Positions 1 through 64,000 of a DNA stretch of 64,000 bases are shown here, piece by piece. Location: the NCBI GenBank assembly GCA_963575745.1, contig CAUYUJ010000284.1, positions 1-64,000 of the forward strand. Reading direction: 5' to 3'. Every line of letters starts with the position of its first letter. The first letter of the stretch is position 1. Position numbers and translations under genes: made by a program. The notes beneath the pieces were generated by a model. It did not search any database, was not told where the DNA came from, and was given only the letters and a program-made list of their open reading frames with translations. Source of the stretch: Prorocentrum cordatum. Its lineage: Eukaryota.

Positions 1-63
1 CCTCCTCCTCCTCCTCCTCCTCCTCCTCCTCCTCCTCCCTGGTTCTCCTCCTTCCCTGAGGTC

Positions 64-324
64 CTTCATGGCCCGAGCCACGCCGTCCCGCTCGATGCCC
101 GGGTGGAAATCGACGTGGCGCAGGCCCAGGCGGGCGGCCTCGCGCACGGCCGCCTCGGAGGCCTCGGCGGAGAGCCCCGCGGTGTTCAGCGCCATCGCCG
201 GCATGGACTGGCCGTTGGCCAGCTGGAGCTGCGGTCCGCTGTCCACGCCGGGGCCAAGGAGCAAGACGAAGCCAGGACGAGAGTGCGTGTCGCGCCAGAC
301 GAGCTGGCCGCTATGCGCGCGAAC
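64..324 (-). CDS. Internal exon of an aldo-keto reductase (AKR)-like gene; the gene continues off the left edge of the window
   Basis: Manual minus-strand translation: VRAHSGQLVWRDTHSRPGFVLLLGPGVDSGPQLQLANGQSMPAMALNTAGLSAEASEAAVREAARLGLRHVDFHPGIERDGVARAMK. LANGQSMP..LNT...AVREA..LGLRHVD matches the AKR N-terminal pattern (LxNGxxMPxLGLGT...AVxxAxxxGYRHID). Bounded by a CAG|G acceptor (327-325) and a putative AAG|GA donor (63-62); 261 nt, phase 0/0. Not in the ORF track because the frame has no stop inside the window. Confidence 0.75.
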
Positions 325-806
325 CTGCGCGCGGTAGCGCGGCCGCAGCGATGCGCCAGGCGGCGCCAAGCAGTCATCCCAATCGCCGCCGCACGGGGAT
401 TGCAGACAAAGTTGAGAGTGGGTGGGTGGGCTGATTGTGCGAGCAGTGGTCTCGACAACTTCAGGCTCTTGGAAAACAAAGGCCACCGCATAGATCGCAC
501 CACAACAATAATAATTACGCCACAGAGACCGCACCACACGGAGTGCCCGCAAAGACGGCACAGCACAGAGTGCGCAACACAGATTGCGCACCACGTGGCG
601 ACGAGGGGCCCCCCCGAAGGCCACCTGCCGCTGCCTCGGCCCGCCCTCCTCCGAGCCCAGGGGCCCCCGGCGCGGACAGCCGACCACAGCGTGCTGGAAT
701 TCCGGCACGCGCGGCCCCGCGGCCGCCGCGGCCGCGCCAGGACGCCCGTCCTGGAAGCCTCCCAGCTGGGGTCCGAGCAGACGGGGTCGGAGGATGGCGC
801 CGCATC

Positions 807-970
807 TGCGGGCCCCCTAGCTGTACACCACCACCACCACCACCGCGTCGATTCCTCCTCCCTCCTCCACCATCGCCTTCCTCTCCTCTTTCCTGGGAGA
901 GGGAGGGGATGAGGGAGGTGGTGGTGGTGGTGGTCGTGGTGGTGGTGTAGTTATACTTTTGGGCCCCGTA
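807..970. mobile_element. MITE with 5-bp TSD (CACCACC-core family), nested in a CATCGGCGATG-family element
   Basis: GCATC at 802-806 and 971-975; imperfect terminal IR TGCGGGCCC / GGGCCCCGTA plus inner TACACCACCACC / GGTGGTGGTGTA. Reverse homolog at ~20771-20911. Confidence 0.6.
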
Positions 971-1144
971 GCATCACCGATGCATCGGCGCGACGTTTGC
1001 GATGCGCCGGCGACGTCGGCGTGGAGAAGATCGGGCTCCACACCGAGCCGCGTCGCCGATGCATCGGGCCGACGTTTGCGATGCGCCGGCGACGTCGGCG
1101 TGGAGAAGATCGGGCTCCACACCGAGCCGCGTCGCCGATGCACC

Positions 1145-1311
1145 TGACTACCTACCAGACCACCCCAACCCAACCCGAAGACCCGAATTCCGGGTTGGGG
1201 GGGGTAAGGGTTCCACGCGTGTTTTTTCGATGTTTCCCGACCCCCCCCCACTAGAAATCGAGGGTAAATCTGAGCCTTCGGGTTGGGTTGGGGTGGTTTG
1301 GTAGGTGGTGA
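1145..1311. mobile_element. 167-bp MITE, ~35-bp TIRs, 5-bp TSD
   Basis: TGACTACCTACCAGACCACCCCAACCCAACCCGAAG ... CTTCGGGTTGGGTTGGGGTGGTTTGGTAGGTGGTGA; TSD GCACC (1140-1144, 1312-1316). Near-identical copy at 44477-44643; truncated copy at 29187-29290. Confidence 0.85.
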
Positions 1312-1472
1312 GCACCGGCACTGCGGAGCGCGCCTTCGACCCCACCTGCTCGGACCCCACCCGGGAGGCCCAGACGGTCCGCCGCCGCCGACAGCCCCAG
1401 GCCCGCCGAGGCCCCGCCCAGCACCTGGGGATGCCAAAAGGGATCGATACCAGGGCTGGACCTAAGCGTTGT

Positions 1473-1650
1473 TGCGCCGCCAGAATTTGACCATATCCAC
1501 TGCTGCTGGGTCGTGTTGCGAGGACTCGGGGAGCGGCGGATATGGATATCTGCCCGCTCACGCGGTCGGGCAAATATCCATATCCACTAATCCTCGAGAT
1601 TCCAGGGCACGACTCCGAAGCGGTGGATGTGGACATATTCTGGCGGTGGA
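1473..1650. mobile_element. 178-bp palindromic MITE, 5-bp TSD
   Basis: TIR TGCGCCGCCAGAATTTGACCATATCCACTGCT / AGCGGTGGATGTGGACATATTCTGGCGGTGGA; central hairpin GGATATGGATATCTGCCCG..CGGGCAAATATCCATATCC; TSD GTTGT (1468-1472, 1651-1655). Confidence 0.75.
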
Positions 1651-2400
1651 GTTGTGTTTCGTTTTTTTTTTCGTGCTGTGTTTCGTTTTGCCCTACCTGT
1701 TTTCCAACACCGCCCTGCCAACACGAAAAACAAGACAGAGCCGAAGTCCAGCAAAAGAGCGTGTAGGTTCAGCCCTGATCGATACCGCTGCTCCCAGGAC
1801 CTCTCCCAGGGTGCGTTCTGACCAGGATTTCGAAGCGAAGCCAACCGTGACGACGAGAGCCTCCTGGGAGGCCCAAAAAAAGGAGAGAGCGAGGCAACGG
1901 CAGCGGCATTCGAGGTAGGAGATCGCCAACCTAATTAAATTACCCCAAAATAGAAACGTTCGTCGAAACAATGAAACAAGACGTGAAATGCTTTAGATCT
2001 ACAAACATTCCACGCATTCCTCGTAGAGTCCACGAACAAATCCGCCGACCCTGTCGGCGTATGTGAGGGGCTGTGCCGTTCGTCGTCTTCGTCGTCGTCG
2101 TTGCAGTGCTCTAGCGGGCTTGAGGGAGATCGACCCATGTCGTAACCACGTCAAAGGGAAGCACCTTCCCTTTGTCCCTTAAGCCGGGGGGGAGGGTCCC
2201 GCTCGGGGGGGTCCCCGGGGGGGTACCGGGGGGGTACCGAGGGGGGGAATCACCCTGGGGGGGGTCGCCACCCAGATACGCTTTCACTCGCCGCGCGTCC
2301 GGCGCGGTCCCCGCGCGGTTCTGGAACCCCGCGCGGCTTGCCAGTTCCCAAAATGGCCCCTGGAGGCCGAAAATGGCGAAAGACTGAACATGTAGAACAA

Positions 2401-3100
2401 CTCCCCCTCCTCCTCCTCCTCCTCCTCTTCCTCCTCCTCCTCCGCCTCCGCCGCCTCCTCCTCCCCTCCTCGCCTCCTCCTCCTCCTCATTCTCCTCCTC
2501 CTCCTCCTCCTCCTCCTCCTCCTCCTCCTCCTCCTCCTCCTCCTCCTCCTCCTCCTCCTCCTCCCCCCTATCCTCCCCCATCCCCCCCCTCCTCCCCCCC
2601 CCTCCTCCCCTCCTGCTCCAACCTCCACCTCCACGCTCCTCATCCCCCCTCCCTCGTCCTCCTCCTCTCCTCCTTCCTCCTCCTCCTCTCCTCCTCCTCC
2701 TCCTCCTCATCCTCCTCATCCTCCTCATCCTCCTCCCTCGCCTCCTCCTCCTTCTCCTCCTCATCTTCCTTTGCCTCCGTCTCCGCCCACTTCATCGCCG
2801 ACGTCGTGGCCCTCTGCAGGGTCGGCGGCACCAGCCGTCAGGCCTTCGCAATAGATTTTAGGGTAGATCAATTCTGCAGTCGATCTCCTACTCGAGACCT
2901 CGTCCTCCCCCTCCCTTGGTCCCCCTGCTAATCCTCCTGCTGCTCCTCCTCCTCCTCCGCCGCCTCCTCCTCCTAATCCTCCTGCTCCTCCTCCTCCTCC
3001 TCCTCCTCCTCCTCCTCCTCCTCCTCTCCTCCCTCCCTCTCCTGCTCCACCGCGCCCTCGGCTGCCTCCTGTGTTCTCCTCCCCCTCCTCCTCCTCGACG
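2401..3100. repeat. (CCT)n polypyrimidine microsatellite
   Basis: Direct reading. Similar (CCT)n/(GGA)n tracts at 1-52, 8205-8440, 8685-8885, 14925-15125, 22080-22220, 27235-27900, 29770-29850, 48055-48150, 60620-60720. Confidence 0.95.
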
Positions 3101-3292
3101 TCCTCGCCGTCGTCGCCTTCAGGGTCGGCGGCACCGGCCGACGGCCTACACCTAGGGAAACCCAAAAAGACAGATAAAGGTATTCCCTGGACCTCTCCCG
3201 GGGCGCGCTCTGACCAGGCGAATCCAGCGGTGGCGACGAGAGCCTCCGTGGAGGCCCAAAAAGGGGACAATGGGGGAAGGGTAGAGGTACAG

Positions 3293-3439
3293 AAACTTTT
3301 GGCGCTCCGCGCGGATTTCTTAGATCCGCACTGGACCCCCTTCCCTGGCGCGCGAAGCGCGCCAAGGGCGGCGCCGGAGGCGCCGCCGGAGTGGTCTAGC
3401 GCGGATCCCAGAAATCCGCTCAGAGCGTCGAAAGTGTTT
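3293..3439. repeat. T-shaped palindromic repeat (long stem plus two small-loop ears)
   Basis: Stem ACTTTTGGCGCTCCGCGCGGATTTCTTAGATCCGCACTGGACC pairs with GGTCTAGCGCGGATCCCAGAAATCCGCTCAGAGCGTCGAAAGT; ears GGCGCGC-GAA-GCGCGCC and GGCGGCGCC-GGA-GGCGCCGCC. Homologs at 21277-21425, ~29435-29582, ~62802-62890 and partially ~8090-8165. Confidence 0.8.
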
Positions 3440-3519
3440 GGTTATGGTGTTGTTCCTTCTTCGATTCACCACCTTAGGAGGCAACTACTGGGAGGCTTTC
3501 GTCGGAAGGAGTGAAGAGG

Positions 3520-3720
3520 ATTAAGCCCCATTGGGGGGCTGTTAGGCCGGAGTGGGCCTCGGATTAAGCGGGATTAAGCGGGATCAAGCGGGATTAAGCC
3601 GGATTAAGCGGGATTAAGCCGGATTAAGCGGGATTTCGGACCAGGGCTAAATCAGAGTTTGACCTCCCAGGAGTTGCACCCGAAACCATCGATGCTGCAG
3701 GCGATCTCCTGCTCGAGGCA
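3520..3720. repeat. Dispersed repeat with a 10-bp GGATTAAGC[G/C] sub-array
   Basis: About seven GGATTAAGCG-type units followed by GATTTCGGACCAGGGC.AAATCA...CCCAGGAGTTGCA; diverged copy at ~7260-7470. Confidence 0.75.
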
Positions 3721-3909
3721 TCCCGGTGCCTCCTTGCCCCTCGGAGCACCGCCGCGCGCCGCCCGCCGCCGAGGCCGCCGGCCGCCGCACCGAGCGGCTC
3801 CTGACCATAGGCTCGAGCTTTTGCCCGTGCCCCGAAGATTAGGTCGGGCACGTCCTCTCACAGGCGGGCCCTGGAGGGGGAAGAAGAATAAGAAGAAAAA
3901 GAAATAATA

Positions 3910-5023
3910 TCCGCCGGCCCCCTTGTGGGGCCACCAGGCTGTAGGCGCGAGGTTCGCAGTTTCCTGTACCAGTTGTAGCTTGTAGTTTCCAGTGTTACAG
4001 TTCTGCTTCTTGCTGGTTACTGTAACTAGTTGACTTATTGCTGGTTACTGTAACTAGTTGATTGACCGCGCGAGGGGGGGGGAGGCCCAAACCAGATTTT
4101 TTAGCACCCCCTGGGCGCGTTGTCTGAATTGCTGGGGGGGCTCGAAATCGACACCCCTCACGCAGATCCGCGGGGTCAGGGTCCAAAAACACAGGGGATT
4201 TGCCACATTTCTGAAATTCGGTGCCACCCCTCACGCAGATCCGCGGGGTCAGGGTCAAAAACACAAGGGATTTGCCACATTTCTGAAATTCGGTGCCACC
4301 CCTCACGCAGATCCGCGGGGTCAGGGTCCAAAAACACAAGGGATTTGCCACATGTCTGAAATTCGGTGCCACCCCTCACGCAGATCCGCGGGGTCAGGGT
4401 CCAAAAACACATGAGATTTACCACATGTCTAAAATTCGGTGCCACCCCTCACGCAGATCCGCGGGGTCAGGGTCCAAAAACACAGGGGATTTGCCACATT
4501 TCTGAAATTCGGTGCCACCCCTCACGCAGATCCGCGGGGTCAGGGTCCAAAAACACAGGGGATTTGCCACATTTCTGAAATTCGGTGCCACCCCTCACGC
4601 AGATCCGCGGGGTCAGGGTCCAAAAACACAGGGGATTTGCCACATTCTGAAATTCGGTGCCACCCCTCACGCAGATCCGCGGGGTCAGGGTCCAAAAACA
4701 CAGGGGATTTGCCACATTTCTGAAATTCGGTGCCACCCCTCACGCAGATCCGCGGGGTCAGGGTCCAAAAACACAGGGGATTTGCCACATTTCTGAAATT
4801 CGGTGCCACCCTTCACGCACATCCATCGCAAGGCGTGGTAACCCAAACTGCGAGAACTCCCTCGGCCCTTTAATCGCAAGGTGTGGGTTTTGCTGATTGC
4901 GAATCGGCTTCGCATGAAGTTTCGATACTGCTTCACGACAGCGCCAAGGCCTCATGACTTAGCTCTTCCATGGCCCATTCTCCGAGAGAGGGGGCCGGCG
5001 GCAGGGGGCGAAGCCATTACGGA
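3910..5023. mobile_element. ~1.1-kb non-autonomous element carrying the 73-bp array, nested inside a hAT-like MITE
   Basis: Ends TCCG..CGGA; left CCGCCGGCCCC (3911-3921) is complementary to subterminal GGGGCCGGCGG (4991-5001); GCGAAGC mini-hairpin at 5008-5014; flanked by the left half (3839-3870) and right half (5025-5122) of the 8-bp-TSD MITE family. Confidence 0.55.
4152..4820. repeat. 73-bp minisatellite, ~9 copies
   Basis: Unit CACCCCTCACGCAGATCCGCGGGGTCAGGGTCCAAAAACACAGGGGATTTGCCACATTTCTGAAATTCGGTGC repeated head-to-tail with few substitutions and no unique spacers. Confidence 0.95.
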
Positions 5024-5589
5024 TAAAAAAATACTCAAACAGTCAAGAGAGCATGAGAAATCGTCCCCCGACTATTTGTGTACTATTCTCGAATACTCCT
5101 CCTGTAGAGGGGCATGCGGACCCTGGAAGAAGAAGAAGAAGAATATTGCTCGACGCGGAGGTCCCCATATGCGCATCTATCTGCCTGGACCTGTTGTCCG
5201 CTGCGAAGGTCTGCGAGAGAGTCTGGGCATGAGCGGGCCCGAGTAAGGGAGACTAAGAACGGGCGGGTCTGAGTGGAAGTGAGTCCGTGTGTGGGCGAGT
5301 CTGAGCGTGAGTGAGTCGAAGTGTATGAGTAGGAGTATGGCTAAGCATGTGGTAAATACATCTGAATGGGAGTGGTCTGGGTATTAGAGTGTCGGTGTGT
5401 GAGTTGTATGAGTGTGAGAGGCGTGAGTGTGAGTGTGAGTCTGATTGTGAGCGAGTACGCGTGTGAATTTGGACACATATGTAAAACACATAAGGTTCGA
5501 GACCAATAAAACACATAGGATTCGAGCCGCAGGAGAAGGGCAATCCATATGCACATACGTAAAACACGCAGGTGGGGTCGGCATGAGAA

Positions 5590-5950
5590 CCTTCTGGGGC
5601 CGCCTGGGGCCTGCAGGGGGCCTCCTGGGGTCGCCTTGGGCTTCCTGGGGTCTCCTGGGGCTCCCAGGGCATCCTGGAGCCTCCTGGGGTCTCCTGGGGC
5701 CTGCTGGTGTCCGCTGGGGCCTGTAGGGGCCTCCTGGGGCCTCCTGGGGCTTACCGGTGCCTCCTGGGTTCCTGGCGTTTCCTGAAACTTCCTGGTGCGT
5801 CCTGGACCCTCCTGGCGCCTCCTGGCGCCTCCTGGGGGTTCCTGGGGCCTCCTGGGGTCTCCTGAGGCTTCCTGGGGCTTCCTGGGGCCTCCTAGGGTTT
5901 CCCGGAGCCTCCTGGGGCCTCCTGGGCCCTCTTTGGAGCTTCCTGGGGCT
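5590..5950. repeat. Degenerate 10-bp CCTCCTGGGG tandem repeat
   Basis: Direct reading. Confidence 0.85.
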
Positions 5951-5959
5951 TCACCAACA

Positions 5960-6912
5960 CATGCAAACCGCCTGAGACATCCCCCCAATCTGGGCCCTTG
6001 GAAGTGCTGAAACCACCGCCTCGCCTGAGACATCCTCAGAAACTGCTCCGACAGAGAAAGATGTTGGGCACCCAAACAGGCAAACCGCCTGAGGCATCCC
6101 CCCAATCTGAGCGCGAACGGGCCTGTGATATACCTCCTGGCGCCCCCCCCCTTGGGAGTACTGAAACCAGCGCCTCGCCCGAGACATCCTCGGAAACTGC
6201 TCCGAAAGAGAAGGATGTTGAGCACCCAAACAGGCAAACCGCCTGAGGCATCCCTCCAATCTGGACGCGAACTAGCATGTGATATACCCCCTGGCGCCCC
6301 CCACTGCGAGTACTGAAACCAGCGCCTCGCCTGAGACGTCCTCGGAAACTGCTCCGAAAAAGAAGCATGTTGGGCACCCAAACAGGCAAACCGCCTGAAC
6401 GGGGTGATGTACCCCCTGGCCCCCCCCCTTGGGAGTACTGAAACCAGCGCCTCGCCTGAAACATCCTCGGAAACTGCTCCGCAAGAGAAGGATGTCGAGC
6501 ACCCAAACAAGCAAACCGCCTGAGACATCCTCCCAATCTGGGCGCGAACGTGCCCGTGTTAGACCCCCTGGCGGCCCCGCTTGGAAGTGCTGGAACCAGC
6601 GCCGCGCCTGATACATCCTCAGAAACTACTCCGAAAGAGAAGGATGCTGGGCACCCAAACAGGAAAACCGCCTGAGACATCCCCCCAATCTGGGCGCGAA
6701 CGGGCTTGTGATATACCCCCTGGCGCCCCCCCCCCTTGGGTGTACTAAAACCAGCGCCTCGCCTGAGACATCCTCGGAAACTGCTCCGTTAGCACCCAAA
6801 CAAGCAAACCGCCTGAGACATCCCCCCAATCTGGGCGCGAACGGGCCTGTGATATACACCCTGGCGCCCCCCCTTGGGAGTGCTGGAACCAGTGCCTCGC
6901 CTGAGACATCAT
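5960..6912. repeat. ~150-bp tandem array, ~6.5 diverged copies
   Basis: GCAAACCGCCTGA-type anchor recurs at ~5963, 6080, 6234, 6386, 6511, 6663, 6804; each unit has two GCCTGAGACATCC sub-repeats. Confidence 0.9.
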
Positions 6913-9068
6913 CACAACGTGTGTTTGAGTCTGAGCGCGGAAGTACCAGGAGTGTGAGTGAGTCTGCATATGACTGATCCCGAGCATGAGAAGCCTGAGT
7001 ATCAGGAATCTAAAAGCGAATGCACCTGAGTATGAGTGGGTTTGAATATGAGTGAGTCTACATGTGAGTGAGTCAGAGAATGATGACCTGAGGGCGGGAG
7101 GTGTTCTCGTTCCGCGCGGTCTAGATAAAAACAATACTCCTCCTGTAGAGGGACATGCCCAACTTAACCGTAAGATGGGCAAGCCAAAAGCGATGAGAAT
7201 CCTGAGGTTCGGAGGCAACTACTGGAAAGTCTTCGCCAGAACGAGTTAAGGAGGGTCAGCCCCAATTGGCTGAGGGGTGTTACGCCAGATTCGGCGGCGG
7301 ATTCAGCGGGATCATACCGGATTCAGCGAGATGAGGCCGGATTAAACGGGATGAAGCTGTATTAAGCCGGATTTCGGACCAGGGCAAAATCAAAATTCGA
7401 CCGCCCAGGAGTTGCATTCGAACCGAGGGACGTGCCCTCAGAAACCGAGGGAATCCTCAAGATCGGCTTCGAGACAAGGCGATGCCAATCTTGCTAATCG
7501 GGATATGTTCCAGGCAGGCTCGGCATGGGGGACGCGGGTCCCGAGGGAAACAGGCCCTGGACCCCTGGGCCTTCCCCAAGCACGAGACTCTGATCCTCAA
7601 TCGTGTTCTGACAGTCCCGGGGCCCGTCGAGGGCCCTGGGAAGGCAAAAATGGCAACAAGCCCAAGGATCTGAGTCCCTCAATTTGGTGCCTGTTCCATG
7701 GGAGCCTACGTGGCCACTAGCGCTGTCCGATTTGGACCTTATCTGGACTGGATTAGGAACAGATTTGGGACCAGATTCAGACCAGATTTGGACCGGACTC
7801 GCCCCTTCACAGGGGAGACGAGACGAACGCGGAGGGGGAGGAGGAACAGGAGGGGCGAGGAGGGGCAGGAGGAAGGCCAAATATGGTCCGAATGCAAGAC
7901 AAGCTCATCTCAATGTCGCCGCCCAAGGCTCCCATGAACAGACATCGAACCTTAGGACCCGCTTCCCTAGAGGCCTCCTAGATGGGGCCCGAGTAGATGG
8001 GGTCGGAGGATCGCGCCGCATCTCCGATGCAATGCATCGCCGACGTCGGCGACGCATCGGCGACGTCGACGTGGAGAAAATCAGGTTCAGGGAGGGGGGT
8101 CCAGTGCAGCTCCAAGAAATCCGCGCGAAGCGCCAAAGTGGGTTTTATGGCATCTGTTCTTCTTCGAATCCAGGAGACCTGGAGATCCCCTCAGGGCCCC
8201 GGCAGGAGGAGGAGGAGGAGGAGGAGGAGGAGGAGGAGGAGCAGGAGGAGGAGGAGGAGGAGGAGGAGGAGGGGAGGAGGAGGAGGAGGAGGAGGAGGAG
8301 GAGGAGGAGGAGGAGGAGGAGGAGGAGGAGGAGCGAGGAGGGAGGAGGAGGAGGAGAGAGGAGGAGGAGGAGGAGGAGGGAGGAGGGGAGGAGGAGAAGA
8401 GGAACATGAGGAGGAACAGGAGGAGGAACAGGAGGAGGAGGAGACCCAGACACTCCGACCCCGTCTGGGAGGCCGAGAGATCCCCTCAGGGGCCACGGCA
8501 GGCCGAGCTCCGCGAAGGCCAGCCGGCCGCCGAGGCCGCGCACGGCCAGCAGCGGGGCCGCGGCCAGCAGCGCCCGCCAGCGGCCCGGCCGCCGCGCGGG
8601 GGGGCGCCGCGGAGGGGCCGCGAAGGCGCGGCGCCGCCGCGCCGCCGCCGCCGGGCTGGCGGGCGGCGGCCCCTGCTCCAGACCCTCCTCCTCCTCTCCT
8701 CCCTCCTCCTCCTCCTCCTGCTCCTTCCTCCTCCTCCTCCTCCTCCTCCTCCTCATCCTCCCTCCTCCTCCTCCTCCTCCTCCTCCTCCTCTCCTCCTCT
8801 CCTCCTCTCCTCCTCCTCCTCCTCCTCCTCCTCCCCTCCTCCTCCTCCTCCTACACCTGCTCGTCCTCCTCTTCGTCCTCCTCCTCCGCTCCAGAGAAGC
8901 GTGCTCCACGACTCGCAGAGTAACTACTTACGATCGTTATCGTCAACGTTATCGCTGCTATCGTTAATATCGTTGTTATCGTTGTTATGGTCACCTCTGT
9001 CGGTTGTTGTCGATCCTTGTCGCTGTGATCGTCGTCGTTGGGATCGTCATCGCTGTCTGCTCGCAGGC

Positions 9069-9685
9069 GGCCTGGATCCATCGTGGGGGGGTCACGATCC
9101 ACTGCATCGAGGCAACTACAGTCTGCCCGTGTCATAAGGATGCGCGATAAGGATGCAAGGGCCTTGGGCGCCCATGTCGAAGCTTTTGGGCGGGGCGCGG
9201 CCCATGTAAGTGGCCAGGGAGGAGCCGAGGAGGCAAAGATGCAAGGGTACTCGCAAGTGGCCTGGATCCATCGTGGGGGGGTCACGATCCACTGCATCGA
9301 GGCAACTACAGTCTGCCCGTGTCATAAGGATGCGCGATAAGGATGCAAGGGCCTTGGGCGCCCATGTCGAAGCTTTTGGGCGGGGCGCGGCCCATGTAAG
9401 TGGCCAGGGAGGAGCCGAGGAGGCAAAGATGCAAGGGTACTCGCAAGTGGCCTGGATCCATCGTGGGGGGGTCACGATCCACTGCATCGAGGCAACTACA
9501 GTCTGCCCGTGTCATAAGGATGCGCGATAAGGATGCAAGGGCCTTGGGCGCCCATGTCGAAGCTTTTGGGCGGGGCGCGGCCCATGTAAGTGGCCAGGGA
9601 GGAGCCGAGGAGGCAAAGATGCAAGGGTACTCGCAAGTGGCCTGGATCCATCGTGGGGGGGTCACGATCCACTGCATCGAGGCAA
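9069..9685. repeat. 190-bp tandem array (3.2 apparently identical copies) built from a MITE fragment
   Basis: Units start at 9069, 9259, 9449, 9639; each contains TA|CAGTC...AAGGATGCGCGATAAGGATGCAAGGGCC, homologous to the MITE at 21048-21220. Confidence 0.95.
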
Positions 9686-9712
9686 ACGCGTAGTTTCGAA
9701 CGTTTGCGAGTA

Positions 9713-9888
9713 CAGTAGGGCCCCGACCACAGGAAACCTCCCACAAGAAACCCAACCCTGAGACCCCAGGACGTCCATTGATTTTAGGCGTGGGATCGTC
9801 ACGCTTTCCAGAGCAAAACCATCGAAACCTAAGAAGCTCAGGGCACCAAGGAGGCGAGCAGGGCCTTTCTTGGCATGGATTCCCACTG
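9713..9888. mobile_element. TA-flanked MITE (CAGT..ACTG ends, Tc1/pogo-like)
   Basis: TA|CAGTAGGG ... CCCACTG|TA. Homologs at ~17037-17200, ~60235-60410 (reverse) and ~60936-61256 (interrupted by a palindromic insert). Confidence 0.7.
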
Positions 9889-10419
9889 TAGGCACCCTGC
9901 GAGTAGTGGAACGCGCTCGCTGCTGCTCACGAGCGGCGAACATGCGGGCGACGAAACCAAGGTGTCTTAGGCGAGATGGCATGGCGACCTCACGCGGCGG
10001 CTTACGCGGGCCGCCTGCGCGGCACGCTATATCTTTGAGACGAGGGCGCTCACGCGCGGCCCTACGCGGGCAGCTGACGCGCGAATGTAGGCGAAGACGA
10101 CCCCGTCTGTTGGCGTCGCTCATATATCGGCGGCGAGCCCGGGGGGGAAGTGAGGCGGGGGTCGCGGTTCAAAACAACTTTTTCATACGGGTCCAACATG
10201 GTTTATTTCGGGTTAAATTCTCTCCGGCCCACTCGGCGCGATCCGCGTGAGTAGTGTACCAAAACTGGCCTCTGGACGGCGGCTAACCCGGCAACTGGAA
10301 AGCCAACCAACCAGCCAACCAGCCCTTCCCGGTACATTTCTGTGGATGCCCCAGACCACTGGGCCCAAACAAAATTTGCCGGACCTCGAATGACCCCGGG
10401 GCAGCGGGAGGAGTGTGAC

Positions 10420-11265
10420 GGAATGGAATGGAATTAAACGGAATGAAACGAAATGGAATGGAATGGAATGGAATGGAATGGAATGGAATGGAATGGAATG
10501 GAATGGAATGGAATGAATAAAATGAAATTGAAGGGAGGAGTGGATGGAACGGAATGGCGTGGAATGGAGTAGAATGCAATGGATAGGAGGCGCGCACGGA
10601 TGGGCGAGCGGGCGGGCGGGCGAGCGGGCATGCAGACGTGCGGGCGGGCGCACAGTGTTGCATTGCATCGCATTGCATTACATTGCGTTTGCACTGCATT
10701 GCATTGCATCCTGTGCCGTTGCATTGAATTGAACTGTGCTGCATTTGCATTGCTTTTGCAGTATATTGCGTTGCTATAAACTGCGGACGGGGGAGGAGGG
10801 GAGGGAAAGGGGGGGGGGGAAGGGGGGAGGGGAAAAAGGAGAGGGGGAGGAGGGAGGAGTGGCGCATTGCATTGCAGTGAGGAGGGAGGAGAGAAAAGGA
10901 AGGAGGAGGAAGGGGGAGAGAGGAGGGAGGAAGGTGGAGGGAGGAGGGAAGAGGGCAGAGGGAGAAGGTTGAGGAGGATAGGATGGTAGTTTGTTCGCCT
11001 CCCTGGCACTCGTCATCGCCGCCGGGTATGATGTTTCTTCGACCCCAACGGCGCTGCCACGTGACGCTTTGCATTGCGTTGCGTTGCGTTGTGTTGCGTT
11101 GCGTTGCGTTGCGTTGCGTTGCGTTGCGTTGCGTTGCATTGCATTGCATTGCATTGCATTGCATTGCATTGCATTGCATTGCATTGCATTGCATTGCATT
11201 GCATCCTGTTGCATTGCGTTGTATTGCATTGCGTGATACTTGCATTGCATCTGCAGTACATTACA
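10420..11265. repeat. Pentanucleotide microsatellites (GGAAT)n, (CATTG)n, (CGTTG)n with purine-rich spacers
   Basis: Direct reading; further CATTG/CGTTG-type tracts at 12600-12830 and, reversed, at 57410-57600. Confidence 0.9.
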
Positions 11266-11509
11266 TTGCTGTAGATTGCGGGCGAAGGGGAAAAGGTCAG
11301 GACGGAGGGGAAGGGAGGAAGGTAGAGAGGAGGGGAGAAAGGAGGAGGAGTGAGGAGGGAGGGGAGGGGGAAGGAGGGGAGGGGAGGGGAGGGAAGGAGA
11401 AAGGGGGGGAGGATGGAGAAGTGAAACGGAAAGGGGGAGGGAGAAGGACGTGGAGGATAGGATATAATGATTGTTTGCCTCCATGGCCAGCGTCATCGCC
11501 GCCGTCAAT

Positions 11510-11580
11510 ATCATCATCATCATCATCATCATCATCAGCATCATCATCATCATCATCGTCATCATCACCAGCAGCATCAT

Positions 11581-11611
<31 letters not shown>

Positions 11612-11700
11612 ATCATCAGCAGCATCATCATCATCATCAGCATCATCATCATCAGCAGCATCTCGTCGTCGTCGTCGTCGTCATCGTCGTCATCGTTCTC
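11510..11700. repeat. (CAT)n/(CAG)n/(CGT)n microsatellite
   Basis: Direct reading. Confidence 0.95.
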
Positions 11701-13940
11701 GTGGTCGTCGTGGCATGAATGTTTGTTCTGGCCCCCGCGGCGCTGCCACGTGACGACTAGAACGGAATACGACTTCTTCGCGCCTACCGGCGCTGCCACG
11801 CGGCGAGTGGCGCGGCATAACATTCGTTCCGGCCCCCATCGAAGCTGCCATGCGACAATGGATGGGGTGCTGTTTCCTCGCGCATCGAGGCGCTGCCACG
11901 TGGCAAGTGGAGTGGGTGAGAATTCGTTTCGGCCCTCTGCGGCGTTGCCACGTGACGAACACAGTGGAATAGTCCCTGTTCCGCCCCCCCCCCCACCAGG
12001 CGGTGCCACGCGGCGAATAGACTGGAGTTGCATGTTTCTCAGCCCCCGCGACGAGTAGAGTGAAATCCGCCGATCTGGCGTTCGAGTTTCAAAGAGCCCA
12101 AGCTACAGCCTACAGCCTGAGCTTCAGCTGAGCTTCATTCGTTTCGGCCTTCCGACGGCCCCAGGTCGCCCCAGAGGCCCCCAAGATGGTCATATGACGG
12201 CCCAAGAGGCTCCTAAGACAGACCCAAGAGGGTCCCAAGACGGCCCCAGAAGCCCCCAAGACGACCAAGATAGACTCCAAGACGGCCCTGAAGCGCACCC
12301 AGAGTGCTCCCAGACGGTACAGCGAGGCGTCCAAGACGGCTTCCGACGGCGTCCGACGGGCCAGGAACGTCCTAAGACAGCCCAAAGGACCCCTTCAAGA
12401 GGCCTCCTCCTACGACGGCTCCAAAGAGGGCCCCAAGATGGCCCCATAGGCCTCCAAGCGAACCGGAACACCATCGGGAGCGCCACGGATCGGCTGCAGT
12501 GGCCAGAGGCCACTACAATCGTGCCAAGGCGTTGCCACGTGGCGAGTGGAGCGGAAAGTATTTGTGTTCGGCCCCGCGGCGCTGCCACATGACGAGGCTC
12601 ACGTTGCGTTGCGAAGTATTGCACAGCAGTAAACTGCAGTGCATTGCTGTGCACTGCAGTGCTTTGCTTTGCATTGTACATTGAATTACGTTGCGTTGTG
12701 TTGCATCATGTTGAGCTGCATTACATTGCATTATGTTGCATTGCATTGCGTTGCATTTGCATTGCATTGCATTGCGTTGAATTCGATTGCGTTGCATCCT
12801 GCCGCGTTGCATTGCAGTTGCAATATATTATATTGAAGTAGATTTGGGGCAAGGGGGAGAAGGAAGAGGACTGGGAGGGAGCAGAAGGGAGGACAGAAAA
12901 GAGGGGCGGAAGGAGGAAAGGTGAGGAGGAGGAAGTGGGAAGAAGGGAGGGGGAAAGAAGAAATAAACGGCCAACCACCCGGGCCACCCAACTAACCAAC
13001 CAACCGACCTAACCACCAGCCAACCTAATTACCGGCCAACCTGAACCAACCGCCCAAGCAACCAACCAGCCAGCCCACCAACAAACCAATCAACACGCCC
13101 CTTCGCCACGTTAAAAAGATCCAGAAACTAGAAAGCCAACCAGCCAGACAACCAGCCAACCAACCAACCAACCAACCAACCGCCAAAGAAATCAACAACA
13201 AATCCACAAACCAACCCACCAACCGCCAGCCGCAACCAACCAACCAACCACCCTTGGACAAATTTGATCCAGAACCCGGCGAGTCAACCAGCCAACCAAA
13301 CTACGAACCGACCAGTCCTTAAAAAAAGATTGTTGGAGGACATCTCACACGGCGGGTTCCAGAAAGAAATTGTTTGACCTGGAAAGCATTCATCTGACAT
13401 TAAGGGAACATTGTTTTTACTCAGCAATCGGCGAACCGATCAGACAACCAACCCACCAACCAACCAACCAACCAACCAATCCTTCAATGGAAAGATGTCC
13501 CACACAGCGGGTCTCGAAAAGAATTTCTGGACCTGGGGAACATTGCTGACCTGGAAATCGAAAAATGCCCCTGACATTAAAACATAAGCCTTCTCCCAGA
13601 AGGGGCGGGTCTGGTCAGGAGGCTCGGAAGGCTCCAGACCTTCTGAAAAATTGTCTGAGCCTTCCCCGAAGACGGAAGAGAACTTCTCAGGAGGCACCAG
13701 GGCTTCCGAGAAGTCCCACCACCATCTTAGAAGGCCTTCTTCCTTTTACTTCCCCCCCTCGCTCGCCGCCGAATCTAAAACGAAGCCGGGACGAAAAGAA
13801 AAATCGGGGGAGGATAGATCGAGCATCTGAGAGCCGGCGGCTCTGGAGGACGTCGCGGGCGCCAAGGCCTTCTAGAGCGTTCTGAAACGCTCTGAGAGCG
13901 GTCTGGGGCGCTCTGAAACGGAGTTGTCCTTGTCCTAGCC

Positions 13941-14098
13941 TTACGTCGGGCCCGTCCCTCTACAGGAGGAATAATCAAAAACAGTCAAAAAATAGGCTGG
14001 GGAGCTTTTGTTAGCATGTTGAGCCACTTTGGGGCATTGTTTGACTTTTTTCAATTTTTCGCCCAAAATCCCCCTGTGGGGGGACAGGCCCGACGTAA
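13941..14098. mobile_element. hAT-like MITE, 8-bp TSD
   Basis: TIR TTACGTCGGGCCCGTCCCTCTACAGG / CCTGTGGGGGGACAGGCCCGACGTAA; TSD TCCTAGCC / TCCTTGCC (1 mismatch). Confidence 0.8.
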
Positions 14099-14663
14099 TC
14101 CTTGCCCCGCCCGGAACACGTCCGTATCCCCGCGCCCTCGCGGTCTGGAGTCTGAGGCGCGGACCCGCAGATGCGCGGTCGCACGGGCACGTTCCCCGAG
14201 CATTTTCCTTTGGGCGGAGGGCAGAGGGTGAAATCTGAAATGCCGACTCGATGGGTCCTGGAGGCCTGAATCTGCAGAAGGCGCATCACAGGACGGATTG
14301 ATCTTCGAGGCGCAGAAGCCCCTATGGACCTCACCCCGAGCCCTCCGCCCAGAGAAAATGCTCGGGTTCCTCCTCGGGGGGGCGCCCGCGAGATTTAGTC
14401 CCCGCGTCCGCGGGGCCGCGGCCCGGGGGCCCGGCCCGCGAGGCCGCGGACACGGACGGGTGTTCCGCCCACGACCTGCGGCGCCATGGCGAGGGACCGT
14501 TCGCGCCGGCGCCGCCGGCCCGGAGCCGCACACGGCAGCGCCTCGCAGCGTCGTGGCGAGCGCCCGCGAGCGAACAGGCGAGAGGCTGCTGGCAGCGCCG
14601 CACGCTGGCCTGGGTGACTGGAGGCGACGGTGGAGGCAAATCGCCCAGGGGGGAGCAATACAC

Positions 14664-14821
14664 TCAGGTCGGGCTTGTCCCCATACAGGCGGACTTTGCA
14701 AGAGAAACTAAAGATAGTCAAACAATGAGCAAACTTAATCAAAAAATCGAGAAATCGTCCCCTGACTATTCCTTTGACTATCTTTGAATACTCCCCCTGT
14801 AGAGGGACATGCCCGACTTAA
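14664..14821. mobile_element. hAT-like MITE, 8-bp TSD
   Basis: Same TIR family; perfect TSD CAATACAC (14656-14663, 14822-14829). Confidence 0.85.
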
Positions 14822-15371
14822 CAATACACGTATCCAGGGGCGCCGATGATCCATGTCTTCGGCGAGCGACAGCAAAGACGACGCCCGAGGGGGGGCGACG
14901 AAGCGAGAGGCAGGAGCGGAGGGGGGAGGAGGAGGAGGAGGAGGAGGAGGAGGAGGAGGAGAGGAGGAGGAGGAGGAGGAGGAGGAGGAGGAGGAGGAGG
15001 AGGAGGAGAGGAGGAGGAGGAGAGGAGGAGAGGAGGAGGAGAGGGGGAGGAGGAGGAGAGGAGGAGGAGGGAGGAGGAGGGAGGAGGAGGAGGAGGAGGA
15101 GGAGGAGGAGGAGGAGGAGGAGGAGGGCCAGCAGAGGCAGAGGGCCAACAGGAGCGACCTGCGCAGGTCGAGGTGCGGCCGGCCCCCGTGGCCTTCGCCC
15201 CAGGGCTGCGCCGGAGTCTCGGCTCCCGGGCCCAGCCTCGGCGGGGACGAGAAGGGCGAATCGACAAACATTGTCAAAATCGAAAAATCGTCCCCTGACT
15301 ATTGTTTGCCAAGTTTTGGGCATTCCTCCTGTAGAGGGATATGCCCGACTGAATGCTGGTGACTCTGGCGC

Positions 15372-15391
15372 CGACGACGACGACGACGACG

Positions 15392-15426
<35 letters not shown>

Positions 15427-15454
15427 GACCACGACGACCACGACGACGACGACC

Positions 15455-15497
<43 letters not shown>

Positions 15498-15833
15498 CGA
15501 CGGGCCAAAACAGCTGTTGAGAATCGGTCCCTGGGACGCCTCCCGAGTTCAACTCCGTCCAGACTGTCGAGAGCGGCGCACAGCCGTGGCAGCGGAAAGC
15601 GCTGAGAGCACGACGACCTCCCCGCCAGGCGACCGACGACGACGACGACCACGACAACGACGACGACCGCGACCACGACGACGACGACCACGACGACAAC
15701 GACCACGACGACCACGACGACGACGACGATGACGACCATGACCACGACGACGACGAAAACGACCACGACGACGACGACGATGACCACAACCACGACAACG
15801 ACCACGACCACGACGACGACGACGACGACGACG

Positions 15834-15869
<36 letters not shown>

Positions 15870-15916
15870 GCGACCACGACGACGACCACGATGACGACCA
15901 CGACGACCACGACGAA

Positions 15917-15952
<36 letters not shown>

Positions 15953-15953
15953 C

Positions 15954-15988
<35 letters not shown>

Positions 15989-16052
15989 AACGACGACGAC
16001 AACGACCACGACAACGACGACGACCGCGACCACGACGACGACGACGACGACC

Positions 16053-16090
<38 letters not shown>

Positions 16091-16220
16091 CACGACCACG
16101 ACGACGACCACCACCACGACGACGACCACGATGACGACGACGACGACGACGACGACGACCACGACCACGGCCACGACGACGACGACGACGACCACGACAA
16201 CGACCACGACGACGACGACG

Positions 16221-16287
<67 letters not shown>

Positions 16288-16288
16288 A

Positions 16289-16329
<41 letters not shown>

Positions 16330-16330
16330 C
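15372..16330. repeat. (GAC)n/(CAC) compound microsatellite
   Basis: Direct reading; explains the poly-T, poly-V, poly-S and poly-D ORFs. Confidence 0.95.
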
Positions 16331-16399
16331 AGGAGTCATTGTATGAATACCTTTGTCATTGCTCGCTCTGGGAGCGTCGTGGAGGCCTCTCGGGGCCAT

Positions 16400-16760
16400 C
16401 GTGGGACCTTCGGTAGAGCTCCCTATGGGGCACCGAACCTTTTGAGCGGTGCGTCAAAATTGGGCGGGGCCGCCATGCGAACCCTGCCACTGGGGCCTTC
16501 GGTGGAGCTCCCTATGGGACCACGAACCGTGTCAAGGGTGCGCCAAAACGCGGGGCCGCCATGCAAACCCTGCCACTGGGGCCTTCGGTGGAGCTCACTA
16601 TGGGGCCACGAAGCGCTGTACTGGGTGGGTGGGTGAAACGCAAGGAGGAAGGAGCAGGGGGAGGAGGGAGGAGGAGGAGGAGGGAGGAAGGAAGGAGGGA
16701 GGAACGCGGGAACCGTCTCTTCAAAACGAGGACCCAACACCACAGGATGGTTGGGAAAAA
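16400..16760 (+). repeat. Short copy of the 90-bp-array element with its conserved tail
   Basis: About 2.5 units of the 90-bp repeat (reverse complement of 53941-54690), then a purine tract and TTCAAAACGAGGACCCAACACCACAGGATGGTTGGGAA; the tail recurs at ~44060-44100 and reversed at ~53828-53866. Confidence 0.75.
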
Positions 16761-17549
16761 CATTGTGCTCCCAAAGGTAGTGAGCGTTTTCTTATTCGAC
16801 GTTTCGTCGTTGGGCGGAAGGGGAGGGGGGGTCTGGCTCCGGACCTTTGCTTAATGCGACTGTTTGCAAACCGCGCGTCCCACGGGGGAGCGACTCCACC
16901 TGCCTGAAACAGGCGCCACGCCGATCGGAAAAACAGTATTTAAGAAAACGGTCACTAGAGGCCTCCATCAGGCCCCAAGACATCCCCAAGATGCTCTCCA
17001 GAAGGCCCTCGAAAGCCAATAACGTTGCGTTCCCTACAGTAGGAGCAGGAACCACAAGAAACCTTCCACAAGAAACCCAACCCTGAGACCCAGGACGCGC
17101 ATTGATGTTTGGTGTGGGAACGTCACGCCTTCCACAGCAAAACCATCGAAACTCAAGAAACCCAGAGCACCCTCCCCGGCCGAAGATCGGTCTGGTCTGC
17201 TTGCGGACCGAGGGCCCAGGCCCGCTGAGAGCCCTGTACGAAGGCCCCTCCGTCGGCCCAAAGACGGCCCCAAGAGGGCCCCAAGCTGGCCCCAGAGGGT
17301 TCCCGAAAGGACCCAGCACGACCTAAGAGGGCCCCAGAGAAGGCCCCAAGACGACCACACGACGGCCCCAAGACACACACGCACACACACACACACACAC
17401 ACACCAGACGGCCGAAGAGAGTGCCAAAAGACAGCCCAACCAGGCCTCGAGACGACCCAAGAGGACCCCAAGACGGTCCAAGAGAGCCCCAAGGACCCAA
17501 AGATAACCCCTCACGAGCTCAGACAGCCCCCATGGGACGCACAGGGACA

Positions 17550-17718
17550 TACTAGCACGATGGGTCCTTCTTGGAGGCGTGCGACCGACCCGAAAATTAT
17601 GGTATACAAGTCTGATGATATATCGTTTCCCGAATGGTACGATCAGAAAACGCCCGCCACGACGCCGCCACGTGCGCGCGTCGCCCCTTAGGGGGGCGAC
17701 GCACGCATAGTACTAGTA
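17550..17718 (+). mobile_element. Short element with a Helitron-like 3' end
   Basis: Hairpin GCGTCGCCCC..GGGGCGACGC followed ~10 nt later by CTAG|T (17713-17717); the left end ATACTAGCACGATG is an imperfect inverse of the right end CATAGTACTAGTAT. Confidence 0.5.
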
Positions 17719-20108
17719 TGCTGAAATGGCTCCGACCCACGCAAATAGTTCGCCTGAACGATCCTCGATCAGTGGAGACAAGAGAATGCATGTGTAACGG
17801 CCCCTCTGGGCGGTGCTCGAAGGGGCGCCACACAGAGAGCTTCGCTGGCACGGCGGCGGAGTTGCCGAAGGCACCTGGATAACTACTGGAAAGATGGTCT
17901 GAACGACTTCGATGTCCTCACTTGTTAGTATTTCCCATAACCCAGAGGACCCAAGGCCACCCATACCGCCCGAAGACGGACACGAATGGCCCGACAGGGC
18001 CGCAAGAGAAGCCCGAGATCGCCCAAGAGAGGGCCTAAAGCTTGCCAGAAATGGCACCAACAGGGCTACAAGATGGTTCCAAGACGGAAATTGGCCGCCC
18101 CGAGGGGGGCGCGATGTGCCCCTGGAAGGTCCAAGAGGGGGGGCCACCAAGATGGCGCATGACCCTAATAGAGGGCCTCGAAAGGGTCTGGACGAGGCCA
18201 CGAAGAAAGGAAAAGCACAGCCAAAAACTAACAACAAAATGCCCCCCCCCCTTCCCCCCCCAACCAAACGCTCCTGCATGACTGCGGCACCCTCGCCCGC
18301 ACAGTTTCCCACGCGCCCACGCCGTCTCCCAACATCGCCCGAAGACAACGACGGCCAAGAAGAGCACTTCGAGAGCCCTGAAAGGAGCCAAATACGATCT
18401 AAGACCGCCCATGTGCCATCTGGTGGTCCCTCAGGGCCGTCCTGGCGTCATCTTGCAGTGTCTTAGGTCATCCCGGGCCGTCTAGGCAGCCCGTGGTGGT
18501 CGTCCCCCTGCACAGTCCTGGAAGCCTCCCGAGGCTGAAGTAGCCCCCCGAAGCCACCACCAAGGGCCCCGGACCCACGGGGCTAAAGGAGGTTGCGCGG
18601 GCGGGGGTTTTGAAGGGTGGGCGGCCCACGGGGTTTGGAGACCCAGTCGACACTTACAGAGAAGCCTGAAACAGTGGACGTCAGAAATTCAATGAAAGTG
18701 GAAGCGGCCAGGGCTGGACAAGCTGGCGGGGGCTGGAACAAACTCGAAACAATTAGGACTTGGTCGCCAGGGCTGGAAAAACGAACGGAAACCGACCAGG
18801 GCTGGAAACAGTGAAAGGGCTGGCCACGGCCACTTTTTCCAGCTTCCCTGTACACAATGTACACGCGTAGGCCCCAGCACCCGGCGCCCTCAACACAAAA
18901 AAGCAGCAACCGACCCCATACTTCCGCGGCACCTCTCCACGGCCAGATCTCGGTCCCCGAGACCACCGGAAGCAGAGAGCGAGAGAGAGAGGAACAACAG
19001 CATGAGCACATACTCTCGGAGCCCCGCGCGAAGCTCCGAAACCCCTAGGCTTACGGTTGTGGATGCCTTGACAATGGACACTCTAACCCGATCATTGAAT
19101 GAAAGATGTGTTCAACATGTATAAACATGTTGTATAAATGTTTCAACCATGCTTTTAATATTTCTATATGCATATACATATATATATATACACATGTAAC
19201 ATGTTTTAGACATCTGGCAATTGTATGGCAGAATGCTTCCTCTCCCTTAAATCGACTTCCGCAAGCTTACGGCGTACTGCTCTCCCTGGAGGGGCGGGCG
19301 GGGCCGCCCATCGCAACGTTTTGCAGCGCCCTCCAGCTCCGAGGGGCCCGTGCTGGAACTGCAGGCCTGCCCCCGCGCTGCTGCGGCAGCTGCGGAGGCA
19401 CTGGTCGGGCTCGGCACGTTCGGCCGCAGGGCCGCCCGGGCTGACGCGACAGACTGAGGCCGCCCGAATGTTGAGCAGGGACCGACCGTCCCGGCATTCC
19501 TATAGTCCTACCACGAAATCTTCTTAGAACCTCAAAATGTTCGAATAACAAAAACAATGTTCTTAGAACATAACCCGATGTGATAAAACAAGACAGACTC
19601 CGCCAGAACTGTTCTGAAAACATTTCGTGGAAACCACAAAAGGTTCTTAGAACATTGCTTGGTAGGGCTAAAGGCGAGCCAGGACGCTTCGCCACTGCTT
19701 GAAAATGGGGTCGAAGCAGATGGAATCCGTGGATTGAACCGCATCGCCACTGCGTCGGTGACGTCGGCGATGCATCGGCGACGCCGGCGTGGAGAAAACC
19801 GGGCCCCCTGTCAAGCCGCATCGCCGACGCACCCGTCGGCGATGCGAGGCGCGACCCACCGGACCCATTTGCTGGGCGGCCTATGTAGATTACCGGCTGC
19901 CTGCTTGAAGCAGACATGCAAAATACGGCTCGCCTCCACCCGGCACTGCCCCAACGCGTGAGAAGGAAAAACGCGCACGTGCGGGTCCAGCGGCCGGGCC
20001 AGCGAGACGCCGACAACCGGCAGCTTTACGACAGGAGCACCCTCCCACGACCAGCCACGGCCAGACCAACCCTCGGCTCTGGAGAGGCGATGACGCCCCC
20101 TCCTGGCC

Positions 20109-20254
20109 TTAGGTCGGGCATGCCTCCCATAGGCACATGTTGGAGGAAAAAAGAAAAAGTCGTAAACGAAACCGAAAAATAATCGAACAATCGTTTCCAT
20201 ATAATTGTTTCACTCTTTTGAGTTTTCTCCTGTAAAGGCACATGCCCGACTTAA
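20109..20254. mobile_element. hAT-like MITE, 8-bp TSD
   Basis: TTAGGTCGGGCATG..CATGCCCGACTTAA; perfect TSD TCCTGGCC. Confidence 0.85.
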
Positions 20255-20414
20255 TCCTGGCCTGCAGACACCAGGAACCAGGCGATCTACATGTCATCTG
20301 TGTCACTGCTCACGCCCAGACCCTACGAAGGGCTAACGCGGCCGCACGGGGAAAACCATGGCATCGGAGCCATCTTTTGTTGTCCATACCCTGTTACCCC
20401 TGGCGCCCAAAGTG

Positions 20415-20540
20415 TTAAGTCGGGCATGTCCCTCTACGGGGGGAATACTCAACAATCAAAAAATAGTCTGGGGACGATTTTCACAATGTTTGACAATTTG
20501 GGGGTCTTCTGGCTACTGTAGGAGGACACGCCCGACCTAA
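20415..20540. mobile_element. hAT-like MITE, 8-bp TSD
   Basis: TTAAGTCGGGCATGTCC..GGACACGCCCGACCTAA; TSD CCAAAGTG / CCATAGTG (1 mismatch). Confidence 0.8.
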
Positions 20541-21047
20541 CCATAGTGGGGGGAAGCAGCAGGGGTATGGATCGAGCGTCGATCGTCGAGAAATGCACAC
20601 GCGCACCAGCCCTGGAGCACCAATACGTGTGTTGCGGATCTCTCTCGACCGCTTCCCCAGGACCGGAATCTCGCCTCGAGAAGCTTCCTGGCACGAGCCT
20701 CCCCAGGCTGACCGTGACGGAGAACACGGGCACTGACAATTGACTTGTTTCGAGCGATCCCCACCCGAAATGGGGGGGCCCAAAGACATACACCGCTACC
20801 ACCACCTCCCTCACTCCCTCCCTCTCCCAGGAAAGAGGAGAGGAGGAGGAGGGCAGAGGAGAGAGGAGGAATCGACGAGGTGGTGGTGTATATTCGTTGG
20901 GTCCCCACCGAAAACACGAGGCGGAATCCCCGCGGAGCGGCGGTACGCTCGGAGTCCGGCGGCCCCTGCACGCAGCCGCCACCCACTGGAGACGCGAGGC
21001 GGAACCCCAGGGGACACCAGCACGCTTTGGGCCAGGCGGCCGCGGTA

Positions 21048-21220
21048 CAGTCAACCCATACAGTAAGGATGCGCGATAAGGATGCAAGGGCCCTGGACGC
21101 CCATCTCGAAGCTTTTCGAGCGGGGCGCGGCCAGCGAAAGCGGCGAAGGATGGACCGAGGAGGCAAGGATGCAAGGGTACCCTTGGGAAGGTTGCCCATC
21201 CTTACTATGTGGGTTGACCA
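21048..21220. mobile_element. TA-flanked MITE (AAGGATG family, Tc1/pogo-like)
   Basis: TA|CAGTCAACCCATACAGTAAGGATG ... CATCCTTACTATGTGGGTTGACCA|TA. Homologs at 60036-60231 and 61312-61479. Confidence 0.8.
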
Positions 21221-21276
21221 TATGCAGGGCGTGCGAGGAGGCGTGTGAAATGAGAAGAAGAAAAGAAGCTACAAAC

Positions 21277-21425
21277 ATAAACGTTTGGCGCTCCGAGCGG
21301 ACTTCCTGGATCTGCGCTGGACCCCTCTCCCCGGCGCGCGGAGCGCGCTGGGGGCGGCGCCAGAGGCGCTGCTGGGGGGCCCAGGTGCGGATCCAAGAAC
21401 CCGTGCGGAGCGCCAAAAGTTGATG
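21277..21425. repeat. T-shaped palindromic repeat, second copy
   Basis: Long imperfect stem with ears GGCGCGC-GGA-GCGCGCT and GGCGGCGCC-AGA-GGCGCTGCT. Confidence 0.75.
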
Positions 21426-23159
21426 CTTATGGCTTCTTCGAGTTTTGGGAGCTCTGCTCCTTAAATCTCAAAACCCTACCTATCGAGTGGGACAGAAACA
21501 CAAAACACAACCAACATGGCGTCGGAGGTCCCTGTAGGCCTCTAGCAGTCCTCGGAGGTCACCGTTTATAGTCCCTGGAGGCCTCCCGAGGACACCAATG
21601 GCCTCGGCTGGCCCAAAGAAAAGCTCTGCCAGCCCAAAGAAGGGCCAAAGAGCAATCAAAAACGTCGAGCATCGTCCTCTTCCTCGTCGAGCACCGAAAA
21701 GCACGGTCCTCGTCCTCTTCGTCGTCGAGACCCAAAAACTAAACAACATCGTCGATCCTCATCCTCTTCTTCGTCTCGATGGCCGAGGCCCCTGAGGCTG
21801 GGATGGTCGTGGCCAGGCCTGGCGGCAGTGGCAGCGCGGGTAAAGCTGCCAGTTCGGTACAGCGGAGCAAGCTGAAGGCTACATAATGCCTCTAGAGCTG
21901 GCCCTTAGAAAACGCGGGCGCGCGGATAAGCATGACCATTCGCTGGTGGGAAAAGTGGTAGGTGTACCAGAACAATCAGATGGTGGGGCTTCCCAACAGA
22001 CGGACTTCCAAGGAGGGGAGAACCCATGAGACCTGCAGGATGCCTCCGCCTTGTCCTCCTGCTCATGCTCCTGCTCACCCTCCACCACCTCCTCCACCAC
22101 CAACTCCCCCTCCGCCTCCTCATCCTCCTTCTCCTCCTCCTCCTTCCCCTCCTCCTTCTCCTCCTCCTCCTCCTGCTCCTCCTCCTCCTCCTCCTCCTCC
22201 GCCTCCTCCTCCTCCTCCTTTGTACGCAGCTCCTCGTTTCCGATTGCAACAATGGGGCGTGTTTTGGACTTCCAGGTCGGCGATGTCACGCGCGCGTGGA
22301 TACGGAAAAATCAACGCAATGGGAACGGATGGGAGGAGGGGTAGGATGTGAGATATGGTGCGAGCGCGCCTAGCTTGACGCTCCTCCTCTCTTCCCTATC
22401 CTCACTATCCACCACAAGCACTTTCCCATCATCCCCTCCCCCACCAAGCAGTCACCCCTCCCTCCCAAGGGCCGCTCTCTGGGGACTCGGGACCCCGTCA
22501 TAAAGCCTCGCAAAAGTGGCTCGACGGCCACCCAGGGTCTCCCTGGCAGCCCTGCCCGTCGTCGTCGTCGAGGCCGATTTCTGCACATCGACGCCCCAGC
22601 TAAGCACACCAAAGGCGCGCAAGAAAAGCACCCAGGCCTCCGACAACGTCACCGACAAAATGTGGGACCGAAAACTCTGTTGGACCGCGACAAGATGTGG
22701 GACCATTGTTTTGGTGGTGAGGGGAAATGCGTGAGATCGAACTGCTTTTCACACCAGAAAGACGTTGAGACTTAACTTGTCTGTCCGGTGGGCCCCTGGA
22801 AGCTCTCGAACCCAACCACGAGGGACCAGGCTTTCGCCTGGCTCGGTGTCTGATGGCCACAGCGGCCGACTCATGCCTCGAAACGCCGAAGCTACCAAGA
22901 GAACCGGGCGCCGCGCGGCAATTCCTTCACACCGGGCGCTTCGCCAAGTTTCGGGCTCCGTGACCGTCAGAGACCGATCGGGCTCGAAGAATGCCGCAGA
23001 AGGATTGGACTCAGGGCTCTCGTCGCGCGTGTTCACCAGGCCTCCATTTCCTAACAACGTCGGACCTCTGAGTTGGGGGGAAGCTGAAGACATATATACA
23101 CATACAGATATACACTTACATACTTACATATATAGATGTGTTACATATACAGTTATATA

Positions 23160-24544
23160 CTAAAACCATCGCGCGCGTTTCGCGCGCGCGCGCTCAAGTT
23201 CCAGCTAGGCTTGATAGGCTAACTCATATAATATCATGTTGGTCGCTTCTTGCGTCCAGGGACTTCCTTGGAGGCCCTGCGCAAGCCTCGGAATTGCATA
23301 GAAGGGGAAGCGTGGAAACGCAGAAATCATTAATTTCCTGTAGGCGTTCAACGATTTGGGGCCCTCGAAGGCTTCCTGGGTCCTTTTTTGGGAGGTGGGG
23401 GGGGGTCTGAATTGTGGTCTGTTGTGCAAGAGTAGACCGGGGGCCAAACTTGAAAAACAAAAAAAATGTTGGATTTCCATGTTTTTCCAATTCCTCGGCG
23501 CTGTTCGGCGCTGTTTGTTGCTTGTGCCTTGCGGGTTTTGTTAGCCGGGCCCCTCAGGGGTGTGGGATCTTCCAGACCCCCTGCTGGTTCTGGAGGCCTC
23601 CTGGAAACCTGGAGAGCAGGCTGCGCGGGAGCGTCTTGGGCCGTTCTTTACGTTCTGGGAGCTTCTTGGGGTCGTCATGAACTGTCCTTAGGCGTCTTGG
23701 GGGTCTCCCCAAGAAGCCGGGAGGCGCGGTACCGGCCAGATGTCAGGGAATGTGTAGAACCCCCGAGTAGGAGTTCCACTTTGAAAAAAGGGAATCATTG
23801 GAATTCTTTGTTTTTCTTTGATATTTGAGGCTTGGAAGCGGGAAAACGTGAGAAGGCGAAAAACATTGGAAAAAACGTTGGAAATCAGCGATTCTACCCT
23901 CTTTGGGCTCTCTCGGGACGGCTCTCGCAGCTTTCTTGGGCTGTTCTTGGAGCCTCGTCGGGGTCTTTTTGGGGCCTCTCAGGGATGGGGGTTGTGTTGG
24001 GGGCGTCTGGGTGGTCCCGGAGGCCTCTCGGGAGTCTCTGGAAGCCTCCTGCTCCCGCTCTTGGGCCCATCTTGGGCCTGCTCTGAGGTGGTCTGGGGCT
24101 GTCCTGGGCGCCTCTTCGGCAGTCTTGAGCCTTCTTGGCCCGGGGGCCGTCCTGAGGGTCTCTTGGGTGGTCTTGGGGCGGTCTTGGGAGCCTCCTCGGC
24201 GCTCTTGGACCATTGGAAGCTCGAAAACACGAGAAGCCAAGAACACGGAAAACAAAAATTGAAAATCTACGATTTTGACCTCTTCAGGCCGTCCCGGGAC
24301 GCCTCTCGGACCTCTCTTGTGGTCTCTTGGAGGCCACCTGGGAGCCTCGAGAGCCGTCGGAAGGCTGACTTGGCATGCTTGGGAGCGTCTTGGACCGTCC
24401 TTTCGCATTCTGGGGACTCCTGGGAGGCGTCCTGGGACCTCCTGGTGTGCTGTGGAGGCTCCCCGGAAAGGCCGGGGGAGCGGTACCGGGAGCGTCCCCG
24501 AGATGTCACGGGGAGGTGTGGGACCTGGGGCCGGGGGGGCGGCA

Positions 24545-24545
<1 letters not shown>
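23160..24545 (-). mobile_element. ~1.4-kb non-autonomous element between TA-rich microsatellites, hairpin terminus
   Basis: Starts with CTAAAACCATCGCGCGCGTTTCGCGCGCG right after a (CATA/TA) tract; GGGGCCTCTTGG-rich body; AATCTACGATTTTGACCT shared with 55857-57130; ends at (TA)n. Confidence 0.55.
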
Positions 24546-24582
<37 letters not shown>

Positions 24583-24910
24583 GAAATATATACATGTATA
24601 CATCTAATGAGTGGCGAGCACATCTGCATCCGCGCCCTCGCGGTCTCGGTTCCGGGGCGCAATCCCGCGGACACGCGGTCGCAAGGGATACGCTCCGCGC
24701 GGGGCCTCCCCGAGAAAGACCGCCCCGCATCCGCGGGGTGGCGGCACAGAGGCCTGGCCCGCGAGGCCGCGGATGCGGATGTGTGTTCCGCCTAAGGCTG
24801 CCGTCGGAGCTGATTGGAGAGGACACGCGAGAGGGCACAAGACCCCTCCGAGGGCCACCTTGCCATAGGAATGTAGAAGGCATGGGTCGCAGAACGCGGG
24901 GCACGAAGGC

Positions 24911-25105
24911 TCGGGTCGGGCGAAAGGGGGGGATAGCAAAGGGGGGGTTTGAGAATCAGCTCACGTAGCTGATTTCCCCGGCGCCTCCCAGCGCCGGAGG
25001 CGGCTATGTATCGAGGAATGGGCCCCTTGGTGAGGCCAAAACCAGCTGCATGCAGCAAATTTCGTAACCCCCCCTTTCCCAATCCCCCCCTTTCGCCCGA
25101 CCCGA
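24911..25105. mobile_element. 195-bp MITE, 5-bp TSD
   Basis: TIR TCGGGTCGGGCGAAAGGGGGGGAT / ATCCCCCCCTTTCGCCCGACCCGA; TSD AAGGC. Homolog at 41963-42129. Confidence 0.85.
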
Positions 25106-25129
25106 AAGGCACTCTTGATTTGGCAGGGT

Positions 25130-25291
25130 CGACCTGCTGATCAGCCTCGACTGTAGAATCCAGGACTCCCCAGCCTGGCCCGCCCCTCGGGCTGCGCCCG
25201 ACCCGAAAGGCACGATTTGGCCGACCTGCTGATCAGCCTCGACTGTAGAATCCAGGACTCCCCAGCCTGGCCCGCCCCTCGGGCTGCGCCC
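25130..25291. repeat. Local direct duplication (period 92 bp)
   Basis: CGACCTGCTGATCAGCCTCGACTGTAGAATCCAGGACTCCCCAGCCTGGCCCGCCCCTCGGGCTGCGCCCG occurs at 25130 and 25222. Confidence 0.9.
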
Positions 25292-26240
25292 GGCCGTGGC
25301 CGCCAGGGCTCCCCATGGAGGCCCAGACAGGGCCGAAGGTCTGAATGCCCGGCACGGGCGTTCGGGATGGCACAGATAGTCCCCCCCCCCCTCTTGGGTT
25401 CGAGGAGAGGGGGGGGATGGGCGCGTGCCGTCGGGGCGGGATTGGGGAGGGGGGGATGGCAATTCTGAGACCCGAGTTCCTGGGCCAGGTGGGGCGGGGG
25501 GAGGGGCACGTTGAGGGGCAGTTGGGGGGCAGTTGGGGGGCAGTTGGGAATTCTGGGCGCACGTTGAGGGGCAGTTGGGGGGGATGGGGACGTTCCGTCG
25601 GAGGGCCAGTCGCCCCCCCCCTCCCCGATGATTGTGCCATGCGGAGCACGGAAGAAGTGGGCACGATGCCCAAGGCTCAAAGTTGTGCAAAACCGACAGC
25701 GGCCGCTCTTGGGCAGGCGGCCTTTCTGTCTCGAAGGGACAGGGTCCGCAGCGACGCCGAAAGCGAACCCCCGTCTGATCAGCGATAGAAGGGCCCCTAA
25801 CCCTGTGGGAGGGGACCTAAGTCAGGAGGGCCGAACAAATGGGGGATAGGGGGTCGTTTCTGCAGACTTGCCAAACCAAGGGCTCTTTTCTGCCATAGAT
25901 CGAGATTGAAGCGGCGGGCATAGATCGCCGAGAGGTCGGCGATCAGCATGCTCCTCGGCGGGGTGGGCCTATGGGGCCCCTATCGGCGACGACTGGGCGA
26001 CAGGGGGCCGAGGCATCCCCCCTGAGCCTGGCCCAGCAGGGGCCCAGCACCCCCCCCGGTGTGGCCTCTGACGAGGCGCCCATCACGATTCGCAGGCGAA
26101 AACCCAGGCCTGGAGGGAGGCCAGGAGACTGGAGGCGGCCGGGGGGTCTGCACTGGGCGGGAGTCCGGAGAAGCCGTCCACGAGAGGGGAGGCCGACTCC
26201 ACTCAAAATCGGTCCCGGGTACCCCTCCTGGGGTCCACCT

Positions 26241-26409
26241 TGGGAGGGCTACAAACAATACACCACCACCAGCCCTGGCCAGGCCTATCTTGGGCCCTGG
26301 ACTGGTGTGCAGGCCTTCCTGGCCCAGGCTAGGAGGTCCGTACACCGATTCAGGGCCCAGGAAGTGTTTGGCCAGGGCTGGTGGTGGTGTATAGTTGGCG
26401 TCCCTCCGA
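26241..26409. mobile_element. 169-bp MITE, 5-bp TSD
   Basis: Ends TGGGAGGG / CCCTCCGA; inner perfect IR TACACCACCACCAGCCCTGGCCA; TSD CACCT / CATCT (1 mismatch). Confidence 0.7.
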
Positions 26410-26796
26410 CATCTGGCGCAGATTTCTTCACCCCGAAATCGTGTTTCACTGCCCCCGACCCCCAGACAGCTCCAACCCGGAACCTGGAATCGGCGGCGAG
26501 CGAAGGGGGACAGGTGAGAAGGAGAAGGCCTCCTCAGGAGGCGGCGGGACTTCCGCGGAGACACAGAGCCCTGGAATCGGCGGCGAGCGAAGGGGCGAAG
26601 TGCGGAGAAGAAGGCTGTCTCAGAAGACAGCGGGGCTTCTCAGAAGCCCTCCAGCTTGCCGAAAAGTGTTCCGTGCGTCCCTGGGGAAGGCTCAAAAAGC
26701 TTCTCGGAAAGCCGCGGGACGTCCGAGCCTTCTGAGAAGGCCCGCCCCTTCTCGCTTCCCGCCCGCGCAGGCCATCGGTGGAAGCAGGGCGAAGGA

Positions 26797-26853
26797 TTAG
26801 GTCGGGCACGTTCTCCCACAGGCGCATATTGGAGGAACACAAATAAAAATAGT

Positions 26854-26935
<82 letters not shown>

Positions 26936-27023
26936 TCAAACATTGGCAAAATGATCGAAAAGCCGTCCCCAGACTTTCTGTCTTTTTTGGATACTCCTCC
27001 TGTAGGAGAAGGCTCCGACTTCA
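26797..27023. mobile_element. hAT-like MITE copy with an internal ~75-nt poly(A)
   Basis: Family TIRs are present but degenerate; no matching TSD; poly(A) at ~26858-26932. Confidence 0.6.
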
Positions 27024-28434
27024 GAGACCTCAGGAAAAGATTCCGAACACATGGTCGACCAAGTAATCGAAAAGTCGCCCCCAAATCGTCTGCCTAACTG
27101 TTCTAGACTCTCGGTGACCTCTTCCCGACCTCTTCACCCACCCAGCTGGACAGCTCTCCCCCCACCTCTTCACTCCAGTCCCCTCCTCCTCCCCGCCCTC
27201 CCCTCCCCCAACCGGCCCTCCTCCCCGCGGCCCTCTCCTCCTCCTCCTCCTCCTCCTCCTCCTCCTCCTCCTCCTCCTCCTCCTCCTCCTCCTCCTCAGA
27301 GGACTTCCTCCTATGGAGGGCCACGCCCGACTGAAGCGCAGGGGCGACAGCGCCGGAACCCGTCAGCCGAGCAGGCCGCTGGTCGGGCTGTGCAGGGTCT
27401 GGGTGCCTGCGGCGCCGCGGGGGGCGGCGGGCGCGCCGGGGGCCCGCCCGCCGAGCGGGGCCCGACCAGCGGGGTTCGGGAGCTCGCGCCGCGCCGCTCC
27501 TCCTCCTCATCCTTGGAGGGGAGGCTGACTCCAACATCAACGATGACTCCTGGGTTTACACTGGTTCTGCTCCTCCTGCTCCTCCTCCTCCTCCTCCTCC
27601 TCCTCCTCCTCCCTCCTCCTCCTCCGCCTCCTCCTCCGCCTCCTCCTCCTCCTCCTCTCCTCCGCTTCCCCTCCTCGTCCTCCAGCTCCTCCTCATTCCT
27701 CCTCCTCCTCCTCTTCCTCCTCATCCTCCTCCTCCTCCTCCTCCGCCTCCTCCTCCTTCTCCTCCTCCTTCTCATTCCTCCTCCCTCTCCTCCTCCGCCT
27801 CCTCCTCCTCCTCCACTTCCTCCGCCTCCTCCGCCTCATCATTCGCCTCCTCCTCCTCCTCCTTCTCCTCCTCCTCCTTCTCCTCCTCCTCCGTCTCCTC
27901 GTCCCCCGAAGCGTAAACAATGGCAACACTTTCACAGATGGAGGGCGGTCGGTTTTCAAAATGTGGTTCTCGCCTCAACGCCGCGCACATTCGCTTCAAA
28001 AATTGCAAGGGTTTCACGGAAGGACAGCAGCTCCTTTTCAAAATATTGCTCTCGCCTCAGCGCCGCGCACATTCGTTTGTAAAACTTGTAAGAATTTCGC
28101 TGGTTCCCATCATCAACGTACCAGAAACTGCATGTTGGAAGAATTCTGGACTACGAGGGTGCAACAGTTATTTGATTCGCGGTGTAGAAGTCCCAGGGAT
28201 GTCGTTCTGACATGATTCAAGATCGCCAAGGCGTAACAGTCAAATTGGTCCGTTGCGTTGGAATCCCGAGAACAATGTTTTGGCGTGCTTCAGGGTCTTC
28301 AAACGGTTGTCTTCCAACGAGGCAGCTCCCTCAGTGGAACTGAACCCGTGTATGAGGCCTATGAAGGGGGAGCTTGGAGGGAGGGTTGATGCCAACATCA
28401 TTGATGACTCTTGGGTTTACACTGGTTATGGTCC

Positions 28435-28575
28435 TTCTCCTCCTCCTCCTCCTCCTGCCCCTCCTCCTCCTCCTCCTCGTCCTCCTCCTGCCCCTCCTCA
28501 TCCTCATCCTCATCCTCGTCATCCTCCTCCTCCTCCTCCTCCTCCTCCTCCTCCTCGTCATCGCCATCGTCATCG

Positions 28576-28638
<63 letters not shown>

Positions 28639-28685
28639 GCATCATCATCATCATCATCATCATCATCACCATCATTATCACCATC

Positions 28686-28739
<54 letters not shown>

Positions 28740-28898
28740 GTCATCATCATCATCATCACCAGCATCAGCATCAGCATCATCATCATCAGCAGCAGCATCA
28801 AAGCATCATCATCACCGTCATCATCATCATCAACCTCACCATTACCATTATCATCATCATCGTCACCATCATCATCATCAGCAACAGCAGCATCCGAG

Positions 28899-28965
<67 letters not shown>

Positions 28966-28996
28966 GTCATCATCATCATCATCATCATCATCATCG

Positions 28997-29079
<83 letters not shown>

Positions 29080-29100
29080 TCTCGTCCTTCTCCTACTCCT
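28435..29100. repeat. Compound (CCT)n-(CAT)n microsatellite
   Basis: Direct reading; similar compound tract at 42380-43315. Confidence 0.95.
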
Positions 29101-29102
29101 CC

Positions 29103-29769
29103 TCCAGGCTTATAAGATGGGGCCGGAGCAGAGGGGCTCGGAAGACCGTGCCGCACCGCGGATGCATCGGCGATGTGGCCCCATGTTGACTATCTACCAG
29201 ACCACCTCAACCCAAACCGAAGACCCGAATTTCGGGTTGGGGGAGGTACGGGCCCCATATGTGTTTTTTCAGTGTTCCCCGACCCCCCCCTCGCGCCACT
29301 GCAAATGGGTGGCGACATGTGGAGCCCGAGCTTCTTCGCGCCAGCGTCGCCGATGCATCGCCGGCGTCGCCGGCGCGTCGCCGGTGCACATCTCGTCCAT
29401 GCTCAAAGAGGAGACAAGAACGTCATCAATAGAGGCGTTCGACGGTCCGCGCAGATTTCTCGGATCGGCGCCAGGAAAACCCGTGGCGGCGACTCCTGCG
29501 CCGCCCCTGACGCGCAGCGCGTGACAGGAAGGCGGGTCCAACGCAGATCCAAGAAATCCGCGCGGACCGTCAAAAGTTGATGTTGATGCCACTTTTTCCT
29601 CTTCGAATATAGCCGAGATACATCGGCGATGCATCGGCGACGCCGGCGATGCATCGGCGACGTCGGCGCGGAGACAGTCGGGCTCCGCATCGAGTCGCAT
29701 CGCCGATGCATCGGCGGTGCACGCAACCCTCCGACCCCATCTGCTCCAGCCCCATCTGATAAGCTGGGA
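29103..29769. mobile_element. CATCGGCGATG-family TIR element with nested fragments
   Basis: TIR TCCAGGCTTATAAGATGGGGCCGGAGCAGA / TCTGCTCCAGCCCCATCTGATAAGCTGGGA; internal GCATCGGCGA / TCGCCGATGC units; no TSD. Related copies at ~752-1374, ~7968-8183, ~19690-19880 and 62589-62955. Confidence 0.65.
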
Positions 29770-30269
29770 GGGAGGAGGAGGAGGAGGAGGAGGAGGAGGA
29801 GGAGGAGGAGGTGGAGGACGAGAAAGAGGAGGAGGAGGAGGAGGAGGAGGACGACGAGGAAGCCCATCTGGCCTCTGGCGAGCACGTGGATCCCGATCGA
29901 TACATCGGGGTCGGTCGCGCCTGCCGCCCGATCGGTCGCGGTGGCAGGGCACATCGCGCATCGACATCGCTCTGCGGCAGGGGGCCATCCGCGCCTCCCT
30001 GCACCCTGCCGCAGGCAGCGGCGCCCGCGACCGCGCTGCGGCCACCCCCGCGGCGGGACGCCGCGACAGGGCCGAGGCGGTGCTCCAGAAGGAGCTACGC
30101 ATCGGCGAGAGCAAGACAAACGTGGCAACGCTCGGGTGCTTCTGCGACTCTTTCAGGCGAAAGACATCCTCAACAGGCACCACTCGGTGCAGCAGCACCA
30201 GCGCAACCAGCAGCACTTGCAGCACTACGACCTCGACAATATGGCGAGTAGAAGCTCAGGAAGCCGACC

Positions 30270-32380
30270 TGCAAGACATCCAAATGGGGGACAGCCTTGG
30301 CAATGGAGGATGCAGCAAGGTAACGGCAACTGCCAGAAGGACCTTCAGAAGCCGCACGATGATAAGCAGCATGGATATCAGAACTACCATGACTGGCAGA
30401 AGAATGGATGGAAGAGCTCTCGCAAGAGGCCAACCTCACGTTAGACACCAAAGAAGCAAAACAATAGTGCACAGAGTAGCAACAACTACGACGACTACAA
30501 GATCCACCCAAGCGCGAAGCAATAGGAAATTGTCGGACGTATTTTGCCATCCACGATTTCAGTTGCACGCCAACATGAGAGCTTTACCTTCCCGCCCCAA
30601 GAGCCCGACATCAGAAGAATCCGGAGGGCGACCAAGAATTTCACGTTTCGCACGACTAGCAGATCAGGTCATCGGCACAGTGCAGGCCCAAGTGGATCCA
30701 AGCAGATTAGAACACGAAATAAGCATCACGAAGTGCACGATCGCCATGATGACAGAGCCAAGTCAGCGGGTTCACGATTGCCGACAACAGATCGCCAGCC
30801 TGCTGAACGGGAAGAGCGAGATCATGCACAAGAAGAAGGACCGTTCGAAAGCCTGCGTTCCCCGGTCAAAGATTCAAAAGGAATGCGAGGCCTCAAGGAG
30901 TTGCTAGACGACTCTAGTTGTGATGGAGACGAGGAAGATATTGATAAAGGAGAAGACACTAAGAAAACACGCTGCTGCACTCCATACCCAACTAAGAACA
31001 CCGACAGGAGGCCAAGTAAAGAACGAGAAGGCGGACAAGGAAGTGTCGAACAAAATGCTCAAGGCCCTCAACCAACGACTCGACCAGCATCAGTACTACA
31101 CGCTGGTCGGAAGAAGTAGGTAAAAACATGAAGTGGGAAGGCGGAGAAAGTCTATTGTGCCCAGGCCCTCCCAGAGAATAACAAAACACAGCAGAAGCAT
31201 GCCGATTCTTGAAGTAGGAAGGCGCTTGAAGTAGATTGGGAGCTGGGAATCTAAAAATACGTACTTTCAACGACCGGCGTGTATCAGACAGATAACCACC
31301 AGAACCTCGAGTATGTCCACAAACGGCACAAGGCACAGCCACTCCGCAACGAGGGGCTCAAGGAGCATCAGCTCGAGCGTGCACAGCAGAAGCAGCAGCT
31401 CATGGTTTACGAGCACGAAGCTGCCCAGAGGACCCTGCAAGTTACTGCCAACGCATTGAAGCGCCAGGAGCACGCACATCACTTCGAGATGGAGAAGACG
31501 ACAGCAGAAGGACGGATGCTTACTGAGGAGCTCGAGACAGAGATGCAGCACAAACTTCAGCACCAATTGAAGACGGGACAATCGGTGAACCACGATGGCA
31601 TGCACCGCATGGAAGTCGAGGAGATGAACCGCAAACTACATTACGAAATATCTATCATCGAACATAAGTACCGCGAAGAGATGGACTAGCACATCGCCAG
31701 CATCCAGGACCAGAAGCGGCAACAAGACAACGACAAACACAACCAGATGAAGATGAAAGAGAAGATGCTACATGACGAAGCCGTCCAACTCCAACGAGGA
31801 TACGGAGAAACGCGTCATTATGACAAGCTGCTGAAGACAGGGAGCAACTACATGCTGAACACCTCAAGGCACAATCCGAGATGACGCACGCATACCAAGA
31901 GGAGATCCAAAAGAGGAGCATCGCAGAACGGCAACGACAGCAATATTATTATATATGAGATTTTCAGCATGAGGCAGCAGACGCGGAACTCCGGGAATGC
32001 CCACGCCAAGGAGCAGCTACTCATTCAGTACGGAGAGATGCAGGCTCAATTCTCGGAGTACCAGGGCCACCAGTTTCGCCAGCTCGAGGAACAACACCAA
32101 CAGCGCGAGGCATTCCAGGCGTCGCTGGAAATGGAAGCACATCGTCACCGAGCCCAAGAACAACAGCTCGAAGAGGCTCTACAGAAAGCCCAAGCCACCC
32201 AGGACGACTTTGACAAAGACCTCTTCGGGAAGCTCATGCACGAACTCCAGGATCGGAAAGATTAACAACGACGAGATAAATTCCTGGAACAGATCGAAGA
32301 GACCCACATCCAGGAGGAGACGGAACAATGCCTGAACGCCGTCATAACAGGACCATGCGATCATCCGCTACCAGAGCATG
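30270..32380 (+). pseudogene. ORF1-like coiled-coil protein remnants
   Basis: Fragments rich in E/Q/K/H/M with helical character (e.g. LKEHQLERAQQKQQLMVYEHEAAQRTLQ; FRQLEEQHQQREAFQASLEMEAHRHRAQEQQLEEALQKAQ) broken by stops and frameshifts; located 5' of the enzymatic domains. Confidence 0.5.
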
Positions 32381-35300
32381 CCGCCTACATCTCGGAGTAT
32401 CCTGGAGAAGCAAGGGCCACTACTGCGAACGCGGCATCAAGCACAACGCCCGACAGCGACTTCAGCCTCTAGGACCTGGGCTTCGCACCGCAAGCCCCCA
32501 ACGACCCGCCACCGCCGCCCACCCCCCCCCAACCCCCCACTGACGACGACCCACAATGTCACCCCCTCATCCTTTCAAACGACGATGACTCCCACTCCTA
32601 TCGCCGACGACGGATACGGATCATCACTACGGGGGAGACCCAACACGCCCATCACCGACATTCAACACGACTCTGACCCTGCTGACGACGACATACACAC
32701 ACACTCAACGTGCACGCACTACGCCCACACCCACAGAACAACCAACCCCTTTCCAGCCACCTACCCCCAGCCGCGGCTACCGACAACAATACCATCTTCC
32801 CAGAAATACGCACCATGTCAGCCCCCCCTGTCTCCAGGCATGAAGACAGCGGATCGCCCCCCACACCCACAAACGCTATCCTAATCAACCTTGTCGACGG
32901 CAACGCACCAACTAGCGCCAACTCGACGACCCATCGCCAGCATCAGCCCGACTCAACCATTCGACCCAACGCTACCCCCACCAAGGTTCCACATCGGAAC
33001 TCCAGAGCGTTGCGCTTCAGCACCACCTCCACGCGCTGCACTGAAGAAGACAGACAGGACCACTAAGCGCAACACCGAGCCACCCAAGAAGGTCCGCATC
33101 TGCGACGCGGGCGATGGATTCGAGGACCCTGGGGACAGGCAGCCCAGCTTCATCGGCCACGACGGGGTGCCTGAGGGGCCTCTACCAAAAAACTAGATAC
33201 GCCGCTGCACCCTGGCGGGCAATTGGGCCAGGAATGCAGGACACGGCACACACCAAGAGAAGAAGACCCAACGAAGCGCACCGACCGAGACCCCTGCGTT
33301 GATGCTGTCGCGCTAACACTGGACCTCCACACAGAGCGACTGGCGAGCTCTGATCGACCACGCGACACCCAACCAATATCAATTTCACCTACCACCTACC
33401 CTACACTAGCTGCGACGCATGACCGCTGTACTTTGCAACCGGGGGCGGCAACACAGCAACATGGCACGCAGCGGCACCACCACTCAGCTCACAAAACCGA
33501 CAAAAAAGGAAAAAAATCAAAGGCCAACAAAACTAGTCATGTTCCAGAACCCCCATCACTCCCCCTACACCCCGACGCAGAGAGACGGCGACATCAAGAG
33601 CAGGAGAGCCACTCGCACGCCACTCCTGCACCAACGCTAGCAGGCGGGACACTAAAATTGGGACTGGGGAGACTCCCCTTAGCCCAACACGCTGATCGAC
33701 AGACGGGTGCCCAGGCTGGGGCGCCGACCACCAAGTCTCGATCCTCCGCCCCGCCCACGCAGTCACCACCAACCCCCAACATCAGTTCCAGGCTACCGCG
33801 CTCACTGGGCCGAGACGACCTCAGTCCACCCCGACCTGAGCGACCAGCGGCAACGCCACATACCATGACTGGCCACTTCGGCTCGAAGGCACAACAAATG
33901 TGTTCTTCTACCCGGAGGGCAGGTGATGAGACGCCGCAAGAGCGACGACCTCACAAAAGCACGAGGCATCACCAGACCCTGCACCCTCACTCCATCGCGG
34001 GCAGCAGCTTCGACGATATCGGGATGACCTCCCTTATCGACTCGTCTGGACATCGTAACAGAGGACACGACCACCGACGCGAGACCATTGCAGCGAACGG
34101 CGAAGGTACGGAGCACGGTGACACTAAGCTCGAGTGCTACCAGGAACCGAATCACGAGGCAAACATTCACGGCGACTCCACCCGCTCCAGCCACACCGAA
34201 CACATTGACAACATCAACGAAGTCACCGCAAGAAGACGTTTCGCTCAAGTACAACGGAATCCCCGCAAACGAAACCAAACACCTAACACTACCATCACTC
34301 CAACCTCCAACCGCTACAAAATCTTCGAGGCCATAAACGGAAACACGGAGCACTTCGAAACACAAAACGAACCTACAGACTTCCGACACTTCACCACACT
34401 ACATCAGCCACACGACGAATACAACGGACAGCAGGCAATCCAGAATGCATCCCTGGACACCTGCGCGGCCTCCAACGGCACTAGCGATAGAACAAAAGCC
34501 AGACAAACACGACCGACCTCGACCGCATCCGCGATGCAAACTTTCCGAGTCTACAAGACGTCGTTCCAGCGATCCACCGCGCACCTCCCCACGCCAACCA
34601 CCGTCGACAGCAAAGACCAACAAGAACACCCCCAACACAACCAAGACGACGCACCCGCACAACAACCACACCCGCACAACAACCACGAGAACATCGCAAC
34701 CACACCCAGCAGGCCGACGACAACGGGCAAAAACATCACCACCTTGGCGTCAGGACGCAGAGACCCGAGGAAGCCCCGACAGCGTGGGAACACCCCAGGC
34801 AGCGGTCGCCACGTGGAGCTGGAGGCGTTCGGACGCAAAGTCCTGGGGACGCCCCGAATGCGTGGACACGTCGCCATCCGAAGCTGGACATGACAGGACG
34901 TGCGAGGACGACGACGAACATCCATCGTGCACGGCACAGAGCGCGAGAAGAGACAAACACTACGATAGCACTCGCGCGCTGCGGAATCGACTCGACCTCC
35001 AGCAGCGACCACCAATGGCTGGCAGCAACGACGTACACCACCACCATCGACACAACCAAGACGACAGCCATCAAAAAAACACCCACCAACAGTGTCGCAG
35101 CGGCCCAGGCGAGGCAAGTATCAAACGTCGAGACGGGCTCGAAGGGCGGGGAGGCAGGACGAATACTGTCTGCGCCTGCCAGGGGGGATGGTGAGGGGCA
35201 GGGGTTCGCCCCCCACCTAGGGCACTGTGACCCCTAGCCATAGCGGGGCGAAGTGGGACCGCCGCGACTTCCACTTGGAGTCGGTGCATGGAGGCCAACC

Positions 35301-35643
35301 AGGTGCGCTAAACAACCACACACCACCACTTCCTACTACAAGCAGACCCCACCATCAACCTACAGCCGACACGACTTCCCCACAAACATCTACTCTCACA
35401 CCTGACCCTCACCACCAGCCAAGCGACCAGCCACAAGTTCACGCCTCCAGCCATGTACAGACACTCATCGCCAACCCACCTCAACACAACATCCACGTTG
35501 GCCCCAGAGGACCCATGAAAGACACTATCGCAAGTAGCAGGCCACCTGTGCTAACCTTCGAATTTGACGAACGGGCCATGAACGATACATTGGACTATGT
35601 ACTGCGGCACTTCCCATCACGCCCTCTACAACAGCAGCACCGA

Positions 35644-36069
35644 ATCCACCCCTTCACTGACGGATCGAAGCATCCCAAGCAGCCTGACGACGATGCGTGG
35701 GCCGTGGTCATCGTCGGTGAGGACCGCGACTTTATATTCCAGGGCGCCATCATCGGCACACATACAAAAGGTACTGACATCGTAGCGAGCGGACACGGGA
35801 ACGCCGAGACTACCTCGACCACAATGGAAAATACAGCACTCATAACGGCCTTCGCGTACGTCAGGTACATATACATGGACAGCACCATTACTATATTGAC
35901 CGACTCCCTCGGGGCTCTCAACCTGGCTACGCGAAAGGCTTGCACCCACGATTCCGAGCTGGTCAAAACCCTATGTACTTACTACGACATCGTCAAGGAT
36001 CGGATCGAACTTCGCCGTGTACACGCCCACGAACACAAGCCGTGGAACGAGCTGGCCGATAACGCAGGA
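35644..36069 (+). pseudogene. RNase H (type I) domain of the retrotransposon
   Basis: FTDGS ... TSTTMENTAL ... ILTDSLGAL ... VHAHEHKPWNELAD: all four D-E-D-D acidic residues and the His loop are present, within ORF 35227-36213. Confidence 0.9.
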
Positions 36070-36300
36070 TATCATGCACGCCTACAGCAGATTCCACACC
36101 CACGACCTGAATGGAGCGCAGCTATGGATGGGGCGTTTCAACGTGACTGGGAATTGCTGGTTCACGCCGACACCAACACCAAGCAGGCGTACCCGACACT
36201 ACTAGCAGATTGACTTCGAGCCCCACATGTAAGTACCGAAGCCGCAGCACCCCATATTAAGAGGACGTCCGAAGAAAGGATGCGATCAACGGAAGTGGAC

Positions 36301-36960
36301 ATTGCCTACGCCACATTCAACCTGGAGACAGGACGAGAACCACGAGCTGGCGCAAAAAAGAGATCTGACAAGATAATGCGACTAAAGAAACTCATGGCTA
36401 CGCTCTACGACGACGGCATCCACCTCATCGGAATCCAGGAAGCAAGGACGGTATGGGGCTCACGTGAGTCGTCCAATGCTACTTGCGTGAGCGCGGATAA
36501 CTAGTGTCATTGCCAGCGGCCACGAGTGGTTTTGACCATGTGATCTGCGTATGACATGCCCCGCATGGAAAGGCCAAACCACCCGACGAGAAAGAGTTCT
36601 GGAATGCACTCCACACCCTAGCCAGAAAGTGCAGCATCACGATTATGATGATCGACGCCAACGCGCGTACAGGAGACATTACGAGCACAGCCATCGGGCC
36701 AGCAGGACTTGCGCAACGGGAAGATAACAAAGGCATGCGCTTCCATGAGTTCGTACTGGCCCACCGCCTATCGGCAGTCAATACCTATCAGAGCGGAGGA
36801 GGCGACCACTACACATGCCAATCCAGCACCGAGGTCCACCGTATCGACTATACCGTTATTGCTACCAATATGTTGGAGTGAATTACCAGCAGTGCTACCA
36901 TATTCGGCATCGACAGCGACAACAACCGAAAGAGAAAGGACGACCACCTGCCTGTCCGAA
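36301..36960 (+). pseudogene. APE (EEP-fold) endonuclease domain, disrupted
   Basis: ATFN..GIQEART (frame 1), then HAP..FW..IDANARTG..N.G..F...AVNTY..HRIDY..DDHLPV (frame 3); frameshift, apparent deletion after QEART, in-frame stops. Confidence 0.9.
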
Positions 36961-37879
36961 CCACCTCGCAGTACCAAACTTCAACCATCCACAAGAGATT
37001 GGCACCTAGGCTCGATGAATGGAAGCTTCGAGATCAAGACCATAGGACCAAATTCGCCGACATCCTCGATAAGGTGCAGCACCCAGACTGGGACACGAAC
37101 GTCAATGACCATCTCAGCATCATTACTGAAGCCATGACTACTGCAACCCAACAAGTTTTTTGAAGTGAGCGCACTACCCCACGGAAACCTTTACATTACA
37201 ATGAGATCATTTACACTTTTGCGGGCGCGACGGGCTATTATCAAGACGATCAGGATAGTCAAGAGCAATGGACTAATATCCAAGCTATCAAGAAAAAGGC
37301 TCGATTACACCTCCAAAATGCTCGCGAACGACGCCCTGCTACCCGACCCGACAGACAACCTCTACCTGATAGACATCAGCAGCTGCATGTTAATCGTCAC
37401 GTCTGCCATCATCCTCGCTAAGAACAAGCAGCGCAAAGTCGCCCTCACCAGCGACCCTCAAAACCGCGAGTTCCAATATTTGTACGACAACCTATGCTAT
37501 CTCATCCACGACACAAACCGCACTACCAGGAGCTGGATAGAGCACGACAAGGACGACTTCCTAGACAAAATCGACATCGACATGAATACCTCCATCATCA
37601 CCAACACTCACAAGGACGAGTGGATCGCTGCAAGAAAGCTGCTGGCCTTTGGAAGGAAGCCGCCAAAGAACACTTGACTCCACTCATCAGAGTGTCGGCA
37701 GATGGAGAAATACTTACTAACGAGACCGACATCGCCAAGCACGCCCTCCGCTTCTACGGGAAGATCGAGCACAACACCGAGACCGGCGCAGCGGGAGCCG
37801 CCAGACACTACAAAGAGAAGAACGCAAGCGAGAAGCCCGATGCTGAGATCCAAAACATCATGACCAGAGGACATCTCAC

Positions 37880-39020
37880 CTCCACGCTAGCAGCAGCTCG
37901 CCCAGGACGCAGAGGAGGACCCGATGGACTTACGGACGACATGGCAAAAGCATCACCAAGCTCTATGGCGAGACTCCGCCACCCCACCCCAGTCAAGACG
38001 CAGGTGCAGTCCACCGAACCACTGGCCGCAATGGGGGGCTTCTCAACTCACTTCTACAAGGGCAACGGCTCAAAGGAGAAGCAGTCTTCATACCGAAGCA
38101 TCTTACTGAACAACACAATCAGGAAATTGAACTCGTCTTTCATGAGGTCTAATGTCAACGGTAGATTGCCATCATTACTTAAGGATGCACAGTGCGGAGC
38201 TAGACCGAGCATGGCCACGGACTTTGTCACCCACGCGGTCATGGCATTCACCACTGACTGCAACAACAAAGGCAGGTCTGGCGCGATCATCTTCTTAGAT
38301 GTACGTGAATGATGTCATGATGTGGTGAAAGAGTCTACTATGCGGCGAATCACAACGATGGATGACTTAGACACTCTCATCGACAACATAGAGATCCCGG
38401 CATGGCTACGACCCGCACTAGCCGAACAGATGCGACTGCCTACTTCAAGGAGCGACGACATCGACGACAAACACCTGTGCGCACCGATTGCAGACCACCA
38501 CACCTCCAACTGGATGACCGCTCGCGAAGCCACCCACTTCCAGACACCTAAGACGAGCACGCGACAAGGCGTACCATTCTCGGACATTGCCTTCAATCGA
38601 CGCTTCGCCCTACTCCTCAACGCGATCGACCGAGAGGCTCAACGCGAAGATACGGAATCAACGGGACACCCTACCCCGCCATGTGCCGACCCGATCTTCG
38701 ACAACGAACCCCATGACGGCGACAACCTCGTACATCCATCCGACGTTGACGACCGCACGAGACTCATCTCGACAGCGGATGCCACCGAGCTGGTCGACGC
38801 CACTACCACTGCAGCCACAAGCTTATGTACAGCAGCATTCACCTACGGCCTGAAGCCACACCCCGGCAAGACAAAAGCAATAATCAACCACTACGGCCGC
38901 AATGCAAAAAAAAGAACGACAACGACTTGCTAAAGACTTTGATCAACCACTTGGACCTGCCAAACCTTGATAGTAAGGTAAAGCTCACCGACCAGCAGAA
39001 GGCCCTGGGCACGGTCATTA
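37880..39020 (+). pseudogene. Non-LTR reverse transcriptase domain, disrupted
   Basis: GGPDGL, FYKGNG..SSYRSILL, Q.G.RP, IFLDVRE*CHDV (stop 38310-38312), TRQGVPFS..F, DVDD (38742-38753; YxDD equivalent), GL..HPGKT, KALG. Confidence 0.9.
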
Positions 39021-39659
39021 CGAGAGGAGCAGCTATGAAAAACAGAGATTGCGAAGAAAGACCCTGCCTACAAAGCTAAGATCAAGTACGTCCACGCCCT
39101 GTCTACATCCGCCCTACCTTCAACCATCACATATGGAACCCAATGACAACAAAGACAACAGCTTCATAGCCAAGAAGTCTGCGGAACCGTACCGAGCAGC
39201 AGTCGTGCTGCCAAAGACCAACACGCCGACACTCCATCACACGGCCAAAGAGGTCATTGGTGCTACGGGCGTTCCCGACTTCTGTACTCATCAGCGAGCT
39301 GCGAGACATACGTACAGTCCGCGCATGTTTAACCACGCCCCACGTATACCACTTCGTCTGCTCGATGCTACAGCATCAGTACGACATGGATGGGTGGACA
39401 TACTGAAGGCCGATGTCATATTCCTGCACAAATACCTCAGACCTGAAAGATGGCCCACACACAACCGATCTGACGCCGACATCATCTCGTGGGCCAGGAG
39501 TACGCCTAAATAATTCAACGGGGCCGTGGACACCGCCATCAAGGCCTTCATCCGACATGCTGGCGACGAGGCCAAAACAGATCGGACCGACCAGATGTTC
39601 GGCATACATCAAGCCGATGGCGGAACAAATACTACGACCCCCACGATTTCTGGACCATA

Positions 39660-40095
39660 CGTATGCTACCTCTGCGAGCGTATCACCGCCACAAAGCAGG
39701 GCATGTAGAGAACCGAACGCTATACACCGACGCCTTTGTCTGGCCTCACACTGAATCTCGCACAGGGAAGCGGATCCTGGTGTATACGGGATCTTGGTAT
39801 CTTGGTTTACCCAAGAAAACGAAGAAAAAGGTATACACCACACCACCCCGACGTCGTCCCCGACCCTCAACAGAGTCCTGGGATTGAAAAACCGCCCGCC
39901 ACTGGCATTGTATATATGTCCCAGTTTCCGACATGCTACCCCTGCGAGCGTATCACCGCCACAGAGCAGGGTATGGCCATCCACATGGGCAGGGACCACA
40001 AGCACTACGACGACCCCCTGGACTGGGCCACGGGCACAGCCTGTCGCTGCTGCCAGACGGACTTCCACTCGAACCCAAGACTAGTCAAGCACCTC
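39660..40095 (+). pseudogene. C2H2-type zinc-finger region
   Basis: CYLCERITATKQGM* (truncated), CYPCERITATEQGMAIHMGRDH (Cx2Cx12Hx4H), CRCCQTDFHSNPRLVKHL. Confidence 0.75.
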
Positions 40096-40361
40096 AAGAT
40101 CAGCAGACGCCTGGCACAGTGCATGTGGCACGGAGCTCACAGAGGATCTGATCACCGAAGACATCACCAAGCACGAAAGGGATCACAACCAAGAACGGCC
40201 GAGAAGGGCGACCAGAAGCATACGGCGACGTACCAGCACATAAGTGCGACGGGACTCCGCTCCCACTCCTCGACTTCTCACCACAACCACCACCCGTTTA
40301 TGCACCACTCGACCCGCACCCCGCACACGTTAACGAACCTCCACCACAGCAACCCACACGA

Positions 40362-40850
40362 CAGTGCATCATCTGCATCGACAACGGCGACGGGAACCAC
40401 ATCACCTTCTTTCAGCACCTCAGCTCAATCGGAGTATGCACGATACGAGGACTTGATCTCATCCACATACCGCTCTACTATGATCGCGACAGCCTTCACA
40501 TACGACGTACGGTGAAACGATTCAAGACGAACATGCAGAAGAGTAATGTTGCGGGTAACTAGGCTGATTTCCCATGGACGACATGGAGAACCTCTACAGA
40601 TGACGCTAATCGATGCAGAATCACAGGTGGCAGAAGCATCGACCATCCATGGGAGAGGCCTAGCACTGGAGAACGTACCTACGCTATCCTCGAGCAAGCC
40701 AACGACGACCTCAGGGACATCATCGAGATAGCCCACAAAAAGTTATGGAGCCCCATGACCATTATGCACCCAGCATCAGATAATGCTACGCTCAGAGGCC
40801 TCACCATTTGGAGTACGCCTCAGATGCAGCACATCTTGCACCAAGATGAA
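40362..40850 (+). pseudogene. Degenerate cytosine DNA-methyltransferase-like C-terminal domain
   Basis: Frame-3 manual translation QCIICIDNG...NVAGN*ADFPWTTW...GRSIDHPW...EQANDDLR...IMHP...TIWSTPQMQHIL. Order and spacing follow my recollection of the DNMT-like tail of dinoflagellate LINEs (LFSG / GPPCxTW / RSxxxPW / GNxLL / EHP / SIWxxP). Catalytic positions altered; stop at 40560-40562. Confidence 0.5.
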
Positions 40851-41962
40851 CATCTTAGCGACCAACCACCACGTCGACGGGACTCACCCGACGTATGATA
40901 TACGCGAGCACATCGCCAACTCTCTCGATGCAATGGTGGCCGAACGTTGGGGGATCAGCGAAGCCACAACTCCAACCGACCCCATGGCGCAGCACGAGAT
41001 GCCGCACTACGACACATGCTCCTCGGCCAACGATGGCGGCCGGGATACGACTCAGAGTTCCACGACCATGCCATCGACCTGAGGCACAGCATCAGGAGCG
41101 CCCCCCCCCCCCAAGGAGGAGGGAAGGAGGAGGAGGAGGAGGAGGAGGAGAAGGAGGAGCACGCCCACCTCTGATGACCGCCGCCGCGGCGGCCACCCTC
41201 CGCCCAGGAGCCGGGCCCCAGGACCACGGGCTTCCCCCCCTCATCCTCTGGCCACAGGAGCCTCCTCCCCCCCCCCCTCTGGTCCTGGGCCCGCGCGCCC
41301 TCGCCCGGCTCCCGTCCCCGCCCCCCTCCCCGCCTCGGGCGGGGTCGGAGGTCGCAGCATAGCAGAGCTGCTTCCGCGCCCCGCCGCCCCGCACTGCTGG
41401 ACACCCGGCGGCCCGGCTGCTGGCACTATCCGGGGCGGGGGGTGTCTGGAATGCGGTGCTTCCAGTCGCGTCCAGGATCCTGACCCCCTCTGTGCGCCCC
41501 TGGCCCGTCAAGAGCCGCGGACGCTCTCCTTCTCGTCCTTCGGCCACGCCGCCTCCTCCTCTTCTCCCTGGGGGTCGGGGCCCTCGCCCCTCGCCCGCGC
41601 CGTGTGCCCCTCGGCGCCCCCCCACCCCTCTCGAGAGTCCTGGAGGCATCCTTCCTCTGCCCCCCCCCCCCCGTCCGTCCGTCCTGGCTTCTCTTTTGTT
41701 GGGGCCCTGGGGCCCTGGGGCTCTGGGGCCCTGGGCCCGCGGGACCTGGCGCCCCATGCGGCCCTCGCTGGGCCCTCCTCGGCCCTCGCTCCTTGCCTTG
41801 GCCTCCGGAGGCCTCTCCTGGGCCCCCCCCCCGTGAGCGGGCGCGGCGGGCCCGCCGCGCGCCGCCGCAGCGGCAGTGCCCGCAGCGGCCGCGCCCCCGA
41901 GCGGAGGCACGTGGCCGCCTTCGAGAGGTTCGAAAGGAGGACGAGGAGGACGAGTAGGACTC

Positions 41963-42129
41963 TCGGGCCGGGCGAAAGGAAGGGATAGCCAAGCTGATTT
42001 TCCCGGCACCTCCTGGAGCCAGGAGGCGCCCATGTATCGAGGTGGGCCCGGCGGCGGGGCCGAAACCAGCTGCATGCAGCAAATTTCGCACCCCCCCCTT
42101 CCCCTATCCCCACCTTTCGTTCGGCCCGA
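41963..42129. mobile_element. 167-bp MITE, 5-bp TSD
   Basis: TCGGGCCGGGCGAAAGG / CCTTTCGTTCGGCCCGA; TSD GACTC; same family as 24911-25105. Confidence 0.85.
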
Positions 42130-42379
42130 GACTCCGGGGCAGACACGAGGAGGACGAGGAGGACGAGGAGGACGGGGGAGGGGGTCGCTGCACGGGATGT
42201 CAAAAAAATGCATGGCTTCCGAGCGCCCTCCGGCCCGAGGACTGGCGGCGCCCAGGCGGGAGCGACGCGAGGGGGGCGGCCACGCAAAAGGGGGCGGCGG
42301 GGCTGACTGGGAAGGGAAGGGGGGCTCTCGGCAGCCCGCCCAGCACCCGAGGAAGCCTCCTCAGAAGCCTGCGGGGCCG

Positions 42380-42436
42380 CCTCCTCCTCCTCCTCCTCCT
42401 CCTCCTCCTCCTCCCTCCTCCTCCTCCTCCTCCTCC

Positions 42437-42478
<42 letters not shown>

Positions 42479-42525
42479 GCATCAGCATCAGCATCATCAG
42501 CATCATCATCAGCATCAGCATCATG

Positions 42526-42586
<61 letters not shown>

Positions 42587-42677
42587 GCATCATCAGCATC
42601 AGCATCAGCATCAGCATCATCATCATCATCATCAACATCAGCATCAGCATCAGCATCAGCATCATCAGCATCATCAG

Positions 42678-42743
<66 letters not shown>

Positions 42744-42991
42744 TCATCATCATCAGCATCATAATCAGCATCATCATCAGCATCAGCATCAGCCTCAGCA
42801 TCATCATCAGCATCAGCATCATCATCATCATCATCTCATCATCATCATCATCATCATCAGCATCAGCATCAGCATCAGCATCATCATCCACCTCCTCCTG
42901 CTCCTCCTGCTCCTCCTCCTCCTCCTCCTCCTCCTCCTCCCTCCATTTCCCTCCTCCCTCATCCTTTCTCCTCTTCCTCCTCCCTCCTCCT

Positions 42992-43026
<35 letters not shown>

Positions 43027-43062
43027 CCTCCTCCTCATCTTCTCTTCCTCTTCCTCTTCCTC

Positions 43063-43107
<45 letters not shown>

Positions 43108-43137
43108 GCATCATCAGCATCAGCATCATCATCATCA

Positions 43138-43172
<35 letters not shown>

Positions 43173-43178
43173 ATCATT

Positions 43179-43212
<34 letters not shown>

Positions 43213-43315
43213 GCATCAGCATCAGCATCAGCATCAGCATCAGCATCAGCATCAGCATCAGCATCAGCATCAGCATCATCACCATCATCCTCATCCTCAT
43301 CCTCCTCCCTCCTCC
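42380..43315. repeat. Compound (CCT)n-(CAT/CAG)n microsatellite
   Basis: Direct reading. Confidence 0.95.
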
Positions 43316-43370
43316 TCAGAATCCCCTGCGCCTTCTCAGTAAGCCGCCGCCCTCGTGCCACGCCCTTATG

Positions 43371-43560
43371 TCGGCGGCGAGCGAGGGAGGAGAGGCGGGC
43401 CTTCTCAGAAGGCTCGGACGTCCCCCGGCCTTCTAAGACATGTTCTAAGCCTTCCCCGAAGAGACGGGATTCTCAGGAGGTGCGAGAGGGTTTGTGAAAA
43501 GTCCCGCCCCCTTCTGAGAAGGCCTTCTCCTTCTCACTCCCCCCCTTCGCTCGCCGCCGA
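43371..43560. mobile_element. 190-bp MITE, 5-bp TSD
   Basis: TIR TCGGCGGCGAGCGA / TCGCTCGCCGCCGA; TSD TTATG; internal CCTTCT[C/G]AGAAGG palindromes. Homologs at 62204-62401, ~26489-26770 and ~13585-13772. Confidence 0.85.
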
Positions 43561-44476
43561 TTATGGGCGCCGCGAAGAAAAGATAAGCATCAAGGATCGG
43601 GGCGTCGAGGATCCAGGCTTTTGCCAAGTTGTCCGCCTTTTGGGGCGCTGGGGACGGGGGGGGGCGCGCCCCCTCGCCTCTGACCAGAACACACCCCTGG
43701 AGCCTGGAAAAGTCCGAGGGCCGACTTTGACGAGGACCCTTCGGTTGGGGGCCCCAACAGAACCTTGTGGTGACGGCCCACGTGGTGGCCTCGGAATCCC
43801 CAACGACCTTACCGAGCGGCGGTCCGTTACCGCACCATGTTGGGACCTTGGAGGCACCAGTCGCCCGAGACGTCCTCGGACAACGACCCGAGTCCCAACA
43901 CCGCGCGGTCACCCCAATTCCCCACAGGCACGCGGAGCGAAAAGGCAGTAATGGGCCGGGATAAAGGACAAGGACAAGGACATCCGCAGAAGCGGGTTCA
44001 CGAGGAGGAGGAGGGGAAAAAGGAGAGGAGGGGAAGAGAGGAACGCGGGACGCTGTTTCTTGAAAAAACGAGGACCCAAGACCACAAGATGATTGGGAAT
44101 TCTGCAAAGACGCGACAGCTGGGTCCCCCCCCCCGCACCCCAGACCCCCGACGTCATGACTTGTTCACGACGTCGACACCACAGGGGTCTCGACCCATTC
44201 CCCAAGACAGGCTCTTCATCCTGACTTGTTTGTTGTCAGTCCCGCGGCCCGGTGAGGCCCCCAGAGGGCCAAGATGACGAGAAACTGTCCGTCGTGATTG
44301 CTCCACGAGTCGAAGGGGTCTGGGACTCTCGCTGCGCAGCGCGCCGGAGGGCTCGCGCGCGGCGGCGCGCGGCGGTGCGCGGCGCCCGCGCCCGCACTGG
44401 AGTTCTTGCTGGCGGCGCGGCTGGACGAGAGCTCCTCTCGCCCGGGGGCGCGCACGGCACGGGTGGGGCGCTCGTC

Positions 44477-44643
44477 TGACTACCTACCAGACCACCCCAA
44501 CCCAACCCGAAGACCCGAATTTCGGGTTGGGGGGGGTATGGGCTCCACATGTGTTTTTTCGATGTTCCCGGACCCCCCCCTACTAGAAATCGAGGGTAAA
44601 TCTGAGCCTTCGGGTTGGGTTGGGGTGGTTTGGTGGGTGGTGA
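44477..44643. mobile_element. 167-bp MITE, 5-bp TSD
   Basis: Copy of 1145-1311; TSD TCGTC (44472-44476, 44644-44648). Confidence 0.85.
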
Positions 44644-44869
44644 TCGTCGCCGTCGGTCGGCCGCGAGCCGGGCGCCGTGCCCCAGACCCTCTCGCGCCGC
44701 GAGAGGGTCGCGGAAAAAGAAGGTGCCTGGGGCCCGTCTCGGCCGCGGGGGGGGCCCTCGCCGTGCCCCCAGGAGGCCGCGCAAAAAGTGCTCTGGGCGG
44801 GAAGCTGGTTTCATGTGGTCCCCATCCTACTTCAGGACCGCATCCCAGAGATAATTTCGAGCACCCGGA

Positions 44870-45595
44870 AAAAGTGTCAAAAGAGCGCGTGTGTCGAAAC
44901 AGTGTCGGAACAGTGTCGGGCGAGTGTCTCCCCAGGGCCCGACAAGTGAAAAGTGAAAACCCTTGAGCTTCGGTGCTTCTTGGGCGCTCGAAATTCTTCC
45001 TGGTGGTCAAGGCTAAAATACGTTGGAGCAGCACAAGGCTGGTCCAGGGGAGTGCGCTGGCACATCCCACCGGCTCTGCTGCCTCGAGCCATCGGCGCCC
45101 AGCCCTGCCATGCAGATCTGCCTATGAACATCGTTCAATCGATGCCCATCCCCAGCGGCGTAGCCTGGGCCCCACTGGCCGATTTACCCCCCTAGATGGG
45201 GATATTATAAGCAGTTCCCTTCGAGTTTCGAGGGGTGTTATCCCCAACTGGGGTGGTAATATGGTGGGGATCCCGAAAGGGCTGAGAATGGGGATGGGGG
45301 TCGGTTAAACGATACTCTGCCTAGGCATAACCGGTTCGGTGCTCAGGCATCATTAGCGGGCGAAGAACGGTATAAAAAAAACTGTTCCGTCGTCGGGGGC
45401 GTCTGTCCCTGGGTGGCTGGGAAGTTTTTACCCTTAAAGTGGTAACGTCGGGGTATAAATGTTGCAACCGCCCGGGGGGCAGGCGTCCCCGACGGCGGAA
45501 ACGTTTACTTTAAACCGTTCTTTTCCCCTTGACATATCACCAGGCCGACACGCGCTTCGTGGACGCTTGCCCTGAACAAATCCCTTGACACGTTG
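44870..45595 (+). other. Cluster of three adjacent long imperfect hairpins
   Basis: Stems at ~44981-45101, ~45119-45327 and ~45333-45546; GTGTC repeats on the left and GACAC/GACAT on the right could close the domain. Confidence 0.7.
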
Positions 45596-46319
45596 GCCGC
45601 TGGGGGAGGGGGGGCAGCAACAAAAAATCAGACGCCCAAGAAGAACGCGGGGGGTCCCACCGCACGTCGGCCTCCCTTATAGGGGGGAGCTCCAGAGGGG
45701 GGAAGGGGGTTCGACCCAGGAGGGGGTGGGGCCTGTCCACGGGGGGTCGAAGGCCCCCCACCCAACCCCCGAGTTGCCAGGGGGAGGGAGTTTGAACCCG
45801 ATCCCCCCCCCGCCCGCACAAGGGAGGGGGTTCGAACTGAGGGGGGGCGACCCCCCCTCCCGCTACTACAATCCTACGCAGGCTCGATCTTACCCGAATA
45901 GCACCCTACTACATGTTGACGCAGCTCAAATTTCACCCTACTAAAACTCGACGCAGATCTACAATGGACTCCACTTAAAATTGGATCAAATTGCACGAGC
46001 ATCCTAATCAGGCCTGGTCCAACTCCAATCCAATCCCCCCTCTGTCGGGCGGGTCGGGTCGGGCGAGCGGGATATCAAACGCACGGCGCTCGCATGCTCG
46101 GTCGCTCGCCCGCCCGCTCGAGCAAACGCGCGAGCGCGCGAGTCCAGCGGTTCGGGTCGGGCGGGTGGGCCATTGAATGCACGGCGCCCGTTTGCTCGCT
46201 TGCTCGCTCGCTCGCTCGAGCGAAGGAAGGCGGGGATCCTCTCGCCTGGTCGCCCACTGAAGAAACCATCATTCGCCAAGCAGATCCATATTAGTTCAAC
46301 AAACATGGCATTTTTTGCA

Positions 46320-47405
46320 CACCCGCCTCAGGCTCGCCTGGCAACGGCTCAGCCGCGCCAGGGTCGCCGAGTAGCAGTTCACTGCGCAACTTCCATGGGC
46401 TCCTTTTCTGGTCTAGGACTGAGTATGCCCACTCTTTCGGGCACCCCTGGCCCAGTCCGTCCCCTGCGTTTCGGCGCGTGGTTGGCTATCCTCTTCAGGA
46501 CCTGCCACAACCGACCCACACGGGGCAGGCCGACGCTGTCACGAACGACACATATGTTTCCGACTGTGCGAAAACACCACGCGCACCTCTTGAATGCAAA
46601 GATACACTGTTTCTGGCTGTATTCTGGGACCCCTTCGTACACACCAAAATTGCCAAGAAAATGTCAGGCCAGGCTCTGAAAACCTGCTGTTTTGGCCTTC
46701 GAAGAAAGGACGACACAACTGCCCTCTTTCGTGACACCGCCGGCAACCGCTGCTAAGCCGGGTGCCTGCCCCCTGTTCCTTGAGCGGACTCTAACCACGG
46801 CCCAGGGGTGTAAGCCACCTGACCCATGCTTTAGGCGCTCGTGGACAATCAGACCGCACCTGCGATGCCCCTTTTTGGTAAAACCACCATTGCTACATCT
46901 CCGACTGTTGGGAAAAAACGCCGCACCACCGAAGACGAGTTCCTGGAGAGACGTTCGGCTGACAACTAATCATTCGCCACGCATATCCATATTAATGCAA
47001 CATACAAGTCATTATGTGTACACCCGCTGCAGGCTCGTCTGGCAACGGCTAAGCCGCGCCAGGGTCGCCGAGAAGCAGTTGAGTGCGAAACTTCCTTTGG
47101 TTTCCTTTCTGGTCTAGGATTGGGTATGCCCACTCTTTCGGGCACCCCTGGTCAATTCCGTCTCCTGCGTTTCGGCGTGTGGTTCGCTATCCTCTTCAGG
47201 ACCTGCCACAACCAACCACACGGGGCAAGCCGACGCTGTCACGAACGACACCTCTGTTTCCGACTGTGCGAAAACACCACGCGCACCTGTTGAATGCAAA
47301 GATACACTGTTTCTGGCTGTATTCTGGGACTCCTTCGTACACACCAAAATTGCCAGAAGATGGCAAGCCAGGCTCTGAGAACCTGCTGTTTTGGCCTTCG
47401 AAGAA
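46320..47405. repeat. Diverged direct duplication of ~385 bp (period ~700 bp)
   Basis: 46320-46706 and 47021-47405 align throughout (CAGGCTCG.CTGGCAACGGCT.AGCCGCGCCAGGGTCGCCGAG ... TTTGGCCTTCGAAGAA); flanked by (GCTC)n/(GAGC)n palindromic tracts. Confidence 0.9.
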
Positions 47406-49179
47406 GGAACGAAAAAAACTGAAACGGAGGGTCAGTTCGAGCGGGCGGGATATAAAATGCATGGTGTTCGCTTGCTTGCTCGCTCGCTCGCTCGCTCGAG
47501 CAAGCAAGCAAGCGAGCGAACGAGCGAGGGAAGGACGGTGTCGGTCCCCTCGCTCGCGCGCTCGCTTACTCGAGCAAAAGAAACAGCGAGAGGTATGAGG
47601 TTCATAGTGCACGATCGAGCTCTAAAACAATCCAATCATAGCCAGATCCACATCTAATTGAATCCTGCTCGGGCTCGACCCAGCTCTGAAAAAAATACCA
47701 GGGGCTCGATCCAGCTTCAATCGACAGCTACTGGAGATCGATCGTCCTCGTCGTCGTCCTCCTCGTCGTCGCGGTCATCGTCGTCGTCCTGGTCGTCGTC
47801 CAAGATGTCGTCCTCGACGTTCGACGTCATCATCGTCTTCGTCATCGTCGTCTTCGTCGTAGTCGTCGTCATCCGCATCATCGTCGTCGTCATCGGCGTC
47901 GTCGTCGTGGCTGCCCGACGGCGCCGGCGCTGGCGCTGGCGCCGGTGCTCGCCGTCGTCGGTTGCGGCCCCCCGTGCAATTCATGGGGGAGGGGGCACCC
48001 CTCATCTCGACCCCCCCCCTTGGAAGACGGGTTGATGCGTATTGGGTCAGGATCCTCCTCCTCTCTATCCTCCTCCTCCTCCTCCTCCTCCACCTCCTCC
48101 TCCTCCTCCTCCTCCTCTTCCTCCTCCACCTCCTCCTCCTCCTCCTCCTCCGCTGGGCGCGGGCCTGCGACAGCTTCGCGGTCGACGTGATGCTGCAACC
48201 GAACATGTTCTCCGCCTTCTGCCCGGGCCTGGTGCGCCGTTTTGATGGGCGCGAGCGAGGAGGAAGGACTAGGTCGGCGAGGAGGAGGGAGACCCTTCGA
48301 TCCTGGCGTTGCAATTCTTTCACAATGGGCGTTTTCGCATGGTTTTGGACCTTGGGACCCTCGCAGATCGATTTGGCTCGAAACATGCCGCAGAAAGATG
48401 GGTCCTTGGGGGCTGTGGCCGTGATATTCTACGATGTTGTATTTTTTGTCACGTCGGATCTCAAGGGAAGAGAAGGAGCAGGGGAGGAAGGGCGACGAGG
48501 AGGAGGAAGAGGATCAGGAAGAGCGGGGGGAGAAAGGGGGGGAGGGCAAGCTAGGTGCGCTCGCGTCATATCTGACAGTCTACCCCTCCCGCCGATCCCT
48601 TACCATTGCGGTGATGTTTTCTCTATTCGCAGACGCATATCATAGCGGACCTGGAACTCCCACGAAGTCGCGCTCGGAAGATGGGAGCTGCGTGCACCAC
48701 AGGAGGAGGGGGGAGGAGAAGGAGGTGCCGGATGAGCAGAAAGATAAGCACAAGGAAAAGGAGGATGAAGAAGGGGGAGGATGAGGAGCAGGACGATGAG
48801 GACGAACACCAGCAGCAGATGGAGTGGAAGGAGCAGGAGGAGCAGGAGGGCCAGGAGACGTCAGAGGGGAAGTAGGGGGCGACAACGAGAAAACAAACTC
48901 GGCTCCAGAAACGAGAGCGCAGTTTTGAACGACGGAGACAGAATGCCCATCCAAAAACGATGGCCAAGCTGCAGCGGGATTACCATTCGGAAATTCCAAA
49001 GACCATCGGTTTGCAAAAGAAGAAAGAAGCGCAAGATGAATCAACATCTGAAATCCTGCCTGTATCCCAACCAGTGTCGCTAGCTATCTATGTTGTGCAA
49101 TCTATGTGGGGCAAAACATGTGGTGTAATATATGTAATGCAAGTTATGGTGTGCACTCTATGTGGTGCAGATATTTGTG

Positions 49180-49427
49180 CAATATATATATATATATATA
49201 TAAAAATATAGATGTATATATATTTATATGTGCGTAGAAATACATATATATACATAGACATAGACATAGACATAGACATAGACATAGATATATATATATA
49301 TATATGGAGAGATATACATATACATATACATATAAATAGACATAGACAAAGACATATACATATACATAAACCTATACCTATACTTATACATCTACAGATG
49401 TACACATGTACGTAGACATAGACATAG

Positions 49428-49459
<32 letters not shown>

Positions 49460-49630
49460 GTATATACACATACCTATACATATGCATATACATATGCACA
49501 TGCATATACATATACATATGCGTATACGTATACATATACATATACATGTATTTATATGCATGTACATATATGTACATATACAGATACATGCACAATTACA
49601 TATGGATACGTGTACATCTACATATACCTT

Positions 49631-49673
<43 letters not shown>
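49180..49673. repeat. (TA)n/(TACATA)n microsatellite
   Basis: Direct reading; related tracts at 23090-23160, 24545-24600, 55160-55855 and 57140-57230. Confidence 0.95.
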
Positions 49674-51629
49674 GTTAGAACCACCCGCGCGCTTCGCGCG
49701 CGCTTAGGCTCTAGCACGCCCGAGCCCTTGACAAGCTGGCGCGTACAATTCTTGGGGGGCATCTTGGGGGCCTTGTGGGCGGTAGCAGGAGATTATGAGG
49801 GTTCCTTAATTCCAAAGCCCGTGTCACAGATTTCCCCTGGGGCTCTCTCAAACCACCAAAGGGTACCGAGGAAGCTCCACATGGTGGGGCTCTTGGGGGC
49901 CTGTGGGGTTTCCTGGGAGCTTCTTGGGGGCCTCTGAAAGTCTCGTTGGGATCTCTAGGGGACCTCTTGGAGCCTCTTGGAGAACTTTGTGGGGCCTGTT
50001 GGGGACTCCTGGGGTCCTCTAGGGGCGGAGAGCTTCAAATGTCCGTTCGGGGACCCCATCTAGGCCCCTTCTTGAGGCGCCCTGGGGCCCTCTTCGGCCG
50101 TCTTGGAGCCCTCTTAGGCCATTGGAGCCCTCGTTGGAGCCTCTAAGGCAGTCTTGGCACGATCTTGAGGACCTCTCGGGCCGTCTTGGACGCTGTGAAA
50201 GCCCGAGAAGCGAAGATGGTAAAAATGTGTGTGTATATATATATATATACGTTGTCCGAAGGAAATGGGGCCATGTTTGCATCCTGGGGCCCTCTTGGGA
50301 GGCTTCTTGGGGGCCGTTTGGAGCGTCATGGGGCGTCATAGGGGGCTCCTTGGCTGTGTTGGAGGCATCTCTGAGGCCATCTTGAGCCATCTGGGCCGTC
50401 TCGGAGGGCATCTAAATCGTTATGGAGCGCCGGCACCGCCGTGGGGGGCTGAAGCTGCCCCACCCGGCCTGGAACGCTTGACAAGTGTTTGGTGCACACC
50501 GTGCGATATTTATACGGCTGGCTCTGCATGCCTGAAGACAGCACCGTGTTCAACGTAGATCTTTTACAAAACCAATGTCGCTTCCGCGGGCTTCAGGCGA
50601 GCTCCCGCTGGCTTCCGCCAGCCAGATCGCCCTCGACTTACATCCGCTAGCTACCGCGGGCCGTCGGCTGGCCTCCGCCGTGGGCGAGAAGACGACTTTT
50701 GAATTCTTCGAAAATCAAAACTTTTACGCGCCGAGGGAGGGTCTTTGGGCATCGAACCACCGAAACGCGTGGCGCCAGACTTGAGAATCTACATAGAGCA
50801 CAATACTGGCCTGTTGGCATCCAGCCCATCCCGACACCGCGCTTGGGTTGTGATGCAGAGGTCGCTTGGATGCCTGTTCGGGTTTCTTGGGAAGCCTCTG
50901 GGAAGCCTCGGTTTTGAAGCATATTGGGGGTCGCTTGGGGGCCTCTTTTGGGTCTCTTGGGGCCTGAAGGCGATTTCGGGGTCTCCTTGGGCGGGATGGC
51001 TCGAAATCTCAATTCGAGTTCTCTCTCTCTCTCTCGTGGAGCCCTCTACTGGGCTCCGTTGGGACACTGTTGGGCACCTCGTGGGCCGAGAGAGTGCTTC
51101 TCACGAGCGCTTGCCTTGGGAACATTCGGCGGCGCGTTTCATACCCAGGGGGGTGGCCCCAAACATTCGGCACCGTCGACCAGAACCAGGGGGACTCCCC
51201 TCCTCCGTAACCCCCACCCCTCCCAAGGGGGGGGGTCCAAACCTCCCTACCCCCGGGGAGGAAGTGGGAGATTCCAACTGCCCCCAATATTTTCTCTTCC
51301 GGCTCTCCGGAGGGGGGGGTTCGAACCCCCCCCCCGTGCCAGTGTTGGCGCCTGCGCTGGCGGCGGCCGGCAGCACCAACGGCGGGGAAACAGCGACGAT
51401 GACCAGAGAGAGCCAGGCCGCAGCGAGAAAATACAAGTCGCCATATCGAGCCGTCGCTCCCCAAATGCCACCGGGGGCCCTTCGGAAGTTCCAGGAAACG
51501 CCTCAGAGGCGCCCAGCAGCCCTCACACATGCCCCTCAAACGCCCCCTAGACCCCTCTGACGAGACCCCGAAAGGCATCCATTTGAACTGTGACCCAAAG
51601 CCAAGACACGGTGGCGGGAAGACCCGAAA

Positions 51630-53290
51630 GCCACACCACCACCACCACAAACTACCACACCACCACAAACCACAACACCACCACCACCACCACCGCCACA
51701 ACCACCACGACCACCACAATCTATCACAATAACAACCACGACCACCACAAACCACTACACCACCACCACCAACCGCTTCCACCACCACCACCACCACCAT
51801 CCACCACAAACCACCACAACACCACAACAACCACCATAAACAACCACACCACCACCACCACCGCCGCCACCACAACCCACCACCACCACAACCCACCACC
51901 ACCATCACAAACTACCACACCACCGCCACCACAACCACCACCGTCACCACCACAACCACCCACCACCACGACCACCAGCACCAGCACCTCCACCAGCACC
52001 TCCACCACCACCACCACCACTACAACTACCACCACAAATCACCACACCACCACCACCACCGCCACAATCACCACCACCACAACCCACAAACCACCACCAC
52101 CACCACAAACCACCACACAACCACCACCACCGCCACCACTACCACCACCACAACCACCCACCACCACTTCCACCACCACCACCACCACCACATCCCACCA
52201 CCAATACCTCCACAACCACAATCCACCACCACCACCACCGCCACAACTACAACCACTACCATCACCACCACAAACCACCACCGCCACATCCCACCACACG
52301 TCGTGAACCACCAAAACACCAACACACAACCACCACCACCACCACCACCACCACACAACCACCACCACCACAAACCACCACCACTACAACCCATCACCAC
52401 GACCACCACCACATCCCACCAACACCACAACCACCACAACCACCATCACCACAAGAAAGCACCATACCACAACCACGACCACCACCACCACCACCACCAC
52501 CACTACCACCACCACCAGCACCTCCACCAGCACCACCACAACCCACCACCACACCACCACCATCACCCCACCACCACCACCACCACCCACCACTACAACC
52601 ACCAGAACAAAACACCACACCACCACCACCACCACAACCACCCACCACCACCACTTCCACCACAACAACCTACCTCGCGCCACAACCACTACCACCACCA
52701 CAACCACCACCACAAACCACTACACCACCACCACCACCTCCACCACCACCGCCACAACCACAACCCACCACCACAACTACCACCACCACCACCACACGCC
52801 ACCACACCACCACCTCCACCACCACAACCGACCACCACGACCACCACCACATCCCACCACCACCACAACCACCACCACCACAACAAACCCCCACACCACA
52901 TCCACGACCACCACCACCGCCACCACTACCACCACCACAACCCACCACCACCACCACAAACCACCAAACCACCACCATCACCATCACCACCACCACCACC
53001 ACCCAGCACCACAACCATCACAACGAAACACCACTACCACCACCTCAACCTACCTCGCACCACCACCACAACCACCAGGTCAAACCACCACACCACCACC
53101 GCCACCAACACCACCACCACAACCCACCACCACAACTACCACCACAACCACACGCCACCACACCTTCTCCACCACCACCACCACAACCACCACAACCACC
53201 ACAACAACCACCACCAACCACCACACTACCACCACCACCTCCACCACCACCGCCACCACCACCACCACTTCAACCCACCACCACCACATC
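51630..53290. repeat. Degenerate (CCA)n microsatellite, ~1.65 kb
   Basis: Direct reading; explains the poly-H, poly-T, poly-P and poly-V ORFs. Confidence 0.95.
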
Positions 53291-53940
53291 CTCAGAGAGG
53301 CCCCAAGAGACAACCAAGAGGCGCCCAGGAAGCTTCACAAATGTCCCTCAAAGGCCTCCGAGAGCCCTCCGAGGAGACCCCAAGAAGCATCCATTAGGAC
53401 TCTGACCCAAAACCAAGGCACGGTGGCTGGAAGGCCCGAAGGCCATGAGGCAAACACCTTTCGACGGAAGCGCCCCCAATGCCGTTTCGACGGTCTCCGC
53501 CGACGCCGGCGCATGCCCGAAGAGAGGGAGAGAGGACAAGGAGGGGAAGAGGGGGGAGAGGGTGGTGGTTCGAACCCCCCCCCTCCGTCCCCCCCCCCCC
53601 TCCGTCACGGGAGAAAGGGGGCGGGGGGGGGAATTCAAAACCCGCCCCCCCCCTTCAATCCTGGGGGTGGGGGGGTCCGGTTCCAACCCCCCCCCCCAAG
53701 GCCTCCAAGACAGCCCAAGAGCGCTACGAGACACCAAAGATGGCCCAAAGACGGCCCACGAGGGCCCAAAGAAGCCCCAAGAGCGCTCGAAGAGGACCCC
53801 CAAGAGGGCCCAAAGAGGCAACAATCATTCCGAACCATCCTGTGGTGTTGGGTCCTCGTTTTGAAGAGACAGCGCTCCGCGTCACTCCTCCGCTTCCTCC
53901 TTCCTCCCATCCTTGCCTCTGCTCTCCGCATGCCCATCCC

Positions 53941-54690
53941 ATTTCGGTACACCCCTCACACGCTTCGTGGCCCCATAGGGAGCTCCGCCGAAGGTCCCAG
54001 TGGCAGGGTTCGCATGGCCCCGCCGCGTCCATTTCGGCACACCCCTCACACGTTTCGTGACTCCTTGGGAGCTTCGAGGAAGGCCCCAGTGGAGTGTTCG
54101 CAAGGCACCGCCGCCTCTATTCCGGCACACTCCTCACACGCTTCATGGCACCATAGGTAGCTCGGCCGAAGGCCCAAGTGGCAGGGTTCGCATGGCACCA
54201 CCGCCTCGATTTCGGCACACCCCACACCCCTCACACGTTTCGTGGCCACTTGGGACCGAAGGCCCCAGTAGCAGGGTTTGCATGGCACCGCCGCCCCGAT
54301 TTCGGCACAATCCTCACACGTTTTGTGGCCCCACAGGGAGCTCCGCCGAAGGCCCCAATGGCAGGGTTTGTATGGCACCACCGCCTCTATTCTGGCACAC
54401 CCCTCACACGCTTCGTGGCCCCATGGGGAGCTCCGCCGAAGGCCCTAGTGGCACGGTTCGCATGCCACCGCCGGTTCCATTTCGGCACACCCCTCACACG
54501 CTATGCCGAAGGCCCCAGTGGCAGGGTTCGCATGGTACCGCCGCCTTCATTTCGGCACACCCCTCACAAGCATCGTGGCCCCATAGGGAGCTCTGCCGAA
54601 GGCCCTAGTGGCAGGGTTTGCATGGCACACCCGCCTCCATTTCGGCACACCCCTCACACGTTTCGTGGCCCCACAGGGAGCTCCACCGAG
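53941..54690. repeat. 90-bp tandem array, ~8.5 diverged copies
   Basis: ATTTCGGCACACCCCTCACACG-type anchor at ~53941, 54031, 54119, 54209, 54299, 54389, 54479, 54549, 54639. Confidence 0.9.
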
Positions 54691-55321
54691 GACGATACTC
54701 ACTCCGACGGAACCCACAAATGCATGTGATTGGGTCCATCGCCAAGATACGTGATCCTCATTGTGTTCATATGGTTTTTGCGTTCTCGCGTTTTCGGTCT
54801 TCCGACGCTCCAAGATTGCCCCAGAGGCCAGCAAGACCGCCCCAAGACGGCCCAAGAGGCCCCCCAAAAAAGGCGCCCAAGATCGCCCAAAAGGGCCCCA
54901 AAATGAGCCCAAGAGGAGGACCACGAACCGACAATACGAGTTTCGCCCTGGTCCTCGTCGGCCGTCTTGAGGGCATCTTGGGCGTCTTCGGGGCCTCTTG
55001 GGACCGTCTTGGGCGCTCTTGGGACCCCCTTAGCCTGTCGTGGCCCGTTTCGGGGCGAGCCCGGGCCGTCTTGGTAGCACTGGGACCCCCACAGAAACCC
55101 CTTGGGGCGCCATGGGGGGTACAGGCACCAGCCCGCCCCCCAGGGCCTACTCCGATGTTGGGATATATATATATATATATACATATATATATGTGTATAT
55201 ATATATACACAGACATACAAGTTTATGTGTATACATCTATATATATATATATATATCAGTCATACATACATACATACATACATACATACATGCATGCATG
55301 CATGCATGCATGCATGCATTC

Positions 55322-55358
<37 letters not shown>

Positions 55359-55856
55359 GTCAGATAGACAGACAGACAGACAGACAGACATAAATACAGA
55401 CATACAGACATACAGACATACCGGCATACAGACATACAGACGCGCATGCATGCATGCATACATGCATACATAAATGCATACATACAGGCAAACATACATA
55501 CATACGTACATACATACATATATGCACGCATTCATGCATACCTACAGCCGTACAGAATCACACATACATAGGTACACACATGCATGTATGCGATGCATGC
55601 ATGCATGCATCCATACATGCATCCATTCATGCGTTCATACAGTCATGCATACATGCATACGTGCATACAAGCATGCATGCATATAAACATGTACATCTAC
55701 ACATATGTGCACACATACATACATACATACATACATACATACATACATACATACATACATACATGCATGCATGCATGCATACATGCATACATGCACACAT
55801 ACATGCATACATACATGCATGCATGCATGCATACATACATGCATGCATTACATGCG

Positions 55857-57130
55857 CTAGAACCACGCTCGCTACGCGCGCGCTTAGGTTCTAGCGCAGG
55901 CCAGGACGCCTTCATGCCACATTGGCTAATGCCTCGACGATTCAGCTTAAGAGTTGCGGGGTCGTCGGAAGTAATGGCCGTCGTGGGGCACGGAGCCTTC
56001 GTGCCGTCTCGTGTCGGGCTCCGGACGTGCTTTCTTGGACTGACTCTCGGGCTGTTCTGGGGGTGTTTCAGGGATGTGCTGGGCCGTACTGGCGCTGTCC
56101 AGGGTTCACCCAGGAGGTTTCTTGGGCCGCTGAGGCGCTGTCTGGCCCTGCCTGAAGGCTATCTGGAGGCCTCCAGGGGGGGACAACAGGCACGCCTGTC
56201 ACCAGCGGGGGGGCCTCCTGGGGCTTCCCGGGGGGTCCCTTCGGGGCAGGGTGAGCCTTCCCAGGGGCTTATGGAGGGCCTCGTGGGGCTTCTTGGGAGC
56301 CTCTGGATGGGCTCTGGGAGCAGCCTGGGGCGTTCGGCCCACCCCGCCACCGTGCCAGGGTTGTGGCTCCGAGGCCTCTTGAGTGTTCGTTTGGATCTCG
56401 TGGTACGCCTCTCAGGGGCTTCTGGGCGGCAGGTTTGAGGTCTCTTGGGAGCCGGTTTGGGGCCTCTTGGGGTATTTGGGGGGTCTCTTGGGGGCGTCCT
56501 TGGGGCCTCTTGGAGGTCTCTTGGGGCCTCTTGGGGTCCTCTTGGGGCCTCTTGGGGCCCTTTCGGGGCGAAAAATTTGATTTTTGAATGTTTGGTCGCC
56601 CTCTGGGCCCACTCTTGGAACCTTCTCGGGGCCCTGTGGGCCCTCTTGGGCGCCTCTTGGGCTGTCTGGGGGCCCTCCAGAGCCGTCTTGGGGCCGTCTT
56701 GGAGCTCTTGGGGGCCTCCCGGGCTGTCTTGGGGCGCTCTGGGGGGCCTCTTCGGCCGTCTTGGAGCGTCGGCAAAAGTGCAAAGGCGAGAAAGCAAAAA
56801 ACATCGAAAAACACAATGGCGAATCTACGATTTTGACCTTTCGGGGCCCACTTCGGAGGCTTCTTTGAGGCTCTTGGGGCGTCTTGGGGGCTTCTTAGGC
56901 TGTCTTGGGGACATCTTGGGCGTCTTCGGGGCCTCTTGAGGGTTTCTTGGCCATCTTTAGGGCCCGCGTGGCCTGTCTTGGGCGTCCCCGGGAACCCTCC
57001 TGGGGGGCCGGCGCGCGCACGGGGAGTCTAGGCAACTGGCCGGGGGCCTCTCCGGGAACGCCCCCGAATGCCCGGACCACGCATGGGGGGTTGGGGCATC
57101 GGGCCCGGGGCCCCCATCCCTGTAGCCTGG
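55857..57130 (-). mobile_element. ~1.3-kb non-autonomous element between microsatellites, hairpin terminus
   Basis: CTAGAACCACGCTCGC-TAC-GCGCGCGCTTAGGTTCTAG directly after (CATA/CATG)n; same body motifs as 23160-24545; ends at (TG)(TA)n. Confidence 0.55.
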
Positions 57131-57138
57131 TGTGTGTG

Positions 57139-57220
<82 letters not shown>

Positions 57221-57892
57221 CATATATCGATATGTGTGTGTGGTGCGGTATACGCGGTGCAATTTGAGTGGTGAAATCGTGAAACCTCTGTGTTTCAATA
57301 TACTTTTGTGCAATATATATATATATATATATGTGGCGCGATCCATTTGGTGCAAAATATGTTGATCAACATGTGTGGCACATTATATGTGGTGCGAACA
57401 TATGTGGCGCAATGCAACGCACGCAATGCAAGACGATGCAAAGCGATGCAAGGCAATGCAAAGCAACGCAAGGCAATGCAAAACAATTCAGAGTAGCACA
57501 AAAGACGGCATGGCAATGCAAAGCAGCGCAAAGCAACGCAAAGCAGCGCAGTGCGAAGCAAGGGATAGCAGTGGAAAGCAATGCCAGGCAATGCAGGCCT
57601 AGACGACTGGCGGCGACGAGGCGGCGAGGGGCCGGCGACGGGCCGGCGACGGCGACAACACAGCCGCCAGACCGCCACACAGGCTCAGACGACGGGCGGC
57701 AACGAGGCGGCGACGGGACGGCGACGGCGACAACACAGCCGCCAGACCGCCACGCATGCCCAGCTCCTGAGAGAAGGAACGGGAACCCCCAAGTGCAAGC
57801 ACTGTCTGGGGAAGAAGCGGCACGCGGAGAGGGCCGGACATCTTCTGGATAGCGTCAGGGGGGAGAGGAGAATAGTATTCATAGTCCTAGGT

Positions 57893-58043
57893 TTAAGTCG
57901 GGCATGTCCCCCTACAGGGGGATTTTGCACGAAAGATAAAAAAAATACCCCACAAATATTCAAAAATAGCCAGAAAATACTCAACAATCGTCCCCTGACT
58001 ATATGTTTGAATATTCCCCTGTAGAGGGACACGCCCGACTTCA
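57893..58043. mobile_element. hAT-like MITE copy
   Basis: Family TIRs; the flanks share a longer duplication TCATAGTCCTAGG instead of a clean 8-mer. Confidence 0.7.
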
Positions 58044-58451
58044 TCATAGTCCTAGGAGCGCTCGCGCCACATCTGAGCGGTCTCCTGGGGGTCTCGGTGG
58101 TGCCCCCGGGGGGGGGGGAAGCGCCCCCCCTCAGGAGACGCGTGCGGCCGAGTCGTGCGGCCACAAACGGGAGCAAGGGCCATCGTGGGGCCCAGGCCGT
58201 CATCGGATTCCGAAAGCCAGAGAGGGGGAGGGGGAACGGGAGGGAGGGGGGGGAAGGGGGGGAGGGAAGGGAGGGAGAGGCTCTGAGAGGGGGGGGGGAA
58301 GAAGGAAGGGAGGGCGCGGAGGAGAGCTGTGGTGATGGGGGAACGGGGAGGACACGGCGGAGGTGGGGAAGGGGAGCACGGAGGATGGGGGGGGAAGAGG
58401 ACAGGAAGCAAAAGGAAAATCAGGAGCAGGGAAGAAGAGAGGGAGAAAGAA

Positions 58452-58534
<83 letters not shown>

Positions 58535-58902
58535 GCCCAGGGACGCACAAATAAATAGACACAATGTCCAGGATTCCCCAGCTGTTCCTGGATGTTCGTC
58601 TTCCCCTGCACGTCCCGTGTCTCCCGTCTATTTCCCAGGAAGCGGCAACTATGTGTGTCTGTGTGCTGCTCCCCTCCCGACGAGAGGCGAGGGAGGCGGA
58701 GGAGGAGCCAGCAGAGATGGAGAAGCAGCAGCAGCAGCAGCAGCAGCAGCCGCGCGGGCGCGGAGAGTCGAGCACGCGCGGGCGCGCGTTTCGGCTCGCC
58801 CTGGCGCGGCGCGCGGGCCGCGTTCGCAGCCCGCCGTGCCGGCGCCGAGGCGCGGCCGCAGCGTGCATTGTCCGAGGAGGGCATGGACTGCAAGAGTTGG
58901 GC

Positions 58903-59126
58903 GCCCGAATTATCCGGGGTAACTCGGGTCCGGGGTAACTCGGGTTTGGATTCCCAGAGAAGGAACCCGAGTTAGCCCTGACCCGAGTTATCCCTGATGA
59001 TTCGGGGCTCTGGACGCCCGAGTTATCCGGGGTAACTCGGGTCCGGGGTAACTCGGGTTTGGATTCCCGGAAAACGAACCCGAGTTATCCCTGACCCGAG
59101 TTACCCCTGATGATTCGGGGCTCTGA
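58903..59126. repeat. 113-bp tandem duplication of an internally palindromic unit
   Basis: Units start at 58903 and 59016; each has 2x GGGTAACTCGGGT facing 2x ACCCGAGTTA.CCC. Confidence 0.85.
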
Positions 59127-60035
59127 AAGAGTGGTGTGCCCCAGGAGCGGATCTTCTCGTCAAACCCACGAGCACCTACGCAGAAGTTCTGCAGATCTGC
59201 AAGCATGGGACGCATTTCTTCGCAGACTTGAGAAACGAAGGAATTCTGGGGCCAATCAATTCTGCTGTCGATCCCCTACTCGAATTGTCCTGGCTCCAAA
59301 AGGAGGGGCTCAGTGGGGGCCCCGGACACGGCAGGGCCACATTTTCACCGTTTCCAAAAAGTACCTCTTGAAAATGGGAGCGGTTAAAAACGGCAACCAG
59401 ACACGGCAACAAAAACGGCTTCGAAATGAAAACTGGAACCAGAACCGGCGCAAAGGCGGCCGCGGAACTGGAAAGAAACGGCGCCTGGGACAGGCAGGAA
59501 AACTACAAAACGGAGTCGGTCACAAGGTCCCTGTCCGGTCCAGGGCCCACTCGGAGGGGGGGGGGGCGCTGGGCCACCGCGCCGGAGGCGTGCCACGCTG
59601 GGCGCCAGGGCGCACGCACCTCGAGGCACCCGGCCCCGAGCCAAGCGGGCCGCGGCAGCGGCCACGGTTGGTGGTGCGCGCAGGGGGGGGCGGGGCCGTC
59701 GTCGTCGTCGTTGTCGTCGTCGTCGTCGACGTCGTCGTCGTCGTCAGACTCGGGGCCGCAGGGGGGGTGTCAGCGAGACTTACGACTCGGGTTCTGGGGA
59801 CTCGGGTTCGCCTGAGGAGGCAATGACGAGACCCAGTCTGAAATCTGACGCGAGCCCCCGCTGCAACATCCCACGCAGACTGGACCGTCAAATCCAGGAC
59901 GGGCTCGTCAGAAAAGTCGGCAAGCCCAGGCTCTGACGAACTCGAGTCTTACGTTTTCCAAAGGGGAGGGGGGGGGGGGGGGGCGGGGTGTGACTTGGGG
60001 GTCGCTCCCTCGTGCCACCCTTGTGGGCGCCGCTA

Positions 60036-60231
60036 CGGTCGAAATATGTAGCAAGGACGGGCGGTCAGGACGCAAGCGCCCTGGACGCCGACGCTGGCAC
60101 TTTTTGGGCCGGCGGACGGCCAACACCCTGGAAGGGCTGGGCCAGTGAAGACCGCGAAGGATGGGCCGCAGAGGCAAGGACGCAAGGGCACCCCAAGGAC
60201 CTCCGCGCGTCCTGTCTATGAATTTTGACTG
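60036..60231. mobile_element. TA-flanked MITE (AAGGATG family)
   Basis: TA|CGGTCGAAAT...ATTTTGACTG|TA; body homologous to 21048-21220. Confidence 0.7.
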
Positions 60232-60999
60232 TAAGGTGGAGGCCCATGCCGAGGAACGCCCCGTTTGCCTCCAGGGTGCCCTGGGCTTCTTGGGTCTCGT
60301 TTTCTTCTGCTATGGAGAGCGTGACGCGGCCACGCCGAGACTCCAGGGACGCCCTGGTTCCCCAGGGCCTTGGCTCCCTCTGGAAGGCTTCTCTTGCGGG
60401 CATGGGCCTCCCCTGCGCGAGGCGAGGAGCACCGAGGACCGGGGCGCCGAGGCGCCGGGCGCCTGCCCGGCCCCCGGCCCCTCCCCGGGGAAACCGCGGA
60501 GAAGGGGCGCGCCGCCTCGCCCGAGGCGGCCGCGGCGCAGGCCCGACCAGAACCGCCGAGGGCGCGGCGCCCGCACACCAGCAGCTGATGGGCCCATCTG
60601 CCACCACCGCTGCCACGGGTAGGAGGAGGGAGGAGGAGGAGAGGGAGGAGGAGGAGGGGGAGGAGGAGGAGGAGGAGGAGGAGGAGGAGGAGGAGGAGGA
60701 GGAGGAGGAGGAGGAGGAGCTCCCGATCCCCCCTTCTCCCCCGGCCCAGATCTGGCAGCGGTGGTGGCAGACCTGCCCATCGACAACCACCGCGCCCTGC
60801 CACAGGGCAGTCGGCCACCACGCCCGGGGCCCCCCCGGGCGGCGGCGCAGGCGCCCGCACGGCCCGAGGCGGCCACGCGCAGGAGCGGCTCTCCCGGGCG
60901 AGCGCGGCCTCCGGCGGAGGCCACGAGAGTGTACGCAGCAGGGGCCCGACCACAAGAAGCCTTCCACAAGGAACCCAGCCCTGAGACCCCAGGGCGTCC

Positions 61000-61148
61000 G
61001 AAGACTTGCACAAAAAAACCGGGATTGCACTTTAACGAAGGATTGCACAAAAAAACCCTCGTCCGAAGGGTTTTTTTGTGCAATCCTTCGTCCGAAGGGT
61101 TTTTTTGTGCAATCCTTTGTGCAATCCGGGTTTTTTTGTGCAATCCTT
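61000..61148. repeat. Palindromic insert of GGATTGCACAAAAAAACCC modules
   Basis: Perfect ~25-bp arms ACGAAGGATTGCACAAAAAAACCCT / AGGGTTTTTTTGTGCAATCCTTCGT; interrupts a copy of the 9713-9888 family. Confidence 0.8.
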
Positions 61149-61311
61149 GGATTCTTGGTGTGGGAGCGTCACGCTCTCCTCCACAAAACCATCGAAACCC
61201 AGGAAACCCAGGGCGCCCTGGAGGCAAGCGGGATGTTTCTTGGCATGGGCCTCTGTACACTGGCGCCCGAGGCCACACAGAGCGTGGCCTCCGCTGCGCC
61301 ACGAGAATATG

Positions 61312-61479
61312 CAGCCGGCCCGTATCAGAAGGATGCGTGATATGCATCCAAGGGCCTTATGGACACCCACTTCGAGGCTCCTCGAGCGGGGCGCGGCCAG
61401 CGAGAGTGGCCAAGGATGGGCCGAGGAGGCAAGCATGCAAGGGTACCAGGTTGTCCATCCTTACTATGCGGGTCGACTG
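61312..61479. mobile_element. MITE (AAGGATG family)
   Basis: Right end CATCCTTACTATGCGGGTCGACTG|TA; left end degenerate. Confidence 0.7.
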
Positions 61480-61865
61480 TACACACAGACACTCTGCCAC
61501 GAACTTTGCAAGGACGTACCTTCCAGGAGAGCGGCGGTGCAGGAAAGTCGCCCGCTCTCAGCGGTGACTTATGCACTGCCACCCTCCCCTGAGGCCAAGC
61601 AGCAGTCCATTGGCGGGTGTCCGTGGTGATTTACACACTGCCACCCTCCCCTGAGGCCAAGGAGCAGTGCATCGGAGGGTGTTCGTGCATATGCTTGTGT
61701 GGCGGATCTGGGGCGCAGCTTTGAGGGGCCGCGGGGGGAGGGGGGGGGGGGGGGGCAAATCCGAGCGCGTCAAGCACTGCGGTCGCATCGCATGCAGCCA
61801 TCCAGGGATCCCAGTGTGCCCGCACCAAAGGTCGGTGCGGCGAAAGGCCGCTCTCGCGTGTAGCC

Positions 61866-62028
61866 TTAGGTCGGGCCTGTCCCCCTACAGGCAGATGTTC
61901 GACGAAAACCTAAAAACACTTTTTAAACAAATACTCCACAATGGTCGAAAATAATAGAAGAACCGTTCCCATTTCAATGTTTGACTATGTTTGAATACTC
62001 CTCTTGTAGAGGGACAGGCCCGACGTAA
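61866..62028. mobile_element. hAT-like MITE, 8-bp TSD
   Basis: TTAGGTCGGGCCTGTCCC / GGGACAGGCCCGACGTAA; perfect TSD GTGTAGCC. Confidence 0.85.
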
Positions 62029-62203
62029 GTGTAGCCGACCGAGACCCGGGGGAAGCCCATGAGTGTGCGCCGCCCCAGGGCCCAGGATGGCCCCGAGCCA
62101 GGCACGGCGGTGGTGTGCAGACGCCCTCTGCGGAGGGCCTTCTCAGACGCCTTCCGAGAGACTCCCGATTCCTTCTACGCGGCACCACTGCTGAAACCAA
62201 AAG

Positions 62204-62401
62204 TCGGCGGCGAGCGAGGGGGGGAAGTGAGAAGGAGAAGGCCTTCTGAGAAGGTTCGGAAGTCCTGCGGCCTTCTGAGAAGTTCTCTAAGCTCTTCCTG
62301 AAGACACAAAAACTTCTCAGAAGGCGCGAGGGCTTCTGAGAAGTCCTTCCGCCTTCTGAGAAGGCCGTCTCCTTCTCACTCCCCCCCTCGCCCGCCTCCG
62401 A
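62204..62401. mobile_element. MITE of the TCGGCGGCGAGCGA family
   Basis: Homolog of 43371-43560; flanks AAAAG / AAAAAG (imperfect). Confidence 0.7.
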
Positions 62402-62588
62402 AAAAAGGTACCGATACCGCTGCTCCATGGAGCTCTCCCAGGGTGCGTTCTGGCGAGAGCTTCGAAGGGAATCCAGGAGGTGGCGACAAAGGGCCTCCCA
62501 TGGGGCCCACAGATGCGACCACGGAGCAGGGGCAGCGGTATCGGTGTCCTTTCCCCCTCTGAACCATGGCTTCTCAGAAGGTCGCCCC

Positions 62589-62955
62589 TAGAGGCCTCCT
62601 AGACGGGTCGGAGTAGATGGGGTCGGAAGGTCGCGCCGCATCGCCGATACGTTCGCGATACATCGCCGATGCATCGGCGATGCATCGGCAACATCGGCGA
62701 TGCATCGGCGACGCCAGCGTGGAGAGCATCGAGCTCCACATCGAGCTCCACATCGAGCCGCATCGCCGATGCATCGGCGATATGGCGCAATCCCCCGACC
62801 CCCCTGGCGGCGCCTCGGGCGCCGCCCCTGGCGCGCTCCGCGCGCCAAGGAGGGAGGTCCAGCGCCGATCCGAGAAGTCCGCGCGGACCTCCGAGTTGTC
62901 GTGTTAATGTGATTGCTCGTTCCCCTGCACTCGGACCCCATCTAGGAAGCCTAGA
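62589..62955. mobile_element. 367-bp CATCGGCGATG-family TIR element, 5-bp TSD
   Basis: TAGAGGCCTCCTAGA / TCTAGGAAGCCTAGA ends; TSD GCCCC (62584-62588, 62956-62960); contains GCATCGGCGA units and half of the T-shaped palindrome. Confidence 0.7.
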
Positions 62956-64000
62956 GCCCCTCCTTCCCACCAGCCTGCCTCGTGCGAGCCACCCACGCGG
63001 CCTCAGACGTCGAGCGGGCCCGAGCTCGCGCGCCCAGCGGCCAGGTGCCGCCGCAGGTGGTCTGGCTCCGGGGCCCGGTCCTCGAAGATCTGGTCGAACT
63101 GAGTCGGCCGCGGCGGCGGCTGCCGGGAGGCCAGAGCAGCGCACGAGCACTGAGCTGCAGACGCTCGAGGACTTCGACGGAGAAAGAGCAGCTCGGGCGG
63201 GACCCCAAAGGGGCCCTTTAGGGCCCCTTCTGGGCCCCTGCTGGCTCCACCAAAAGAGCCCTAAAGGGCCCCTGTAGGGCCCTTTAGAGCCGTGCAGTGC
63301 TGGTATGCGTCGAGGCCCATTTTGGAGGGTGAGGGGGCCGTCCGACCCGCTGTTCGTATGATTACAACAAATGCATGCTTGAACGATTTCCGAGCGAATG
63401 GAACACTATGGATCATCAATTTACTCATCATGCATGATCGTCGTCTTCGTCCTTCTTCACCTTCCTGGTTTTTTCTTCAGAAGTCTTTTGTAACGCATTT
63501 ACAAAGGATTCCTTTTGTGGCGACCTTTCAAAAGGCCTTATGTTTGGAGGATCATCTGCACCTGCCTCCACAAGTGGAAACATGTTGTAGCAGCCTGTAT
63601 AAAGGAATTCCTTTGGTGGCGGCCTTGCAAGAGGATTTTGAATATGAAATATCAATAAAGTTCTCTACGGTTAAAGCAACATGAAAAGCCACACAATCAA
63701 GTCCATATTGCAAATCCGTACAATCGAAATCAATATTAAAACCCCTCAATAAAATTAAATTTGTACATCCCCACAAACGAATTCAATTTCTTCTCAATTT
63801 ACACATTGATTTTGATTGTAATGGATTTCCAGAGGCGGCGCCGTGGGGCCGCGGAAGATTAACCAGGAAAAAATGAAAAACTGGAAAAAACATGAAAAAA
63901 ACTGCATCTCCACAGGAATAAGAAAAAACTAAGGAAAAACTGTGCCTGTCAGCGCTTTTATAGCGCAACCCATAAAAATACTAACAATCACAGGCTTCCT

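What the first reader, a model, noticed from the sequence alone, without database searches (positions are those of the whole stretch)
40362..40850. Hidden DNA-methyltransferase-like domain at the LINE C-terminus, with all putative catalytic motifs altered
Seen: frame 3, missed by the ORF track, reads ...VPAHKCDGTPLPLL...QCIICIDNGDGNHITFFQHL...NVAGN*ADFPWTTW...GRSIDHPWERP...LEQANDDLRDII...MTIMHPASD..LTIWSTPQMQHIL, directly after the zinc fingers. Established: dinoflagellate (Symbiodinium) retrotransposons, including LINEs, have been reported to carry C5 cytosine methyltransferase domains. Inference: the motif order fits that domain as I recall it, but the SAM-binding FxG (here DNG), catalytic PC (here PW) and E of ENV/EHP (here MHP) are all changed while structural W/P residues persist. 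This could be a lineage carrying a catalytically dead pseudo-DNMT (DNA reader or decoy) rather than simple decay of this one copy.
Basis: partly seen in the sequence, partly recalled or inferred. Interest (0 to 1): 0.8.

Follow-up and report, generated by a model that had tools for sequence, protein, structure and literature searches.

The report
Orphan tail domain of dead LINE
The stretch is the broken end of a dead jumping gene (LINE) and encodes a real protein domain that a few dinoflagellate relatives also have, but nothing I could run shows it to be a DNA methyltransferase, so its job remains open.

Summary
The quoted peptide is there: frame 3, 40152-40898, with one TAG at 40560-40562. 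It is coding sequence. An exhaustive protein search gave four true relatives, with E from 7.8e-41 to 8.9e-5. Two are Prorocentrum cordatum gene models and two are metagenome ORFs. So a conserved C-terminal domain follows the zinc fingers of this LINE family, and the window copy is a pseudogene.

The methyltransferase reading is not shown.
- Pfam, NCBIfam, PHROGs and PDB searches gave no match at E<=10 for any member.
- Profile-profile comparison with a C5-MTase profile gave P 0.63-0.88.
- The block order fits that profile no better than shuffled orders.
- No relative carries FxG, PC or ENV.
- The published dinoflagellate LINE DNMT sits in ORF1, not at the ORF2 end.

Both AlphaFold models failed (pLDDT 41 and 37), so the fold is unresolved.

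One weak lead remains. For relative P0004, the ESM Atlas names DNA_methylase as the nearest named family (0.86) and class I methyltransferases at TM 0.45.

Earlier notes of this scan report methyltransferase-fold LINE tails on other DNA of this genome. I did not test those.

The parts
29500..41100 (+). Probable extent of one LINE-type unit, about 11.6 kb, sense strand A-rich
   Evidence: A>T skew of +0.18 to +0.54 in every 500-base bin from 29501 to 41000, falling to +0.10 and then -0.31 after 41000. tblastx found no second APE/RT copy elsewhere in the window. The borders are inferred; no target-site duplication was looked for.
35650..36066 (+). RNase H-like domain in ORF 35221-36210, frame 1
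   Evidence: Pfam RNase_H E 3.8e-5, 24.3 bits against a cut-off of 25.8, residues 144-282. hhalign against a 29-sequence bacterial RNase_H profile gave P 1.9e-4, probability 47%. The stretches FTDGS, MENTA, LTDS and NELAD are present; I read them as the four acidic-residue motifs from recall.
36214..36881 (+). APE-type endonuclease, in two frames (36214-36504 frame 1, 36555-36881 frame 3)
   Evidence: Pfam Exo_endo_phos_2 'Endonuclease-reverse transcriptase' E 6.3e-5, 23.3 bits against a cut-off of 27.4, on 36555-36881. The first piece is in the same frame as the RNase H ORF, after one stop at 36211-36213.
38079..38636 (+). Reverse transcriptase core, frame 3, with TGA at 38310-38312
   Evidence: Pfam RVT_1 E 0.012, 15.8 bits (cut-off 29.6), on residues 220-405 of the read-through P0009. 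It is weak but is the top family and sits in the expected place. The third catalytic motif reads SDVDD (the motif name is recalled).
39148..39681 (+). Region after the RT core, shared with relative P0003
   Evidence: tblastn of P0003 residues 10-190: 40% identity, E 7e-33, frame 1.
39655..40151 (+). Cys/His zinc-finger-like stretch, frame 1, with a TAG at 39706-39708
   Evidence: Translation P0008 shows CxxC...H...H patterns. There is an internal 43-base repeat, 39663-39705 against 39933-39975, 93% identical. Pfam called no zinc-finger family.
40152..40355 (+). Conserved Pro-rich linker (GRP...PAxKCDxxPLPLL)
   Evidence: Aligned in P0001, P0002, P0003 and P0005.
40356..40848 (+). Tail domain, front and middle, frame 3 (the finding)
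   Evidence: Seven conserved blocks are shared with P0002/P0007, P0003, P0004 and P0005. Strands and helices alternate in both low-confidence models.
40560..40562 (+). In-frame TAG inside the most conserved block
   Evidence: The window reads GN*AD where relatives read (A/G)IY(A/V)(E/N), so the stop replaces a Tyr codon. A 162-base metagenome contig is identical over 40540-40679, TAG included.
40849..41082 (+). Probable end of the domain and of ORF2, now in frame 1, ending at TGA 41080-41082
   Evidence: Frame-1 residues NILATN...REHIANSLDAMVAERW match P0005 234-268, E 0.019 in a five-sequence search, which is weak. P0003 has a similar helix.
41114..41159 (+). (AGG)n microsatellite just after the ORF2 stop, possible 3' end of the element
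   Evidence: TRF: period 3, 15.7 copies, score 71. The strand skew ends here.

Best explanation
The stretch is the decayed C-terminal domain of ORF2 of a dead, roughly 11.6-kb APE-type LINE copy. The apparent order is RNase H, APE endonuclease, RT, zinc fingers, Pro-rich linker, tail. The tail is a real module of about 200-240 residues with alternating strands and helices. It is kept in a small LINE family whose named members are Prorocentrum cordatum gene models. It has no detectable sequence relative in any curated family, and no member has the SAM-loop, Cys or Glu motifs of a C5 methyltransferase. My committed reading, by inference only: it is a non-methylating accessory domain. Sitting behind the zinc fingers like the C-terminal segments of other LINE ORF2 proteins, it would hold the element's RNA or the nicked target DNA during target-primed reverse transcription. 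Shown: coding status, conservation, place in ORF2, decay of this copy, lack of MTase motifs and of profile similarity. Inferred: the borders of the element, the fold class and the function.
For: Relatives were found at E 7.8e-41 to 8.9e-5, and one of them also matches the region after the RT core. Uninterrupted ORFs exist in relatives, including two near-identical copies on different contigs. Conserved blocks are shared across the L-INS-i alignment. There are three weak but correctly ordered Pfam matches: RNase_H, Exo_endo_phos_2 and RVT_1. One continuous strand-skew unit runs 29500-41100. The tail has no family, PDB or profile-profile match. Searches gave no match that names it: three families showed at E 0.13-0.21, a retroviral integrase C-terminal domain and two PHROGs of unknown function. 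Searches gave P 0.2-0.88 against the DNMT, Methyltransf_11, PIN and RNase_H profiles. Decay of the copy: TAG at 40560, frame changes near 40125-40190 and near 40840, TGA at 38310, TAG at 39706. CpG observed/expected is 0.98-1.03 in the element against 0.78-0.85 in the flanks, so there is no CpG loss of the kind reported for SymbioLINE-Dnmt (paper passage).
Against: The function is inference only; no test of binding or activity was possible. Several polar residues are conserved: Asp after strand 1, Asp in GLD, Glu/Asn in IYAE, Asn and Arg in the AN..R helix, and His after strand 4. These would also suit an enzyme. The ESM Atlas lead for P0004 points to methyltransferases: nearest named cluster PF00145 at 0.86 with 156 shared features, and class I MTases at TM 0.45-0.46. 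My profile tests have low power. The query profile has Neff 2.2, and even the true pair DNMT against Methyltransf_11 reached only P 0.003 and 0.11. The LINE domain calls all lie below Pfam's own cut-offs.
Confidence: 0.5

Rival explanations
1. One reading: the tail is a very diverged methyltransferase-fold domain (C5-DNMT or another class I Rossmann MTase). It has lost SAM binding and catalysis in the whole lineage and acts as a nucleic-acid reader or decoy.
For: ESM Atlas for P0004: the nearest named cluster is PF00145 DNA_methylase (0.86). All ten best named hits share its family or clan. Class I SAM MTases are the only named folds among the structural neighbours (TM 0.45-0.46). P0002/P0007 carry GxGG after strand 1. 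The helix-strand order of the poor models is compatible. As a lead only: earlier notes of this scan describe DNMT-fold tails on other LINEs of this genome.
Against: The Atlas scores are under the tool's own bars: 0.86 is below 0.9, 156 shared features is below 170, and TM is below 0.5. The second relative tried, P0003 293-507, gave nothing. No profile similarity was found (the hhalign layout has P 0.42). Block order is no better than permuted orders. The Gly loop is absent in P0003 and P0005. There is no Cys at the PC position in 0 of 5 sequences and no Glu at ENV in 0 of 3. The known dinoflagellate LINE DNMT sits in ORF1.
Confidence: 0.28
2. The tail is a small metal-dependent nuclease or phosphoesterase of a three-layer alpha/beta fold (PIN-, Toprim- or FEN-like), serving as a second catalytic activity of the element.
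For: Acidic or His residues are conserved at or near the ends of predicted strands: I-D-D, GLD, IYAE, VH. PIN gave the lowest values among the four profiles tried: hhalign P 0.2, and permutation fraction 0.027 at one of two gap settings.
Against: Those values are not significant after ten tests. The hhalign path against PIN aligns none of the conserved blocks. There is no family match. The element already encodes APE and RNase H.
Confidence: 0.12
3. The tail is an RNase H-like domain, canonical or circularly permuted, like the permuted RNase H tails noted for another LINE clade of this genome.
For: The poor P0004 model has three strands in a row (50-53, 59-60, 73-75), then a helix, then a strand, as at the start of an RNase H fold. 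As a lead only: earlier notes of this scan.
Against: hhalign against RNase_H gave P 0.37-0.8, while the window's own upstream RNase H ORF scored P 1.9e-4 in the same test. GN*AD, which looked like the last RNase H motif, reads IAAIYAE in relatives. This element's RT reads SDVDD, not the WADN of that clade. The element already has an RNase H at 35650-36066.
Confidence: 0.06
4. There is no domain: the frame is a chance ORF in decayed 3' sequence.
For: GC-rich DNA gives many long chance ORFs (98 ORFs of at least 60 aa in 10 kb).
Against: There are four protein relatives, down to E 7.8e-41, in the exact frame.
Confidence: 0.01

Closest known systems
SymbioLINE-Dnmt of Symbiodinium (de Mendoza et al. 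2018, PMC5890265; passages read)
   Same: Both are dinoflagellate LINEs with an extra domain beside APE and RT. The paper shows that dinoflagellate retrotransposons can carry DNMT domains.
   Different: There the DNMT lies in ORF1, upstream of the RT ORF. The paper found it by an hmmsearch and describes conserved key positions. Those elements are CpG-depleted. Here the domain is at the ORF2 end and matches no DNMT profile. No ORF of at least 160 aa in the window matches PF00145 (0 of 150). CpG observed/expected is about 1.0.
C-terminal segments of LINE ORF2 proteins (for example the Cys-rich C-terminal domain of human L1 ORF2p; recalled, paper PMC10830420 seen only in a search listing)
   Same: Both are a domain after the RT and a Cys/His motif at the end of ORF2, in an APE-type element. 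By analogy the role would be holding template RNA or target DNA.
   Different: No sequence similarity was detected, and no PDB match at E<=10. The tail here is larger and of mixed alpha/beta type.
Methyltransferase-fold and permuted-RNase-H LINE tails noted earlier in this scan on other DNA of the same genome (e1-7693492, e1-7625318, e1-7630061)
   Same: Same genome, same place in the element (end of ORF2), and likewise missed by standard domain searches.
   Different: These are unchecked AI notes. No look-alike stretch of this tail was found among the scan's windows. The RT motif differs from the WADN clade. I could not compare the sequences.
Prorocentrum cordatum gene models CAK0895001.1 (P0003) and CAK0886101.1 (P0005), 'unnamed protein product, partial'
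   Same: True homologues of the linker and tail. P0003 is also homologous to the region after the RT core.
   Different: Only 26% and 42% identity over the matched parts. Each lacks one block of the domain. Neither is annotated.

Membership tests
C5 cytosine DNA methyltransferase (Pfam PF00145) | Significant match to the family profile | tested here: not met
   hmmscan at E<=10 gave 0 of 5 members with PF00145 (window pieces). hhalign against a 26-sequence PF00145 profile gave P 0.63-0.88.
C5 cytosine DNA methyltransferase (Pfam PF00145) | Motif I FxGxG SAM-binding loop (motif recalled) | tested here: not met
   After strand 1 the sequences read DDGYGG (P0002, P0007), DNGDGN (window), TDRHRQ (P0003) and ADIPSC (P0005). 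No aromatic residue is present and Gly is not conserved.
C5 cytosine DNA methyltransferase (Pfam PF00145) | Motif IV Pro-Cys catalytic nucleophile (motif recalled) | tested here: not met
   Pro is kept in 5 of 5 sequences covering the block. The next residue is W, T, T, R or G, so Cys occurs in 0 of 5.
C5 cytosine DNA methyltransferase (Pfam PF00145) | Motif VI ENV glutamate (motif recalled) | tested here: not met
   The sequences read MHP (window), VHT (P0004) and VHE (P0005); P0003 has a gap there. Glu occurs at the first position in 0 of 3.
C5 cytosine DNA methyltransferase (Pfam PF00145) | Collinear motif order beyond chance | tested here: not met
   The Smith-Waterman profile score of the real block order was compared with 300 block permutations. 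The fraction reaching the real score was 0.63 and 0.11 for the N-terminal half of the profile, and 0.76 and 0.17 for the whole profile.
Class I SAM-dependent methyltransferase fold | Seven-stranded Rossmann-like sheet seen in a confident model | tested here: inconclusive
AlphaFold2 gave pLDDT 41.0 (P0004, 3-row alignment) and 37.3 (window copy, 4 rows). The ESM Atlas model of P0004 has pTM 0.63 and lies at TM 0.45-0.46 from class I MTases, under 0.5.
SymbioLINE-Dnmt architecture | DNMT encoded in ORF1 upstream of the RT ORF | tested here: not met
   0 of 150 ORFs of at least 160 aa in the window match PF00145 at E<=0.001, including those at 29525-35234. The architecture is taken from paper passages.
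APE-type non-LTR retrotransposon (LINE) | APE endonuclease followed by reverse transcriptase on one strand | tested here: met
   Exo_endo_phos_2 E 6.3e-5 at 36555-36881 and RVT_1 E 0.012 at 38079-38636, in that order on the + strand. Both lie below Pfam's cut-offs, so this is met only weakly. It is backed by homology of 39148-39681 to a P. cordatum model.
RNase H (Pfam PF00075) as identity of the tail | Profile similarity to RNase H | tested here: not met
   hhalign gave P 0.37-0.8 for the tail against 1.9e-4 for the window's upstream RNase H ORF.

The most novel reading that the evidence does not exclude
A Prorocentrum-type LINE lineage has fixed, at the very end of ORF2, a methyltransferase-fold domain that lost its SAM loop, catalytic Cys and Glu in all members. 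It would be a pseudo-enzyme that reads or shields nucleic acid during retrotransposition. It could be related to the DNMT-fold tails noted on other LINEs of this genome, and it would be distinct from the ORF1 DNMT of SymbioLINE-Dnmt.
Probability: 0.28. Interest if true: 0.65.

Novelty: new variant of a known kind. Interest (0 to 1): 0.35.

Why it matters
Dinoflagellate genomes are packed with LINEs whose proteins are barely described. This copy shows one more family with an ORF2 end domain that no curated library recognises. It apparently also has an RNase H placed before the endonuclease. If the tail proves to be a dead methyltransferase fold, it would be a second, independent way in which dinoflagellate retrotransposons took up methylation machinery, this time as a non-enzyme. 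If it proves to be something else, it is a new accessory domain of target-primed reverse transcription. For this window alone the practical result is modest: a dead copy, an orphan domain, and an attractive motif reading that statistics do not back.

Tried and rejected
1. Word-indexed homologue searches. P0001 at near lengths gave 0 of 107 candidates. Alignment A1 at longer lengths gave 0 of 4517. Alignment A2 at near lengths gave only P0004 and P0005 of 3252. No full-length ORF2 relative was found.

2. Collection scans. Metagenome contigs with P0003 gave 0 of 120 stretches, and with A5 0 of 379. Viral contigs gave 0 of 16. Genome contigs gave 0 of 14. Alignment A2 was too variable to scan with.

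4. The ESM Atlas on P0003 residues 293-507: the Atlas's own model has pLDDT 0.44 and gave no usable hit.

5. No whole genome is held for this window. So no family consensus and no dN/dS could be made, because relatives are known as proteins only.

6. Sequencing runs. One seawater metagenome holds 0.08 of the sampled words. One 162-base contig is identical over 40540-40679. The three other pieces are about 40 bases long and lie in the zinc-finger region. No RNA holder is listed. This says nothing about expression or other copies.

7. I first read GN*AD as the last RNase H motif. I dropped this once relatives showed IAAIYAE there.

8. By eye I also found motif resemblances to receiver domains, HAD, UDG, deaminases and metallophosphatases. 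I rejected them as the kind of chance likeness that one search shows the DNMT order to be.

9. PDB searches with the RNase H ORF and the RT pieces found nothing relevant.

10. Literature. Two searches on Prorocentrum LINEs and on RNase H position in non-LTR elements turned up no description of this family or of an RNase H ahead of APE. I saw search listings only, which is not proof of absence. The supplements of PMC5890265 were not opened. They may hold the SymbioLINE DNMT sequences and ORF2 architectures that bear on the comparison.

Full report
WHAT IS THERE

The window is GC-rich eukaryote-like DNA, and no whole genome is held for it. Upstream on the same strand lie, in order:
- an RNase H-like ORF at 35221-36210 (Pfam RNase_H E 3.8e-5, just under the cut-off);
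- an APE-type endonuclease at 36214-36881 (Exo_endo_phos_2 E 6.3e-5);
- a reverse transcriptase core (RVT_1 E 0.012 on the read-through P0009, residues 220-405);
- a Cys/His zinc-finger-like stretch at 39655-40151.

Each domain call is weak, but the order is that of a LINE. The reading frame jumps repeatedly and carries stops at 36211, 38310, 39706 and 40560, so the copy is dead. A strong A-over-T bias runs without a break from about 29500 to 41100. It stops at an (AGG)n microsatellite at 41114-41159, which suggests one element of about 11.6 kb. No second copy of the APE/RT part or of the tail exists in the window. None of 150 ORFs of at least 160 aa matches a DNA methylase profile.

IS THE TAIL REAL?

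Yes. phmmer of the read-through peptide P0001 against 1.84 billion representatives found five proteins at E<=0.001:

| Protein | Length | E-value | Note |
|---|---|---|---|
| P0002 | 158 aa | 7.8e-41 | 51% identity |
| P0003 | 507 aa | 5.4e-10 | P. cordatum gene model |
| P0004 | 198 aa | 2.3e-7 | metagenome ORF |
| P0005 | 321 aa | 8.9e-5 | P. cordatum gene model |
| P0006 | 853 aa | 3.4e-4 | tandem-repeat protein, dismissed |

P0003 and P0005 are 'unnamed protein product, partial' of Prorocentrum cordatum. P0002, its 90% twin P0007, and P0004 come from ENA assemblies. P0003 also matches the window at 39148-39681 (40% identity, E 7e-33). So the linker and tail are part of the same ORF2 as the region after the RT core.

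An L-INS-i alignment made in a script shows these conserved blocks:
- R(Q/H)x(I/V)(I/V)xIxD;
- (R/S)GLDxIxI;
- GxIA(A/G)IY(A/V)(E/N)(I/L)PxxxW;
- R(S/T)xxxP(W/R)GxP;
- an AN..R helix;
- PxxxxH;
- GxTxWxxP;
- further on, a strand and a helix, RExxAxxLDxM(I/V)xxRW.

In the window this last helix stands in frame 1 at 40849-40950 (E 0.019 against P0005, weak). So the ORF probably ran on to TGA 41080-41082, after a deletion or frameshift near 40840. The TAG replaces the Tyr of the IY block.

IS IT A METHYLTRANSFERASE?

Sequence tests say no.
- Pfam, NCBIfam and PHROGs at E<=10, and a PDB profile search at E<=10, gave no methyltransferase and nothing else meaningful for any of five members.
- I built reference profiles from unnamed prokaryote genomes: 26 C5-MTases (PF00145), 29 Methyltransf_11, 22 PIN and 29 RNase H sequences (with scripts 59, 65, 71).
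- hhalign of the tail profile gave P 0.63-0.88 against the C5-MTases, 0.42 against Methyltransf_11, 0.2 against PIN and 0.37-0.8 against RNase H.
- Controls show both that the set-up works and that its reach is short. The window's upstream RNase H ORF scored P 1.9e-4 against RNase H. The true distant pair DNMT against Methyltransf_11 scored only 0.003 and 0.11.
I compared the local profile-profile score of the real order with 300 permuted orders. For the C5-MTase profile the real order was reached or beaten by 11-76% of permutations, depending on the gap settings. The order is therefore no better than chance by this measure.

Only the Pro of 'PW' and the His of 'MHP' are conserved. No member has a Cys or a Glu at those places. 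The Gly-rich loop exists only in P0002, P0007 and, degraded, the window copy.

Here CpG observed/expected is 0.98-1.03.

WHAT KEEPS THE IDEA ALIVE

Structure could not be settled. AlphaFold2 with the three- and four-row alignments gave pLDDT 41 and 37. Foldseek on the better model gave only chance-level hits. Both poor models do show alternating strands and helices.

The ESM Atlas holds P0004, with its own model at pTM 0.63. Its nearest named cluster by language-model features is PF00145 DNA_methylase (0.86, 156 shared features). The only named folds among its structural neighbours are class I SAM methyltransferases (TM 0.45-0.46). Unnamed clusters lie closer (TM 0.70-0.74). All these values are under the tool's own bars. 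The same look-up for the tail of P0003 gave nothing.

At a permissive setting, hhalign lays block 1 and the GLD block on motifs I and II of Methyltransf_11, but with P 0.42.

Notes from earlier sessions of this scan say that other LINEs on other pieces of this genome end in methyltransferase-fold domains hidden from standard searches (e1-7693492, e1-7625318). These are unchecked leads. No look-alike of my stretch is indexed, and I could not compare sequences. I give the methyltransferase-fold reading about 0.28.

OTHER READINGS

An RNase H-like tail, as in the genome's WADN LINE clade (notes), is unlikely. There is no profile signal, the apparent GNxAD is private to this broken copy, the RT here reads SDVDD, and the element already has an RNase H.

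A small metal-dependent nuclease is possible, because Asp, Asp, Glu/Asn and His are conserved near strand ends. No test supports it, though.

VERDICT

- hidden conserved domain: yes;
- lineage-wide lack of catalytic motifs: yes;
- methyltransferase identity: not shown by any significant test.

My best account is an orphan ORF2 C-terminal domain of a Prorocentrum-type LINE, in a dead copy, with a non-methylating accessory role in target-primed reverse transcription. That role is inferred by position only. The decisive work needs genome-wide copies for a deep alignment, which no tool here could supply.

Noticed in passing
window 35221-36504 (+): An RNase H-like domain (FTDGS, MENTA, LTDS and NELAD all present) lies upstream of the APE endonuclease and in the same frame 1, separated by a single stop at 36211-36213. 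In the LINEs I recall, RNase H follows the RT. An RNase H-APE-RT order would be unusual if it holds in intact copies.
   Followed up: partly
window 29500-35200 (+): The A-rich strand bias of the element begins about 6.7 kb before the APE domain. This part holds a Gln/Glu-rich, coiled-coil-looking frame around 32000-32300 and a 572-aa Pro/Thr/His-rich ORF at 33175-34890. Neither has a Pfam match. They may be ORF1 and a long low-complexity spacer.
   Followed up: partly
window 39663-39705 and 39933-39975 (+): A 43-base direct repeat, 93% identical, duplicates the first half of a zinc finger (CxxCERITAT(K/E)QGM). The upstream copy is followed by a TAG.
   Followed up: no
window 38690-38704 (+): The third catalytic RT motif reads SDVDD. 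So this element is not of the WADN-type LINE clade that earlier notes report as common in this genome.
   Followed up: partly
window 52001-54000 (+): Extreme strand composition (GC skew -0.62, AT skew +0.62), with very long overlapping ORFs in all three + frames (51733-54157). This is a low-complexity C/A-rich tract that gave many spurious tblastx hits.
   Followed up: no
window 41100-42000: Directly after the element, GC rises to 0.73-0.75, with Pro/Arg/Gly-rich frames on both strands and short GC-rich tandem repeats at 41298-41392.
   Followed up: no
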